From: Parcubacteria group bacterium LiPW_15
Lineage (GTDB): Bacteria; Patescibacteriota; Minisyncoccia; UBA6257; 2-01-FULL-56-20
Reading direction: 5' to 3'
DNA: 47,199 bases
NCBI GenBank assembly: GCA_007375645.1
Contig: VMER01000001.1
Span: 403,576 to 450,774, forward strand
Shown here piece by piece: positions 1 to 47,199 of this stretch. Under the pieces are notes generated by a model, which made no database searches, had not been told where the DNA came from, and was given only the letters and a program-made list of their open reading frames with translations. A program made the position numbers and the translations under genes. Numbering within the stretch: the first letter of the stretch is position 1; every line of letters starts with the position of its first letter.

Positions 1-1078
1 CGCCGACGGAGCCAACCGATGCCTCAACGGAAAGATATAGGCTGCTGTTTGCGGGAATCGAAACATTCGGGACACTGCAGCTCGCGGAACCTGTTCCACC
101 GCCCGAACCGCCGCCGGTGCCTCCTCCGCCCGACGGATTAGTTCCGGTTACAATCAAATTCACTGTTGCAGAACCGATTATTTCCGCGGAACCCCCGGAA
201 GGGCATCCGGAAACAGGACAACCCGTGGAACAAACAACCTTGAAAGTCTTATTCCCGGTCATGGCGTTCGAAAGGGCATAAAGTTTGAAGCCTACGGAAT
301 TAGCGCCTGGAGAAATTACTTTGCCGACTCCCACATCGGAAAAAATTCCGGAAGAAAAATCTCTGGCTACCACATAAACATAATTTCCGCCGATCGCTTG
401 ATTTGAATTTACCGTAAAATCCAAAGTTCCGTCCTGATTGATAGTCGCACTTCCTGGAGTCACCGAGCAGGTTGCCGGACCAGTCGGAGCCGCCGGAACG
501 GGAGGCGTTGCTCCTCCCCCGCCCGAAGCGACCGAGCAATCTTTGGTGTGCGAAATTATCTCCGAGCCATAACCCAAACCTTCATAAGAAATAAATAATC
601 TCTGATTCAAAATTTTTCCTCGGACATCCACCGTTCTCCCCGGTTCGTAGCTCGAGTACGCCGAACAATTCATGGTTCGCTGAACTCCTTTTTTTAGCTC
701 CCCGACCGTAAGCCAGGTACCAAAATTTTTAAAACTCCCGGAGTTATCCGGATCTATCCAAAGACGCGCTACGGTGTTTGCCGGAACATCCGCCGCTCCG
801 GAAAGGCTGATGGTAAAAACTCCCTTATCCTTTACGCTGGATGGAACAAAAGACAGCACTCCGCTTGCCAGAGGAGTCGAAGATGCCGCGGACGCTCCCC
901 CGCCTCCGCCGCCACGGGGCGGGTCATAAGTTATAACTCCACAGGAAGAGGCTCCAGGATTGCTAAAACAATATCCCGTATCCCTGTTCTCCGGCTCCAT
1001 AACGGCAAAACCCATGCTCGCGGAAAAAGCGACGACGAGAAACAACGCCAACCCAAGGCTTAGGTATATTTTCTTCAT
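1..1078 (-). CDS. Secreted protein, C-terminus cut off by the window edge; lies directly downstream of the minor pilin genes
   Basis: ATG at 1078-1076 opens MKKIYLSLGLALFLVVAFSASMGFA, which looks like a signal peptide. In my own translation the frame stays open to position 1. It is missing from the ORF track because there is no stop in the window. Gly-rich linkers separate Cys-containing modules. Confidence 0.55.
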   Translation of the reverse strand, partial: MKKIYLSLGLALFLVVAFSASMGFAVMEPENRDTGYCFSNPGASSCGVITYDPPRGGGGGGASAASSTPLASGVLSFVPSSVKDKGVFTISLSGAADVPANTVARLWIDPDNSGSFKNFGTWLTVGELKKGVQRTMNCSAYSSYEPGRTVDVRGKILNQRLFISYEGLGYGSEIISHTKDCSVASGGGGATPPVPAAPTGPATCSVTPGSATINQDGTLDFTVNSNQAIGGNYVYVVARDFSSGIFSDVGVGKVISPGANSVGFKLYALSNAMTGNKTFKVVCSTGCPVSGCPSGGSAEIIGSATVNLIVTGTNPSGGGGTGGGSGGGTGSASCSVPNVSIPANSSLYLSVEASVGSVG

Positions 1079-1131
1079 AAACTCATTATAACAAATCTCC
1101 GCGGTCTCCCGCTCCATCGGTCCAGAGACTT

Positions 1132-1704
1132 CTATAGCGAAAAGTTCCTGGCGCTAACGGTCGTCTGAATGTTCGTTATATTCTCGGAAACATTGGCCGC
1201 CTGCCCGGCTCTAGGACTAAGTCCCACAAGTATTGTGATGCGTGGCGGATATAACGGATCCAAAGGAGGAGAAGAATTGAGGTCGCCCAACGGAATAAGA
1301 TTTAAATAGCGGATATTCACGCTCTCCGCAGTAATTTGTTTGGCGACACCGGCATTCACTTGTCGAGTTATGGTGCCATACCCTTCCGGTGCTGTCCCAA
1401 AGGAGTAGACCACTGTTTCTCCTTTTGAATTCATAAAGTTCAGCGAGTCCGAGGAACAGGCGCTGGGGCAAAAATTGAATCCTGTTCTTATCTCTCTGGA
1501 CATCTGCTCGATAACCAGGCTCGCGTTACTGCTCGCGGTAATGAGCGCAACGATCTGTTTTTGAGTCCTAAGCGCCCTCACGAATCCGCCCATCGCAATA
1601 GAAACGATGACTCCGAAAAGTCCGATGGAAACCAAAAGCTCCACAATGGTAAACCCTCGACGCCCGAGCCTAGATTTTCTACAAATATTTATCCTCATCG
1701 CCAA
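1132..1704 (-). CDS. Type IV pilin-like protein (minor pilin/pseudopilin)
   Basis: N-terminal prepilin cleavage/methylation motif RRGFTIVELLVSIGLFGVIVSIA. Sits in the pilus operon. Confidence 0.8.
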   Translation of the reverse strand: MAMRINICRKSRLGRRGFTIVELLVSIGLFGVIVSIAMGGFVRALRTQKQIVALITASSNASLVIEQMSREIRTGFNFCPSACSSDSLNFMNSKGETVVYSFGTAPEGYGTITRQVNAGVAKQITAESVNIRYLNLIPLGDLNSSPPLDPLYPPRITILVGLSPRAGQAANVSENITNIQTTVSARNFSL

Positions 1705-2243
1705 TTATAAAAATGGTCTTCCAAGTTAACGTTAAAAGTTCCTCCGCCTCGCGAGGTCCAATCAACGATGGAGTTCACCACCACTTCGTTCGGTTTTAAT
1801 TGCACCCTGATGGTCCGTACGAACGGAGTTGTCTCCGTAAATCCATAACCATATAGATGCGTGCCCGGGTCAAAAGTAAGGGGCGCTCCCGTAGCCGGAT
1901 AAATAAGCGTCGGGCTGTTATATTGCACTTCAAAATCATTTGAGCTAAACCCGGTTGCCCATCCGGCGCCGGTTATTAAATTGCTATCCAAAATATTTTT
2001 TGCGACCTCCATCCCCTCTATAGCCAAATATGTCGCCGCATAATTGTCCGCAACCACGCGATTGAGCCCCAGAGCCCTCGAAAGCAAGGTCATTACGCCC
2101 AAGAAGCCAACTGTTAAAATTCCGAGTGCCACAAGCATCTCGATGAGCAACTGTCCAGAACGAGAATAGAATTTAGAATCTAGAATGTAGAATCTAGAAG
2201 CTGGAATTTCCTTTTTGAATTTTTTATTTTTGTTGTTTTGCAT
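1695..2243 (-). CDS. Type IV pilin-like protein (minor pilin, PilV-like)
   Basis: SGQLLIEMLVALGILTVGFLGV hydrophobic pilin N-terminus after a long basic leader. Overlaps the next gene by 10 nt. Confidence 0.7.
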   Translation of the reverse strand: MQNNKNKKFKKEIPASRFYILDSKFYSRSGQLLIEMLVALGILTVGFLGVMTLLSRALGLNRVVADNYAATYLAIEGMEVAKNILDSNLITGAGWATGFSSNDFEVQYNSPTLIYPATGAPLTFDPGTHLYGYGFTETTPFVRTIRVQLKPNEVVVNSIVDWTSRGGGTFNVNLEDHFYNWR

Positions 2244-2276
2244 TTCTACTACTTTCTACATTCTACATACTACCTT

Positions 2277-2873
2277 CTAGAATGAAATTTGCCCTGCCGG
2301 ACTTACGCTTATTTTCAGAGTATTCGGGCTTTGCGCGGCGCCAAGGACCACTTCCCCGGTCGTATCGGCTATCGGGGGCGCCCCGGAACCTCCTAGTATC
2401 CAGACAAAAGTGGTTGGATCCGGCGGGACAAAGAGAACATACTCCAGAGCATTTCCGCTCGGGACATCCTTAAAATTAATTTCATTCTGCAACACAAACG
2501 TCTCTATTTCCCGATACGGGCCGCCTTGGTCCGTCGGAGTAGCGTCTATGCCGCTGGTTGGAATCGTAGAACAACTCGACGGTCTGTAGCTGAAAAGGGA
2601 ATACGAACGGTTCGCGGAATCTACCCGCATTCCGTACGCGCAGGGAGTGTCCGGATTGTTGTAAGTCGAGATTGCCAGAGACTTCGCCCGAAGCGCGACC
2701 TGAGCAAGCTTGGCCGATTCCACATATAGTGCAACTTGGCCGCGGCCGGTCGAGGAATATGTAAGCACCATTCCGGCCAAAAATGTAGTGATGGCCACGA
2801 CAACCAACACCTCCACCAAAGTGAAAGCGATGCGGGATGCACAATCGATCGAATGTAATCTTTGCCGTTCCAT
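2277..2873 (-). CDS. Type IV pilin-like protein (minor pilin, FimT/GspH-like)
   Basis: IAFTLVEVLVVVAITTFLAGMVL prepilin-type N-terminus. Operon context. Confidence 0.75.
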   Translation of the reverse strand: MERQRLHSIDCASRIAFTLVEVLVVVAITTFLAGMVLTYSSTGRGQVALYVESAKLAQVALRAKSLAISTYNNPDTPCAYGMRVDSANRSYSLFSYRPSSCSTIPTSGIDATPTDQGGPYREIETFVLQNEINFKDVPSGNALEYVLFVPPDPTTFVWILGGSGAPPIADTTGEVVLGAAQSPNTLKISVSPAGQISF

Positions 2874-2927
2874 ACCTTCTTAGAATACCACACGCGCCCT
2901 TGTGCGACACATTCCCCTTTATGCGTT

Positions 2928-3788
2928 TTAAAAAGATAACAATCCAAAATACCAGTTCGCTATCGGCAAACCGAAAAAGAACAGTGTCGCACTCCCGACG
3001 GCCAAAAACGGGACGAAGGGCACCGCGCCTTTCGCGGTTTTCTTTTTAAAAAGCATGAGTCCTAACCCGAAGATGGCGCCGATAACAAAAGCGAAACCGA
3101 CGACCAGCGCGACATCCGGCCAGCCGAAAATAAGCCCCAGCCCCAAACTCAGTTTCATATCTCCCATCCCCATCCCCTTCCCCTTGGTAGCCAAAATAAG
3201 AAGTCCGAAGAACAAGACTGCGACAACAACTCCGAAAAGCCGATTCACCACAAGCGAATCCTGAAACCCGAAAAGATATGCGTAATGCCCCAAAAAAGAA
3301 CTTGCTTTTATTCCCAAAATTTTCAGAGGATATGCGAAAGTTGAGAGAGCGCCCAAAACTACCAAAAGAAACGTTCCCTCGTCCGGAATCAACTGAAACC
3401 GGTAGTCGATAAACGACAAAAGCTGCAGGATCAAAAATATCACGACCCAAATGAGTACTACGGGCGAAAAAAACGGCGGGGTGGGATAAGAAATGGAAAA
3501 AATTATCTCCGGCACAAAAGCCAAGATGAGTCCGCCGGAAATTTCTCCGAGAGGATAAAGCCAGCTTATTTTTTCTCCACAATGGGCACACTTCCTCCTC
3601 TGTACCAAAAAACTAAAGATCGGAATCAATTCCCAGGCGGACAAGATGTGCTTGCAACGAGGGCAATGAGATCGCCCGCCCATGGTTTGCTTCGTAAGCA
3701 AAAACTTATCCGGGTCATAGCGGGTCGCAAGGACGTTCAAAAAACTCCCGATCGCAAGACCGAAAATAAACCGGATTATCAACTCCAT
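2928..3788 (-). CDS. pilD: Prepilin peptidase (A24 family)
   Basis: CPRCKH...CAHCGEKISWLYPLGE zinc-binding N-terminal methyltransferase region followed by a polytopic membrane domain with GMGMGDMKL. Adjacent to the pilin gene. Confidence 0.9.
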   Translation of the reverse strand: MELIIRFIFGLAIGSFLNVLATRYDPDKFLLTKQTMGGRSHCPRCKHILSAWELIPIFSFLVQRRKCAHCGEKISWLYPLGEISGGLILAFVPEIIFSISYPTPPFFSPVVLIWVVIFLILQLLSFIDYRFQLIPDEGTFLLVVLGALSTFAYPLKILGIKASSFLGHYAYLFGFQDSLVVNRLFGVVVAVLFFGLLILATKGKGMGMGDMKLSLGLGLIFGWPDVALVVGFAFVIGAIFGLGLMLFKKKTAKGAVPFVPFLAVGSATLFFFGLPIANWYFGLLSF

Positions 3789-3795
3789 AGAGAAA

Positions 3796-4287
3796 TTAAG
3801 GTCCTATGCAATATTTTTTCTTCGTAACGTCGGAAGTGTCTACGCCGGTTCCACAATCTATCGTATAGATGGTACCCCTTAATGACGTCTTTTGAAGCGC
3901 GTCGTTTACCTGCTCCATGGTTGCCTTAAGAACATAAACAGTGCCATCGCCGGAAGCGCCGTACTGGTATTTATTGGTCGCATTGTTTATCGGATCATCC
4001 GGGATCTTATTAACTCCGATTCCCGCGGTAGTTATGGCAGTTGCGAAATCAGCCCAGGCCATCTCAGCGTCGGTTCCGCCGGTCGGATATTTGCCGTTTT
4101 TATTATAGAAGAGCTCGAGCGAAGTCTGGATCTGCTTCAAGTCGGAAGCGCGCCGAGAGTCCCTTGCTCTCTGCTGAGCCGGACCGATACCGATAACCAC
4201 GACCGAAGCCAAAATGCCGATAATGGCCACGACGATGAGCATTTCTATGAGGGTGAAACCCTTCCTGCGTGATAATATTTTTTTCAT
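3796..4287 (-). CDS. pilA: Major type IV pilin candidate
   Basis: RRKGFTLIEMLIVVAIIGILASVVV canonical class III signal plus E5. 163 aa, C-terminal Cys pair. Located between pilC and pilD. Confidence 0.85.
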   Translation of the reverse strand: MKKILSRRKGFTLIEMLIVVAIIGILASVVVIGIGPAQQRARDSRRASDLKQIQTSLELFYNKNGKYPTGGTDAEMAWADFATAITTAGIGVNKIPDDPINNATNKYQYGASGDGTVYVLKATMEQVNDALQKTSLRGTIYTIDCGTGVDTSDVTKKKYCIGP

Positions 4288-4336
4288 TTTTTATTATTCC
4301 GACCCTGACTTTTTATTAGTTTTATTATACCACAGC

Positions 4337-5548
4337 TTACTGTATGGAAGATGTGAGCTGATAAAGCGGCAAAAGAATGGAGGCGAAAAGAACCGCGACC
4401 ATAATACCTATGCCTATCATCAAAACCGGCTGGATAAGGTCCACCAGATTACCGACCAGGGTATCGGCTTCTTTTCCGTAAAAATCGGAAATTCTTATAA
4501 GCATCTGATCCATCCGGCCGGTAGTCTCGCCGACCGAGATCATCTGGGACACTAGCGGCGGAAAATGTCTCGGCGCCTTTCCCAGGGCATCCGCGAAATG
4601 CTCTCCTTGGCTCACGTCTTCCGCGACTTGGTGTAAAAGGTCGCGATAAATTACGTTGTCTATGGTCTGCCCCACGATCTCTATCGCCTGGGTTATCGGC
4701 ACACCGCCGCGCAAAAGCATTGAGGTTGTACTCGCGAAACGCGTAAGCGTCAGCGGAACATATATTCTCTTTACTATGGGCATGCGGATCTTTAGGTCGT
4801 CCTTAAAAGCAACGCCCTCCGGGGTCTTCAAATAATCCAAGATCACAATGGCCACTATCGCGAGAAGCAAAACTACTCCTATCCACCATTTGGAAAGAAA
4901 AGTTCCGAGGCCGATAAGGAGCGAGGTAAATGCGGGCAGCTTGACGCCGGACTGCTCAAAGACCGGGACGATCTGCGGAAAAACGAAAGTAAGCATGATG
5001 ATCACAACCACGGCAAAAAGTCCGATCACGATAAACGGATAGATCATGGCCGAGCGGGCCTTGCCGACAAGCGCCGCTTCTTTTTCCAAATAGTCCGCCA
5101 AAAATCCGATAACCTTATCCAAATTTCCGGTAACTTCCGCAGAACGTATCATGCTCACGAAATAAATCGGGAAAATATGGCTCTGACGCTCGAGCGCCTG
5201 GGAAAAAGCCAGACCGGCATCGATATCTTCGCGTATCTGAAGCGCCGCTTCTTTAAGGCCCGGATGCGCGGTTTGATTCTCCAAAGTTTTAACAACCGAA
5301 GTAAGCGGCAACTGCGCTTCCATAAGCACCGCCATTTGACGGGCAAAAATAACCAGGTCTTTTCTTTTTACCCTGCCGAAATAACTCGAAACACGGTCAT
5401 ACCAGCGGACCTTCCCGGTTTCTTCGATGCTTAGGATAAAAAGCTCATGGCCCGTAAGGACGGTTATCGCCGCATCGCGATTAGCCGCATCCACAAAACC
5501 GGTCTGCTCCTCTCCTTCTTTGGTTTTCGCGCGATATTTATACTTCAT
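4337..5548 (-). CDS. pilC: Type IV pilus platform protein (T2SS F family)
   Basis: 403 aa with two T2SSF-like repeats and three TM blocks. Typical PilC length and context. Confidence 0.9.
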   Translation of the reverse strand: MKYKYRAKTKEGEEQTGFVDAANRDAAITVLTGHELFILSIEETGKVRWYDRVSSYFGRVKRKDLVIFARQMAVLMEAQLPLTSVVKTLENQTAHPGLKEAALQIREDIDAGLAFSQALERQSHIFPIYFVSMIRSAEVTGNLDKVIGFLADYLEKEAALVGKARSAMIYPFIVIGLFAVVVIIMLTFVFPQIVPVFEQSGVKLPAFTSLLIGLGTFLSKWWIGVVLLLAIVAIVILDYLKTPEGVAFKDDLKIRMPIVKRIYVPLTLTRFASTTSMLLRGGVPITQAIEIVGQTIDNVIYRDLLHQVAEDVSQGEHFADALGKAPRHFPPLVSQMISVGETTGRMDQMLIRISDFYGKEADTLVGNLVDLIQPVLMIGIGIMVAVLFASILLPLYQLTSSIQ

Positions 5549-5696
5549 CCCGTTAGAAAATTTAACAAATGAGATTTTTTATGACAAAACATATAGCCTG
5601 CCTACCTCAACTACATTTTACCACATTAAGCGCGGCTTTTAATTTTCTAACGGGATTCATGCCGGATTTTCGATAAATTATGCGCTCAATTGTGCC

Positions 5697-5722
5697 AAAA
5701 CGCCGGCATTAGCCGGCGTTTT
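5697..5722. terminator. Bidirectional intrinsic terminator after pilT
   Basis: AAAACGCCGGC-ATTA-GCCGGCGTTTT: 8-bp GC stem flanked by an A run and a T run. Confidence 0.75.
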
Positions 5723-5726
5723 ATGT

Positions 5727-6797
5727 TTACATTCTCTCCAGTAAAATCCTGAGCTCGGAAGGATTCAGTGAATAAAGTTCCGCGTTGTCCATGGAAATAA
5801 GCTTATTCTTGACCAAATTCGCAAGCGAGCGGTTCAGGGTTATCATCCCCTCCTGAAGCGAGGTTTCGATAACCAGATCTATTTGGTAAACCTTTCTCTC
5901 GCGGATGAGGTTCCGAACGGCCGGATTCACCACCATGATCTCCATGGCCGGCATTCTGCCTCCGCCAAGCTTCGGCAAAAGGCGCTGGGAAACGATAGCG
6001 ACCAAAGTGGAAGCCAGTTGGGAAATAACCTGGGACTGCTGTTCCGCCGGGAAAGAGTCGATAATACGATCGATGGTCTGGGAAGCGGAGTTGGTGTGCA
6101 GGGTGGAAAAAACCAAGTGACCGGTTTCGGAAGCGGTCATCGCCGTGGCGATGGAAGCCGCGTCGCGCATTTCGCCGATCATAACTACGTCCGGATCCTG
6201 GCGAAGAACGGTTCTGAGCCCCAAATCGAAACTCGGCACATCGGACCCGACTTCTCTTTGAGAGATAATGCTCCTGTCTTGAGTGAAAAGATATTCGATA
6301 GGATCTTCAACGGTAATTATATGATCGCCTCTCGTGTGGTTTACTTCGTCGAGGAGCGCGGCAAGAGTGGTGGACTTTCCGTGGCCAGCCGGACCCACGA
6401 CCAAAATAAATCCTTGGGAAAGTTTTGCGAAATCGTGAAGTATCGGCGGCAAACCTAATTCTTCAACCGTCCTGATGCGGGAAGAAATGAGGCGAAGCGC
6501 CGCAGCCAGATATCCTCTCTGGAAATAAACGTTGCAGCGAAAACGCACCTTGTCTTCAAAACTGTAGGCGAAGTCTACTTGCCGCTCCGCGGCCAGTTTT
6601 TGTTTCTGCGGTTCGGTCAAAAGAGCGTTAATAAGCCCGTTCGCGTCTTCCGGGGTCAATATCTCTTCGCTCGCGACCGGAACCAGAATTCCGTCCACGC
6701 GTAAAGTCGGACGCCTCCCAACCGCCAAATGAAGATCAGAAGAGTTTTGCTTCGCGGCGGTTACCAAAAGTCCTTTAAGCTTTTCTGTGTAATCCAT
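5727..6797 (-). CDS. pilT: Twitching-motility retraction ATPase
   Basis: 356 aa. Walker A GPAGHGKSTTLAALL, VMIGEMRD, TGHLVFSTLHTN. Confidence 0.9.
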   Translation of the reverse strand: MDYTEKLKGLLVTAAKQNSSDLHLAVGRRPTLRVDGILVPVASEEILTPEDANGLINALLTEPQKQKLAAERQVDFAYSFEDKVRFRCNVYFQRGYLAAALRLISSRIRTVEELGLPPILHDFAKLSQGFILVVGPAGHGKSTTLAALLDEVNHTRGDHIITVEDPIEYLFTQDRSIISQREVGSDVPSFDLGLRTVLRQDPDVVMIGEMRDAASIATAMTASETGHLVFSTLHTNSASQTIDRIIDSFPAEQQSQVISQLASTLVAIVSQRLLPKLGGGRMPAMEIMVVNPAVRNLIRERKVYQIDLVIETSLQEGMITLNRSLANLVKNKLISMDNAELYSLNPSELRILLERM

Positions 6798-6865
6798 TGT
6801 CTATATTGTAGCATAACAAAAAAGCACAAAACATGAATTGTGTAGCGTGATTCGCGTCTCGCGCC

Positions 6866-8578
6866 TTATTCCGCCGTCTCCCGGATAACTTCTTCTATAG
6901 AGACCAGCCCATCCAAGGCTTTTAACACACCGTCTTCTCTAAGCGTCACCATCCCCTGCTTCTTACCTTCCGCCAAGATCTTTTGGATAGTCGGACCGGA
7001 CAGAATTATGTCTTCGAGGGCCGGGCTCATTTTTAAGACTTCGAATATTGCGAGCCTCCCCAAAACACCCTTGCCCTTACAGACATCGCAACCGGGCGCT
7101 TTATAAACCTTGTAAGGTTCCGTATATTTTTTGGCGGTATCCGGGCCAACCGAGGCCAAAACCGTTTTAATTATTTTCTGTACCGGCTCTGTGGCAACCT
7201 CCGGTTTTTTGCAATTGTCGCAAAGTTTGGAGATAAGCCGCTGGGACATCATGAGGTTCAAAGCCGAGGGTAGAAGGAAGGGTTCCACTTTCATATCAAT
7301 AAGTCTCGGTACCACGCCGGCCGCATTATTAGTGTGAATGGTGGAAAGCACGATGTGGCCGGTCAAGGCCGCATGGACGGAAAGTCCGGCGGTTTCATTG
7401 TCGCGCGTTTCACCGACCATTATTACATCCGGGTCTTGGCGAAGTATCTGGCGCAAGCCCGAGGCAAAGTCATAGCCTATTTCCGGGCGCACTTGAGACT
7501 GGTTCACTCCGGAAACAAAGTATTCCACCGGGTCTTCCAAACTCACTATATTAACTTCCTCTTTATTGAGAAGCTGTAAAATCGCGTAAAGGGTTGTAGA
7601 TTTACCGGAACCGGTAGGACCGGAAATGTAGATCATGCCGAAAGGTTTTTGAATTCCTTCCGCCACTATCTCCGCACTTTTCCCGATCAAACCCAGTTGA
7701 TCCAAAGTTTTCAAACCCGTCTTCGGGTCCAAAACGCGGATAGCAACTTTTTCCCCCAAAGGGGTTGGAAAGGTCGCAACACGAAAATCTATCTCCCGAT
7801 CGAAGAGCTTGGTGCGAAAACGGCCGTCTTGAGGAGTGCGGGTTTCATCAATACGCAGATTGGACATGACTTTCACGCGCGAGATAACGGTCGTTGCGAT
7901 AGACAATGGCAAGGAAGCCGCTTCGTGAAGATCGCCGGAAGTCCGGAAACGAATGCGCAGATAATTTTGTTGCGGCTCGATATGCACGTCGGACGCGCCG
8001 GACTGCACCGCCTCTCTTAGGGTGTTCGCCACAATCCTTATTATCGGAGCGTCTTCCGCCGAACCACCGGCCTCGAGCTCCACGATCTTTTCCCTTTGGT
8101 CTTTGACTCCCATCGATTTCACCGCCGCCTCTACTTCGCTCTTATATGGAGAATATTTGCGGATTATTTGCTGCCAGTCGCCGTAGGAAATAACATAGAC
8201 TCCGAGATTCAGCCGGTTTCTGCGCGCGATAAATTTGAGCGCCTCCTGCGCACGCGAGTCATCGGGGTTAAGCATTCCGACCACCAACATGTCGCCTTGT
8301 TTTGAAAGCGGAGCGACACCGTAGGCTCTCACGGTTTCTTCAGGAATAGTTTGAAGAAGTTTATCATCATAATCCGTGATAGAAACTTTTTGATATGGAA
8401 TATTCAGCGCCGCGGCCTTGGCCTCGGCTATTTTTTCGTCATCCGTAGAATGCCGTTCATACAAAATCTGCTCCAGGTTTTTGCCAGAGGTCATTACTTC
8501 GCGCTTCAACTTTGCCGCTTCTTCCGCGCTTATTATTCCTTTCGCTTGAAGCGCTTGAAGGAGTTGATCGGCTACCAT
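6866..8578 (-). CDS. pilB: Type IV pilus assembly ATPase (GspE/PilB)
   Basis: 570 aa. N-terminal GSPII-like domain, Walker A GPTGSGKSTTLYAIL, tetracysteine CDNC...CDVC motif. Confidence 0.9.
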   Translation of the reverse strand: MVADQLLQALQAKGIISAEEAAKLKREVMTSGKNLEQILYERHSTDDEKIAEAKAAALNIPYQKVSITDYDDKLLQTIPEETVRAYGVAPLSKQGDMLVVGMLNPDDSRAQEALKFIARRNRLNLGVYVISYGDWQQIIRKYSPYKSEVEAAVKSMGVKDQREKIVELEAGGSAEDAPIIRIVANTLREAVQSGASDVHIEPQQNYLRIRFRTSGDLHEAASLPLSIATTVISRVKVMSNLRIDETRTPQDGRFRTKLFDREIDFRVATFPTPLGEKVAIRVLDPKTGLKTLDQLGLIGKSAEIVAEGIQKPFGMIYISGPTGSGKSTTLYAILQLLNKEEVNIVSLEDPVEYFVSGVNQSQVRPEIGYDFASGLRQILRQDPDVIMVGETRDNETAGLSVHAALTGHIVLSTIHTNNAAGVVPRLIDMKVEPFLLPSALNLMMSQRLISKLCDNCKKPEVATEPVQKIIKTVLASVGPDTAKKYTEPYKVYKAPGCDVCKGKGVLGRLAIFEVLKMSPALEDIILSGPTIQKILAEGKKQGMVTLREDGVLKALDGLVSIEEVIRETAE

Positions 8579-8581
8579 GAG

Positions 8582-8875
8582 TTAAAAACCAAGAAATGGA
8601 TTGGTCCGGCCCTTGTTTGCGGGAACAAGCGGGGTTACGTATTGGCGAAAGCTCTTGCTCAAAGAATCCACCACATCTTTGGGGCTAACATTCAGCTTGG
8701 AAAGCTGTTCCGTATTTTTAAAATTTGAAGGAGCGGAAATCTGCCCGACCAGTTCCGGCTGTTTGAAAAAAAGATAATAAGCCGAACCTCCCACGGCGCC
8801 GACAATAAGCACCCAGGTAATCACGGTCAATATTCCCATCCCGCCCTTCTTTTCTTCTTCAACAACAATAGCCAT
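8582..8875 (-). CDS. Small single-pass membrane protein in the pilus operon, function unknown
   Basis: 97 aa with TM segment GILTVITWVLIVGAVGGSAYYLFF. Tightly packed between the pilO-like gene and pilB. Confidence 0.5.
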   Translation of the reverse strand: MAIVVEEEKKGGMGILTVITWVLIVGAVGGSAYYLFFKQPELVGQISAPSNFKNTEQLSKLNVSPKDVVDSLSKSFRQYVTPLVPANKGRTNPFLGF

Positions 8876-8881
8876 TTTGTT

Positions 8882-9457
8882 TTAAGGATTTTGATAATAG
8901 GTTACGACCGAGAGATCGAATCCGTAAAAATCCTGATTTGGTTTGGCAAGCGGATCTACGGAAATCGAGCGGACGTCAAATATGCGGATGTTAGTCTCCA
9001 AGTTTCCCAAGAAATTTTTGAAATCGCCGTAAGTCCCGATAACCCTAAGCTGAAAGGTCATGTTGCCGATGGGCCGAATAACCGCAGTGCTCGTAACTCC
9101 GCCAGCATCCTGGGAAACCGGCGCGGAAATGGAAAGCGATTGAAGCGACAGCTTATTCAAAGACGCCATACTTTGTATCTGATGCAAAATTCCGGACTGA
9201 TCAAGTTTCAGGGGCAAAGAAAGAGACACAACGTCGCGGATAGCTCCCTTCCCCTGATAATCGGCTATCAATTTCTGCACCTGGTCTATGGCGCCTTTTT
9301 GGTCGCTCACAAGCTGTTGGCGCGAAAGAACATCCGCACGGATGGCATCCGCGGCTCCATACTCCGGAACCGTTAAATTGAAATAGATTATGAGCGCGGC
9401 AAAAACCATAACCAGTGCCGCAACCAAACTTACTAATCTTTTTGTGGAGGGTTTCAT
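8882..9457 (-). CDS. pilO: PilO-like pilus assembly protein
   Basis: I moved the start to the internal ATG at 9457 (MKPSTKRLVSLVAALVMVFAALIIYF). This start sits 1 nt after the upstream gene's stop. One N-terminal TM followed by a coiled-coil-like region. Position after pilM-pilN. Confidence 0.5.
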   Translation of the reverse strand: MKPSTKRLVSLVAALVMVFAALIIYFNLTVPEYGAADAIRADVLSRQQLVSDQKGAIDQVQKLIADYQGKGAIRDVVSLSLPLKLDQSGILHQIQSMASLNKLSLQSLSISAPVSQDAGGVTSTAVIRPIGNMTFQLRVIGTYGDFKNFLGNLETNIRIFDVRSISVDPLAKPNQDFYGFDLSVVTYYQNP

Positions 9458-9458
9458 T

Positions 9459-10130
9459 TTATGGCGTGGTTGTGGCGTTCCCCGACTGGGTCGACGTAGA
9501 GAAGCCGGATTGCGTTGTGGTAGCCGCAGGAGCCACATCAACCACCGGAGTCGTCGGAGCGGCACCGGAAGCTGCGCCTGTCGCCGGCAGTAAGAATTTC
9601 GGATCCATGAACACCGTCATATTGAATTGCCAGCCTCCGCCCGGCGCGGCCGCGAGGTTGTTGAGGTTCAGTCTTGAAATTTCCGGTCGGGATTCGAAGA
9701 TGGCTGCCTGCTCTGCGGCATCTTGGGGAGACTTGGAATTACCGAGAAGCGTCAACTGGTTCGTGGGAACGTTGAAGCTGAACTTCGTGAAATAAGTATT
9801 GCTCTGCGTATTTTGGCCCAGCCAATCAAAGATCCGGGAGGTTGAAGGGTGTTTGCCGAGAAGAGTTTTGATATTCGCAAGCTGAGAATAAAAGCCCACG
9901 AGCTTTGCCTGATCTTCCTGAGAAATTTTTTGGGAGAACGTTTGGATCTGCGCGTCCAGATCGTCTTTCTGGCCGTTAAGATAGGGTTCGTAACCGTAAC
10001 TTAAGCCAAGATAGATTATAAGACTTATCGCGAAAAGCGAACCGGCCAAAAGAAGAAGTTGTTTGTACGACCCCTGCTCGGTGGACGGGGCTCTACTTAG
10101 TCTTTCTATTTCTTGTGTTGGCAGTGCCAT
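9459..10130 (-). CDS. pilN: PilN-like pilus assembly protein with a Thr/Ala/Pro-rich tail
   Basis: 223 aa. Short cytoplasmic N-terminus then TM LLLLAGSLFAISLIIYLGL. Immediately downstream of pilM. Confidence 0.55.
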   Translation of the reverse strand: MALPTQEIERLSRAPSTEQGSYKQLLLLAGSLFAISLIIYLGLSYGYEPYLNGQKDDLDAQIQTFSQKISQEDQAKLVGFYSQLANIKTLLGKHPSTSRIFDWLGQNTQSNTYFTKFSFNVPTNQLTLLGNSKSPQDAAEQAAIFESRPEISRLNLNNLAAAPGGGWQFNMTVFMDPKFLLPATGAASGAAPTTPVVDVAPAATTTQSGFSTSTQSGNATTTP

Positions 10131-10161
10131 TTAAATTTTTGGGACAACCGGGAAAGTTTCT

Positions 10162-11244
10162 TTATAAATTTTTGAGTCCGAGTCCGATCGCAACGGCAAG
10201 AAGTGAATTGAGTTCCTGTCCCAGCGGCTCGAGTATCGGCGGATATTCCATCTTGGAAAACGGGGCTCCGCGAACGACCGTCCTTTGGAACTGATCCTTG
10301 AAATATTTCTCTATACCCAAAAGATTTGCCCCGCCGCCGGTCAATATCATTCTCTCTATAGGTTTGGCGGTTGGGAACTGATTCTTGTAGGTAAATTCAG
10401 CCCTCCTCACCTCACTTATTATAGCATCCAAAAACGGCAGCATTATTGTGGATAACTCGTAGTTCGGACCGGTTCCGATTATCCCCCGCTCCCTCTTGAG
10501 CTCTTCGGCGCGAAGCGGATTGATATTCAGGCTGGTCGCAAGGGCCTGCGTGAGGGATGAGCCCGAAAAATCCGTCTGCCCGCTGTACTTCAGACTGCCC
10601 CCATCCACGATAAGTATGTCGGTCGTGAGACTCCCGATATCGATAAGCATCGTAGGCGTCGGATCATTGCCGATCACAGAACGCAGAAGCGACAAGCTCT
10701 CTATCTCCAGAGCCCTCAAAACAAGCCCCGCGGATTGAAAGATATTTTGATACTTCTTGATCTGCTCCTGTGGAACGGAGATGAGCAGTATTTGGCTCAC
10801 CTTGCCTCCCTGATCATCTTCCACTTCCCCGACCTTCGACCAATCGAGCGCGACTTCGGATATCGGAAGCGGGATATATTGCCGAGCCTGAAATTGAACC
10901 GCCTGCTCCAGATCTTTCGGATCCATTTCTGGCAGAGTAAGTATGGTGGTAAACGCGGAAAAAAGCGGGAGTGAGGCCACGACGTTCGTGGTTTTCGGTT
11001 TCATCTGTGCCACCAGCATCTTTAAAAACTCCACCGTGTCTTTGTCGAAGAGTTTCAAACTACTCGTTTGAAGCGCGGTGTTGGCGCGAAGAAGCGCGCT
11101 TTCGGTTTCCAAAAGCGCATAATTTAAAAGCCGCGGGGCGCTCTTCCCTTTTTCAAGTTCGGCTATTTTTATCGAAGTCGTGCCAATATCCACCCCCAAA
11201 TAGGAAGTGGATCCTTGGCTCTTAAAAAAATCGAAGAGGGCCAT
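10162..11244 (-). CDS. pilM: Actin-like ATPase PilM
   Basis: 360 aa. YLGVDIGTTSIKIAELEKG phosphate-1 motif and LTGGGANLLGIEKYF. Confidence 0.85.
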   Translation of the reverse strand: MALFDFFKSQGSTSYLGVDIGTTSIKIAELEKGKSAPRLLNYALLETESALLRANTALQTSSLKLFDKDTVEFLKMLVAQMKPKTTNVVASLPLFSAFTTILTLPEMDPKDLEQAVQFQARQYIPLPISEVALDWSKVGEVEDDQGGKVSQILLISVPQEQIKKYQNIFQSAGLVLRALEIESLSLLRSVIGNDPTPTMLIDIGSLTTDILIVDGGSLKYSGQTDFSGSSLTQALATSLNINPLRAEELKRERGIIGTGPNYELSTIMLPFLDAIISEVRRAEFTYKNQFPTAKPIERMILTGGGANLLGIEKYFKDQFQRTVVRGAPFSKMEYPPILEPLGQELNSLLAVAIGLGLKNL

Positions 11245-11284
11245 AAAATTTGTGATCTTTTATACTGAAATTATAGCATAAAAA

Positions 11285-11971
11285 ATGGACCTGGATTTTT
11301 TCCTGGAATTTATCTTTCCGAATCGTTGCGCGGGTTGCGGCGCCTTAATTGGTCAGGGTCCGGCGCTTTGCGCAAAATGCGCATCGGCGCTCCAAACATT
11401 TGATTCGCTTTTCTGCGGAAGATGCATGGCGCGTTTGCCGGAGGGCAAAAAAATTTGCCATTCTGGGAGCCCGTTTATCCTCGGCGCTGCAATAAATTAC
11501 CACTTGGGCGCGGCGGGAAACTTAATCCGGGAATTAAAATTCAAAAGGAATAAAAAGATCGCAAAATTTTTAGCCGATCTCCTCGCCTCCTATCTTAAAA
11601 AACTTCCGCTTGCTTTTGCGGACTACGAAATTCTGGCAGTACCCTTGAGCGCCACGAGGCAACGCGAACGCGGCTTCAACCAAGCAGAGCTTATTGCCGA
11701 GGAACTCTCCCCTCTTGTATCGGTGCCAATTCTTCAAGGCGGTCTCACCCGCACAAAACACAGCACACCGCAAAGCGAAATAAGGGGGCGAAAGGACCGA
11801 CTCCGAAATGTCGCCGGTGCGTTTTCGGCGGACACAGAGCTCGTCTCGGGGAAAAATATAATTCTCCTGGATGACGTGATAACTTCCGGCGCCACGATGT
11901 TTGAAGCCGCTCGCGCGTTAAAATCCGCCGGGGCGGAAAGGATAATCGGCCTCGCCGCGGCAAAAGCGTAA
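11285..11971 (+). CDS. comFC: ComF family protein (phosphoribosyltransferase-type competence protein)
   Basis: N-terminal CAGCG...CAKC...CGRC zinc fingers and C-terminal PRT motif ILLDDVITSGATMFEA. Divergent from pilM. Confidence 0.85.
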   Translation: MDLDFFLEFIFPNRCAGCGALIGQGPALCAKCASALQTFDSLFCGRCMARLPEGKKICHSGSPFILGAAINYHLGAAGNLIRELKFKRNKKIAKFLADLLASYLKKLPLAFADYEILAVPLSATRQRERGFNQAELIAEELSPLVSVPILQGGLTRTKHSTPQSEIRGRKDRLRNVAGAFSADTELVSGKNIILLDDVITSGATMFEAARALKSAGAERIIGLAAAKA

Positions 11972-12034
11972 GAAAATGTTTCTAGAAAAATAAAAGGCGC
12001 ACAACTCATGTGTTGCGCGCCACCCGATAACCTT

Positions 12035-12295
12035 TTAGCCAAGAAAGACTGGAAGTTTGGATTTCAGACATTTCGGAAGGCGCCGCACGCCATAAGCAGT
12101 TCTTTCTTGCGCCGGATCACCTTCCGATTGGGTTGCCACCAGAACATTGCCTCCGTCACCAGGAAGACGGCAGATGGAATCTACAGCTGCTCCGATTCCC
12201 CTGATATCCGTCCAGCTATGAAACATGCAAAACTTCATCCCGCATGTTTCCCTCTCTGGATCTCTTTTTTCCACGGTAACACCGATTTCATTCAT
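12035..12295 (-). CDS. Hypothetical small protein (86 aa)
   Basis: I chose the internal ATG at 12295 because AAAGGAGAGG lies about 6 nt upstream. A hairpin at about 11985-12015 is shared with comFC as a convergent terminator. The overlapping plus-strand ORF reads less like a protein. Confidence 0.4.
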   Translation of the reverse strand: MNEIGVTVEKRDPERETCGMKFCMFHSWTDIRGIGAAVDSICRLPGDGGNVLVATQSEGDPAQERTAYGVRRLPKCLKSKLPVFLG

Positions 12296-12432
12296 TTCCG
12301 GCCTCTCCTTTCTATTTTTTTGAACTGGCAACAATATAATAAATATTTTAGATTTTGTCTAGTGCGCGAAAAGGGATGAACCCCAATCATTATCCATATG
12401 TGCCGAATCTCACTTTCGGGTATAATTAGCGA

Positions 12433-12906
12433 ATGGAAACAAGAATAAGATGGAAGGCGCCGGAGTTCAGATATTATCCGAAAACCGCAAGCTGGTACTA
12501 TTGGTCAATTTTTATCACCCTGCTGTTTCTGGTCTTCGCCGTCTGGCAAAAAAATTTTTTGTTCGGCTTTTTCGTTGTGGTCGCGGAAACGTTGATCCTC
12601 TCCTGGGGAGGCAAAAAGCCGGCGGACTTGGATTTTTTACTGGACGAAAAAGGGTTGACTATTGGGCCGGAAAAATCCTATTCTTACACGGAGCTTAAAA
12701 GCTTTGCGGAGACAGATATGGATCCGGACGACTCGCCGTACGTGGAATTGGTTTTTAATTTTAAACGGCGGCTCCGGACCACTATGCTGTTTCTTATACC
12801 GAAGGAAAAATACACGGAAATAAAAACGGCGCTCAGCGAAAAACTGCCGAAGGTGGAGGCGGAGCTCACCATCCTCGACGCCCTGGAGAGGATAATCCGC
12901 TTTTAA
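12433..12906 (+). CDS. Hypothetical membrane protein (two N-terminal TM helices)
   Basis: 157 aa. TATAAT at 12421-12426 lies only 6 nt from the ATG, suggesting a leaderless mRNA. Followed by hairpin 12924-12943. Confidence 0.55.
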   Translation: METRIRWKAPEFRYYPKTASWYYWSIFITLLFLVFAVWQKNFLFGFFVVVAETLILSWGGKKPADLDFLLDEKGLTIGPEKSYSYTELKSFAETDMDPDDSPYVELVFNFKRRLRTTMLFLIPKEKYTEIKTALSEKLPKVEAELTILDALERIIRF

Positions 12907-12968
12907 ACAAAAAGGCGCCCGTACCTGCCTGCCGTAGGCAGGGTTCAACGAATCAAACACCAAAATAA

Positions 12969-13040
12969 GCGCCCGTAGTTCAACGGATCGAACACATCCC
13001 TGCGAAGGATGAGACCGAGGTTCAATTCCTCGCGGGCGCA
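12969..13040 (+). tRNA. tRNA-Arg (anticodon GCG)
   Basis: Hand-folded cloverleaf: acceptor GCGCCCG/CGGGCGC, D stem GTTC/GAAC, anticodon stem CATCC/GGATG with loop CTGCGAA, T arm CGAGG-TTCAATT-CCTCG, discriminator A. CCA is not encoded. Confidence 0.85.
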
Positions 13041-13143
13041 CATGCTAGTGAGACTGACCAGGCGGGGTCAGTGCTTACAAGTTTAAGATACGTCAAGCCG
13101 CCCCAAGCAAGATCTTGTAAGCTATAATTCTTGTAGGGTTATC

Positions 13144-14874
13144 ATGAAAGATTTCGTTTATACCTTCGCCACATCCCTCCGACACCTAAAAAGACATAAG
13201 ATCTATTGGTTTTGGTTCGGCGTACGCGCAATATACGTTGCTATGGGCGTACTCATGCCCGTTGTTTTAGGTATGAGTATTGATGTTTTGGCCCATCATC
13301 CCATTGATACATCACAATTAGGATGGCTCGCAGGAATTTATATGGCCATGCTTCTTGTGACTCCTGGCATGGAGGTTCTTACCGCCTCCAAGTCCGTCCA
13401 TATTGGCGCAAGTATTGCCAACGATTTTCGCAAAGGAGCGCTTCAACTTTTAGAGAAAGCTCCTCTCGATTTTTTCAAATCGAAAAGCCATGGTGATTAC
13501 ATAAAAATAATCGCCGAAGCCTATGAAGCCATCTATCACATTTCGGAAGATATCAGCCATAGATACCTTAGTCCTATCGGCTCAATTGCGGGCATCCTTA
13601 TATCCACGATTATTCTTAAGCCGTTCGTTGTTGTGATATTCCTGGTCGGGTCAGCGATTTGGCTGGTAAATCTCGTAATAATGAATAAACGAGAAAAAGC
13701 CAGTGTTATCAACTATCTGAAACACGAGGAAGCTGTTGCTGGCGGAATGATGGAGTTTTTAAACAATTTCCGGACCATCTTTTACTTGAATCTTTTTAAA
13801 AAGCAGCAGCGTCAACTTGAAGCAGTGATGGAGCGTTCCTTCAACAGTAGAGAATGGCGCATTAAAAGAAGCATGCGGAAATGGTATAATCACAGCCAGC
13901 TTCTTGCCCTTATTACAATCGCCATCTTTTCATATTCCGTGCTCGGAGTTTTCAGAGGCAGCCTCACTGTTGGTACGATGGTCATTATCCTTTCATTCTC
14001 TGGAAGTCTAGCGGGCCAAATGAGTGTCTTGGTGGACTTGGTTGAACAGCTTACCAGTCGAATCGCGGCGTTCGTAAGATATCGTAATGAAATCGAAGCG
14101 CCTCTACGGGACCGTCCTTCATTAAGCGAGCATAAAGTGTCCGATTTCAGAACATTATCCGTCAGTAGCTTAACGGTAGTGAGGGAGGGCAGAGAAAGCA
14201 TTCGGGACATAAGTTTTGCCATCTCTGCCGGTCAGAAAATAGCGGTCATCGGTAATACAGGAGGAGGCAAATCGACCTTGCTAGATGTGATCTTAAAAGG
14301 ATTTACCGCATATGAGGGGGAAGTTTTTATCAATAATACGAACTATAGAGGCCTGAATGACAAAGATTTGGTAGATATTTACGGCATCGTTCCCCAAGAG
14401 GTTCAGCTTTTCCGTGGTTCGCTTAAAGAGAATATCGCTTCAAGTCGACGTTCTCCTTCAGAAAAAGAATTGGAGCAACTTTTTGAGATGTGTCAACTAG
14501 AACAACTCGCGCAGAATCTTTCCGTCAGACGAGAACCTATTTATGAAGGAGCTGCGAATATATCTGGCGGGGAAAGGCAGCGGGTTGGCATAGCTCGCGC
14601 GTTGTTTCAAAAGCATCCTTTCCTCATCCTTGACGAAGCAACTGCGAGTCTGGATCCCAAAACAGAGAAGGCTGTTATGGATGCAATTTTCCGCAACTAC
14701 CCCGACCTTACGCTTCTCCACGTAACACATCGTTATTCCCTTCTCGATAAGTTCGATACGATTTTCATTTTGAACGAGGGAAGGCTCGTTCAATCTGGCT
14801 CGTACACGGAGCTAAGAAAGAATAGCCCACTGTTTATAGAACTTTATATGGCGAGTCATATTTCAGAATTTTAG
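13144..14874 (+). CDS. ABC exporter, fused permease/ATPase (MsbA/MdlB type)
   Basis: 576 aa. Six-TM N-terminal half, Walker A GNTGGGKSTLLDV, signature ISGGERQRVGIARAL, Walker B FLILDEATASLD. Visibly more AT-rich than its surroundings. Confidence 0.85.
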   Translation: MKDFVYTFATSLRHLKRHKIYWFWFGVRAIYVAMGVLMPVVLGMSIDVLAHHPIDTSQLGWLAGIYMAMLLVTPGMEVLTASKSVHIGASIANDFRKGALQLLEKAPLDFFKSKSHGDYIKIIAEAYEAIYHISEDISHRYLSPIGSIAGILISTIILKPFVVVIFLVGSAIWLVNLVIMNKREKASVINYLKHEEAVAGGMMEFLNNFRTIFYLNLFKKQQRQLEAVMERSFNSREWRIKRSMRKWYNHSQLLALITIAIFSYSVLGVFRGSLTVGTMVIILSFSGSLAGQMSVLVDLVEQLTSRIAAFVRYRNEIEAPLRDRPSLSEHKVSDFRTLSVSSLTVVREGRESIRDISFAISAGQKIAVIGNTGGGKSTLLDVILKGFTAYEGEVFINNTNYRGLNDKDLVDIYGIVPQEVQLFRGSLKENIASSRRSPSEKELEQLFEMCQLEQLAQNLSVRREPIYEGAANISGGERQRVGIARALFQKHPFLILDEATASLDPKTEKAVMDAIFRNYPDLTLLHVTHRYSLLDKFDTIFILNEGRLVQSGSYTELRKNSPLFIELYMASHISEF

Positions 14875-15288
14875 CTTTTTATCTTGATTTTCCTAGGCCT
14901 GATTCTCCCAAAATGAGACACCAACAGTCTCATTCGGAACGTTTTTGGAACACACCTGTTATGTTCCGTTTGTTCCATTTCCTGAAAATGTTACACGCCA
15001 AAAAACGCAAAAGTACTGTAACATTTGTAACATTTTGGTCCGAATCCTAGATGCCTCAACAGACACTTCCCCTCCTTTTTATGATGTCTATTGTGCCTAT
15101 CCAGCCCTGTCCGAGCGGGGTCGAGACAGATATAGGAACGACCCCCAAATAATCCTTATGGGGCTTGAAGGGTACAAGTTCGAGACCGGGGTGGGGCACA
15201 AAAATTAAAGGCTGGCCACTCGCTGGCCGGTTTTTAATTTTTATGTTTGCCTCACGAGGAATTGAACAGCGGAATCACAAAAGATTCT

Positions 15289-15317
15289 TTGACAGTTAAT
15301 TAAATATATGGTAGAAT
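15289..15317 (+). promoter_or_regulatory. Near-consensus sigma-70 promoter
   Basis: TTGACA (15289-15294), 17-nt spacer, TAGAAT (15312-15317), preceded by TGg (extended -10). Confidence 0.65.
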
Positions 15318-15376
15318 CTGCGCACGTTAGTTTGCGCGCTCATTTACAACGAAAAACAGAAAGTGAGGACAAAATC

Positions 15377-15802
15377 GTGAAAGTGGCAATGATCACCTAC
15401 AACCCCATCATCGACCACGCGAGGGCTGGCGGCTGGCAGATGTGCGGAACAAACAGCGTTCTGCTGCTACAGGACGCCTTCTATCTGTCGGGGACAAAAG
15501 CAAGGGGTGGCACCGACCCTCTTCTCGACGAGCTCGAGGGCAACCTCTCCGCGCTCGACAAGATCGTGGTCTATCTGGGCGGGCACGATTCAGAAAGAAT
15601 CGTCGAGTTCATCAAGGCAATCGGCGCGGCCCCCGATCGGACGATCTTCCTCGTCTGCGACTGCAACTGGGTAACAAAGATGGAGGCGATCCAGAAGTGC
15701 GGGTTCTCGGGCTCAGAGATGATGGAATGCTGTTGCGGAGGGTTCGAAAAAATGGAGAACATTTATTGGAGTGTCCTCCGCCACGGAACCATCTCCGGCT
15801 AG
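15377..15802 (+). CDS. Hypothetical GC-rich protein with a Cys-rich C-terminus (FLVCDCNW...MMECCCGG)
   Basis: The ORF-track start at 15308 lies inside the promoter. GTG at 15377 follows GAGGA by 7 nt; ATG at 15389 is an alternative. I recognise no domain. Confidence 0.5.
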   Translation: MKVAMITYNPIIDHARAGGWQMCGTNSVLLLQDAFYLSGTKARGGTDPLLDELEGNLSALDKIVVYLGGHDSERIVEFIKAIGAAPDRTIFLVCDCNWVTKMEAIQKCGFSGSEMMECCCGGFEKMENIYWSVLRHGTISG

Positions 15803-15832
15803 CCCTAGCCCAACGACGAAAGGAGGTTCGCG

Positions 15833-16084
15833 ATGCTGACTCCCGAAGAAAAACGCCGCAAGGCAGAAATGCTCACGGGAATCCTGCTGGCAGAACTCCC
15901 GCCCACACGGGCGGAAGTTCTCCTCATCGACCTGAGCCACCATCTCTTGATCAACCAGGCGATGACCGAAAAAGAGCGGCTGGAGATCCTTAACTCTGTT
16001 TTCAGCGATCTTCACGACCGGGCTCACGTCTACGCCAAGGGGTGGCCAGACTGGTTCAAGAAGTTCCGCGGAGTCACGACGTAG
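15833..16084 (+). CDS. Hypothetical 83-aa protein
   Basis: Strong SD AAAGGAGG 6 nt upstream of the ATG. Followed by terminator 16095-16137. Confidence 0.55.
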   Translation: MLTPEEKRRKAEMLTGILLAELPPTRAEVLLIDLSHHLLINQAMTEKERLEILNSVFSDLHDRAHVYAKGWPDWFKKFRGVTT

Positions 16085-16094
16085 CTCACGCTAG

Positions 16095-16137
16095 GGCCCG
16101 GCACAACCCCAAAAGGATGTGTCCGGGCCTTTTTTTA
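16095..16137 (+). terminator. Intrinsic terminator
   Basis: GGCCCGGCACA...TGTGTCCGGGCC stem followed by T7. Confidence 0.75.
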
Positions 16138-16140
16138 GTT

Positions 16141-16176
16141 AAAAAAAGATGGCCGCGATTTTTTTGTCGCGGCCAT
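16141..16176 (-). terminator. Intrinsic terminator for the convergent gene
   Basis: ATGGCCGCGA/TCGCGGCCAT 10-bp stem. The A7 on the plus strand is the T run on the minus strand. Confidence 0.7.
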
Positions 16177-16184
16177 TGGCCTCA

Positions 16185-16466
16185 CTAATCGTTGAATCGG
16201 GCGAAAAACCGGCGAAGTTCGCCGTAGGTCTTCACGGCCTTCGGGAAAACCACCCGAAGGTGGCAGGCTCGGCAACTGATGGAATCGTGGATGTCGGTCG
16301 CCGGACGCTTGTCCATGAAGCCGTTGCAGAACCCATGGTAGCCGACGCACGTGCCGAGCCCATCGTTGTCGATCGTGTAAGGAGCCTGGTGTTGACACCC
16401 CCGGAGCTGTTCGCCGAGCTCGGTCAAGATAATCGGCTTCAGCGGTTCGCTACGATCGTTTTGCAT
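16185..16466 (-). CDS. Hypothetical Cys/His-rich 93-aa protein
   Basis: SD AAGGGGGA upstream of the ATG. Contains GCQHQ...CVGYHGFCNGF...CRACH. GC-rich. Confidence 0.5.
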   Translation of the reverse strand: MQNDRSEPLKPIILTELGEQLRGCQHQAPYTIDNDGLGTCVGYHGFCNGFMDKRPATDIHDSISCRACHLRVVFPKAVKTYGELRRFFARFND

Positions 16467-16783
16467 GTTTTCCCCCTTTCGTGGACTACCCGCAATCTAC
16501 CAGCTGCCAATCGCCCGGTCAAGAAATCCGATAATAGCCCCCTCATTTCGATTCCCCATCTTCACGATAATAAATAAACCCGGTCTTTATGACCGGGTTT
16601 ATTTATTTTGAGCGGGCAAGGGGAAGCAGACAAAATTTGCTTTGCAAATTTTCTAACACCTTGCGGTTTTAGTATTTCCACCACGGAGAAACTCCCGTTT
16701 CTCCGACCCTCTCCCCGTCCGATTCCTCGCATACCTACATAAATAAAATAGGCCCACCTTTCGGTGAACCTATTTTATTCTTG

Positions 16784-16854
16784 AGCGGGTAAGGGGAATC
16801 GGACCCCTGGCTCGTCCTTGGCAAGGACGCATATTACCACTATACGATACCCGC
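16784..16854 (-). tRNA. tRNA-Gly (anticodon GCC)
   Basis: Hand-folded: acceptor GCGGGTA/TACCCGC, anticodon stem CGTCC/GGACG with loop TTGCCAA, T arm AGGGG-TCCGATT-CCCCT, discriminator U as expected for bacterial Gly. Caveat: the T loop reads UCCGAUU rather than the canonical UUCGAAU. Confidence 0.8.
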
Positions 16855-16969
16855 GCTTAGTATTTCTTAGCGCGCTAGGCGCTTAGAAATCCTTGCGTCC
16901 CGCCAGCGGCGGGGCAAACGGCTAAATCTAAAAACTGCCTGATTATTCTATAGTCCTTCGCCGAAATTC

Positions 16970-17248
16970 TCAAGACCCGGTAGCCGTCGCCACCGGTGCG
17001 GGCGGATTGCTCTTTGGCCCTATTATCTGGGGGCTAGCAAAGGGACCTACAAAAACCGGCGGAGAAAATGTCTTGGCCGGAGAAGTTGTTGAGTTTGAAA
17101 CCGGTCCGGTCGTCGGTCCGCGAAAACCGGTTAGCGGCAGGAGGTTTTCCACCGCGTCTTGCGGCGCCTCAAGAGCCTGCCCCAAATAAAAAAAGATGAG
17201 TATTAAACTCGCCACAACTATCGCTATGATGGCCAAAACGGATTTCAT
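16970..17248 (-). CDS. Small membrane-anchored Pro/Thr-rich protein
   Basis: 92 aa. N-terminal TM AIIAIVVASLILIFFYL. Downstream of the sigma/anti-sigma pair. Confidence 0.5.
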   Translation of the reverse strand: MKSVLAIIAIVVASLILIFFYLGQALEAPQDAVENLLPLTGFRGPTTGPVSNSTTSPAKTFSPPVFVGPFASPQIIGPKSNPPAPVATATGS

Positions 17249-17447
17249 CCAGTTAGAAAATTAAAAGTGAAATTTGTTTGATTAAACATAATTGAAATAA
17301 GTTAGCCTCCCGGATACTTGAATGTGCCGTTGATAAAATTTTCTAATGGGACGGGTCCCCCATTGCCAACCGCGACACTTGCCCGACAACCGCAGCGAAA
17401 TTTCGCGACCATGTCTATGATAATTCTAATCTATTCTCGCTCAAACC

Positions 17448-17476
17448 AAAAAACCGCTCCTCACAGCGGTTTTTTT
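17448..17476. terminator. Bidirectional intrinsic terminator
   Basis: AAAAAACCGCT-CCTCAC-AGCGGTTTTTTT. Confidence 0.7.
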
Positions 17477-17497
17477 GTTGCATCTTTGTGGTCGAGA

Positions 17498-17944
17498 CTA
17501 CTCCGATAGCGCCCTTAAGGCGTCGTCTATTCCGACAACCGTTGAAGTGGTGGTGGTTGCGTTATCTTCGAGTGCCATGAGCGAGAATGCGCTAAGCGGC
17601 GAAACTGATTCTTTTTTTGAAGCAACGACACGCGTGAAATTTTGATAACTTAGGTCGGTTAATTGGATCTGCATATCTATAGCATCCGCTTCGGCTTTGA
17701 GGCTTGTCGGGTTAAGGCTCGCTATGTTTAAAACGTTGATTCCGGAAAATCCGCCTAGGATCAGGATGAGCAAGGCTCCGGCCAGAACCATCGCCGACCC
17801 GGCCTCCATGCTCTCCGCAAATATTTTCCAGGGGCTTAAGCGCCTCGGCTGCTCGGTAGCCAAAATCTGCGCGCGGCTCCGTTCGGCGTAATATCTTTCC
17901 GGCGCTATCTCTTTCAATTTTTTTAATATCTCTAGGCTATTCAT
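17498..17944 (-). CDS. Putative anti-sigma factor (single-pass membrane protein)
   Basis: 148 aa. Overlaps the sigma-factor gene by 8 nt. Central TM MVLAGALLILILGGFSGI. Confidence 0.5.
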   Translation of the reverse strand: MNSLEILKKLKEIAPERYYAERSRAQILATEQPRRLSPWKIFAESMEAGSAMVLAGALLILILGGFSGINVLNIASLNPTSLKAEADAIDMQIQLTDLSYQNFTRVVASKKESVSPLSAFSLMALEDNATTTTSTVVGIDDALRALSE

Positions 17945-18518
17945 TGTTATCTATATCATCCGTTTCTTCCGAAGATTCCAAGTGGCTTTCTCCAAGCTTC
18001 TCGCGAAGAACCCTGAGGGCTCGATGTTGTAATAGCTTTATTGCACCCTCGCTTTTATCCATCGTAGAGGCAACCTCTTTAACGGACAGATCTTCCACGA
18101 ACCTCAGTATCAAAACATCCTGATATTCCTGCTTCAAATCTCGTATGACCGCCATCACCCTCTCAACTTCAAGGTTTTTGTCCAAATCCCCTTCGCTGAA
18201 TTTATCCGCGAAAGCTTCCGGATCCGTCTCCTCCAAGGAAACGGTTTCCCTGCGGGCTCGATAATGGTCTACCACCTGGTTTCTCGCAATCTGATAAAGC
18301 CAGGAAGAAAACGGGTATCCGCGGTGTTTATACCTCGGAATGCCGAGCCAGGCATTCAGAAAGACCTGATGGGTCAAATCCTCTGCCTCTTCCCTGCCGG
18401 CGACCTTCAGGAATAGGAACCTGTAGATCTGGGGCTGGTAATGGTCATATAGCGTGCCAAAGGCCTTAGGGTCTCCGCCTATGGCCAAAGCGACGATTTT
18501 TTCTTCACCGTCTAACAT
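17937..18518 (-). CDS. RNA polymerase sigma-70 factor, ECF subfamily
   Basis: Region 2 (YDHYQPQIYRFLFLKV...DLTHQVFLNAW) and region 4 HTH (LSVKEVASTMDKSEGAIKLLQHRALRVLREKL). Confidence 0.85.
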   Translation of the reverse strand: MLDGEEKIVALAIGGDPKAFGTLYDHYQPQIYRFLFLKVAGREEAEDLTHQVFLNAWLGIPRYKHRGYPFSSWLYQIARNQVVDHYRARRETVSLEETDPEAFADKFSEGDLDKNLEVERVMAVIRDLKQEYQDVLILRFVEDLSVKEVASTMDKSEGAIKLLQHRALRVLREKLGESHLESSEETDDIDNNE

Positions 18519-18683
18519 ATATAACGTGTGGTTGGGGCTTTTGTTACGCCTTCCTTAGACGAAAAGACCCTCGAAACGGGTATACCTAATCTTAAATCTC
18601 CAAAGGAGTCTAGTCAAAGTCCGCGGGTTACGAAAATTTGACGGTTCTTGAGCTTTTGCGCCGGCTGAACCATAATTAGACCC

Positions 18684-19469
18684 ATGAAGAAGTTACTTAT
18701 TTTTGTCCCAGTGAGTCTTTTGGTTACTATTTCCCTTCCCGCCTTTGCGGCCGAAAAGACATGCGATCTGAGCGGCGAGTACAAGTCGTTCGCTTTGGCC
18801 GTCCAAAATCCCTCCTATTCCCAGGAGGGCATCCAAAAAGAGCTCTCGGCCCGTGCCTCTCTCCTTTCGGTCGCAATAGGCTGTGCCCGAGAAGACGTCA
18901 TTGACCTTAAAAACCAAATACTCACCGACGATAATACCTCCGATTCCGCGAATCAGATAAAGGAGCGCGTGGTTGAATCCTTGGACGAGGCTATCCGTTT
19001 CTATGACATGAAAAAGGATTCCATTAAGGACCAGGGCATTCAGGGAACCAAAGATCTGGCCAGAGAAATAAAAGTCTGGAGAGACAGTAATTACGACCAA
19101 CTTTCCGGCAGGGTTAAAAATTTTATGCTTTGGAGTTCTAACCAGTCGCTTTTCGAAAAGGCTTCCGACAGGCTTTCCCAATCCCAGCTGGTAGTCACCT
19201 CCCTCAAAGTCCTAGAGAACGAGGATTCCGAAAAGGTTTACTACGACGCTAAATTAAAACTGGAAACCGCACAGAAGCTGAACGGCGAAGCTGGAGCGGC
19301 AATCGCCCGCGGCGCCTCTTCGGAAGAAACATTTGGCATGATAAAAAACTCTTTGGAGGCTCTCTCCAATACTTATAAGAATTTTTTCGAGATAAGCGGA
19401 AAACTTAATAAGACAGACGGCGTGGACGAGCTCGTCCCGATGACCGATAGCGACTCAAAAGACGAATAG
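18684..19469 (+). CDS. Secreted helical/coiled-coil protein, function unknown
   Basis: Signal peptide MKKLLIFVPVSLLVTISLPAFAAE. Divergent from the ECF sigma operon. Confidence 0.55.
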   Translation: MKKLLIFVPVSLLVTISLPAFAAEKTCDLSGEYKSFALAVQNPSYSQEGIQKELSARASLLSVAIGCAREDVIDLKNQILTDDNTSDSANQIKERVVESLDEAIRFYDMKKDSIKDQGIQGTKDLAREIKVWRDSNYDQLSGRVKNFMLWSSNQSLFEKASDRLSQSQLVVTSLKVLENEDSEKVYYDAKLKLETAQKLNGEAGAAIARGASSEETFGMIKNSLEALSNTYKNFFEISGKLNKTDGVDELVPMTDSDSKDE

Positions 19470-19565
19470 ACGAAGCCGCAGATCTTCTCTCCTGTAGCAA
19501 TAATAAAACGCCCACCCCTCACAGGTGGACATTTTATTTCATAAAACTTACGTAAAGTTTATTCC

Positions 19566-19841
19566 TTAGAGAACGGCTTCTTTCAAAGCCTTTCCTGCTC
19601 GGAACTTCGGCTTAATGGAAGCCGCGATGTGAATGGTCTCTCCGGTCTTAGGATTCCTGCCCTCTCGAGCAGCTCTCTTGGCAACGCGGAAAGTTCCGAA
19701 ACCGGTGATCGCGACATCCTCGCCGCGGCTCATGGTCTTGGTGATAACATCGATGACCGCCTCTACCATCCTTTCTGCAGCGGCTTTAGTTTCGATTTCT
19801 GCGGCTTTTTGTACCGCTTCTACCAATCCTGCTTTTGTCAT
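19566..19841 (-). CDS. hup: Nucleoid-associated DNA-binding protein HU
   Basis: I moved the start to MTKAGLVEAV (ATG at 19841). GFGTFRVAKRAAREGRNPKTGETIHIAASIKPKFRAGKALK is the canonical HU/IHF arm. Confidence 0.9.
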   Translation of the reverse strand: MTKAGLVEAVQKAAEIETKAAAERMVEAVIDVITKTMSRGEDVAITGFGTFRVAKRAAREGRNPKTGETIHIAASIKPKFRAGKALKEAVL

Positions 19842-20302
19842 GTATTTGTTTGGAACCCATCTCAGAGATATTTCCGGCGCGATATGAACAAATTTTTTGG
19901 AGACCAAGGAAAGAGGACGAGGGTGTATCCTTTGCGATACACCAAGGACGAATGACGCTGGTATCCGAGAAATTTGTCATATCCCGAAGGGTTGCTGTAG
20001 TTTTTCCGATCCGATTCGTTGTCGCTTCGGAGCCGTAATGCAAGATTACTGTCTCCTTGCGCCGCCTTTCGGCTCATAAAAACTACTTGCAACGCGACTT
20101 GGGAATATTTCTGAGATGGGTTCTTATCGGAATAGCTTTCGCTTTGGCTTATAGTTTTCTCGGGAATCCGCGGAAACTCTCCGTCTCCCCTTTTAACTAC
20201 TCACTACTTGCTACAAACTACTCACTATTTTACCGACCTTTTATCTTGAGTTAAGTATAGCAAACATAAGGGTTAATTGGAAATCGAGCGCAAATCAACC
20301 AT

Positions 20303-20569
20303 TTAAGGTTCCGCTTTCCAACCCAAGCTATTGGTTATGCGCTTTTTTAGCTGACCGATAATACTACCGTATTCTTTTATGCTTCCCTCTCTCTTTATGG
20401 CATCAGTTCTGCTCAGGTATGCCTCGTAGTAGACCAGTTTCCATGGCCGACCAACCTTCGTGAAATCACTTCTGCCAAAATTGTGATCTTTCAATCTCTG
20501 CCTTAGGTCAGAGCTATAGCCAACATAAATCAACCCCTCCCTATTTTTTAATAGATAAACGTAAAACAT
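20303..20569 (-). CDS. GIY-YIG nuclease superfamily protein (stand-alone URI domain)
   Basis: FYVYLLKNREGLIYVGYSSDLRQRLKDHN motif. 88 aa. Confidence 0.8.
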   Translation of the reverse strand: MFYVYLLKNREGLIYVGYSSDLRQRLKDHNFGRSDFTKVGRPWKLVYYEAYLSRTDAIKREGSIKEYGSIIGQLKKRITNSLGWKAEP

Positions 20570-20619
20570 TACTTAAAATTATATCCTAGCGAGAACAGCC
20601 GACATATTTGTAAACAAAA

Positions 20620-20646
20620 CCCGGACAGTCCAATGGACTGTCCGGG
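20620..20646. terminator. Hairpin terminator after the S-layer-like gene; member of a repeated hairpin family
   Basis: CCCGGACAGTCC-AAT-GGACTGTCCGGG: 12-bp stem with an A-rich 5' flank and a T-rich 3' flank. A near-identical copy lies at 31230-31255. Confidence 0.7.
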
Positions 20647-20691
20647 TAATGTTTTCTGCCTCAGCCGTCTCAAGCGGCCGAAGCGAGATGG

Positions 20692-23600
20692 TTATGTTCC
20701 GGAAGCGTACGCGACGGAATTGACAACCGCAGGAACGACGGTGGCCGGAAGGTTCACAGAGGAACCGGAGCCATCAAGAGCGTTCACGTAGGTTACATCC
20801 GTGGTAGCGTTCACGGTTACAGCCAAGGTCTGGGACACACCATTCGCTCCAGCCGGAGTGTGAGCAAAAGAGTTCACACGCACGTTGAAGGTCTTGGAAG
20901 CGCCAGCGCTCAAGACATAACCGGAAGTTCCGGTACCAATCGTGAAGGTAAAGGTACAAGTACCACCGCTAGTACAAGCTCCAGAAGTAGCAGTACCTTG
21001 TACAACCGCACCAGTAGACGGATCGAAGAGTTTCACATCATCCGCAGCAGCACCGTTGTTGGAGAGGAAGGTCGAAGTCGGCAAGCTACCAGTGATGGTA
21101 AGCTTGACCTGGTTCAACGATACAGATCCAGCATTAGAAGCCGCAAAGGTGATGGTTCCGATGTCGTCAATGGAAGTCTTAGCGCGACCGGAGGTCGAAC
21201 CAAGGCCAGCCACAGACATGGTCATCGCGCTCCTCAACACAGTCTGGGTGTTTCCAACCGGGCTGGACAAAACGTTGGTCGCGCCAGCGTTGGAAGAATT
21301 TCCAAGCGCAGTCACGATAGACGAGGTGGCAGCGTATTCGGTGGAAGTACCAATCAAGAAGGTGCTGGTAGCGTTGTCGGTTGCACCGCCGGAGACGTAA
21401 GAAGCAACATCACCCTTCAAGACCAAAGTCTTGGAAGAAGATTTCGCAACCACAACCGGGGTAGCAAAGTGGAACGCATAGTTGTAACCGGCGCCAGAAG
21501 ACGAAGTCACAAGGTTCGCAGAAGCCACAGCGGAACCAGCCGTTCCGACGGCAGTAGCGCCATCGTACAAGGTGAGGTTACCGAAGGAAGACTTCGTGTT
21601 TGCCGTGTTAGTCGCCACGCGCTGGAAGATTACCAAGTCGGTGATCTTCACGTCCTCAACGTTGGTCGTTTCCGTGAAGCGGAACGAGGCCAAGGAGTTG
21701 CCGGTGGAGCCCATAACGAGCTGACCGGTCGGAGCAGTACCGGAATCGATACCGATCGTGAGGGACGGAGAACCGCCGATGGTCACAACCTGACCAGTCG
21801 CAGCCGTGCAGCTAACGGAGCTGTTCGAAGACGAACCGGTTCCGGTGCAGCTAGACAAAGTCGTAGCGGCGCCGTTCTGGGTTGCGGCATTCGAGAGCAC
21901 GTCGGCATACACGTCAATGATGGTCGTTTGACCAGCCGGAACGGTGAATTGAGTGCCAGAGAAGGTGTAAGAAGTGGTCGCGCTCAAAGTCGAGTACGAA
22001 GTACCGAATTGAGTGGAGCCGATCTTAACAGCCAAGTTCTGGTAGTTCACGTCCGCGCCTGCACCAGTCTGGATAGTAACGTTGGAGATCACCACGCCTT
22101 CCGCCGAAGAGGCGGTCACAGCGTAGGAACCGATCTTCGCGTTAGCAGTGTTCTTGGTGAAGGTCTGAGTACCAACCGCGGAGTTAGCCGCAGTGGTCAC
22201 AGCATTCGCAGCCAAGGACAAGCTGCTTCCGGTTACGGTACCAGTGTTGCTGGTTTGGCTCGAAGTCAAACCCTGCAAGTTGCTGGTGTTGCCAGTTAAA
22301 GCGGCAGTGACGGTAGTGAAAGTCGCGCCAGTCTGGATGTCACCCTTCAAAGACAAGACCCGAGTAGTGTTAGCCGGGATAATGTAGTTGATCGGAGAAC
22401 CAGAGGTGCCGAAACAATCATTGTACACGCCGCCCGCGCTGTAAGCCGCAACGCCAGAACCGGTACAAGTGTTGCTGGAAGGCGGAGTGTTGATGGTCGT
22501 GCCAACTTGGCCGCCAGCATCATCCACCAAGGCAACGTTCTTGATCTGAGTCGTGAGGGTCGAAGTTACGCCAGTGAAAGTCAAGGAGAAATCCAAGAAC
22601 TTCACTTTTACAGCTTCACCAGCCGCGTAGATCTTGAACTTAGCGAGAGTCACGTTGGACTGGCCCTTGGCGAGGTTACCGGTTGGGGTATCGCTAGCCA
22701 AAGAAACGGTCAACTGACCTTGCTGGATGGTTACAACGGCACCAGAACCGCCGTTCACGGTAACCGTGATCGAGCTGTTGTACTGGGTATCAACCGCGTA
22801 AGCATCAAAGGAGTTCAAGAGCTGGAACTGGAAAGTGTAGCTCGGCGAACCCATAACATCGGCGTAAACCTGGAGGTTAGAAGTTCCAGTGTTCAAAACC
22901 GCGTTAGCATTCGTCAAGTCGAAGTACGCATCTCCGCTCGCGTCAACAGAAGTCAAAGTGGAACCCACCTGGGTGCCGTTGACGTAGAGTTTCACGTTCT
23001 GGATGTCGCTCTTGTTAGCGGAACCGGTCACGCGGAACTTCAAGGAAGAAAGCTTCACTTTGGAGTTCGTAACGCTGGCGGACCACTGGGAAACCAAGAC
23101 GTTCTGAGTGCCGGCGAACACAGTGCTGCCGACGGTGGACGAGGTTATCGTCAAACCAGCGAGAGCCGGGTTCGAGACAGTCGAAACAGTCAAGGAGTTA
23201 CCCATGAGCGGGAAAGCTCCAGAAGCGGTGATCGCGGTGTTAGCCGAATCAGCCGCAGTTACATCGCTCGCAGCATTGAGCTTGAAGGAAACGATGTTTC
23301 CGGCAGTAGCGCCAGTCACATCAACCGCAAGCCAAAGTTTCCTGGTCTGACCAGCTCCCACGGACAAGCCGAGGTTGGAGAAGGTGATAACACCCTGGTT
23401 CAAGGAAACGTACTGGGCGACAACCTTGCCGTTTTCAACCAAGTAGGCTCCACCAATGGAGCTATCGGAAACGACACCGGTCTTCGTGAATTTAACCTGG
23501 TTAAGGTTGACAGCGCCCGAGTTACCGGCAGTGAAATTCACAGCCATAACCGGAACGCGGCCAGCGCCGTTAAGCAGGGATCCGGCAACCGGGTTGTCAG

Positions 23601-24078
23601 AGGCCAAGCCTACGGACAAACCAGAAGACGGAACGACAACTCCGCCACCGCCTCCGGAAGGAGGGGTAACAACGCCGCTCATGGAGTTAACATAAGCGCG
23701 GGTCTTAGGACCGAAGTAGCCAGCAGCCGGGGAAATTCCTACAGAAGCCTGAAACTTTCCCAAGGCAGCTTGGGTCATAGAACCGAAGTAGCCAGTCGGG
23801 GCAGCAATGGCGAGGAATCCCTTGTTGATCAACATCTGCTGAAGAGCAGTTACGTCAGCTCCTTTACTACCAAGGGTGAGGTCCGTGGTGAAGTTGTAGG
23901 AACCGGTGGAACCGCTGCCAGAGCCGAGTTGAGATTGCAGCATCTGGATTTGGGCCAGAAGAGCTGCGATCTGCGCCTGCAAGTCCGCAGAGGACTGTGC
24001 AAAAGCAGACGGGGTCGCGCCAACGATACCAACTAAAGTGGCAACGGAGAGCGCAACCGAAATCATTTTCTTACTCAT
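20692..24078 (-). CDS. Large cell-surface (S-layer-like) protein with an N-terminal peptidoglycan-binding domain and repeated beta-sandwich-like modules
   Basis: Signal peptide MSKKMISVALSVATLVGIVGATPSAFA, a coiled-coil segment, then a PG_binding_1-like segment (GSKGADVTALQQMLINKGF...GYFGSMTQAALGKFQ...GYFGPKTRAYV). After that about 900 aa are rich in T/S/A/G/V, with recurring NVxL..F..TG......I.NVKLY..G..VG modules. Confidence 0.7.
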   Translation of the reverse strand: MSKKMISVALSVATLVGIVGATPSAFAQSSADLQAQIAALLAQIQMLQSQLGSGSGSTGSYNFTTDLTLGSKGADVTALQQMLINKGFLAIAAPTGYFGSMTQAALGKFQASVGISPAAGYFGPKTRAYVNSMSGVVTPPSGGGGGVVVPSSGLSVGLASDNPVAGSLLNGAGRVPVMAVNFTAGNSGAVNLNQVKFTKTGVVSDSSIGGAYLVENGKVVAQYVSLNQGVITFSNLGLSVGAGQTRKLWLAVDVTGATAGNIVSFKLNAASDVTAADSANTAITASGAFPLMGNSLTVSTVSNPALAGLTITSSTVGSTVFAGTQNVLVSQWSASVTNSKVKLSSLKFRVTGSANKSDIQNVKLYVNGTQVGSTLTSVDASGDAYFDLTNANAVLNTGTSNLQVYADVMGSPSYTFQFQLLNSFDAYAVDTQYNSSITVTVNGGSGAVVTIQQGQLTVSLASDTPTGNLAKGQSNVTLAKFKIYAAGEAVKVKFLDFSLTFTGVTSTLTTQIKNVALVDDAGGQVGTTINTPPSSNTCTGSGVAAYSAGGVYNDCFGTSGSPINYIIPANTTRVLSLKGDIQTGATFTTVTAALTGNTSNLQGLTSSQTSNTGTVTGSSLSLAANAVTTAANSAVGTQTFTKNTANAKIGSYAVTASSAEGVVISNVTIQTGAGADVNYQNLAVKIGSTQFGTSYSTLSATTSYTFSGTQFTVPAGQTTIIDVYADVLSNAATQNGAATTLSSCTGTGSSSNSSVSCTAATGQVVTIGGSPSLTIGIDSGTAPTGQLVMGSTGNSLASFRFTETTNVEDVKITDLVIFQRVATNTANTKSSFGNLTLYDGATAVGTAGSAVASANLVTSSSGAGYNYAFHFATPVVVAKSSSKTLVLKGDVASYVSGGATDNATSTFLIGTSTEYAATSSIVTALGNSSNAGATNVLSSPVGNTQTVLRSAMTMSVAGLGSTSGRAKTSIDDIGTITFAASNAGSVSLNQVKLTITGSLPTSTFLSNNGAAADDVKLFDPSTGAVVQGTATSGACTSGGTCTFTFTIGTGTSGYVLSAGASKTFNVRVNSFAHTPAGANGVSQTLAVTVNATTDVTYVNALDGSGSSVNLPATVVPAVVNSVAYASGT

Positions 24079-24330
24079 TTATTATTTTTAATCGACCAGT
24101 GCTTTATTTGTTTTCGACATAACAAGCACATGAGTCGACCTTTTGTTTTTTGTATTATTACGCTCGACCTTTTATTTGTTTGAGTTTACTCCGGAAATCC
24201 CGCTCCCCGGCTTTTCGACCATGCTCACCTTTTGTGAGGAAAAGATGAAGATGAACCAAGATGCAGGATGTAATAGCTAATGGATGTAAAACTTGGAAAC
24301 CTAAGGGTGCTTTCCAAGGGGCTTAAAAAC

Positions 24331-24475
24331 GAAAAACTCGCTCTTTTAAGCGAGACTAAAAACAAGGCGGTTATGGTCTATGGTTCCCGTAACTCCGAAA
24401 ACCTATGACCTATCACCCATTCACGATTCCTTGTTCAGCCTCACACTGAACGATTCTTTCGCGGGTTTCTAAACT
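24331..24475 (-). ncRNA. Candidate stand-alone small RNA (about 145 nt) of unknown family
   Basis: TTGACA (24511-24506), 18-nt spacer, TAAACT (24487-24482) on the minus strand. Transcript ends at hairpin CTCGCT/AGCGAG (24337-24354) followed by T5. No ORF with a start signal. Confidence 0.4.
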
Positions 24476-24603
24476 TGATTCAGTTTAGCTTTTCCGCCCA
24501 TTTTCTGTCAAATGCAGGAGCTCTTTCTGGCTCCGATCAAACTGCTAACTAAGGTAACGTTAATACCCCTAAAAGGTTACTTTTTGCGCCATAGGTATCT
24601 GAC

Positions 24604-25299
24604 TTATGCGGAGACCGCAACCGCCACCCGATAAGAGGTCGCCGGGCCGCTCTGCCCTACCCTCTCAATAAGTCCTTGTTCGGACAAACGTTCTAAATCA
24701 TATCGCAAGGTTCTTTCACTCACCTCCGGAAATCCCTCTATAATATCTTTCATTCGGCAATTGCCGGATTGCCGAATTCTTTGCAGAATTGCCGATTGCC
24801 GAATTGCCGCTTGCGGGGAAACTTGGCGCTCGGTTTGCGGCTCGGCTGGCTCCACGGCCTCTTCGGAATTAGTTATGGCCTCAAGCTCTTTATTTATCAC
24901 CTCCGGCGGAATCTCCTTCTTTTGAATGTCAGCCGTAAGCTTAGTCCCCCGTTCGGTTCCACTAGAAAAATTCAATTTGATGGGTTCAATGTTTCCGGCA
25001 ATGGCATTATATCCGGCAATTGCCGAATTAAGATTGCCGATTTCTAAAACCAACATTTCCACGTTGCTCTGATGGATAAGCCCGGTGTCTCCGCCAAGGC
25101 GGAGATAGTATTCCAAAATTTTGGCTTCGGCGTTTGCCGCATTCATATTGCCGTAAATTGCCGAATCGAAAAGCGAAAGGCAATGGTTTTCCAGGTATCC
25201 CGCAATCGGACGATTGCCGATATTGCCGGATAGCCGGAACATCGCATAAGCGATCTCATAAGCCTTCTTTTCGATTTGCCGAATTTGTTCGTTTTTCAT
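24604..25299 (-). CDS. DeoR-like winged-helix transcriptional regulator with a helical N-terminal domain
   Basis: C-terminal wHTH ILQRIRQSGNCRMKDIIEGFPEVSERTLRYDLERLSEQGLIERVG. The N-terminal 110 aa are predicted helical and four-helix-bundle-like by eye. Confidence 0.7.
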   Translation of the reverse strand: MKNEQIRQIEKKAYEIAYAMFRLSGNIGNRPIAGYLENHCLSLFDSAIYGNMNAANAEAKILEYYLRLGGDTGLIHQSNVEMLVLEIGNLNSAIAGYNAIAGNIEPIKLNFSSGTERGTKLTADIQKKEIPPEVINKELEAITNSEEAVEPAEPQTERQVSPQAAIRQSAILQRIRQSGNCRMKDIIEGFPEVSERTLRYDLERLSEQGLIERVGQSGPATSYRVAVAVSA

Positions 25300-25350
25300 T
25301 GCCGGATTAGTACGCCCAGTATATCCCTTGCCGGATTATGGAGTCAATAA

Positions 25351-25379
25351 TTGACCGAGGGTTAAATACCTGATAAATT
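25351..25379 (+). promoter_or_regulatory. Promoter of cassette A1
   Basis: TTGACC, 17-nt spacer, TAAATT with TGa extended -10. Homologous in sequence to the A2 promoter, including the TTGTCGG just downstream. Confidence 0.55.
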
Positions 25380-25419
25380 GTCGGTAGCGCTGAATTCCAA
25401 AAAGAGGAGGAGGAAAGTC

Positions 25420-25650
25420 ATGCAGACCGTGAACAAGCTCATCGACGTCAAGCCCTGGTGCCTGAACGCCAAGCCGGGCGATGCGAGGGTCTTCTCTGTC
25501 AGAGAGGAAGTCACACAGGAAACAGCCTCGGCATTCATCCACAAAGTGAACCAGGAACGCGGTCGGATCAACAACGTCTGGGTGGTCGTCGAATCGTTCG
25601 CCTGCGCTCCCGAACCGACGACCAGGATCCGCGTCCACTGCTCGCGCTGA
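25420..25650 (+). CDS. Small protein A1 (76 aa), unknown family, paralog of A2
   Basis: ATG preceded by AGAGGAGGAGGAAAGTC. Shares WCL.AKPG...VF.V....TQ..ASAF and a C-terminal R(I/V)HC with A2. Confidence 0.65.
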   Translation: MQTVNKLIDVKPWCLNAKPGDARVFSVREEVTQETASAFIHKVNQERGRINNVWVVVESFACAPEPTTRIRVHCSR

Positions 25651-25681
25651 CCCCCATATCTCTTCAATCTCCAGCCCTTCC

Positions 25682-25706
25682 GCCGCCCTCCCGGGCGGCC
25701 TTTTTT
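25682..25706 (+). terminator. Intrinsic terminator (cassette type)
   Basis: GCCGCCC-TCCC-GGGCGGC followed by CTTTTTT. Confidence 0.8.
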
Positions 25707-25734
25707 ATTCTTTGCCGGATTGCCAAGCCAGTAA

Positions 25735-25763
25735 TTGACCAAAATTAAAATACTTGGTAGTTT
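25735..25763 (+). promoter_or_regulatory. Promoter of cassette A2
   Basis: TTGACC, 17-nt spacer, TAGTTT with TGg extended -10. Confidence 0.55.
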
Positions 25764-25796
25764 GTCGGAGGTATTGAAGCTAGGGAAGGAGAAGGA

Positions 25797-26042
25797 ATGG
25801 TGAACATCGTGAAGACCATCGCCGGAGCCGAACTCTGGTGCCTGAGCGCCAAACCGGGCGCCATGGAAGTCTTTTACGTGAACGCGCGCATCACCCAAGC
25901 CGAGGCTTCGGCTTTCGCTGGCCAGACGAACAAGAAGCGCGCCGAGATTCGCATCGAAGGCCGCATCACGGCGACCGTCGAAAGGACAGTGAGCGTTCTC
26001 GGCGGCTCGACGACCCAGCTCCGCATCCACTGTTTGTTCTGA
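25797..26042 (+). CDS. Small protein A2 (81 aa), paralog of A1
   Basis: SD GGGAAGGAGAAGGA abuts the ATG. Alignment with A1 is clear by eye. Confidence 0.65.
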   Translation: MVNIVKTIAGAELWCLSAKPGAMEVFYVNARITQAEASAFAGQTNKKRAEIRIEGRITATVERTVSVLGGSTTQLRIHCLF

Positions 26043-26060
26043 GCCTCTCACCCTCCCTCT

Positions 26061-26096
26061 GCCGCCTCCCCAGGGCGGCCTTTTTTTATTTTTTTC
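26061..26096 (+). terminator. Intrinsic terminator (cassette type)
   Basis: GCCGCC-TCCCCAG-GGCGGC followed by a long T run. Confidence 0.8.
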
Positions 26097-26123
26097 AAAA
26101 GTTTTGCCGAATTGCCGAATTAA

Positions 26124-26151
26124 TTGACAATCCGGCAATCCCGAATATCCT
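26124..26151 (+). promoter_or_regulatory. Putative promoter of cassette B
   Basis: TTGACA, 16-nt spacer, TATCCT. The -10 is weak. A CGGCAA motif copy sits inside the spacer. Confidence 0.35.
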
Positions 26152-26182
26152 TATACCCAGTAACGCGGAAAGGAGTGCGAAA

Positions 26183-26467
26183 ATGCAACGCGCGCTAAGA
26201 ATTCGGCTCAAAGGCAGTCCAGTCGAAATCTGGCGCCTTGCGAACAACCGGGATCTGATACCCGAGAGGGTCATTGAGGAATTCAGCGACAAGTCCTTCT
26301 ATCTGAACCCGAACTGCGAAAGGTGGATCGAAGGCGGAACCCTCTATATCTTATTCCCCCGGATAGACGCTCTCCCGGGGGAAAAAGCTCTCCAGGGCAA
26401 GCTGGTCGCTTCCCTCCCTGCCGTGTGTGTTCAGGAGCTAGGTTTCGTATATCGCCCCAATGGCTGA
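26183..26467 (+). CDS. Small protein B1 (94 aa), unknown family, paralog of B2
   Basis: ATG at 26183 after GGAAAGGAG. The track's longer 25838 start runs through A2 and a terminator. Shares YLN..CE.W...G..Y..FP...AL.GE....GKLV with B2. Confidence 0.65.
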   Translation: MQRALRIRLKGSPVEIWRLANNRDLIPERVIEEFSDKSFYLNPNCERWIEGGTLYILFPRIDALPGEKALQGKLVASLPAVCVQELGFVYRPNG

Positions 26468-26482
26468 TTGAAAGGAGCACCG

Positions 26483-26764
26483 ATGCAATATTTCTTCAGG
26501 ATCCAGGTCGCCGACACGTTCGCAAACGCTTTGGCCTTCGCTGAGAAGCATCCGACCCTCGGCAGGGTCACCGAAGCCATCTGCGAGGACACGATCTACC
26601 TGAACCAGGATTGCGAGATGTGGGTGACCAGCGGAATCGTCTACGTCTTCTTCCCGAATGTGGAGGCCCTTTCCGGGGAGACCTCCAGGCGGGGCAAGCT
26701 GGTCATCCTCCTCCGCACCGAGGAAATGCGCGAGTGCGGGCATGTCTGGCGTTTCGACGTCTGA
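26483..26764 (+). CDS. Small protein B2 (93 aa), paralog of B1
   Basis: ATG at 26483 after GAAAGGAG. 15 nt downstream of the B1 stop. Confidence 0.65.
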   Translation: MQYFFRIQVADTFANALAFAEKHPTLGRVTEAICEDTIYLNQDCEMWVTSGIVYVFFPNVEALSGETSRRGKLVILLRTEEMRECGHVWRFDV

Positions 26765-26778
26765 GCGCCCCTCTCTCT

Positions 26779-26804
26779 GCCGCCCTCCCGGGCGGCCTTT
26801 TTTT
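26779..26804 (+). terminator. Intrinsic terminator (cassette type)
   Basis: GCCGCCC-TCCC-GGGCGGC followed by CTTTTTTT. Same sequence as 25682-25706. Confidence 0.8.
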
Positions 26805-27030
26805 CCAAAATTTATGGCGCTCCGAATACCTTGCCCGAATAGTTATGCACAGCTTGACACCTATAGGTATTTTGACGAAAAAAGTTGCCGGATGTCCGGC
26901 CCAGCCCACGACTTGTTGATAAAGAATGTTGTTCCTTATTTATAGTGAGAGTAAACCCCCACACCTAATGGGAAATTTATCCTCAGATGGGTTCTTGTCC
27001 CCCATTAGGTGTGGGGGTAAACTTTAGAAA

Positions 27031-27561
27031 ATGACTGAAAACGAGGACTCGCTTCTCTCCCAGCAAGTCGCCCCAGAACTGAAAACCAATCGCCGCAAAA
27101 TGAAGATCGCTTTTATAGCGATAATTTTTTTGGCGCTCTTGGCGCTTATCGGAAACGGTGTCTACAGATATTGGCTGGCCATTAACTCGGCCGCGCAATA
27201 CGAAAAAGATTTAGCGGCGACCATGGCTGCAGAAAGAGAAGCAAAAATGGCCGATACCTATGGCGGCTCTACCCCGGCCGAAACGCTTCAACTATATATA
27301 GATGCACTCAAGAAGAATGATTTTGAATTAGCGAGTAAATACTTTATAGAGAAAAACCGAGATGCACAACATAAAAAAATAGTTGCCTTTGGTGAAAAAA
27401 AACTTATAACTTATGCAGGCAACCTAGAGATTTTATATAAAAATATACTCAAAGGAAGCGGCGCCTACTCTGACGATAAGCTTGAATTCGTAACCGACAA
27501 GCCATTTTTTGCAGACTTTGCATTATACCCCAATAATATTTGGAAAATAACAGAAATATAA
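27031..27561 (+). CDS. Membrane-anchored hypothetical protein
   Basis: 176 aa with TM IAFIAIIFLALLALIGNGVY. AT-rich. The start could instead be the internal MKIAF. Confidence 0.5.
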   Translation: MTENEDSLLSQQVAPELKTNRRKMKIAFIAIIFLALLALIGNGVYRYWLAINSAAQYEKDLAATMAAEREAKMADTYGGSTPAETLQLYIDALKKNDFELASKYFIEKNRDAQHKKIVAFGEKKLITYAGNLEILYKNILKGSGAYSDDKLEFVTDKPFFADFALYPNNIWKITEI

Positions 27562-27564
27562 AAG

Positions 27565-30500
27565 ATGTTCCGCAAAGCGTTTGCGGTTTCCTTTTTTCTT
27601 TTTCTCATCGCTGGTCGCGCCCTAGCTTATAACGACCGGACAACCCATCCCGCGCTAACCGGAGAAATTTTAGATTTCGTCGGCGGGTTCACCGCCGAAG
27701 AACGGGGTTGGATAGTTGAAGGAAGCAAGCTGGAAGACTTCGCCCCTCGCTGGATAAACCATTTTTATGACCCTATAAACAATACTAGCTGGACCGGCGC
27801 TAAAGCCAGTGGAATCCCCGCAGACACATTGCGAACCATGGCCGCCATAGGCGCAACCGATCCCCTCCCCGCCACAAGCTGGATAAAAGGATGCAACACA
27901 CAATCCGCTTATTTCGCGAACGGCGGAAACCGCGTCTGGGAAAGCGCCCTACAGGCCTATTCTGAGGGCAATCTTAAAGAAGCCTACACGACCCTCGGCC
28001 ACATTTTGCACATTGAAGAAGATCTGTCCGTTCCAGACCATACCCGCGACGACACTCACGCCCAAAATCTCGGCGGGGATGATGGTAGCCCCTATGAGCA
28101 ATATGCGAGCAAATACACGCCCGATACCATAAAATCATTAAATATCGCGGGGAGTTTAAAATCCTCAGGCATGTCACCGGCGAAATTCAGTTCGCCCGAA
28201 GAATATCTTGTGGCAATGGCCGTTTATTCCAACAAATATTTCTTTTCCAAGGATACTATAAATGACCCGCGTTACCCGGAACCAAAAATAATTGCTGAAA
28301 ACGATACTTTCGTTTATGGAAAAGATGAAAATGGCACGAATTTCCCAATTGCCTCGGTATCGAATTTCGCCGACAACAACGAAAATTATTTTTTGAGGAA
28401 CGTATCACCATACTCCTCCATCCTCGACTCCTATTTCTATCGCTTATCTAGACAAGCGGTCCTAAATGGCGCAGGGCTTGTCACCCTTTTTAAAAAACAG
28501 GCTGAAGACGCCAAGGTTAACCAAGAATTTTTTGTGGACGATAGACATACGCTTGCCAAAATTGCCTGCAAAACCGGAGATGTAGCCGGCAAGTTCACCA
28601 CCATGGGACTTATTTCCTATATCGGCCAAGGGGCAAGTTCTGCCTTGGGCCAAATCGCCGACACCGCCAGTTCCGCTTGGAACTTTTTTGTCGGCTTATT
28701 CAAAAAATCCTCGCCTCAATCCACCGAAATCGCCGACAATACCGAAGGGGTCGGCACATCTCTCCCGCCCAACACACAAGACTTCCTCACAAATAATACG
28801 GACCTCACGCTTCCTCCGACACTCCCTCCTCCGCCGAAACCGACGGCTCCGAAAGCGACGACCACTCTGCCCGTAGCACCGACCAGCACCGCACCGACAA
28901 TCGCCGCAACCACAACCTCGGCAGCTAAGTTAGCACTAAACAAGCTGCCCGTCCTCCCTCCTCCCCCGAAACCCACGAATCCAAACGGATCAACCGGTGG
29001 AGGCGGCGGTACCGTTGGCGTTCAACCCACCCCAACGTCAACCGATATACAAGCGACAACCACGCCCACGTCTCTCGCAGATCATGTATTAATAAGCGAA
29101 ATATTTTTCAATGCCGACGGTTCCGATGCCGGGAAAGAGTTTGTGGAACTTTATAATCCATCCGATTCCGCAAAAAACCTGGATGGTTGCGCGCTAAAAT
29201 ATATTGCGGAAAATTCTACAACCACTCATTCGCTTGCGACAATCCGCGCGACCACTACCGAAATTTCTATAATTCCTGCGCATGGTTTTTTGTTGCTCGG
29301 CTTCGGAGGGTATGATTCGCAAAATTATGGAGGTAGGGCAGCCGACGTAACCCGCACAGCGTCCGTTCCCAACGGCGAAGATGTTCATAGCACCCCACAG
29401 AAAATTAAGCTTGGTTTCTTTGACGAAACCAAGCAGGAAATTGATTCTGTTGTCTATGATAAAAATTCTATAACCGCACCCGGGGAAAGTTTGGAGCGCT
29501 TAGCGTTTGACGGCACATGTAAGCCCGCAACCGGTTTGGGAGAATTTTTAGGAAATGGCTGCTCAACCGGCGAAAAACAATTTGAATCCAAACGCATTCC
29601 CCGCCCCCAAAATTCCACGAGTCTTCCCGAACCTCGCCAAGCCCCAACCACACCAACACTCGCCGGCGGGACAACTTCTATTGCAAACTATTTCCCGGAT
29701 ACTCTGAAAATTAGTTTTGAGTGGAAAAATTCTCTTGATTTTTCCGGTACCTCCACGGAAATAACGTATAAACTTTTTGACGCATCAAGCTCGACCTCTC
29801 TACTCGTCTCAACCTCGACCGCCACCTCCACCGAAAGAAATATTGGCGAGGTCGGCAGATCCTATGATCATGCCTTGGTTGCTGAAGATCGAGATGGCAT
29901 GCCCTCCGCCACAACCACCATGACTACAAATGTTCCCGGATTCGTGGATAAAATATTTTTCTACCGCAACCCGCGTTCTTCGAGCACACCGAATAGCGTT
30001 AATTTGGAGGTGCGATATTCCAAGCGTCCGTTTATCCCCCAGCTCCTTTCGGGCGGACTCAATTGGCAAGGACTACTTTTTTATTCTAATCGCGCGGCAA
30101 ATAATAAAAATGGAAGTCTTACGCTCTCAGGAAACTATGCCCCGACGGATGCCAGCGGAACGATTCCCGTAACTACTCGCGGTCCAGCCTTATTCGGCCT
30201 GTCTCCGGAAAATTCCAAAGGTTTCGGTCCCGGCCTCTACAATTTTAGTTTCTTCCTCCCCGAGGAAGATGGCCGGCTGGTTCTTGGGGCGACGCTTCCA
30301 GCGGAAGCCACCTCTACGGATTACGCCACAATCGCTTATTATGACGCCTTAAATACCGGTGGCATCGCTCTCCCGCCCGGAGAAAACGACTTTGGCCTGA
30401 TTGCGACCGACGCAAGAAAAATAATGTTGGCTGAATTGCCACCGGAACAAACTCCGCCTAGTAGGCCAGAAAATATTTCATTAAACTTTGACGAAAACCT

Positions 30501-31206
30501 GACTAAGCTGAATTTATTCTGGTCGACATCTACCGATGCAGATAGTCTTGATTCGGAAATAACATACGAAACCAACTTTTCTACATCTACAGAACTCTCT
30601 ACTTCGACCTGGACATTGCAAGGAAAAACTGATTCCGCCTCAATAGATGTCATCCCAGGAAATACTTATATGGTAGGCGCGAGAGCAATCGATGATTTTG
30701 GCAACGCTTCTGAAGCCAATACCATATTTTGGAATTTCCCTGATGGGTATAAACCCGCAGTTATGAGTGGGTCACTCACTGCGGCTTCTCAAGATTTTAT
30801 CGCGCAAACAGACGCGAATGTTAGCGAAATCAACATCTATACAACTGCTTTTTCAAAACGGCGTGACTGGCCACCTCCGCCGATAAATCCTTGCGGCATA
30901 TCATTTTTTGAGGTGAATACCAGTAGCACAATTTCTCTCCTTGGCTCGTCAAACACATACGAAGATGAAGCTTGCGCCGGAGCTCCTCTCAAATTTACTT
31001 TTTCTTCGCCGATTCCGCTCCTCGCCGGCCACACCTATCGCTGGCAATTCAACTTAAGCGGAGGAAGTAATTATTTTGGCTATCCAACCGTTAAATTCTA
31101 TGGTCGAACCGAGAATAACTTGGGTGGACCTTTCAGCGACCCGTCGCTCGCCAGCGCAAAATTCAGTCTTAAAGATACATCTGGAGGCATTGTGATCGAT
31201 AACTGA
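27565..31206 (+). CDS. Giant secreted multidomain protein: zinc-dependent phospholipase C/P1-nuclease-like N-terminal domain, Pro/Thr linker, lamin-tail domain (LTD), FN3-like modules
   Basis: Signal peptide MFRKAFAVSFFLFLIAGRALA. LGHILHIEEDLSVPDHTRDD resembles the Zn-binding H..D...P.H motif. PPPPKPT linkers. LISEIFFNADGSDAGKEFVELYNPSDSAKNLDGCAL is a typical LTD signature. PSRPENISLNFDENLTKLNLFWSTSTD...GNTYMVGARAIDDFGN is FN3-like. Confidence 0.6.
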   Translation: MFRKAFAVSFFLFLIAGRALAYNDRTTHPALTGEILDFVGGFTAEERGWIVEGSKLEDFAPRWINHFYDPINNTSWTGAKASGIPADTLRTMAAIGATDPLPATSWIKGCNTQSAYFANGGNRVWESALQAYSEGNLKEAYTTLGHILHIEEDLSVPDHTRDDTHAQNLGGDDGSPYEQYASKYTPDTIKSLNIAGSLKSSGMSPAKFSSPEEYLVAMAVYSNKYFFSKDTINDPRYPEPKIIAENDTFVYGKDENGTNFPIASVSNFADNNENYFLRNVSPYSSILDSYFYRLSRQAVLNGAGLVTLFKKQAEDAKVNQEFFVDDRHTLAKIACKTGDVAGKFTTMGLISYIGQGASSALGQIADTASSAWNFFVGLFKKSSPQSTEIADNTEGVGTSLPPNTQDFLTNNTDLTLPPTLPPPPKPTAPKATTTLPVAPTSTAPTIAATTTSAAKLALNKLPVLPPPPKPTNPNGSTGGGGGTVGVQPTPTSTDIQATTTPTSLADHVLISEIFFNADGSDAGKEFVELYNPSDSAKNLDGCALKYIAENSTTTHSLATIRATTTEISIIPAHGFLLLGFGGYDSQNYGGRAADVTRTASVPNGEDVHSTPQKIKLGFFDETKQEIDSVVYDKNSITAPGESLERLAFDGTCKPATGLGEFLGNGCSTGEKQFESKRIPRPQNSTSLPEPRQAPTTPTLAGGTTSIANYFPDTLKISFEWKNSLDFSGTSTEITYKLFDASSSTSLLVSTSTATSTERNIGEVGRSYDHALVAEDRDGMPSATTTMTTNVPGFVDKIFFYRNPRSSSTPNSVNLEVRYSKRPFIPQLLSGGLNWQGLLFYSNRAANNKNGSLTLSGNYAPTDASGTIPVTTRGPALFGLSPENSKGFGPGLYNFSFFLPEEDGRLVLGATLPAEATSTDYATIAYYDALNTGGIALPPGENDFGLIATDARKIMLAELPPEQTPPSRPENISLNFDENLTKLNLFWSTSTDADSLDSEITYETNFSTSTELSTSTWTLQGKTDSASIDVIPGNTYMVGARAIDDFGNASEANTIFWNFPDGYKPAVMSGSLTAASQDFIAQTDANVSEINIYTTAFSKRRDWPPPPINPCGISFFEVNTSSTISLLGSSNTYEDEACAGAPLKFTFSSPIPLLAGHTYRWQFNLSGGSNYFGYPTVKFYGRTENNLGGPFSDPSLASAKFSLKDTSGGIVIDN

Positions 31207-31229
31207 GGAAATAATTGGAAATTAAAACG

Positions 31230-31255
31230 CCCGGATAGTCCATGGACTGTCCGGG
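31230..31255. terminator. Convergent-gene hairpin terminator; second copy of the CCCGGACAGTCC hairpin family
   Basis: CCCGGATAGTCC-AT-GGACTGTCCGGG with an A-rich 5' flank and CTTTC 3' flank. Confidence 0.65.
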
Positions 31256-31267
31256 CTTTCTGGCTCT

Positions 31268-32017
31268 TCAGGCGGCCAGAACCCTCCTGATTTTGGAAAA
31301 GATCGCGTCACCGACCTTGGGAATTGGTTTGTTGCCGTCCACGAGCTCGATGGGTCCGAAGTAGTGGGTGTCGCTGCCGAATTCCCAAACCTTTTCGTAG
31401 GCCGCAGCCGTCCGCTTGATTCCCTCCTCGGTCTCGAAGACGTTCTTGACCTTGCCATCCTTCGCGAAGCGTTCCGCGGCAACTTCGGGCGGAAGCGCCA
31501 TGTAAACCGTGAGCGCGGGAGTAACATAGCTCTTGCCCAGGACACGGTAGTGCCAATGGGCCAGATCCCCCAACTCCACTCCATGAGCAAGCCCGAAGGC
31601 GAAGGTCGATGGCGAGTAACGGTCGCAAATGATGTTCTCTCCATCCGCGAGGCGCGGGCGAAGAACATTCACACAGTGCCAGAGCCGGTCCGCCATGAAG
31701 ATGATCTGCATGCCGAGAACCGATACGGGCTGGCGTCCCGAGATGGTCCTTAAGACCGAAGCAACCCTGTCCCGGACCTCGGGCTTATCGGCTAAGAGCT
31801 TCGCGGCGGCGGTGTTGGCTTCGATGCAGGGCACGTCCCCCAGCCGCTTCTCGATGACCGCCCTGATGACTCGGCCAAACGGCCCCGAAGTTGGTTCCGC
31901 GTCGCAGGCAATGCGATGGCCGAGATCGGCGATCCTCATTGCCGCGACCTTTGCCTGCATGGTTTTGCCGGAACTGATCCCCTCGAGCAGTATGAGTCTC
32001 CCGGTTTTTATTTTCAT
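31268..32017 (-). CDS. tmk: Thymidylate (dTMP) kinase family protein
   Basis: P-loop LLEGISSGKT, DAEPTSGPFGRVIR, FMADRLWH and ICDRYSPSTFAF match the Tmk motif order. Strong SD GGAGGAGGG. GC-rich. Confidence 0.7.
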   Translation of the reverse strand: MKIKTGRLILLEGISSGKTMQAKVAAMRIADLGHRIACDAEPTSGPFGRVIRAVIEKRLGDVPCIEANTAAAKLLADKPEVRDRVASVLRTISGRQPVSVLGMQIIFMADRLWHCVNVLRPRLADGENIICDRYSPSTFAFGLAHGVELGDLAHWHYRVLGKSYVTPALTVYMALPPEVAAERFAKDGKVKNVFETEEGIKRTAAAYEKVWEFGSDTHYFGPIELVDGNKPIPKVGDAIFSKIRRVLAA

Positions 32018-32068
32018 GATCCCTCCTCCGGTTGGTCAGTCGGATATGTGCTACGGGCAGTATAAAAC

Positions 32069-32098
32069 AAAGCCCCGCTTTTTAAAAAGCGGGGCTTT
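32069..32098. terminator. Bidirectional terminator directly after rplK
   Basis: AAAGCCCCGCTTTTT/AAAAAGCGGGGCTTT perfect palindrome. Confidence 0.75.
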
Positions 32099-32109
32099 GT
32101 TTGTCGTAA

Positions 32110-32535
32110 TTAATCTATAACTTCTATTCCCATGGATCTAGCCGTCCCAGCTATTATCTTTTCGGCGGCATCCAGATCATTCGCGTTCAGGTCTACCATT
32201 TTGAGTTCTGCTATCTTTCGCACATCTGCTCTGGTCACCTTGCCGACTTTGCCCTTTAAAGGGTCAGCGGCTCCTTTTTCTACTCCGGCGGCTTTTCTCA
32301 AAAGCGAGGAGGCGGGAGAGGTTTTAAGCTTAAAGGTGAAAGAACGATCTTCAAAGATAGTGATCTCCGCGGGAATAATATCCCCCGGCTTATCCTTGGT
32401 CATGTCGTTGAACTGCTTACAGAATTCCTGAATGTTCACGCCCTGGGGACCCAGTGCGGTTCCGATCGGCGGCGCGGGATTAGCTTTTCCGGCTTCGATC
32501 TCAAGCTTTAAAATTGTTTTTACTTTTTTTGCCAT
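32110..32535 (-). CDS. rplK: 50S ribosomal protein L11
   Basis: [43 protein letters not shown], a canonical L11 N-terminus. Confidence 0.95.
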
Positions 32536-32581
32536 GATTTTAGTTATTGGCCTTGAGCTGAGGTTTGCTCTTGGTATGGTG

Positions 32582-32610
32582 ATATTACAACCTTTCTCTA
32601 TTTATTTCAA
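32582..32610 (-). promoter_or_regulatory. Putative rplK promoter
   Basis: TTGAAA (32610-32605), 17-nt spacer, TAATAT (32587-32582) on the minus strand. Confidence 0.5.
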
Positions 32611-32617
32611 TATCAAT

Positions 32618-33157
32618 TTAAACTGGGCCAACCAACTCGTATTTCCAGCCCGGCTGCCATTTCCATGGAGCCGGAATGACCTGTTCTAATGGGACTTTAT
32701 TTATAAGGTTCTCCAAAGCATACTGCGTCGCCCTGTGTCCGATTATCATCACCCGTTTTCCATTATAATTCTTCAGCAAATCCAGCAGGAACAGTCTCAT
32801 CCGCTCAGTGGTCTGTTTATAGCTTTCGCCGTTGGCAAATGGGACGTCTATCCTTTTTGGCTTTTCCTTACCAACAACTTCACTCGGATTTTTGGTAAAA
32901 TCGCCGTAATCACACTCTCTAAGTCGGGCGTCTTTGATGATCGGGAACTTGGTCCCGAAAGCGATTTCTGCACTTTTATATGAACGCTGTAAATCTGAGC
33001 AGAATATGGCATCAAAGTTTTCGTTTATATATCTCTCGCCCATTTCCCGAGATTGTTTTTCTCCCAATGCCGACAAGGCAACATCATTATGGCCGGAAGC
33101 CAAATGCGCCTCATTATCCAATGTTGTTCCGTGAGCTTCGAAAATTATCTCAACCAT
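32618..33157 (-). CDS. Histidine phosphatase family protein (phosphoglycerate mutase-like)
   Basis: The N-terminus aligns with the RHG-motif region but reads AHG: IIFEAHGTT..N......GHNDVALSALGEKQ. Also FCSDLQRSYKSAEIAF. Confidence 0.75.
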   Translation of the reverse strand: MVEIIFEAHGTTLDNEAHLASGHNDVALSALGEKQSREMGERYINENFDAIFCSDLQRSYKSAEIAFGTKFPIIKDARLRECDYGDFTKNPSEVVGKEKPKRIDVPFANGESYKQTTERMRLFLLDLLKNYNGKRVMIIGHRATQYALENLINKVPLEQVIPAPWKWQPGWKYELVGPV

Positions 33158-33354
33158 AGAATTTTTGTTTCCCCTATCACCCTGGTGCAGATATTGATTT
33201 TGCGGGGGCCATCGCAGGTATTTTTAGCCTGGTTTCCGCTGCCGCGGAAGCGGAATAAGTATGAGCCGACCTGCCTGCCGGCAGGCAGGGATAGAGGTGC
33301 GTTTTGCCGCAGGGGCGAAACGACACTGACCTCGCGAAATTAATATCAAACCCC

Positions 33355-33906
33355 TTAAACTTTCCTAACCTGCAACGAATCGAGCTCGATAGCCGTATCG
33401 CGGCCGAAGATAGGAACCAAAACCTTGATGCGTCCCCTCTCTTCATCCACCTCGGAAACTTTTCCGTCGTAGTCTTTAAAAGGTCCGTCCATAACTTTCA
33501 CGAGATCGCCCACGCGAAGGTCGACGGTAAATTTGCTGATATCGCGGCCCATTCGGTTCAAAAGAGATTCTACTTCTTCTTTAGAAAGCGGATTGGGCTT
33601 GGTGGAGTCGGCGCCGACAAAACCGGTAACGCGCGGGGTGTTTCGAACTACATACCAAGAGTCTTCGGTAAGCAGCATTTTCACCAAAACATAACCGGGG
33701 TAGATCTTCTCCTCGATGGTTGTTCTCCTGCCGTCCTTGATTCTCACTTTCTTTTCTATCGGAACCACGACTTCAAAAATCTTGTCTTCCATCGACAAGG
33801 ATTCCACGCGCTGTTTTAGGTATCTCGCCACCGCTTCTTCATAGCCTGAATAAGTGTGTACCGCGTACCACTCCGGAGTTCCCTTTGTCTCTATTTCGTC
33901 GCTCAT
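33355..33906 (-). CDS. nusG: Transcription termination/antitermination factor NusG
   Basis: WYAVHTYSGYEEAV NGN domain and C-terminal KOW GDLVKVMDGPFKDYDGKVSEVD. Confidence 0.9.
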   Translation of the reverse strand: MSDEIETKGTPEWYAVHTYSGYEEAVARYLKQRVESLSMEDKIFEVVVPIEKKVRIKDGRRTTIEEKIYPGYVLVKMLLTEDSWYVVRNTPRVTGFVGADSTKPNPLSKEEVESLLNRMGRDISKFTVDLRVGDLVKVMDGPFKDYDGKVSEVDEERGRIKVLVPIFGRDTAIELDSLQVRKV

Positions 33907-33907
33907 T

Positions 33908-34099
33908 TTAAGATTTTAAAACAAAAACTTTTATTGCGTAGGAAAAAATCGTGTCAAAGACACCCAAAAATATCGCGAGTCCCAAAGAAACTCCGACCAC
34001 GACAATGGTTAATTTCGTAGCCTCGCTTCGCGTCGGCCACTGAACGTTCCTGAGTTCGTGTCGCGCTTCAATTATGTAATTTTTTAATCGTCCAAACAT
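33908..34099 (-). CDS. secE: Preprotein translocase subunit SecE
   Basis: 63 aa. ELRNVQWPTRSEATKLTIVVVGVSLGLAIFLGVFD. Immediately upstream of nusG. Confidence 0.85.
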   Translation of the reverse strand: MFGRLKNYIIEARHELRNVQWPTRSEATKLTIVVVGVSLGLAIFLGVFDTIFSYAIKVFVLKS

Positions 34100-34138
34100 C
34101 GTTAATTTAAAAAATGCTAGGGGGTTCCTAGTAGAAAC

Positions 34139-34166
34139 ATATTACCATAAAGCCTAAGAAGTGCAA
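34139..34166 (-). promoter_or_regulatory. Putative secE-nusG promoter
   Basis: TTGCAC (34166-34161), 16-nt spacer, TAATAT (34144-34139), preceded by TGG. Confidence 0.5.
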
Positions 34167-34286
34167 GTTTATCCCGCCTTTGGGGGCGGTGGACCTTTTT
34201 TATGAAAAACGCCCCGGCCCTGCCTACCGTCAGGCAGGCGAAGCCGGGGCGAAACTGTGACGAACGAAAAAGAATGAAGCTGGAAG

Positions 34287-34682
34287 CTAGAACCCGTAGA
34301 CGGCCCAGCCCGCGGCCTTTACGGCTGCGAGGAGAGTTCCACCCTTCGAGGCGAAGATAAGCCGAAGCTCGGTCTTCCCGTCGGGCAACGGAGTGACCTG
34401 GAGGAGACCGCACATGCCGGAGACCGAACGCGCAGCCCAGGAACCGTCCGACTTCTCTTCGTAGAACGAGAGCGGGTAGTCCCCGCCGTCGGGGTCATCG
34501 GTGGCCTGAAACTCAGCGTGAGCCCGGACCTCCTCAATGGAGGCAGAGACGAACTCTACCGGGTACGCCTCCCCGGTAACAGAGGCTTCGAACAGGTGAA
34601 GCTTCTGCTCCCAGGACTTCACGCCCCGAAAAGCGTTGCGAAAACCTGCGAAATCCGACACGACGATCTTGGCCTCGTACAT
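34287..34682 (-). CDS. Hypothetical GC-rich 131-aa protein
   Basis: Long ORF with a plausible globular composition. Preceded by a roughly 200-nt structured leader and a consensus promoter. Followed by compound hairpin 34211-34250. Confidence 0.55.
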   Translation of the reverse strand: MYEAKIVVSDFAGFRNAFRGVKSWEQKLHLFEASVTGEAYPVEFVSASIEEVRAHAEFQATDDPDGGDYPLSFYEEKSDGSWAARSVSGMCGLLQVTPLPDGKTELRLIFASKGGTLLAAVKAAGWAVYGF

Positions 34683-34890
34683 TTTTCCCTACTTCTTCTG
34701 CCCCGATGGGGCGGTCGGTGGATTTGAAATTGGGTCCTAACGGTTCAAGGCACAAGGCCTCTACCCAACGTCGAATCCGTTTTAACCGAGCGCGCAATCC
34801 CACCGGACAGGCCATAAGCCTGCCACTGGGCCATTCGTCGCTTGCTCTTCAAGGTGCATTCGAAGCAATCATTCAGCTTCGATTGCCCAG

Positions 34891-34919
34891 ATTATACCAT
34901 TATACGAATCGAATGTCAA
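34891..34919 (-). promoter_or_regulatory. Perfect-consensus sigma-70 promoter
   Basis: TTGACA (34919-34914), 17-nt spacer, TATAAT (34896-34891) on the minus strand, just downstream of the gyrB terminator. Confidence 0.7.
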
Positions 34920-34944
34920 GAGGTCTAGAAAAACCTTTTTTCGC

Positions 34945-34968
34945 CCAAAAGCCCCGCGAAAGCGGGGC
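34945..34968 (-). terminator. gyrB intrinsic terminator
   Basis: GCCCCGC-TTTC-GCGGGGC followed by TTTT on the minus strand. Confidence 0.75.
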
Positions 34969-34973
34969 TTCAG

Positions 34974-36911
34974 TTATACGTCCAGATTTTGAACCTTCGC
35001 CGCGTGAGTCTGTATGAACTGCTTTCTGGGCTCCACTTCGTCGCCCATCAAGATGTCGAACAAATGGTCTGCCGCCTCGGCATCCCCTATCTCGATCTGC
35101 TTCAAGATGCGGTTTTCGGGATTCATGGTCGTTTCCCAAAGCTGGTCCGGGTTCATTTCACCCAAACCTTTATAGCGGCTGACCGTCACAGTCCCCTTCT
35201 TCTCCATTTCTTTAGAGAGCTTCGCCTGCTCTTCCGGAGAATACGCATAACGTATTTCCTTTCCTTGCTGGAGTTTGAAAAGCGGCGGCTGAGCGGCATA
35301 AACATAACCGGCCTCCACCATCGGATGGAAGTAACGGTAGAAAAGAGTCATAAGCAAAGTTCGAATGTGCGCGCCGTCCACATCCGCATCGGTCATGATA
35401 ATAATTTTGTGATAACGGGCCTTGGTGACATCAAAGTCGGCTCCGATCGCCGCACCGATGGCGATAACAAGCGAACGAATTTCCGCGTTCGCTAACATTT
35501 TATCCAAACGGGATTTCTCCACGTTTAAAATTTTTCCGCGAAGCGGCAATATCGCCTGGGTCTTTCTGTCGCGGCCGGACTTCGCGCTGCCGCCTGCGGA
35601 ATCTCCCTCCACGATAAACAACTCCGATTCCTCCGCCTTCTTGGAGATGCAATCCGCGAGTTTTCCCGGAAGGGTCAGTCCTTCAAGAGCCCCCTTCCGC
35701 ATCACGGTGTCCTTCGCCGCTTTGGCGGCTTTCCTCGCGCGGGCAGCCAAAAGAACTTTCTCTATGATTCTCCTGCCCTCCTGCGGATGTTTTTCCAAAA
35801 AGTCTTTAAGCCCTTCGTTCACCACGCTTTCCACCGCGGGCCTCGCTTCCGGGGAGCCTAACCTGGCCTTGGTTTGACCTTCAAATTGAGGTTCCGGCAA
35901 TTTTACGGAAATGACCGTGATAAGCCCCTCGCGCGTGTCTTCGGCCGTAAGATTCTCGTCTTTCTCTTTTAGATAGTTTTCCGATCGAGCGTAGTTGTTC
36001 AAGGTCCTCGTTATCGCGGAACGAAAACCGGTCACGTGCGTGCCACCGTCCGGATTGTTGATGTTGTTCGCAAAACTCAATTCCTTGGTCTCGATGTCGT
36101 CTACATAGGTAAAAGCGACCTCCACTTCAACTTTTTCATATTGTTTATGTACATAAAAGATATCTTCCTGAAGAGGTTTTTTGCTGCGCGCCAAATGGCT
36201 CGCAAAAGACATCACTCCGCCCTCAAAATAGAATCCGTAAGCGGATATCGGGTCTTCTCTCCGGTCGATAAAATTCACGCGTATTCCTTTCGTCAAATAG
36301 GCTTGCTGCCTCAAGCGCTCCATTATTCTCTTTACCGAGTATTCAATGGTCTCAAAGATATCTTTATCCGCCAAAAAGATAACTTTCGTGCCGGTAATTT
36401 TTGAGGTCCCGATTTTTTTTACTTTAGCGGTGGGTTTTCCCCTCTTATACTCCTGCACGTAAAGTCCGCCCGCGCGATAAACCTCCACCCGGAGCCACTC
36501 GGAAAGCGCATTCACAACAGAAACACCCACGCCGTGCAACCCGCCGGAAACTTTGTAGCCTTCGCCGCCGAATTTTCCTCCGGCGTGAAGCGTGGTCAAA
36601 ACGGTTTCAAGCGCGGAGACTTTTGTATGCGGATGGATGTCCACCGGAATACCGCGTCCGTCGTCGAAAACCGAAACTTTATTGTCCGGCAATAATTCCA
36701 CGATTATGTTCTTCGCATGGCCGGCCATCGCTTCATCGATCGCATTGTCGGTGACTTCCCAGACAAGGTGATGTAATCCGTCCACGCCGGTTCCCCCGAT
36801 ATACATACCCGGACGCTTTCTGACCGGATCAAGTCCCTCAAGGACCATGATGTCCTTGGCTTCGTAAGATGATGTCGGTTTTTTTATTTTATCCTCTTCT
36901 TTTTTAGCCAT
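34974..36911 (-). CDS. gyrB: DNA gyrase subunit B
   Basis: 645 aa. VLEGLDPVRKRPGMYIG, GGLHGVG, EGDSAGGSAK, Toprim and a C-terminal GyrB tail. Confidence 0.95.
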   Translation of the reverse strand: MAKKEEDKIKKPTSSYEAKDIMVLEGLDPVRKRPGMYIGGTGVDGLHHLVWEVTDNAIDEAMAGHAKNIIVELLPDNKVSVFDDGRGIPVDIHPHTKVSALETVLTTLHAGGKFGGEGYKVSGGLHGVGVSVVNALSEWLRVEVYRAGGLYVQEYKRGKPTAKVKKIGTSKITGTKVIFLADKDIFETIEYSVKRIMERLRQQAYLTKGIRVNFIDRREDPISAYGFYFEGGVMSFASHLARSKKPLQEDIFYVHKQYEKVEVEVAFTYVDDIETKELSFANNINNPDGGTHVTGFRSAITRTLNNYARSENYLKEKDENLTAEDTREGLITVISVKLPEPQFEGQTKARLGSPEARPAVESVVNEGLKDFLEKHPQEGRRIIEKVLLAARARKAAKAAKDTVMRKGALEGLTLPGKLADCISKKAEESELFIVEGDSAGGSAKSGRDRKTQAILPLRGKILNVEKSRLDKMLANAEIRSLVIAIGAAIGADFDVTKARYHKIIIMTDADVDGAHIRTLLMTLFYRYFHPMVEAGYVYAAQPPLFKLQQGKEIRYAYSPEEQAKLSKEMEKKGTVTVSRYKGLGEMNPDQLWETTMNPENRILKQIEIGDAEAADHLFDILMGDEVEPRKQFIQTHAAKVQNLDV

Positions 36912-37026
36912 TTTTGACGAAAATTAGCCCGTGTCTGAGGCTAATTAACTTAAGTCCATTTTATCATTTTTCCGGGCAGAAACCAAGCCTCGGAAGAGCT
37001 GTTTTGCCCTCATAAAATAAGGGCTC

Positions 37027-38349
37027 CTAGGCCGCTTTCCGAACCAGATGCGAAACTTCCCTGGCCCATTTCCAAAGCGGTACGCCTTGCAACATTGCGC
37101 GCGCCTGCCCTAGGCCATACCCGGCCCCAAGCAGCTCATAAACCGCATCTATCGCCGCCTTAATTTTCCGTTCATAATCTTCGCCGAAAATTTCGCTTTG
37201 AGCCCTCAACACCGTGGCGCGCTCTTCCGGCTTTACTCGCCCCAAAACTTCGTCCGCCACATATTTTCCAAAAGTAGCGCGAAAATCATAAAATCCTCCT
37301 TTCCCGAAGCTGCGCCTTAGTTCTTCCATCCCGCTGCGAAAATCTTTTTCGGAAAATTCTCCTGACATTCTTGCTAAAATTTCATCTTTGGATGCCGCAG
37401 AAAGCAGGGGTAAGTAGTCTTTAAAATACAGCCTCGCCGCGACATATCTTTCCTCCTCTTTATCCGCGGACACGATCTCGTTTAAATGAGTCGACCGCGG
37501 GATTTCTTCCTCCTTCAGCATCGCAAATACCGCGTGCTGCTCTTCGTGCAAATAATTATTCTTTGATTCTTTTTTTGCCTCAGCCTCCGATTCCTCCGGA
37601 GACAAACCCTTGGCTCTGATGCGTTTTTCCAGAAGCTCCGTGTTTTCCAAGGTTACCGCATTATCGAGCCTGGATCTAAGCGTCTTATTCAACTTTATTG
37701 CCTGGCTTCCTACCGCCATGTCCAAATACTTTCCTTGATCTAGGCCGGTAAGCAAACTCTCCACCTTGATTGCGCGCATATAATCCAACTCGTCGAAACA
37801 ACGAATTAAAATACTTATCGGTCCCTGCACCACCTCCACCCGCCCCTCCGGCTTGGCGCAGAAAAGAGCATCAAAAAGTTTTTCCGCATTAATTGAAGGT
37901 TCCGCCTCACCGTTCATAAACTCCCGAAGCTCGGCGCTCACATCCCCTCTTCTCTCGGTATATTTTGAAACTATCGAAAACACTTTTAGCCTTTCTTTCA
38001 CGCTAAACCCGTACTTAATGAAAAAACTATTCGCCCTGGAAATTAATTCCTCGGCGGGCGAATCCGGATTTTCAACTATAAAATCTCGCAAGGCCACTTC
38101 CATTTCGGCCAAGCCCTCCCGTTGATAGCGATATTTTTCCTTATACTCGGCGAATCTTTCCTCTTTCTCTTTCCCGGAAAACTTCAGCGTTTTCCTCAAC
38201 TCATCTTCCGGATCAAATATTTCCCCCGGCTTTATCGGGGACTCCTTCTCTGGCGCCGGCTCCGCACCCTCTCCAAAAATATCGCCCGGCTCTACGGCAA
38301 TTTCTTCGGGTTTCTCAGCTTCGGGAAAAACTTTTTCGCTCGCTTCCAT
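37027..38349 (-). CDS. Hypothetical 440-aa protein with an acidic N-terminus
   Basis: Long uninterrupted ORF. I recognise no motif. Confidence 0.5.
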   Translation of the reverse strand: MEASEKVFPEAEKPEEIAVEPGDIFGEGAEPAPEKESPIKPGEIFDPEDELRKTLKFSGKEKEERFAEYKEKYRYQREGLAEMEVALRDFIVENPDSPAEELISRANSFFIKYGFSVKERLKVFSIVSKYTERRGDVSAELREFMNGEAEPSINAEKLFDALFCAKPEGRVEVVQGPISILIRCFDELDYMRAIKVESLLTGLDQGKYLDMAVGSQAIKLNKTLRSRLDNAVTLENTELLEKRIRAKGLSPEESEAEAKKESKNNYLHEEQHAVFAMLKEEEIPRSTHLNEIVSADKEEERYVAARLYFKDYLPLLSAASKDEILARMSGEFSEKDFRSGMEELRRSFGKGGFYDFRATFGKYVADEVLGRVKPEERATVLRAQSEIFGEDYERKIKAAIDAVYELLGAGYGLGQARAMLQGVPLWKWAREVSHLVRKAA

Positions 38350-38430
38350 AAGTCCAGTATAACATTGAAAAGCGCGCGTTTATATCCGATAAAAAAATAA
38401 ATGCCGCCCGAATCGGGCGGCGCAGGGGGG

Positions 38431-38589
38431 TCAGGACATCAAAATTGCAACGGATGCGAAAAGCACGACTCCGAGGACCGCGTCACCCTTCCACGACCTG
38501 CCGTGACGCCGCTCCAAGAACGCGCACATGAGCTTGGAACCCGCGAGGGCGCCGACGAGTGCCGGCAAGTACCACGGAATTATGGGCAT
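38431..38589 (-). CDS. Unannotated 52-aa hydrophobic peptide (two predicted TM segments)
   Basis: Found by eye, below the track cutoff. SD GAGAGGAGAAAGAA abuts the ATG at 38589. MPIIPWYLPALVGALAGSKLMCAFLERRHGRSWKGDAVLGVVLFASVAILMS. Terminator GCCGCCCG-AAT-CGGGCGGC at 38403-38421 plus a T run. Confidence 0.5.
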   Translation of the reverse strand: MPIIPWYLPALVGALAGSKLMCAFLERRHGRSWKGDAVLGVVLFASVAILMS

Positions 38590-38631
38590 TTCTTTCTCCT
38601 CTCAAGACTGCCTTAAGGCTACTCCGCAGCC

Positions 38632-39525
38632 CTACTTCTGACAACTAACGCAGAAAACCGTGGTCCTCCCGCCCAGAGTTATGTTCTTTAACTTTTTTCC
38701 GCAATTCGCGCACTCTTCGCCGCCACGCCCATAAACTTTATGCTCTCGCGCGTAGTTCCCTCGGCTTTCATCCAAAAGCATGTAGGTCGCGACCGATGAG
38801 CCGCCTGTCTCTATGGCCCTCTTCAGAATTCTTTTTATTGCCGAATAAAGTCGTCCCGCTTCTCCCGCACTCAAAGAGGATGCGGCCCGAGTCGGCCTCA
38901 CTCCCGCCTCAAAACAAACCTCATCCGCGTAAATATTTCCGAGCCCGGCCACCGCCGATTGGCCGAGAAGCACGGATTTCAGTTTGGATTTCTTATTCCT
39001 TAACGCTCCGGCAAAATATTCACGAGTAAACTCTTTTGATAGCGGCTCTGGCCCAATGTATTTAAAATGCCGCGTTTTATCGAAAGAATTTTGGTTTTTG
39101 AAATATAATAAATAGCCGAAAGTCCGAATGTCGTTGTAGTAGAGGGTTCCACGAGAAAGTTCAAAAATTATATGGGTGTGTTTATTGGGAAGTCCGGAGC
39201 GGGAAAGTTCGATCGGATGCCCGCCCTCAACGGTCTTCTTCCCTTCCCGATAGACAAATTGGCCGGACATCTTGAGGTGCACAAGAAGCAATCCCCCGCC
39301 CTTAAAACGAAAAATAAGATTCTTGGCTCGCCGCTCTATTCCCTCGATAACTTTGCCAGTTATGCCGCTTATGAACTCCGCGGTTTTTGCGCGTGAAGGC
39401 GCGCGGATATTCCCCGCTCCGGCCACAAGTTTCGGCGCCAGAACCTTAACGCTTTTCACTTTTTGTCCGACGATTTTACGTTCTAGCCCTAGACGCAAGT
39501 TTTCTACTTCAGGAAGTTCCGGCAT
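38632..39525 (-). CDS. mutM: Formamidopyrimidine-DNA glycosylase
   Basis: MPELPEVE N-terminus, H2TH region, C-terminal zinc finger CANCGKKL...CVSCQK. Confidence 0.9.
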   Translation of the reverse strand: MPELPEVENLRLGLERKIVGQKVKSVKVLAPKLVAGAGNIRAPSRAKTAEFISGITGKVIEGIERRAKNLIFRFKGGGLLLVHLKMSGQFVYREGKKTVEGGHPIELSRSGLPNKHTHIIFELSRGTLYYNDIRTFGYLLYFKNQNSFDKTRHFKYIGPEPLSKEFTREYFAGALRNKKSKLKSVLLGQSAVAGLGNIYADEVCFEAGVRPTRAASSLSAGEAGRLYSAIKRILKRAIETGGSSVATYMLLDESRGNYAREHKVYGRGGEECANCGKKLKNITLGGRTTVFCVSCQK

Positions 39526-39613
39526 TAGTAAAATTTAATACGGACAAAAGAAAAAGGCGAGCCCTTGGCTCGCCCCTGCGCCGTCGCTTCTCTCCGCCGT
39601 TATTCCTTCGCTT

Positions 39614-39793
39614 CTACTTCGGGGAAATGCGTATCTCTCCGGTGTCCGCCATTTCCACTTCGCGGCACTCGTCCGAACACCAATAGATGGACTTTCCGTC
39701 CGGCCGCCACGATTTCAGGTAGCACCCGAGCCAACGGCAGACCACGCACCTCGCCGATCCCCAAAACCCGCGGAAAACTGGAGCGTCTTTCAT
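39614..39793 (-). CDS. Unannotated 59-aa zinc-ribbon protein (C-X2-C-X19-C-X3-C, TRASH/FCS/YacG-like spacing)
   Basis: Found by eye. SD AGAGGAGG 5 nt upstream of the ATG at 39793. MKDAPVFRGFWGSARCVVCRWLGCYLKSWRPDGKSIYWCSDECREVEMADTGEIRISPK. Terminator GGCGAGCC-CTT-GGCTCGCC at about 39557-39575. Confidence 0.5.
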   Translation of the reverse strand: MKDAPVFRGFWGSARCVVCRWLGCYLKSWRPDGKSIYWCSDECREVEMADTGEIRISPK

Positions 39794-39901
39794 CTGAACC
39801 TCCTCTGCTCACAGACTATCCCTCAAAAACTCACACGTCAATTTTAAAACAAAAAGCCCCTCTAAGCAGGGGTCTTTTTGCGAATATTACCGAAGCGAGG
39901 C

Positions 39902-40225
39902 TTAGTAGCCGCCGCCGAAGTTTTTCTTGAAGCCTCCGCCTCCGCCGAAGTCGCCGCGGGAACCGCTGCGCTCTTCTCTCGGACGGGCTTCACTCACGGA
40001 GAGGTTACGGCCACCCATGTCGCTCTGGTTGAGCTTCTGGATAGCTTTCTCAGCATCTTCCGGAGTCGCCATCTCTACGAAACCAAATCCCTTGGAACGT
40101 CCAGAGAATTTGTCCGTTACGATGGTCGCGGATTCCACCACCATTCCGTCAACCGAAAAAACCTTTTTGAGATCTTCCTCGGTCGTGGTGTATGGGAGGT
40201 TTCCGACGTACAATCTTTTGTTCAT
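39902..40225 (-). CDS. RNA-binding protein with an RRM domain and a Gly-rich tail
   Basis: RNP-2 LYVGNL and RNP-1 KGFGFVEM. I chose the start at the third codon of the track ORF (MNKRLYV). Confidence 0.85.
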   Translation of the reverse strand: MNKRLYVGNLPYTTTEEDLKKVFSVDGMVVESATIVTDKFSGRSKGFGFVEMATPEDAEKAIQKLNQSDMGGRNLSVSEARPREERSGSRGDFGGGGGFKKNFGGGY

Positions 40226-40346
40226 TAACAAGCCTTACATATGTTAACCCTGTTCGACCGCGCACCTCTAAGCCGCTTAGCTGAACTTACGATGCATACA
40301 AATTATTAAAATCCTTGTTTAAGGGATAAATTACAGGGACGTCTAG

Positions 40347-40374
40347 AGTATAACATACGATAAGGATTTGTCAA
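40347..40374 (-). promoter_or_regulatory. Promoter of the RRM gene (about 115-nt leader)
   Basis: TTGACA (40374-40369), 16-nt spacer, TATACT (40352-40347). Confidence 0.6.
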
Positions 40375-40439
40375 TCTTGCCCCAAGAAACCCCACTCCTT
40401 TACATAGAGCAAGATATTGTCCTAAAGTAGGGTTATCCG

Positions 40440-41726
40440 ATGGCCCAAAAGATATATACCCCGAAAGTCATAGCGGATCCGGTATACGGCATCTTCGACA
40501 TCCGCCCAATGCTCCCGATGGTGGAGACGGAAGAATTCCAGTCTTTGGGTGAGAAAAAACAATTGGGTCTTGCCCACTTTATTTTCCCCTCCGCAACCCA
40601 CACCAGGAAAGCCCACTCTCTGGGCGCCTATAACGCGACCAAGGAACTCGCGGATCTTTGGCTCGGCCTTGGACTCATAAACGGATCCCAAGCGAAAGCG
40701 CTCTCCGCCTACGCCCTCTATCATGACATCGGCCATCCGGCCTTCTCGCACGTGACCGAAGAACTCTGCGCGAAGGACAATGACGAAATGGGAGCGGAAC
40801 TTATAGAAAAACTGGCAGGGCCTATTGAAGCGACGGGCGCCGATCCGGAAGCCGTTTTAAAGCTCGCGCGGCACGAAGACCCATTGTATCTCGCCGTGCA
40901 CGATAAAAATATCGGCATGGAGAAGCTGGATTATTTGGAACGCGATGGGTTGAATACGATTCTTTCCCGCCCGGCAGGAATAGACTATTTGAGAAAACAT
41001 ATCTATTTTGTGAACGGCGAACTGATGATAGACGAAAAAGTCGTGGACAACGCGATCGAGGTTCAGAACTTTTATCTCAAGATGTATAAGAATGTGTATC
41101 TAAGGAAAGCTTCGGTTATCGCCCAACGCATGCTCCAAAAAACAGTTTATCACTCCATCCTCTCCGGAGAACTTTCCGCCGACGATCTAGGCGGGCTAAC
41201 CGACGGAGAACTGATCGGCATCGTGCGCACCTCGGAAAACCCGGTGGCCCAAACGCTTTATGACCACTTCAAGCGCCGCGATCTTTTCCGCGAGGCGATA
41301 ACTTTGAGACACAAAGACTTTGTGGATTCCTATAACCCGACCGGCAAAAGTATCGCGGTAATCGGATTGGACACCAAAGAGATGGAAAAATTGATAGACT
41401 CCAAGTTAAATCCTAAAAACCAAAAGGATATGGAATCTCTTGAGCAAAGGATCGCGGAGCTTTCGGGCATCCCGTTTGAAGAAATATTAGCCGTACCGGT
41501 TTTTAACGCCTGGCGCTTCAAGTCCAGAGACATCAAGGTTTATTCCGAACACGGCGATCATTTATCGCTCATGGAACGCTTCCCGGCCCACTTTAAAAAT
41601 CTGGAAGAGATATCCAGGTCATATGCCGCGTTCCGCATTTGTACCACGGAAAAACATCGAGACAAACTGAGCGACAAAACGCTCGCCAAAAAGGTATTGG
41701 ATCTTCTTTTCGCGTCCGTTGGCTAA
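40440..41726 (+). CDS. HD-domain phosphohydrolase (dNTP triphosphohydrolase/SAMHD1-like)
   Basis: THTRKAHSLGAY ... YALYHDIGHPAFSHVTE ... DYLERD is the motif order of dGTPase-like HD proteins. Confidence 0.75.
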   Translation: MAQKIYTPKVIADPVYGIFDIRPMLPMVETEEFQSLGEKKQLGLAHFIFPSATHTRKAHSLGAYNATKELADLWLGLGLINGSQAKALSAYALYHDIGHPAFSHVTEELCAKDNDEMGAELIEKLAGPIEATGADPEAVLKLARHEDPLYLAVHDKNIGMEKLDYLERDGLNTILSRPAGIDYLRKHIYFVNGELMIDEKVVDNAIEVQNFYLKMYKNVYLRKASVIAQRMLQKTVYHSILSGELSADDLGGLTDGELIGIVRTSENPVAQTLYDHFKRRDLFREAITLRHKDFVDSYNPTGKSIAVIGLDTKEMEKLIDSKLNPKNQKDMESLEQRIAELSGIPFEEILAVPVFNAWRFKSRDIKVYSEHGDHLSLMERFPAHFKNLEEISRSYAAFRICTTEKHRDKLSDKTLAKKVLDLLFASVG

Positions 41727-41730
41727 ACAG

Positions 41731-43185
41731 TTAAGCTATCCGCGGGAATAGAGGCGAGACTTCGGTCCCGTTCTTTATCGCAGAGAGAATTTTTTCGCAG
41801 GCCACCGGCAAAACCGGCTCCAAAAGTTCGGCAATCGTTTTAAGTGCAGAAATAAGTTTCTGTATGTCTTTCTCCGCCGCCCCTTTGTCGGTTTTTATTT
41901 TCTTGAAAGGCTCTTCCTTTTGGATGTAACCGTCCGCCCAGGAGATCAGGGACCAAACCGAATCCACAGCCGCTTTTATTTCAAAATCTTTCATCGCCCC
42001 AGCGAAAACACCCCTTGTGTCTTCCGCCTCCGCGATATTTATCGAGGCATCATATCTAACACCGTTTGTAGAAGCCATCTTCATCACGCGGCTCGCGAGA
42101 TTCCCGAGGCCGTTTGCGAGATTCGCATTATAAGCGTCTTTGAATTTTTCGAGCGTAAAATCTCCGTCCTCGAAAGTCGGCATCTCCCGAGCGAGCCAAT
42201 AGCGCAACGCGTCCGCCCCATATTCTTTGGCGATCGTGAGAGGATCCACAACATTTCCCAAACTCTTACTCATCTTTTCTCCGCCGCTCGTAATGAATCC
42301 GTGTATCAAAATTTGCCGGGAAGTCGGCAGTCCCGCGGCCATAAGCATCGCCTGCCACATGGAAGACTGCTGGCGCAGGTTGTCTTTGCCGGCGATCTGG
42401 ATGGCATTCGGTTCGCCCAAAGTTCCCCAAAAGTCCGCAAAATTTTTCTCTTCCTCGGGCCACCCCAGGGTGGAAATATAATTGATCAACGCATCGAACC
42501 AAACGTACATAACCTGCGCCTCATCCCCCGGCACAGGTATGCCCCAAGGCATTTTGGAGGCCAGCCTCGAGATACTGAAGTCTTTAGGCCCCTCGGTCAC
42601 AAAATTCTTTATTTCGGTCAGCCGATGCGCGGGCAATACGAAATCAGGGATTTTTTCGTAAAGATCCAAAAGTTTTTGCTGAAACTCCGAGAACTTGAAG
42701 AAGTAGTTCTCTTCTTCGATCTCTTGAATGGTCAGGTTTGGGTGGATCGGACATTTGCCGTCCACGAGCTCGGATTCGGTTTTTTCGAGCTCGCAGCCCA
42801 CACAATATTTGATCTTGTAAGAACCCTTATAAATGTAGCCGTTTTTGTCGCAAAGCTTCCAAAACTCCTGCGCCGCGCTTATATGATGCGGATCCGTAGT
42901 TCTTATAAAATTCGTGTAATCCAAGTTTAGCGCGTCTTTAAGAAGCTTGAATTTCGCGGCATATTCGTCCACATAAGCCTGCGGGTCTTTCCCCTCCTCT
43001 TTGGCCTTTTCATATATCTTTGCCCCGTGCTCGTCGGTGCCGGTGTTAAAAACCACGCTTTCCCCCAAAAGCTTATTATAACGGCAGATGATATCCGCTT
43101 GCACGATTTCGAGCGCGAAGCCGATGTGCGGCGCCGCGTTCACGTACGGAAGAGTTGTGGTTAGATAAAATTTTTTGGGAGCCAT
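41731..43185 (-). CDS. metG: Methionyl-tRNA synthetase
   Basis: HIGH-type [12 protein letters not shown], zinc knuckle CVGC...C, KMSKS. Confidence 0.9.
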
Positions 43186-43201
43186 CTTGAAAGTCTCAAA
43201 A

Positions 43202-44224
43202 TTATCCGTGTGCTTCCGGTCGCGGCACCCTGCCCCAGCTGCGATGTTCTAACACCTCCTGAAGCACCGCGGCCAGAGGAACGGCAATTATCGCGCCCAA
43301 AAGTCCCGCGGTCTCAATCCCGATAAGCAAAGCCACAATGACAATGACCGGATGCAAACCCACCGAGCGGCGGGTAAGCAGCGGGACCAAAAGATGCGAC
43401 TCGAATTGATGCAAGATCAAAAAAATTATGAGAGTGTAAAGCGCGAGCACTGGAGAAGTTGTAAGCGCGAAAACAAACGCGATCGCTCCGGCAAGTATCG
43501 GACCGACGAACGGGACAAGCTCGAAGATCGCCGCGAACATCGCAATGATAAAGGCGTGCTTCAACCCCAGAAGCCCCAAAGAAACCCAAACTAAAATTCC
43601 CATAATGAAACTTGCGAGCAGCTGGGTTCTAAACCAAGATCCGATTTTTTTTCTGGAACGTTCGTAAATGGAAAGCGCGGGCGCTTCGTATTCCAAGGGC
43701 ATGACCGCGCGCAAAAATCTTTCTATCCCATCGCGGCTGATAGCCAGATAAAAGGAAATGATTATGACCGCTATCGCCAGGCCCAATCCTCCCAAAAGCG
43801 CGGAAAGGGTGGCCAAGGGCGAGGTGTCCCCTCCCCAGATCTGCGAAGTCAGTTTGTCGATAAGCGCGCCGACGGATTGCGTGGCCTTAAGGTTAAAGGC
43901 CGGCCCGAGCCACGAGCCCAACTTTGATTTATTGAGAGAAACAAGAACGCTGTTCAGATCCGCGACTATAAAAGGAACCACGAGATAAATCACCGCGGCA
44001 ACAGCGAGCATAAAGCCCAAAAATATAAGAATAACTGCAAGAGTTCTCGGGATCCCGCGCCTTTCCAAAAAATCAACGATAAAATCCAGTCCGGCCGAGA
44101 TAACTATCGCGGCAAAAAGACCCAACAGTATCTGCCGTCCCAAATAGAGTGTCGCGGCGAATATCAAAAAAATAAAAACCCGCCAGAGACTGACCCATGA
44201 TATTTCTATGCTCCTCTTTTCCAT
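43202..44224 (-). CDS. AI-2E family transporter (PerM/UPF0118)
   Basis: 340 aa, polytopic, with the typical C-terminal [15 protein letters not shown] segment. Confidence 0.75.
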
Positions 44225-44355
44225 AAAATCGATGAGGGGATTACCTTAGCCTTATGATGCCTCGAAAGATAAGGCATTACAAGGGCGGGAACCCACCCAC
44301 ACCTACATAACGTGGTCGGTGTGAAAAGGTTACGCCATCGCACCCCCCCCTCCCC

Positions 44356-45618
44356 CTAGACCGAAAGAAGCTTTTTGAACTTTTTGTCGCCCTTATAAGG
44401 TCCGATTATGGCAAGGTTGAGCTTTTCCTTCTTAAATATCGTCCTCGCGATAGTCCGAACGTCTTCTGCCGTAACCGTGTTTATGCGTTTAGACATCTCC
44501 TCCGGAGACATAGTTTTTGCGACCAATATCTCCTGGATTCCGTAGAAATTGGCAAGCTGATCGGAAGTCTCAAGCCCCATAACCATGCCGGAGGTTATTA
44601 TATCCTTGGCTTTTTGAAGTTCCTTGGGCGGCACCAGCTCAACCTTGAGCCTGGCGAACTCCTTAAGGATCGCCTTTATGACCGTTTCAGTTTTGGAATT
44701 CGCGGTGCCGGTCGCCACGGAGAACTCCCCATGGTCTAGGCCCTCACTAGAATTGGCGCGGACGTAATAGGCTGCCCCGAGTTCTTCTCGGATCTTGTGG
44801 AACAATCTCGAACTCATCCCATACCCCAAAACCGAGGCCAGAACATAAAGAGCGTAGCGCCGTTTATCGAAGATATCGAATCCGGGAACACCCAAAACCA
44901 GGTGGTCCTGCTCCGATTTTTTGAATTTAACGATCGCCTTCGGTCCTTTCGCCGAAGCTTTTGTTTTTCCTTTTTTTAGACGAGCGGTTTTTGGTAAGAT
45001 TCCGAAATATTTTTGAACAAGCGCCCTGGTTTTTTTCACGTTAACATTGCCAGCAATAACCACGACCGTTTTGGCGGCCACATAATGTTCCGATCGATAC
45101 TTTATTATTTCTTCCCGGGTTATACCGCTCACTAATTTTTTTGTTCCGCCGATGTCCCAACCTGCGGGCTGGTCGCCGTAAACAAGGTTGTGCCAAATTT
45201 CTTCAACCTTCCGCATGGGGGTGTCTTCGTACATGTTCAACTCTTCTATGACCACTCCCCTCTCTTTATCAATCTCTTCCGGATTGAAAATCGGATTTAA
45301 ATAAAGGTCCGCGACAATTTCCAAAATCTTTTCAAAATTTTTCTTCTCAACTTTCGCCCAGTAGCCGGTATATTCTTGGTTGGTAAAGGCATTGGACTCC
45401 GCGCCCAAGGAATCCAGCTCTCGCGAGATCATCCCCGGCTTCGGGCGCTTCTTAGTCCCCTTAAAGCAAAGATGCTCTAAAAAATGCGAGAGTCCGTTTA
45501 TTTTTTTGGTTTCATATTCGCTCCCTGCCTCAACTAAAACCATAGCCGTCGCAGTCGGACTGGCCTGGGGAACAAAAACAACCCGAAGACCGTTTGCCAA
45601 TTTAAATTTCTTAACCAT
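44356..45618 (-). CDS. M16 family zinc peptidase (insulinase-like)
   Basis: Inverted zinc motif HFLEHLCFKGT and EL..YED. I moved the start to MVKKFKLANGLRVV at 45618. Confidence 0.8.
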   Translation of the reverse strand: MVKKFKLANGLRVVFVPQASPTATAMVLVEAGSEYETKKINGLSHFLEHLCFKGTKKRPKPGMISRELDSLGAESNAFTNQEYTGYWAKVEKKNFEKILEIVADLYLNPIFNPEEIDKERGVVIEELNMYEDTPMRKVEEIWHNLVYGDQPAGWDIGGTKKLVSGITREEIIKYRSEHYVAAKTVVVIAGNVNVKKTRALVQKYFGILPKTARLKKGKTKASAKGPKAIVKFKKSEQDHLVLGVPGFDIFDKRRYALYVLASVLGYGMSSRLFHKIREELGAAYYVRANSSEGLDHGEFSVATGTANSKTETVIKAILKEFARLKVELVPPKELQKAKDIITSGMVMGLETSDQLANFYGIQEILVAKTMSPEEMSKRINTVTAEDVRTIARTIFKKEKLNLAIIGPYKGDKKFKKLLSV

Positions 45619-45680
45619 GGAATAAATATACCCTAGAAAATAGAGGGTGGGAAATAGTATAGTTAATCTATAGAAAATCG

Positions 45681-46418
45681 ATGCACGGCAAAAAAAACTT
45701 TTTAATAATACTCCTCGGGACGTGGCTTTTTGTTTCCACGCTCGCAATAACCGCAGTAATTTTTAAGAACCCGGCGTTGCGCGCCGCCTCCATGATGGAG
45801 TGGGGGGTTATTATTTTCTGGATCATAATTTGCGGCGGGCTTATGTATCATTTCCGCGAACCCGTGAGGGGGGTGATCTTAAAGATCCGGCTCCCCTCTC
45901 AATTTAAATTCGTTATTTTCGCCGTCTCCTTGGCCCTTCTCGAAGAAGCGATAACCACCGCAATGACAAACTTGGCGCCGCTTTTCGGCGCAAAAATCGG
46001 AGAAGCCTACATCACCGCATCCGCGAACTTCTTTGACGTAGTGTTTTTCCATAGCGCGATTAATTTTGTGGGACCGTTCATTTTCTGGGCATTCGCCCTT
46101 AAACGATATGACTTCAGTCCATTTGCGGCATTCCTGATCTTTGGGATCAGCGGAACATTAGCGGAGGCTTCCTTTGGCGGCTTTGAGCATCTTTTGGAAT
46201 TCGGATTGTGGATATTCGTTTATGGCCTGATGATTTTTCTTCCAGTCTATTCCCTGCCCGATGCCGAAAAACGCGGCGCAATAAAACCGAGGTGGTATCA
46301 CTATGTCGCTATGGTGTTTCTGCCCGCGCTCTTCGTACCGCTATTCTCCTGGATTCCGGGAGTCGTTGACCCCAATCACGCACAACCGACACACTTCCCG
46401 CCGTTAAATATTAGATAG
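45681..46418 (+). CDS. Hypothetical polytopic membrane protein
   Basis: 245 aa with about 6 hydrophobic segments. Confidence 0.5.
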   Translation: MHGKKNFLIILLGTWLFVSTLAITAVIFKNPALRAASMMEWGVIIFWIIICGGLMYHFREPVRGVILKIRLPSQFKFVIFAVSLALLEEAITTAMTNLAPLFGAKIGEAYITASANFFDVVFFHSAINFVGPFIFWAFALKRYDFSPFAAFLIFGISGTLAEASFGGFEHLLEFGLWIFVYGLMIFLPVYSLPDAEKRGAIKPRWYHYVAMVFLPALFVPLFSWIPGVVDPNHAQPTHFPPLNIR

Positions 46419-46490
46419 GTCCGAAGCAGCCTAAGTTCGCACACCCCGCATAAATTCCCTTTCGTGCTCATTCTTCGCCGATTTTATTTT

Positions 46491-47168
46491 CTATCTTGTA
46501 GCATTATAAAGAGCCAGAACCTCTGCGGCAGATAGAGCGCGATTGTAAAGTCGGGCATCATCCATATAACCGATGAAACCGCTCCAGCCCTGGACCCCCA
46601 GCCTAAAAACGGAACCGGTCGATCCTGTGTATCTTGCGGTAGCGGAGCTACCGGGCACGCCATCCAAATATGCCCTCATAATCCCCGTCGATGCGTCGTG
46701 TGAAAGAACCAAAAAATGCCACGCAGATGTGCTCATTGTTGTGGGTAGCGGAATAGTAGAGTATTGCCATGTTCCGCCTGTATCCTGCATACGCATGTAG
46801 CCCGAGGCACCCTGGGTTTGAATTTCGAACGTATAACCCCAATATGGAACATACCCCTGAAATCCCATAAGGTCGGCGTAAGACGTGCTGCTCGTTGTAT
46901 ATATCCAGGCCGCGTATGTAAATTTGCCGCCGGACAAAAGCGCTGTAAGGCTGGTGGAGGAAGCAAAGGTTGCACCGTTAACGTTGCTCATATAGAAACA
47001 GTTGCTTAGTTTGCAATTCGCTCCGGTAAATTGACCGGCGCCGATTACTCCATTGTTTCCGCTTCCACTCGAATCCTTAACTATCGTTCCACTATCTGTA
47101 TCAAAGTTCCAATACCCCACAAGACCAGATGGATTGTATAGAGGTGAAAGAGACAGGTTGTTACCCAT
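46491..47168 (-). CDS. LamG/concanavalin-A-like lectin domain protein
   Basis: GLVGYWNFDTDSGTIVKDSSGSGNNG ... DDARLYNRALSAAEVLALY are hallmarks of the Laminin_G_3 family. An in-frame stop lies upstream at 47196-47198. Confidence 0.7.
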   Translation of the reverse strand: MGNNLSLSPLYNPSGLVGYWNFDTDSGTIVKDSSGSGNNGVIGAGQFTGANCKLSNCFYMSNVNGATFASSTSLTALLSGGKFTYAAWIYTTSSTSYADLMGFQGYVPYWGYTFEIQTQGASGYMRMQDTGGTWQYSTIPLPTTMSTSAWHFLVLSHDASTGIMRAYLDGVPGSSATARYTGSTGSVFRLGVQGWSGFIGYMDDARLYNRALSAAEVLALYNATR

Positions 47169-47199
47169 GGCTATGACTCCGGGGTAATTGGAGATATTA

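Follow-up and report, generated by a model that had tools for sequence, protein, structure and literature searches.

Introduction

Intragenic and auxiliary operators are known from lacO2 in lacZ, galOI in galE, the PurR sites in purR and purB, and the multi-operator looping of DeoR. MetJ, a protein of the ribbon-helix-helix (RHH) fold that uses a co-repressor, binds cooperatively to tandem 8-bp met boxes, with two to five or more units in the promoters of its regulon. Phage replication systems such as N15 repA/ori and P1 repL/oriL are similar to that of lambda O/ori-lambda. The iterons of ori-lambda lie within the O gene itself, where one set of bases serves for both coding and binding (PMC4488673, PMC5043065). 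The arrays bound by the omega protein (ParB-pSM) of pSM19035 double as a centromere, for which at least four contiguous repeats are needed (PMC9499535), and the four-helix-bundle proteins of the Avd/S23 type assemble as pentamers (PMC6182149). Here we describe a chromosomal locus in which a winged-helix regulator seems to bind chiefly within its own coding sequence, although there are no binding data.

Motif clustering in the window

The window, the whole stretch of DNA analysed, is 47,199 nt long and derives from Parcubacteria group bacterium LiPW_15 (GCA_007375645.1, VMER01000001.1:403576-450774). The hexamer TTGCCG or its complement CGGCAA is present in it 82 times, compared with 36.5 ± 6.1 in dinucleotide shuffles, none of which (0 of 100) reached 82. 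Twenty-three of the 82 lie between 24755 and 26890, in just 4.5% of the window (binomial P = 1.2e-12), giving a density of 10.8/kb versus 1.3/kb in the rest, and every one of the 23 positions given in the original prediction is an exact TTGCCG or CGGCAA. The extended motif TTGCCGRAT is more strongly confined: 18 copies are found against 1.5 expected, 16 of them within 24752-26893 (P = 4e-20), and the remaining two are singles at 23580 (minus strand) and 38838 (plus strand). The half-site consensus is (A/T)TTGCCG(G/A)AT(T), and half-sites are spaced either as direct repeats at 7-8 bp or as the palindrome CGGCAATTGCCG. Both palindromes proposed earlier are present as described, ATTCGGCAATTGCCGGAT at 24752-24769 and ATCCGGCAATTGCCGAAT at 25011-25028. 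Sixteen copies fall within the regulator coding sequence, again as predicted, and a further copy at 25299-25304 overlaps its start codon by one base. The regulator gene and the sites in it are as follows.

24604..25299, minus strand: regulator coding sequence, 231 aa (ORF call)
24752..24809, no strand assigned: core array of six hexamers in 58 bp, including palindrome ATTCGGCAATTGCCGGAT
24996..25042, no strand assigned: four hexamers (24996rc, 25014rc, 25020, 25034), including palindrome ATCCGGCAATTGCCGAAT
25134..25166, no strand assigned: three hexamers (25134, 25148, 25158) in the N-domain coding sequence
25214..25231, no strand assigned: two hexamers 9 bp apart, coding for SGNIGN
25276..25284, no strand assigned: single copy coding for I6-R7-Q8 (ATT CGG CAA)
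25299..25307, no strand assigned: TTGCCGGAT copy that abuts and overlaps the regulator ATG

The core array encodes AAIRQSAILQRIRQSGNCRM (residues 164-183), the first helix of the winged helix-turn-helix (wHTH); five of its positions are kept in 46 to 63 of 81 orthologues, and its codons are strongly skewed (CGG 78-85%, CAA 93-95%, and AAT 96%, versus 21-41% background). The group at 24996..25042 encodes IGNLNSAIAGYNAIAGN at the end of the four-helix bundle, and 41 of 81 orthologues retain the NSAIA site. The layout at the start codon, TATACT-TTGCCGcATG, recurs in distant orthologues; there is no Shine-Dalgarno sequence at the regulator start, suggesting that the leader is short or absent.

Conservation and synonymous selection in orthologous loci

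We compared 84 orthologous loci from Paceibacteria, sharing 27-85% identity. The regulator coding sequences carry a median of 11 motif copies, where protein sequence and codon usage predict only 1.6-2.4, and in 81 of 84 loci the observed count was never reached in 300 synonymous-codon permutations per locus; both of the synonymous-permutation nulls used are exceeded in at least 81 of the 84. Motif density is 14.8/kb in the coding sequences and 8.4/kb over the 200 bp upstream of them; in the flanks it is 1.3/kb, a figure derived from about 430 kb around 76 of the loci and matching the background of the 47-kb window. An unbiased 6-mer screen recovers the same motif (ATTGCC enriched 12.9-fold and CGGCAA 10-fold), and at conserved residues the motif-forming synonymous codons are used at 2 to 5 times their background frequency. 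Copies occur in all three reading frames, giving IRQ, SGN/IGN, NSAI, GNCR, and LPD. We conclude that synonymous codons are under selection to maintain the copies in about 80 species, and that linker sequence is selected for them as well across the class.

Individual copies turn over from lineage to lineage: of 209 distinct alignment sites for the motif, 124 are seen in one lineage only, and the unconstrained linker is filled with copies in some species. One case is locus L061, with 33 copies in the coding sequence, nearly all in the sense orientation, and a linker full of them. The GNCR site is kept in 55 of 81 loci. In the low-GC loci L073, L081, and L083 the protein and its IRQSAIL peptide are kept, the peptide being coded by non-motif codons, and most motif copies are lost, such that the array is not indispensable for the protein. 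On the coding strand CGGCAA outnumbers TTGCCG (628 versus 276), a bias that is not predicted by a symmetric DNA site; it may come from differences in how well the encoded peptides are tolerated.

The motif array accompanies the regulator family in about 80 species, including those in which the local upstream gene order differs, and almost no other clusters are found within ±4 to 10 kb of the 84 loci. Because ClpB/HtrA is conserved upstream in distant loci, a heat-shock regulator was entertained, but was rejected as those promoters are without motif clusters. A scan of metagenome contigs for TTGCCGNNTTGCCGRAT returned at least 120 loci; among the matches listed, the regulator was present only in L180, and nearly all were chance occurrences in unrelated high-GC or gut contigs that say nothing about a regulon.

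Architecture of the regulator protein

The protein is composed of a four-helix bundle (residues 2-101), a disordered linker (about 102-160), and a C-terminal winged HTH (162-225). Residues 167-214 match PF08220 (HTH_DeoR) in a Pfam search with E = 1.1e-9, and 83 of the 84 family members match this profile too. In canonical DeoR proteins, however, this domain is N-terminal, and PF00455, the DeoRC sugar-phosphate-binding/oligomerisation domain, has no Pfam match in the window protein and is absent among the best 25 families listed for the 84 relatives at E <= 1. Scores against the NCBIfam DeoR equivalogs are only 14-22 bits, versus cut-offs of 244-351. The earlier description of the protein as DeoR-like thus holds for the winged helix alone, and fails for the placement of that domain, which is C-terminal, and for the missing DeoR C-terminal domain; the regulator cannot be classed as a canonical DeoR. 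Both the motif and the recognition helix, SERT[LI]RYDL, are invariant.

The AF2 model has a pLDDT of 84 overall and above 90 in the N-domain. Foldseek matches the N-domain to 2rld, 2gsc, Avd (4dwl), and 8ub7 (TM-target 0.72-0.80, rmsd 1.6-3.4), although the E-values are only about 3e-3, and finds that the wHTH resembles the centromere binder AspA (5k5q) among many others. At the sequence level, PF05635 (Avd/S23) has no Pfam match in residues 1-160 of the window protein and is not among the best 25 families listed for the 84 members, none of which has a sequence-level Pfam match in the N-domain; a PDB profile search with the regulator gave nothing meaningful. Unlike Avd, the window protein does not have a basic N-domain. 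From the fold resemblance only, we infer that the N-domain serves oligomerisation and may form pentamers as Avd does. The joining of an Avd-like four-helix bundle to a wHTH is a domain architecture without earlier description.

Promoters and neighbouring small genes

Motif copies are also present at the regulator's own promoter and at three promoters of small genes, within the following arrangement.

25318..25347, minus strand: regulator's own promoter, TTGACT (25347..25342), 18 nt, TATACT (25323..25318)
25351..25379, plus strand: divergent promoter A1 (TTGACC, 17 nt, TAAATT) for the small ORF sA1
25420..25650, plus strand: sA1, small orphan gene, 76 aa, GC 0.60
25682-25699: terminator after sA1
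25706..25768, plus strand: promoter A2, a duplicate 73% identical to 25322-25384 (family D4)
25797..26042, plus strand: sA2, small orphan gene, 81 aa, sA1 paralogue (36% identity)
26061-26079: terminator after sA2
26104..26151, plus strand: promoter B (TTGACA at 26124, 16 nt, TATCCT)
26183-26467, plus strand: sB1, small orphan gene, 94 aa
26483-26764, plus strand: sB2, small orphan gene, 93 aa, sB1 paralogue (34% identity)
26779-26796: terminator after sB2
26885..26893, plus strand: lone TTGCCGGAT copy, about 146 bp upstream of a 176-aa gene at 27031

A copy of TTGCCGGAT at 25328-25336 lies within the 18-nt spacer of the regulator's own promoter. It had been reported for its 23-bp distance from the A1 -35 box, and this offset is correct (25328 to 25351), as is the same offset at A2 (25712 to 25735), but its position inside the spacer of the divergent regulator promoter needs to be added. 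The arrangement TTGACTT-TTGCCGcaTTGCCGgatTATACT-TTGCCGcATG recurs in distant orthologues, at least one site is found between -70 and +5 of the regulator gene in 46 of 79 loci, and many orthologues keep the sites in their own promoter spacer and at the start codon. By position, therefore, the regulator meets the criterion for an autorepressor, having cognate sites over its own promoter spacer and start; repression itself is inferred.

The A1 and regulator -35 boxes have the palindrome GTCAATAATTGAC in common, and A2 bears TTGCCGGATTGCCA at 25712-25725, upstream of its TTGACC. Promoter B has a tandem pair, TTGCCGAATTGCCGAAT, upstream of its -35 box and an inverted copy at 26130-26138 in the spacer, abutting that box; the three hexamers assigned to it (26104, 26112, and 26133rc) are correctly placed, and the layout TTGACAATCCGGCAAT, including the spacer site, is kept in the close relatives L001 and L005. 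The copy at 26885 overlaps a hairpin and may or may not belong to the system. None of sA1, sA2, sB1, and sB2 has a Pfam or NCBIfam match, no indexed homologues of sB1 were found, and sA2 gives only weak matches to repeats inside large proteins. The regulator's neighbours in the window are small orphan genes and giant cell-surface proteins, and the wider context is one of chromosomal housekeeping genes.

Proposed working and alternative explanations

Our preferred reading, to which we give a probability of about 0.6, is that the protein is a multivalent autoregulator, and that selection has kept an array of its own half-sites in the body of its gene. The original prediction of an operator array for the encoded regulator is supported by location and by conservation, and neither of the two tests applied, out of the three it named as able to refute it, went against it; binding is inferred, and without binding data only co-location points to this protein as the binder. 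The half-site (A/T)TTGCCG(G/A)AT(T) would be the recognition element of the winged-helix protein from 24604-25299, several flexibly tethered DNA-binding domains of which may occupy half-site clusters in either orientation. Sites are located in the -35/-10 spacer of its own promoter, at the start codon, and in 10-30 copies through the ORF, and an oligomer could load cooperatively on promoter and gene body, stopping initiation by occluding the promoter and stopping elongation by a roadblock or a loop. The predicted outcome is negative autoregulation that is tight, switch-like, and cis-acting. The array in the gene body may also be a high-avidity sink, setting the amount of free regulator reaching weaker targets, which in the window lineage would include promoters A1, A2, and B of the four orphan small genes. 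That sites lie in untranscribed DNA suggests that the action is on DNA. A broader proposal, which is possible but doubtful, is of a self-referential module in which a multivalent (possibly pentameric) protein on 10-30 half-sites in all three frames of its own ORF forms a single nucleoprotein landmark per chromosome in Paceibacteria. Such a landmark would go beyond autorepression and could be a titration device coupled to dosage or to replication, or else a centromere or organiser, and the most conserved peptides of the protein (IRQS, SGNCR, NSAIA, and LPD) would be partly dictated by its operator.

Several copies do encode residues conserved in the family (R167, Q168, N180, C181, and R182), as expected if the repeats had no function at the DNA level and merely reflected the codons preferred for conserved GN, IAG, and RQS peptides, or an oligomer bias across the genome. 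We give this virtually no credence. Codon choice for a repetitive peptide is ruled out by the two synonymous nulls, by codon tables with their 2- to 5-fold skews, and by IRQSAIL being coded without motif codons in low-GC lineages, and it does not account for the turnover, the three reading frames, or the filled linker; oligomer bias is ruled out by the background of 1.3/kb versus 14.8/kb in the coding sequences and by the 6-mer screen, and intergenic copies exist. The repeats could alternatively act in mRNA, with CGGCAA bound by a protein or antisense RNA to control translation or stability, and both the coding-strand excess of CGGCAA over TTGCCG (628 versus 276) and the nearly all-sense array of 33 copies in L061 are in keeping with this, as is the fold that the N-domain has in common with Avd, which works with RNA (PMC6182149). 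This seems very improbable, as many copies are untranscribed (upstream of -35 boxes, in promoter spacers, and past terminators), palindromes and both orientations are kept (GNCR in 55 of 81 loci, for example), and the N-domain of the window protein is not basic. A known RNA element was also rejected, as the Rfam search of the region gave no family and just one sub-threshold miRNA match.

The link between the protein and the motif is inferred without experiment, and another factor, either a regulator or an RNA polymerase-associated protein, could bind the motif, with the wHTH gene being the most heavily targeted and not the binder. TTGCCG is like a -35 hexamer (TTGACA in four of six positions), and an ECF-like sigma gene is in conserved synteny a few kilobases away. 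However, the array and gene family stay together in about 80 species despite changes in upstream order, palindromes and tandem half-sites are more readily explained by a multimeric HTH protein than by a sigma factor, and spacer sites in a gene's own promoter are typical of autorepressors, and we consider such a factor unlikely. Somewhat less unlikely, but still not favoured, is that array and protein are mainly a structural chromosomal landmark (centromere-like/organiser or initiator-origin), with autoregulation a side effect. Each locus has a single dense array, which is always physically linked to the gene of its binder, with almost no further cluster within ±4 to 10 kb; the short units (7-8 bp), direct and inverted, are like the omega heptads, which are both operator and parS (PMC9499535), ori-lambda inside the O gene is a precedent (PMC4488673, PMC5043065), and AspA (5k5q) is among the many proteins that the wHTH resembles. 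Set against this are the sites placed exactly in promoter spacers, a repressor signature, and the lack both of a conserved partner in the synteny and of a ParA, actin-like, or tubulin-like gene among the called neighbours of the six annotated loci. A ParABS or type I-III partition cassette was rejected because no ParA, ParM, or TubZ gene was found among the called, Pfam-labelled neighbours (L001-L004 and L205-L207). A replication origin was likewise rejected, as cumulative GC skew does not turn at the locus and no AT-rich unwinding region lies beside the arrays; an iteron-type initiator, as neither the window protein nor its 84 relatives have a Rep or lambda O Pfam match; and a phage or mobile origin, as viral contigs (IMG/VR) have no homologues.

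The locus is an unusually clear natural example of two codes sharing the same DNA, with an operator half-site held at synonymous positions in three frames across a bacterial class, and the half-site even shapes the linker and the motif peptides of the protein inferred to read it. Paceibacteria have very few recognisable transcription factors and no genetics, and a conserved regulator-plus-site pair is indicated in them here. The motif is short, the protein is small and soluble, and the gene can be recoded; the pair offers a directly testable handle on autoregulation, titration, or chromosome organisation in the ultra-small CPR bacteria.

Comparison with known systems

Among the papers searched, none mentions the motif or this CPR regulator. 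The Avd/S23 proteins resemble the regulator in the fold of the N-domain (2rld, 2gsc, 4dwl, and 8ub7, at TM-target 0.72-0.80), but the regulator N-domain is not basic, is fused to a wHTH, has no Pfam sequence match in the 84 members, and is without a reverse transcriptase or DGR context. Intragenic operators share with this locus the placement of operators in coding DNA, where they strengthen repression by looping or roadblock, and, for DeoR, the type of HTH; they differ in comprising one or two sites versus 10-30, with no known class-wide imprint on synonymous sites or on protein sequence. MetJ has the same 8-bp repeat period, but no boxes are known to be embedded in the metJ coding sequence, unlike in the regulator gene.

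The omega system is similar in its unit length (7 bp versus 7-8 bp here), in its contiguous direct and inverted arrays at promoters, including the binder's own, and in cooperative coating. However, omega is a ribbon-helix-helix dimer, whereas the regulator is a winged helix with a four-helix-bundle N-domain; the omega arrays are intergenic and not in an ORF, and no ParA partner is seen for the regulator. Lambda O shares the property of a binding-site array within the binder's own coding sequence. It has four 19-bp iterons at one place, beside an AT-rich region, serving replication of a mobile genome, whereas the regulator gene has 10-30 hexamer half-sites over the whole ORF and promoter, is chromosomal and class-wide, and has neither origin features nor viral homologues. 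The original prediction knew of no described system of such a design; the design is indeed unusual, but lambda O/ori-lambda, the omega heptad arrays, and the MetJ boxes are each a partial precedent for it.

Motif cluster at the regulator gene

The hexamer TTGCCG (or its complement, CGGCAA) occurs 82 times in the window, compared with 36.5 ± 6.1 in dinucleotide-preserving shuffles, and 23 of these lie within 24755-26890, a segment of only 4.5% of the window (binomial P = 1.2e-12); the density there is 10.8/kb versus 1.3/kb elsewhere. The extended form TTGCCGRAT is present in 18 copies (1.5 expected), with 16 in the cluster (P = 4e-20) and the remaining two as singles within unrelated genes. The cluster is as originally described. 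Each listed hexamer position is correct, and so are both 18-bp palindromes, the 7-9 bp spacing of tandem copies, the offsets from the promoters, and the 16 copies within the regulator coding sequence (CDS) plus one at its start codon.

24604-25299, (-) strand: regulator gene, encoding a 231-aa winged-helix (wHTH) protein

Enrichment in orthologous loci

We compared 84 orthologous loci (80 GTDB species representatives and four metagenome contigs) with regulator protein identities of 27-85%; retrieval could not bias codon choice because the peptide patterns used exclude the motif. The regulator CDS has a median of 11 hexamers (range 3-33), compared with expected medians of 2.4 when synonymous codons are permuted within the gene and 1.6 when codons are resampled from flanking genes, and the observed count exceeds all 300 within-gene permutations at 81 of the 84 loci. 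Pooled density falls from 14.8/kb in the CDS to 8.4/kb over the upstream 200 bp and to about 1.3/kb in the flanks, and a general oligomer bias, which would have undone the original prediction, is thus not the explanation. In an unbiased hexamer screen of 76 distant loci, the best CDS words are ATTGCC (12.9-fold) and CGGCAA (10-fold), and upstream the motif ranks highest together with TATACT, the -10 box; the consensus, aTTGCCG(G/A)AT(t), is the same for both regions.

Codon choice, reading frames, and site turnover

Share of the motif-forming codon at conserved regulator residues, with that codon's background share
R167, CGG: 78%, background 21%
Q168, CAA: 93%, background 30%
S169, TCG: 79%, background 27%
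A170, GCA: 76%, background 15%
S178, TCC: 74%, background 19%
G179, GGC: 82%, background 40%
N180, AAT: 96%, background 41%
L190, TTG: 86%, background 24%
D192, GAT: 94%, background 55%

The motif uses all three reading frames, with ATT-CGG-CAA read as IRQ, tCC-GGC-AAT as SGN, and AAT-TCG-GCA-ATT as NSAI; GNCR is the reading of the palindrome GGC-AAT-TGC-CGa. Five copies in the segment coding for IRQSAIL..IRQSGNCR are retained in 46-63 of 81 loci, and 124 of the 209 distinct alignment positions of the motif are single-lineage, so there is gain and loss of sites as well. At locus L061 (3884-4714), the gene has 33 copies and its unconstrained linker is a CGGCAA run in shifting frames, which suggests that the array can expand by slippage with the ORF kept open. 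The low-complexity GN, RQ, SA, and SGN stretches in this linker and in an N-terminal extension are plain translations of tandem CGGCAA. In low-GC loci L073 and L083, IRQSAIL is written AGA-CAG-TCA-GCT and most of the array is gone. These two and L081 (all with GC 38% and the regulator at ~4000-4700) retain the regulator and its recognition helix with most TTGCCG lost, and are natural 'array-less' controls; their promoters have no TTGCCG copies, and no substitute AT-rich motif was found among their top 6-mers, the only ones examined. From the codon, frame, turnover, and low-GC data, the peptide is therefore separable from the DNA motif, which is independently selected across most of the class.

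Promoters and adjacent small genes

25347..25318, (-) strand: predicted regulator promoter (TTGACT, 18 nt, TATACT), with a motif copy in the spacer and another at the ATG
25351-25379: promoter A1, divergent from the regulator; the -35 boxes of both form a palindromic pair
25706-25768: promoter A2, a 63-nt duplicate of A1 with the motif site retained
25420-25650 and 25797-26042: sA1 and sA2 (76 and 81 aa), a tandem paralogous pair
26183-26467 and 26483-26764: sB1 and sB2 (94 and 93 aa), a tandem paralogous pair
25671-25706, 26051-26086, and 26769-26804: near-identical intrinsic terminators, GCCGCC(C/T)CCC(G/A)GGGCGGC then a T-run

The regulator has no Shine-Dalgarno sequence. Promoter B, upstream of sB1-sB2, has two tandem motif copies upstream of its -35 box, which is abutted by a third, inverted copy; this layout is conserved in L001 and L005. 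Distant orthologues have a recurring TTGACTT-TTGCCGcaTTGCCGgatTATACT-TTGCCGcATG, which we read as a spacer filled by a putative operator and a near-leaderless start. At least one site falls within -70 to +5 at 46 of 79 loci. Beyond the regulator gene and its promoter, hardly any tandem pair occurs within ±4 kb (81 loci), and none within ±10 kb at three loci. The palindrome GTCAATAATTGAC (25342-25356), also present in L001 and L003, places the regulator and sA1 -35 boxes back to back.

The four small genes are orphans that match neither Pfam nor NCBIfam; they have a GC content of 0.55-0.61 (versus 0.45 for the regulator), strong Shine-Dalgarno sequences, and conserved Cys residues. Their homologues are limited to the closest relatives (L001-L006), and sA2 weakly matches repeated segments in 600-1760-aa proteins. 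The terminators close the sA1, sA2, and sB1-sB2 units, respectively, as if the cassettes had each been duplicated with their own promoter and terminator.

Regulator structure and array architecture

The AF2 model of the regulator (84 homologues aligned; pLDDT 84) has a four-helix bundle (residues 2-101) joined by a disordered linker (~102-160) to a winged helix (162-225). Foldseek matches the N-domain to S23/23S-IVS proteins (2rld, 2gsc) and the DGR accessory protein Avd (4dwl, 8ub7), with TM-target 0.72-0.80, and groups the C-domain with wHTH repressors. Avd is a pentamer (PMC6182149). The likeness to Avd/S23 is in fold only, and no sequence-level Pfam match was found in the N-domain of the 84 family members (E <= 1, best 25 families listed). 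The Pfam HTH_DeoR match (E = 1e-9) is limited to the C-terminal 50 residues, a Pfam search found no DeoR C-terminal domain, and scores against NCBIfam DeoR equivalogs are far under cut-off; with no DeoRC domain and a C-terminal HTH, the regulator is not a canonical DeoR protein. The family numbers at least 380 proteins, every one from a Patescibacteria/Paceibacteria metagenome and annotated as hypothetical or at most 'DeoR family'.

Neighboring motif copies are most often direct repeats, 8 bp (102 cases) or 7 bp (55 cases) apart; head-to-head copies 6 bp apart, CGGCAATTGCCG, occur in 55 cases. Such short units, occurring in both orientations, suggest separate DNA-binding domains that are flexibly tethered, which fits the modeled bundle, linker, and wHTH.

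Genomic neighborhood

20692-24078, (-) strand: giant PG_binding_1 protein, 1128 aa, predicted surface protein
27565-31206, (+) strand: giant lamin-tail protein, 1213 aa, predicted surface protein

The window is a stretch of ordinary chromosome, with gyrB, nusG, L11, tmk, a sigma factor, and type IV pilus genes; giant predicted surface proteins lie on both sides of the regulator. The order regulator, giant PG_binding_1 protein, HU, and ECF-like sigma is kept across Paceibacteria, even in ~40%-identical relatives (including L205-L207); upstream genes at distant loci are aminotransferase, HtrA, ClpB, and GalU. An 88-aa free-standing GIY-YIG nuclease-domain ORF (20303-20569, (-) strand) lies in a conserved block between the giant PG_binding_1 and ECF-like sigma genes, and distant relative L207 has a 95-aa counterpart directly downstream of the giant gene (15000-15287). 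At 26950-27023, a 23-nt inverted repeat (91% complementary, 28-nt loop; AGTAAACCCCCACACCTAATGGG / CCCATTAGGTGTGGGGGTAAACT) stops 8 nt ahead of the ATG of a 176-aa membrane-anchored protein gene at 27031; it matches no Rfam family and could form a structure in the 5' UTR or serve as a protein site.

Proposed function and related systems

These comparisons establish the array as a selected DNA feature, inseparably tied to the regulator gene family, with sites in repressor-type positions. Our preferred reading, to which we give a probability of roughly 60% in the absence of binding data, is that the encoded wHTH binds the motif and that the N-domain renders the regulator multivalent. With promoter and gene body both occupied, the result would be negative autoregulation that is cooperative and acts in cis, through occlusion, roadblock, or looping, and the array would double as a sink setting the free regulator level. 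The original prediction, an operator or iteron array for a DeoR-like regulator, is supported by the tests it proposed, with binding itself only inferred and the 'DeoR' label in need of qualification.

A role as structural landmark, centromere, or initiator is an unlikely though still credible use for such an array, and that a different factor binds the motif is somewhat less likely again. The strand bias (628 CGGCAA to 276 TTGCCG on the coding strand) could hint at an RNA-level role for the repeats, but sites in untranscribed DNA and palindromic sites contradict this, and we consider it improbable. A pure coding artefact is refuted, codon or peptide constraint leaving the excess over synonymous permutations unexplained.

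No published description of the motif or regulator family was found in the literature searched. We rejected Rep or O initiator identity for the regulator, which has no Rep or O Pfam match, and a ParABS cassette for the locus, with no partner NTPase gene among the Pfam-labelled neighbors at L001-L004 and L205-L207. In unit architecture, MetJ boxes are among the closest likenesses. So are omega heptad arrays (PMC9499535); for siting within the binder's own ORF, the closest is lambda O/ori-lambda (PMC4488673, PMC5043065). By analogy, the system would be an extreme form of autorepression helped by auxiliary intragenic operators.

Follow-up and report, generated by a model that had tools for sequence, protein, structure and literature searches.

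E. coli DeoR is a repressor that regulates itself and has several operators. Its helix-turn-helix (HTH) is N-terminal, as in the DeoR family generally, it has a DeoRC sugar-phosphate sensor domain, and it acts on a catabolic operon. The Omega repressor of the omega-epsilon-zeta system (pSM19035 family) is another small regulator, which works through direct and inverted arrays of 7-9 bp repeats and provides coordinated control. Omega is a ribbon-helix-helix protein found on plasmids, where its targets are a known toxin-antitoxin pair plus partition and copy-control genes. Recognition sites may also lie within a gene; parS sites, for example, are found inside the parB/spo0J coding sequence.

Regulators are very scarce in bacteria of the Candidate Phyla Radiation (CPR), and hardly any of their regulons have been characterised. 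The locus described here consists of four small genes next to a regulator with a DeoR-type winged helix. It lies in a stretch of 47,199 nucleotides from Parcubacteria group bacterium LiPW_15, called the window below. Our preferred reading, at a probability of roughly 0.55, is that the block holds clade-specific, fast-turnover genes for accessory small proteins, in a variable slot beside a conserved Paceibacteria regulator, and that part of it is wired into the circuit of that regulator.

The regulator and its motif

The regulator (24604-25299, minus strand) is 231 aa long. It has a conserved N-terminal helical domain, a variable linker and a C-terminal DeoR-type winged helix. Residues 167-214 match PF08220 HTH_DeoR with an E-value of 1.1e-9, which is above the gathering score. 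This C-terminal position of the HTH is unlike the N-terminal one of DeoR family regulators. There is no DeoRC match in Pfam or NCBIfam; the NCBIfam equivalogs cover only the HTH, at scores far under their cut-offs. More than 380 full-length homologs exist in Paceibacteria/Patescibacteria. A sequence-profile search of the PDB gave nothing usable for this protein, and no description of it or of its motif was found in the literature.

The motif in question is ATTGCCGRATT. Its core TTGCCGRAT is present 18 times in the window, where 1.46 copies are expected, and 16 of the 18 fall within 24752-26893. The sequence-only reading that preceded this work had taken the motif to be a feature of the small-gene cassettes. 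This does not hold, because about ten copies of ATTGCCGRATT are inside the coding sequence of the regulator, among them a pair of 18-bp palindromes (24752-24769 and 25011-25028).

The same is seen elsewhere. Over 87 regulator loci, the motif occurs 6.6 times per kb in the coding sequence versus 0.05 times per kb in the far flanks, and the 250 nt upstream add around one copy for each locus. The number of copies within the coding sequence is 4-13. Codon usage is skewed to match: of 100 SGN tripeptides 70 are spelled TCCGGCAAT, and of 76 IRQ tripeptides some 50 are spelled ATCCGGCAA, where background codon use predicts about 3% for each. Judging by these counts, the motif is maintained in the regulator gene by synonymous codon choice, and TTGCCGGATT marks this gene throughout Paceibacteria.

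The promoter of the regulator also contains the motif. This promoter (25299-25347, minus strand) has its -35 box TTGACT at 25347-25342, ATCCGGCAA in the spacer at 25336-25328 and the -10 box TATACT at 25323-25318. A further copy at 25307-25299 abuts the start codon. Orthologs repeat this layout, for which the family-wide form is TTGCAA-TTGCCGGATTGCCGGAT-TATAAT, with the motif filling the 17-nt spacer.

Four small genes in three transcription units

The four ORFs of 76-94 aa proposed by the sequence-only reading are all present where it had put them. According to the ORF list, these are A1 (76 aa, 25420-25650), A2 (81 aa, 25797-26042), B1 (94 aa, 26183-26467) and B2 (93 aa, 26483-26764), all on the plus strand. 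They do form two paralogous families, as had been claimed: A1 and A2 are 36% identical (E 2e-15), and B1 and B2 are 34% identical (E 9e-19). Between the families no relationship is found by BLASTP or hhalign, and the latter rules out that A and B are remote relatives of each other.

Predicted masses are ~8.7 kDa for family A and ~10.8 kDa for family B. None of the four proteins has a 19-residue hydrophobic stretch (maximum Kyte-Doolittle value 1.14), in agreement with the earlier observation that no TM segment is present.

The genes fall into three transcription units (A1, A2 and B1-B2), each with a putative sigma-70-like promoter, a strong Shine-Dalgarno (SD) sequence and a near-identical intrinsic terminator. 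B1 and B2 make up a single operon, with a gap of 15 nt, a separate SD for B2 at 26471-26477, and one terminator after B2. In all, the three insulated units code for small soluble proteins of two unrelated families.

The promoter and leader of A1 (25328-25419, plus strand) start with a motif copy at 25328-25336. This is followed by a -35 box TTGACC at 25351-25356, TG plus TAAATT at 25371-25379, and the SD AGAGGAGGAGG at 25403-25413. For A2 (25712-25796, plus strand), the motif and a degenerate tandem copy are at 25712-25729, the -35 box TTGACC at 25735-25740, TGgTAGTTT at 25755-25763 and the SD GGAAGGAGAAGG at 25784-25795. The A2 -10 element is weak and TG-extended. It was read directly from the sequence and is not listed by the consensus scan for -35/-10 hexamers at 16-18 nt spacing, which did find the A1 and B promoters. 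As a repeat family, the A2 promoter is 73% identical to that of A1 over 63 nt. The architecture TTGAC[CT]-14 nt-TGnTAnnTT is also kept in L001, L011 and L014. A TTGTCGG element that had been described as shared by the A cassettes is not conserved in orthologous ones.

The B unit is built differently. Its promoter-operator module (26104-26182, plus strand) has a tandem motif at 26104-26120, the -35 box TTGACA at 26124-26129, the -10 box TATCCT at 26146-26151 and an SD at 26168-26175. Here the inverted motif ATCCGGCAA at 26130-26138, plus a degenerate tandem copy up to 26145, fills the whole 16-nt spacer. L004 has almost the same module, and L003, L006 and L013 have conserved forms of it. In L004, L006 and L013 the B-type spacer is likewise filled by the motif, and in L003 it contains a degenerate copy, which makes five genomes including the window. 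In the A promoters of the window, the motif is found 5-15 nt upstream of the -35 box and is absent from the spacer, and the A promoters of L011 and L014 have no copy nearby.

Co-regulation of the cassettes, as claimed from the sequence, is therefore well supported for the B unit, with its motif in the promoter spacer in five genomes, and is weak for A. Given the A promoters of L011 and L014, the word 'regulon' may apply to B only.

The terminators are all on the plus strand: A1 at 25682-25706 (folding energy -16 kcal/mol), A2 at 26061-26087 and the B operon at 26779-26804, the last two from a hairpin scan plus folding. The three hairpins read GCCGCC(C)-loop-(G)GGCGGC and then a T-run, with 7-bp stems and 6-7 T, 3' of the stop codon. 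They fold at -13 to -16 kcal/mol with z-scores of -2.7 to -4.6, as expected of Rho-independent terminators. The other terminators of the window are heterogeneous, and the same stem recurs only at 38421-38403. Both these terminators and the SD strings are as the sequence-only reading gave them. Going by their strong consensus elements, the units may also be strongly expressed, as that reading proposed. A search of 23800-27400 against Rfam delivered a single sub-threshold chance match, over an inverted-repeat insertion.

A variable slot

An exhaustive HMMER search covered every protein among 1.84 billion representatives. Family B is found there only as P0127-P0129, all three from syntenic contigs, besides P0126. 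This last protein (518 aa) is a tandem-repeat protein that matches via eight short stretches, and it was treated as spurious. Outside the window, family A was met in three genomes only: in L001/L002, in L014 and as an interrupted copy with an in-frame stop in L011.

The genes are found only in genomes that have a particular slot. It is bordered on one side by the conserved regulator, and on the other by a 176-aa membrane protein and a giant LTD protein. Between 0 and 4 small genes occupy the slot, and close relatives differ in how many and which ones they have; it is empty in the close relative L010 and contains an unrelated small ORF in L009. The labels 'duplicated' and 'accessory' used earlier for this block are apt, since both families are paralogous, are limited to one small clade and contribute 0 to 4 genes to the same slot.

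Whether such genes always accompany this type of regulator was a point raised by the sequence-only reading, and strict adjacency is seen in every genome carrying A or B. The reverse is not true. In most Paceibacteria the regulator occurs with neither A nor B, and its upstream neighbours are ClpB, a membrane protein and a nucleotidyltransferase. Genomes that share family B and the promoter-operator module have regulators 59-85% identical to that of the window at the protein level; for family A this is only about 50%.

Selection and composition

Compared with the sister strain, A1 has a dS of 0.46 and a dN of 0.09 (dN/dS 0.20), and its ortholog P0003 is 83% identical. For A2, the 43 codons of the 3' part give 0.10 and 0.02 (0.21). 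The values are 0.24 and 0.015 (0.06) for B1, and 0.14 and 0.067 (0.47) for B2. B orthologs between species have a dN/dS of 0.2-0.4. By these rates, all four are genuine genes under purifying selection. Its absence at the codon level had been named as evidence against the sequence-only reading; since the genes are under such selection, at a dN/dS of 0.06-0.47 versus the sister strain, that objection falls away. Diversifying selection in halves of the B proteins was considered and dropped, as dN/dS is never above 1.

The block is GC-rich, as had been noted, at 55-63% versus 41-47% in the immediate flanks. GC3 is 0.64-0.84, versus 0.42-0.62 in most genes of the window. This is not the codon bias of highly expressed genes, because ribosomal protein L11 (0.50) and NusG (0.57) have ordinary GC3.

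Between the sister strains, synonymous divergence in the cassettes is 2-10 times that of the flanking regulator. Identity breaks sharply at 25376, within the -10 element of the A1 promoter, and falls from 99.2% to about 85% from there to the A1 terminator. The high GC3 and raised synonymous divergence could stem from recombination with divergent alleles, foreign origin or biased gene conversion.

Possible functions

Searches of Pfam, NCBIfam, PHROGs and PADLOC delivered nothing usable for A1, A2, B1 or B2, and ten B members have no Pfam match. PDB sequence profiles were equally unproductive for both families. No catalytic or DNA-binding signature was found in the A and B proteins.

Five A members and 13 B members were aligned; A1 has two conserved cysteines, C14 and C74. 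The AlphaFold model of A1 has a pLDDT of 81 and the order beta-alpha-beta-alpha-beta-beta. Foldseek, which had been proposed as a check, finds no significant structural neighbour for the A model in PDB or BFVD (best E-values 0.27 and 0.013, TM-scores of at most 0.63). Among its weak matches, IF3-C, Alba and SpoVS come up repeatedly; the topology agrees, and none is significant. A fold search for B is meaningless because the model, with a pLDDT of 53, is too poor. That B resembles AbrB/MazE was rejected with hhalign (probability 0.4% versus an AbrB/MazE alignment).

In the preferred reading, the adjacent winged helix protein would bind ATTGCCGRATT. This is suggested by co-localisation and by the way autoregulation commonly works; the motif could also be bound by a different protein. 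The motif is over-represented at the promoters of the regulator and its candidate targets and is conserved across species, as operators are. This candidate operator fills the space between -35 and -10 in the regulator's own and all B-type promoters and also brackets the -35 box in the B promoter, so RNA polymerase would be shut out once the regulator has bound. Repression and release of B1-B2 would then go hand in hand with those of the regulator gene, and B-type promoters are probably co-repressed with the regulator. The A cassettes, with a different, extended -10 promoter and no motif in the spacer, may be modulated weakly or not at all. Our best guess is that A and B proteins would act by stoichiometric partner binding. 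B1/B2, like B'/B pairs elsewhere, may do so as a hetero-oligomer; a consistent acidic/basic charge pairing in B'/B pairs was looked for and not found.

Alternatives

The genes could be of the conflict type, either immunity/anti-toxin-like or defence/anti-defence, retained in a hot spot close to genes for surface and host interaction, where strains would trade them. Their orphan status, tandem paralogs, variable copy number and interrupted copy in L011 fit this. So do the atypical GC3, the elevated synonymous divergence with its sharp break, and the tight linkage of the B'/B and B1/B2 pairs. In addition, direct reading shows that the giant LTD protein next door does not have the same C-terminus in the window as in L003. 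We nevertheless consider this unlikely. Searches of PADLOC and PHROGs, and for phage and plasmid matches, give the effector/immunity idea no positive evidence, and neither do Pfam and NCBIfam. The cassettes match no viral contig, phage or plasmid, and a phage or plasmid origin was rejected on this ground. The surroundings are ordinary core chromosome (GyrB, HU, L11, NusG, a sigma factor). No adjoining toxin domain was identified. B1-B2 has the look of a type II toxin-antitoxin pair, being adjacent small genes in one operon, but the two match no known toxin or antitoxin family in Pfam, NCBIfam or PADLOC and are paralogs, unlike toxin-antitoxin partners. Immunity genes are usually downstream of a giant gene, and these small genes are upstream. 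Finally, dN/dS is below 1 wherever computed.

About equally doubtful is that A and/or B bind the N-terminal domain of the regulator as anti-repressors or co-repressors, which would make for a self-contained feedback module. That domain has no recognisable ligand-sensing fold. The strict adjacency, the promoter design that B units share with the regulator and the lack of a DeoR C-terminal sensor domain are in favour, but most Paceibacteria have the regulator and neither A nor B, and in L010 the slot is empty despite the close relationship.

A more far-reaching proposal is, we think, rather improbable. The slot would be a cassette-exchange hot spot, in which whole cassette bodies pass from strain to strain by way of homology arms supplied by the repeated promoter-operator modules and the near-identical terminators. 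A and B would have novel folds and would tune a regulator found across the class; the gene of this regulator would be made up of sites for its own product, on which a larger nucleoprotein complex might nucleate. The jump in identity from 99.2% to about 85% between the A1 -10 element and the A1 terminator fits such an exchange.

Least likely of all is that the ORFs are translated but largely dispensable passengers, recently acquired or decaying and beside the regulator by chance; the empty slot of L010, the stop in the L011 A gene, the unrelated ORF in L009 and the atypical GC3 would suit this, but all four genes are under purifying selection, and family B with its promoter-operator module persists next to regulators 59-85% identical to that of the window, as does family A at about 50%.

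We return to accessory small-protein genes in a variable slot, probably in part wired into the regulator's circuit. For one regulator conserved in Paceibacteria, the locus offers a concrete design of operator and promoter that can be put to the test, and it shows how lineage-specific orphan genes become attached to a regulator circuit. The narrowness of the small-protein families limits their immediate importance; they are still clean candidates for expression, interaction and structure work. A putative operator array within a gene, apparently held in place through synonymous codons, is uncommon and could be of interest beyond this locus.

Comparison with known systems

Like E. coli DeoR, the regulator has a DeoR-type winged helix and several operator copies around promoters, and autorepression is probable here, with putative operators that overlap the core promoter. 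Unlike in DeoR, the HTH is C-terminal and the DeoRC sensor domain is missing. The candidate operator is also present 4-13 times inside the regulator's coding sequence, kept there by codon choice, and orphan small proteins take the place of a catabolic operon as candidate targets.

Integron gene cassettes are similarly compact single-ORF modules in tandem that differ between strains. Here, each unit has its own predicted promoter and Rho-independent terminator and no attC site, and the scanned neighbours are the regulator, a TM protein, LTD and PG-binding proteins, without an integrase. An integron identity was rejected on these grounds.

Anti-CRISPR/Aca operons also have small, fast-evolving orphans behind a strong promoter, with an adjacent HTH autorepressor and promoter repeats. 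However, Aca is downstream in the same operon, in the context of phages and mobile elements, while this regulator is divergent and a class-wide chromosomal gene. No mobile-element genes or phage matches were found at the cassette locus.

With Omega, the locus shares short repeats at the regulator's own promoter and at those of adjacent small-gene units. It differs in having a chromosomal winged helix protein and paired genes that are paralogs without a toxin signature.

As with parS and parB, a candidate recognition site, including a palindromic form, is within the regulator's own gene. Here there is no ParB domain, and since the motif is found in promoter spacers as well, control of transcription is a better fit than chromosome partition.

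Gene layout and composition

Four small genes lie on the plus strand: A1 (25420-25650, 76 aa), A2 (25797-26042, 81 aa), B1 (26183-26467, 94 aa) and B2 (26483-26764, 93 aa). As the sequence-only reading had described, they form cassettes of two paralogous pairs. Identity is 36% between A1 and A2 (E 2e-15) and 34% between B1 and B2 (E 9e-19). Neither BLASTP nor profile-profile comparison finds kinship between A and B. There are three transcription units rather than four; B2 follows B1 after 15 nt with its own Shine-Dalgarno sequence and no intervening terminator.

The terminators at 25682, 26061 and 26779 (plus strand) are indeed nearly identical, with the stem GCCGCC(C)/(G)GGCGGC, a T-run and folding energies of -13 to -16 kcal/mol. 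The window's remaining terminator-like hairpins vary in make-up; just one, at 38421-38403, has the cassette stem (GCCGCCCG-ATT-CGGGCGGC). It terminates a 52-aa ORF (38431-38589, minus strand) that lies downstream of a gene resembling Fpg/MutM. The ORF has a strong Shine-Dalgarno sequence, a GC3 of 0.75 and two hydrophobic segments.

The block is also GC-rich as claimed, with the excess at third codon positions. The GC3 values of the four small genes are 0.81, 0.80, 0.64 and 0.84, against 0.42-0.62 for most window genes. This bias is not a mark of high expression, since L11 (0.50) and NusG (0.57) are ordinary. Three further genes, at 15308-15802, 31268-32017 and 34287-34682, have a GC3 of 0.71-0.77; one encodes thymidylate kinase and two have no Pfam match. 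High GC3 is thus not confined to the cassettes but marks a minority class of genes in this genome.

A slot of variable content

In every genome with A or B, the small genes occupy a slot. On one side is the divergent regulator, a 231-aa protein with a C-terminal DeoR-type winged helix (24604-25299, minus strand). On the other is a protein of 175-176 aa with a membrane anchor at its N-terminus, and after it an LTD-domain protein of 1,045-1,213 aa. Beyond the regulator lies a PG_binding_1 surface protein of roughly 1,130 aa.

What fills the slot differs between loci. It holds no small gene in L010, one B in L008, and in L009 an unrelated 92-aa ORF, membrane-type and Cys-rich. L003 and L006 each have a pair of B' (a divergent B subtype) and B, to which L004 adds a third B. 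L014 has one A, L011 one interrupted A, and the window A1, A2 and B1-B2. Together with the paralogous pairs and a restricted distribution, this variable content supports the proposal of a duplicated accessory module; the sequence-only interpretation as a whole is borne out in part. The surrounding 47 kb is ordinary chromosome, encoding GyrB, HU, L11, NusG, a sigma factor, Tmk and an ABC transporter.

The typical Paceibacteria run (L015-L092, for example L016, L020 and L054) consists of ClpB (~880 aa), a membrane protein (~250 aa), a nucleotidyltransferase (~265 aa), the regulator and a PG_binding_1 surface protein (~1,140 aa). The window clade retains just the regulator and the surface protein (window 20692-24078); upstream of the regulator, the ClpB run gives way to the slot, followed by the 176-aa and LTD proteins. 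The LTD proteins of the window (27565-31206) and L003 (879-4472) are mostly alike, with unrelated last ~150 residues.

The leader of the 176-aa gene carries a ~70-nt insertion (26950-27023) with perfect 17-nt inverted ends (CCCCCACACCTAATGGG; ~23 nt at 91%) and TAAAC repeated on both sides. It is missing from the orthologous L004 site and has no second copy in the window; it looks like a miniature inverted-repeat element. The sole Rfam match of the cassette region, to a miRNA model and below threshold, falls on it.

Between the regulator stop and the start of the surface-protein gene lies a 525-nt intergenic region (24079-24603), with only two positions differing in the sister strain and no Rfam match. 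On its minus strand a promoter-like site (24511-24482) is followed by a terminator-like hairpin (24354-24337), well before the start codon. Possibly the surface-protein gene has a long, regulated leader.

Divergence between strains

Short contigs of the sister strain (L001/L002, L093) span the regulator, three of the small genes (A1, B1 and B2) and, for A2, the first part of the promoter and the 3' end of the gene. Against these, dS and dN are 0.46 and 0.09 for A1 (dN/dS 0.20), 0.10 and 0.02 for 43 codons of A2 (0.21), 0.24 and 0.015 for B1 (0.06), and 0.14 and 0.067 for B2 (0.47). Because these ratios span 0.06-0.47, all four are real genes under purifying selection at the codon level, the absence of which the sequence-only reading had allowed for.

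The adjoining regulator has a dS of 0.045 and a dN of 0, so that small-gene dS is 2-10 times higher. Upstream of 25370 the two strains match at 99.2% over 1.67 kb. Identity falls to ~85% from the A1 -10 element (25376) through the A1 terminator, and is regained in the A2 promoter. So abrupt a drop looks like one cassette body swapped for a divergent allele, not like relaxed constraint. Between genomes, B orthologs diverge faster than the regulator (dN 0.19-0.58 vs 0.07-0.08 for the same pairs), still at a dN/dS of 0.2-0.4.

The motif and the regulator gene

The motif TTGCCGRAT, extended to A-TTGCCGRAT-T, has 18 copies in the window where 1.46 would be expected. Of these, 16 fall within 24752-26893, about 10 of them inside the regulator coding sequence. 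The motif had been flagged as a feature of the cassettes; it turns out to be a class-wide signature of the regulator gene.

Paceibacteria, Liptonbacteria, Minisyncoccia and other Patescibacteria together contain more than 380 full-length homologs of the regulator. At 87 non-redundant loci, whose regulator proteins have 30-100% identity to that of the window, motif density is 6.6 per kb in the regulator coding sequence, roughly one copy per locus in the 250 nt upstream, and 0.05 per kb in flanks beyond 1.5 kb. Regulator genes (window, L003-L092) contain 4-13 copies of ATTGCCGRATT, which run in either orientation and fall in several reading frames.

These intragenic copies are kept by strongly skewed synonymous codon choice. 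SGN is encoded as TCCGGCAAT in 70 of 100 cases and IRQ as ATCCGGCAA in about 50 of 76, where background codon use predicts ~3% for each; IAG is ATTGCCGGA in 23 of 33. The variable linker of the regulator contains repeated (S)PQAxIRQS peptides, encoded by the repeated motif.

In most of the family the regulator promoter consists of TTGCAA or TTGACT, TTGCCGGATTGCCGGAT as a 17-nt spacer, and TATAAT. The ATG comes only ~8 nt after this -10, suggesting that the mRNA lacks a leader. The window clade has one motif copy in the spacer and another abutting the start codon. We infer that the motif is the regulator's putative operator and that its gene is probably autorepressed.

Regulation of the cassettes

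A consensus scan picks up two cassette promoters, both on the plus strand: that of A1 (TTGACC, 17 nt, TAAATT, with TG before the -10) and that of B1 (TTGACA, 16 nt, TATCCT). The A2 promoter was read directly from the sequence: its -35 is TTGACC as well, and its -10, though extended by TG, is weak. Over 63 nt, the promoter regions of A1 and A2 have 73% identity.

Co-regulation had been proposed for the whole module, and the B unit bears this out best. All B-type promoters share one design: ATCCGGCAA directly adjoins TTGACA and, with a degenerate tandem copy, takes up the whole spacer before TATCCT. The window, L006 and L013 have it, as do two promoters of L004, one of them degenerate; in L003 the motif copy is degenerate. 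The window and L004 have a second tandem pair 3 nt upstream of the -35 in opposite orientation, which places the -35 hexamer at the centre of an inverted repeat. The design is kept while B coding sequences fall to 35-45% identity, which makes co-regulation of the B unit with the adjacent regulator very probable; B units would be repressed together with the regulator gene.

For the A cassettes co-regulation is uncertain. Their promoters (TTGAC[CT], 14 nt, TGnTAnnTT) lack the motif between -35 and -10. A copy does lie 5-15 nt upstream of the -35 box of both A1 and A2 in the window; the A1 copy is part of the back-to-back regulator promoter, and L011 and L014 have none near their A promoters.

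Proteins and their distribution

As anticipated, the proteins have no recognisable domain: Pfam, NCBIfam, PHROGs and PADLOC give no usable match for the four or for ten B members, and PDB sequence profiles give none. Nor does any of the four have a membrane-compatible hydrophobic stretch, as had also been stated. The predicted A model is of reasonable quality (pLDDT 81, pTM 0.69) and reads beta-alpha-beta-alpha-beta-beta, with invariant C14 and C74. None of its Foldseek neighbours is significant; the non-significant matches repeatedly include IF3-C, Alba and SpoVS proteins, a likeness that is only a lead. The B model (pLDDT 53) is unusable. A suspected resemblance of B to AbrB/MazE was tested and rejected.

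Families A and B are hardly widespread at all. A word-indexed search of 5.8 billion proteins yielded one additional A protein and no additional B. A B profile run with HMMER against every one of 1.84 billion representatives found P0127-P0129 only, from contigs already reached via the regulator, plus one spurious repeat-driven match. Local HMM iteration over all fetched loci gives two B or B' genes in L003, three in L004/L005, two in L006 and one each in L008 and L013. A genes number two in the window and one each in the sister strain, L014 and L011. The metagenome and viral contigs, phage genomes and plasmids scanned held no further copies. The L011 gene (4469-4723, minus strand) is broken by one TAG, in frame, where the ASAF motif has its conserved Ser. 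Apart from this stop, its frame, promoter, Shine-Dalgarno sequence and terminator are undamaged; the gene may have become a pseudogene recently, or the TAG may be a sequencing error.

Three new facts stand out as most useful: the conserved slot with its variable content, the divergence between strains at the level of whole cassettes, and a motif that marks the regulator gene throughout its class, embedded in that gene's own coding sequence.
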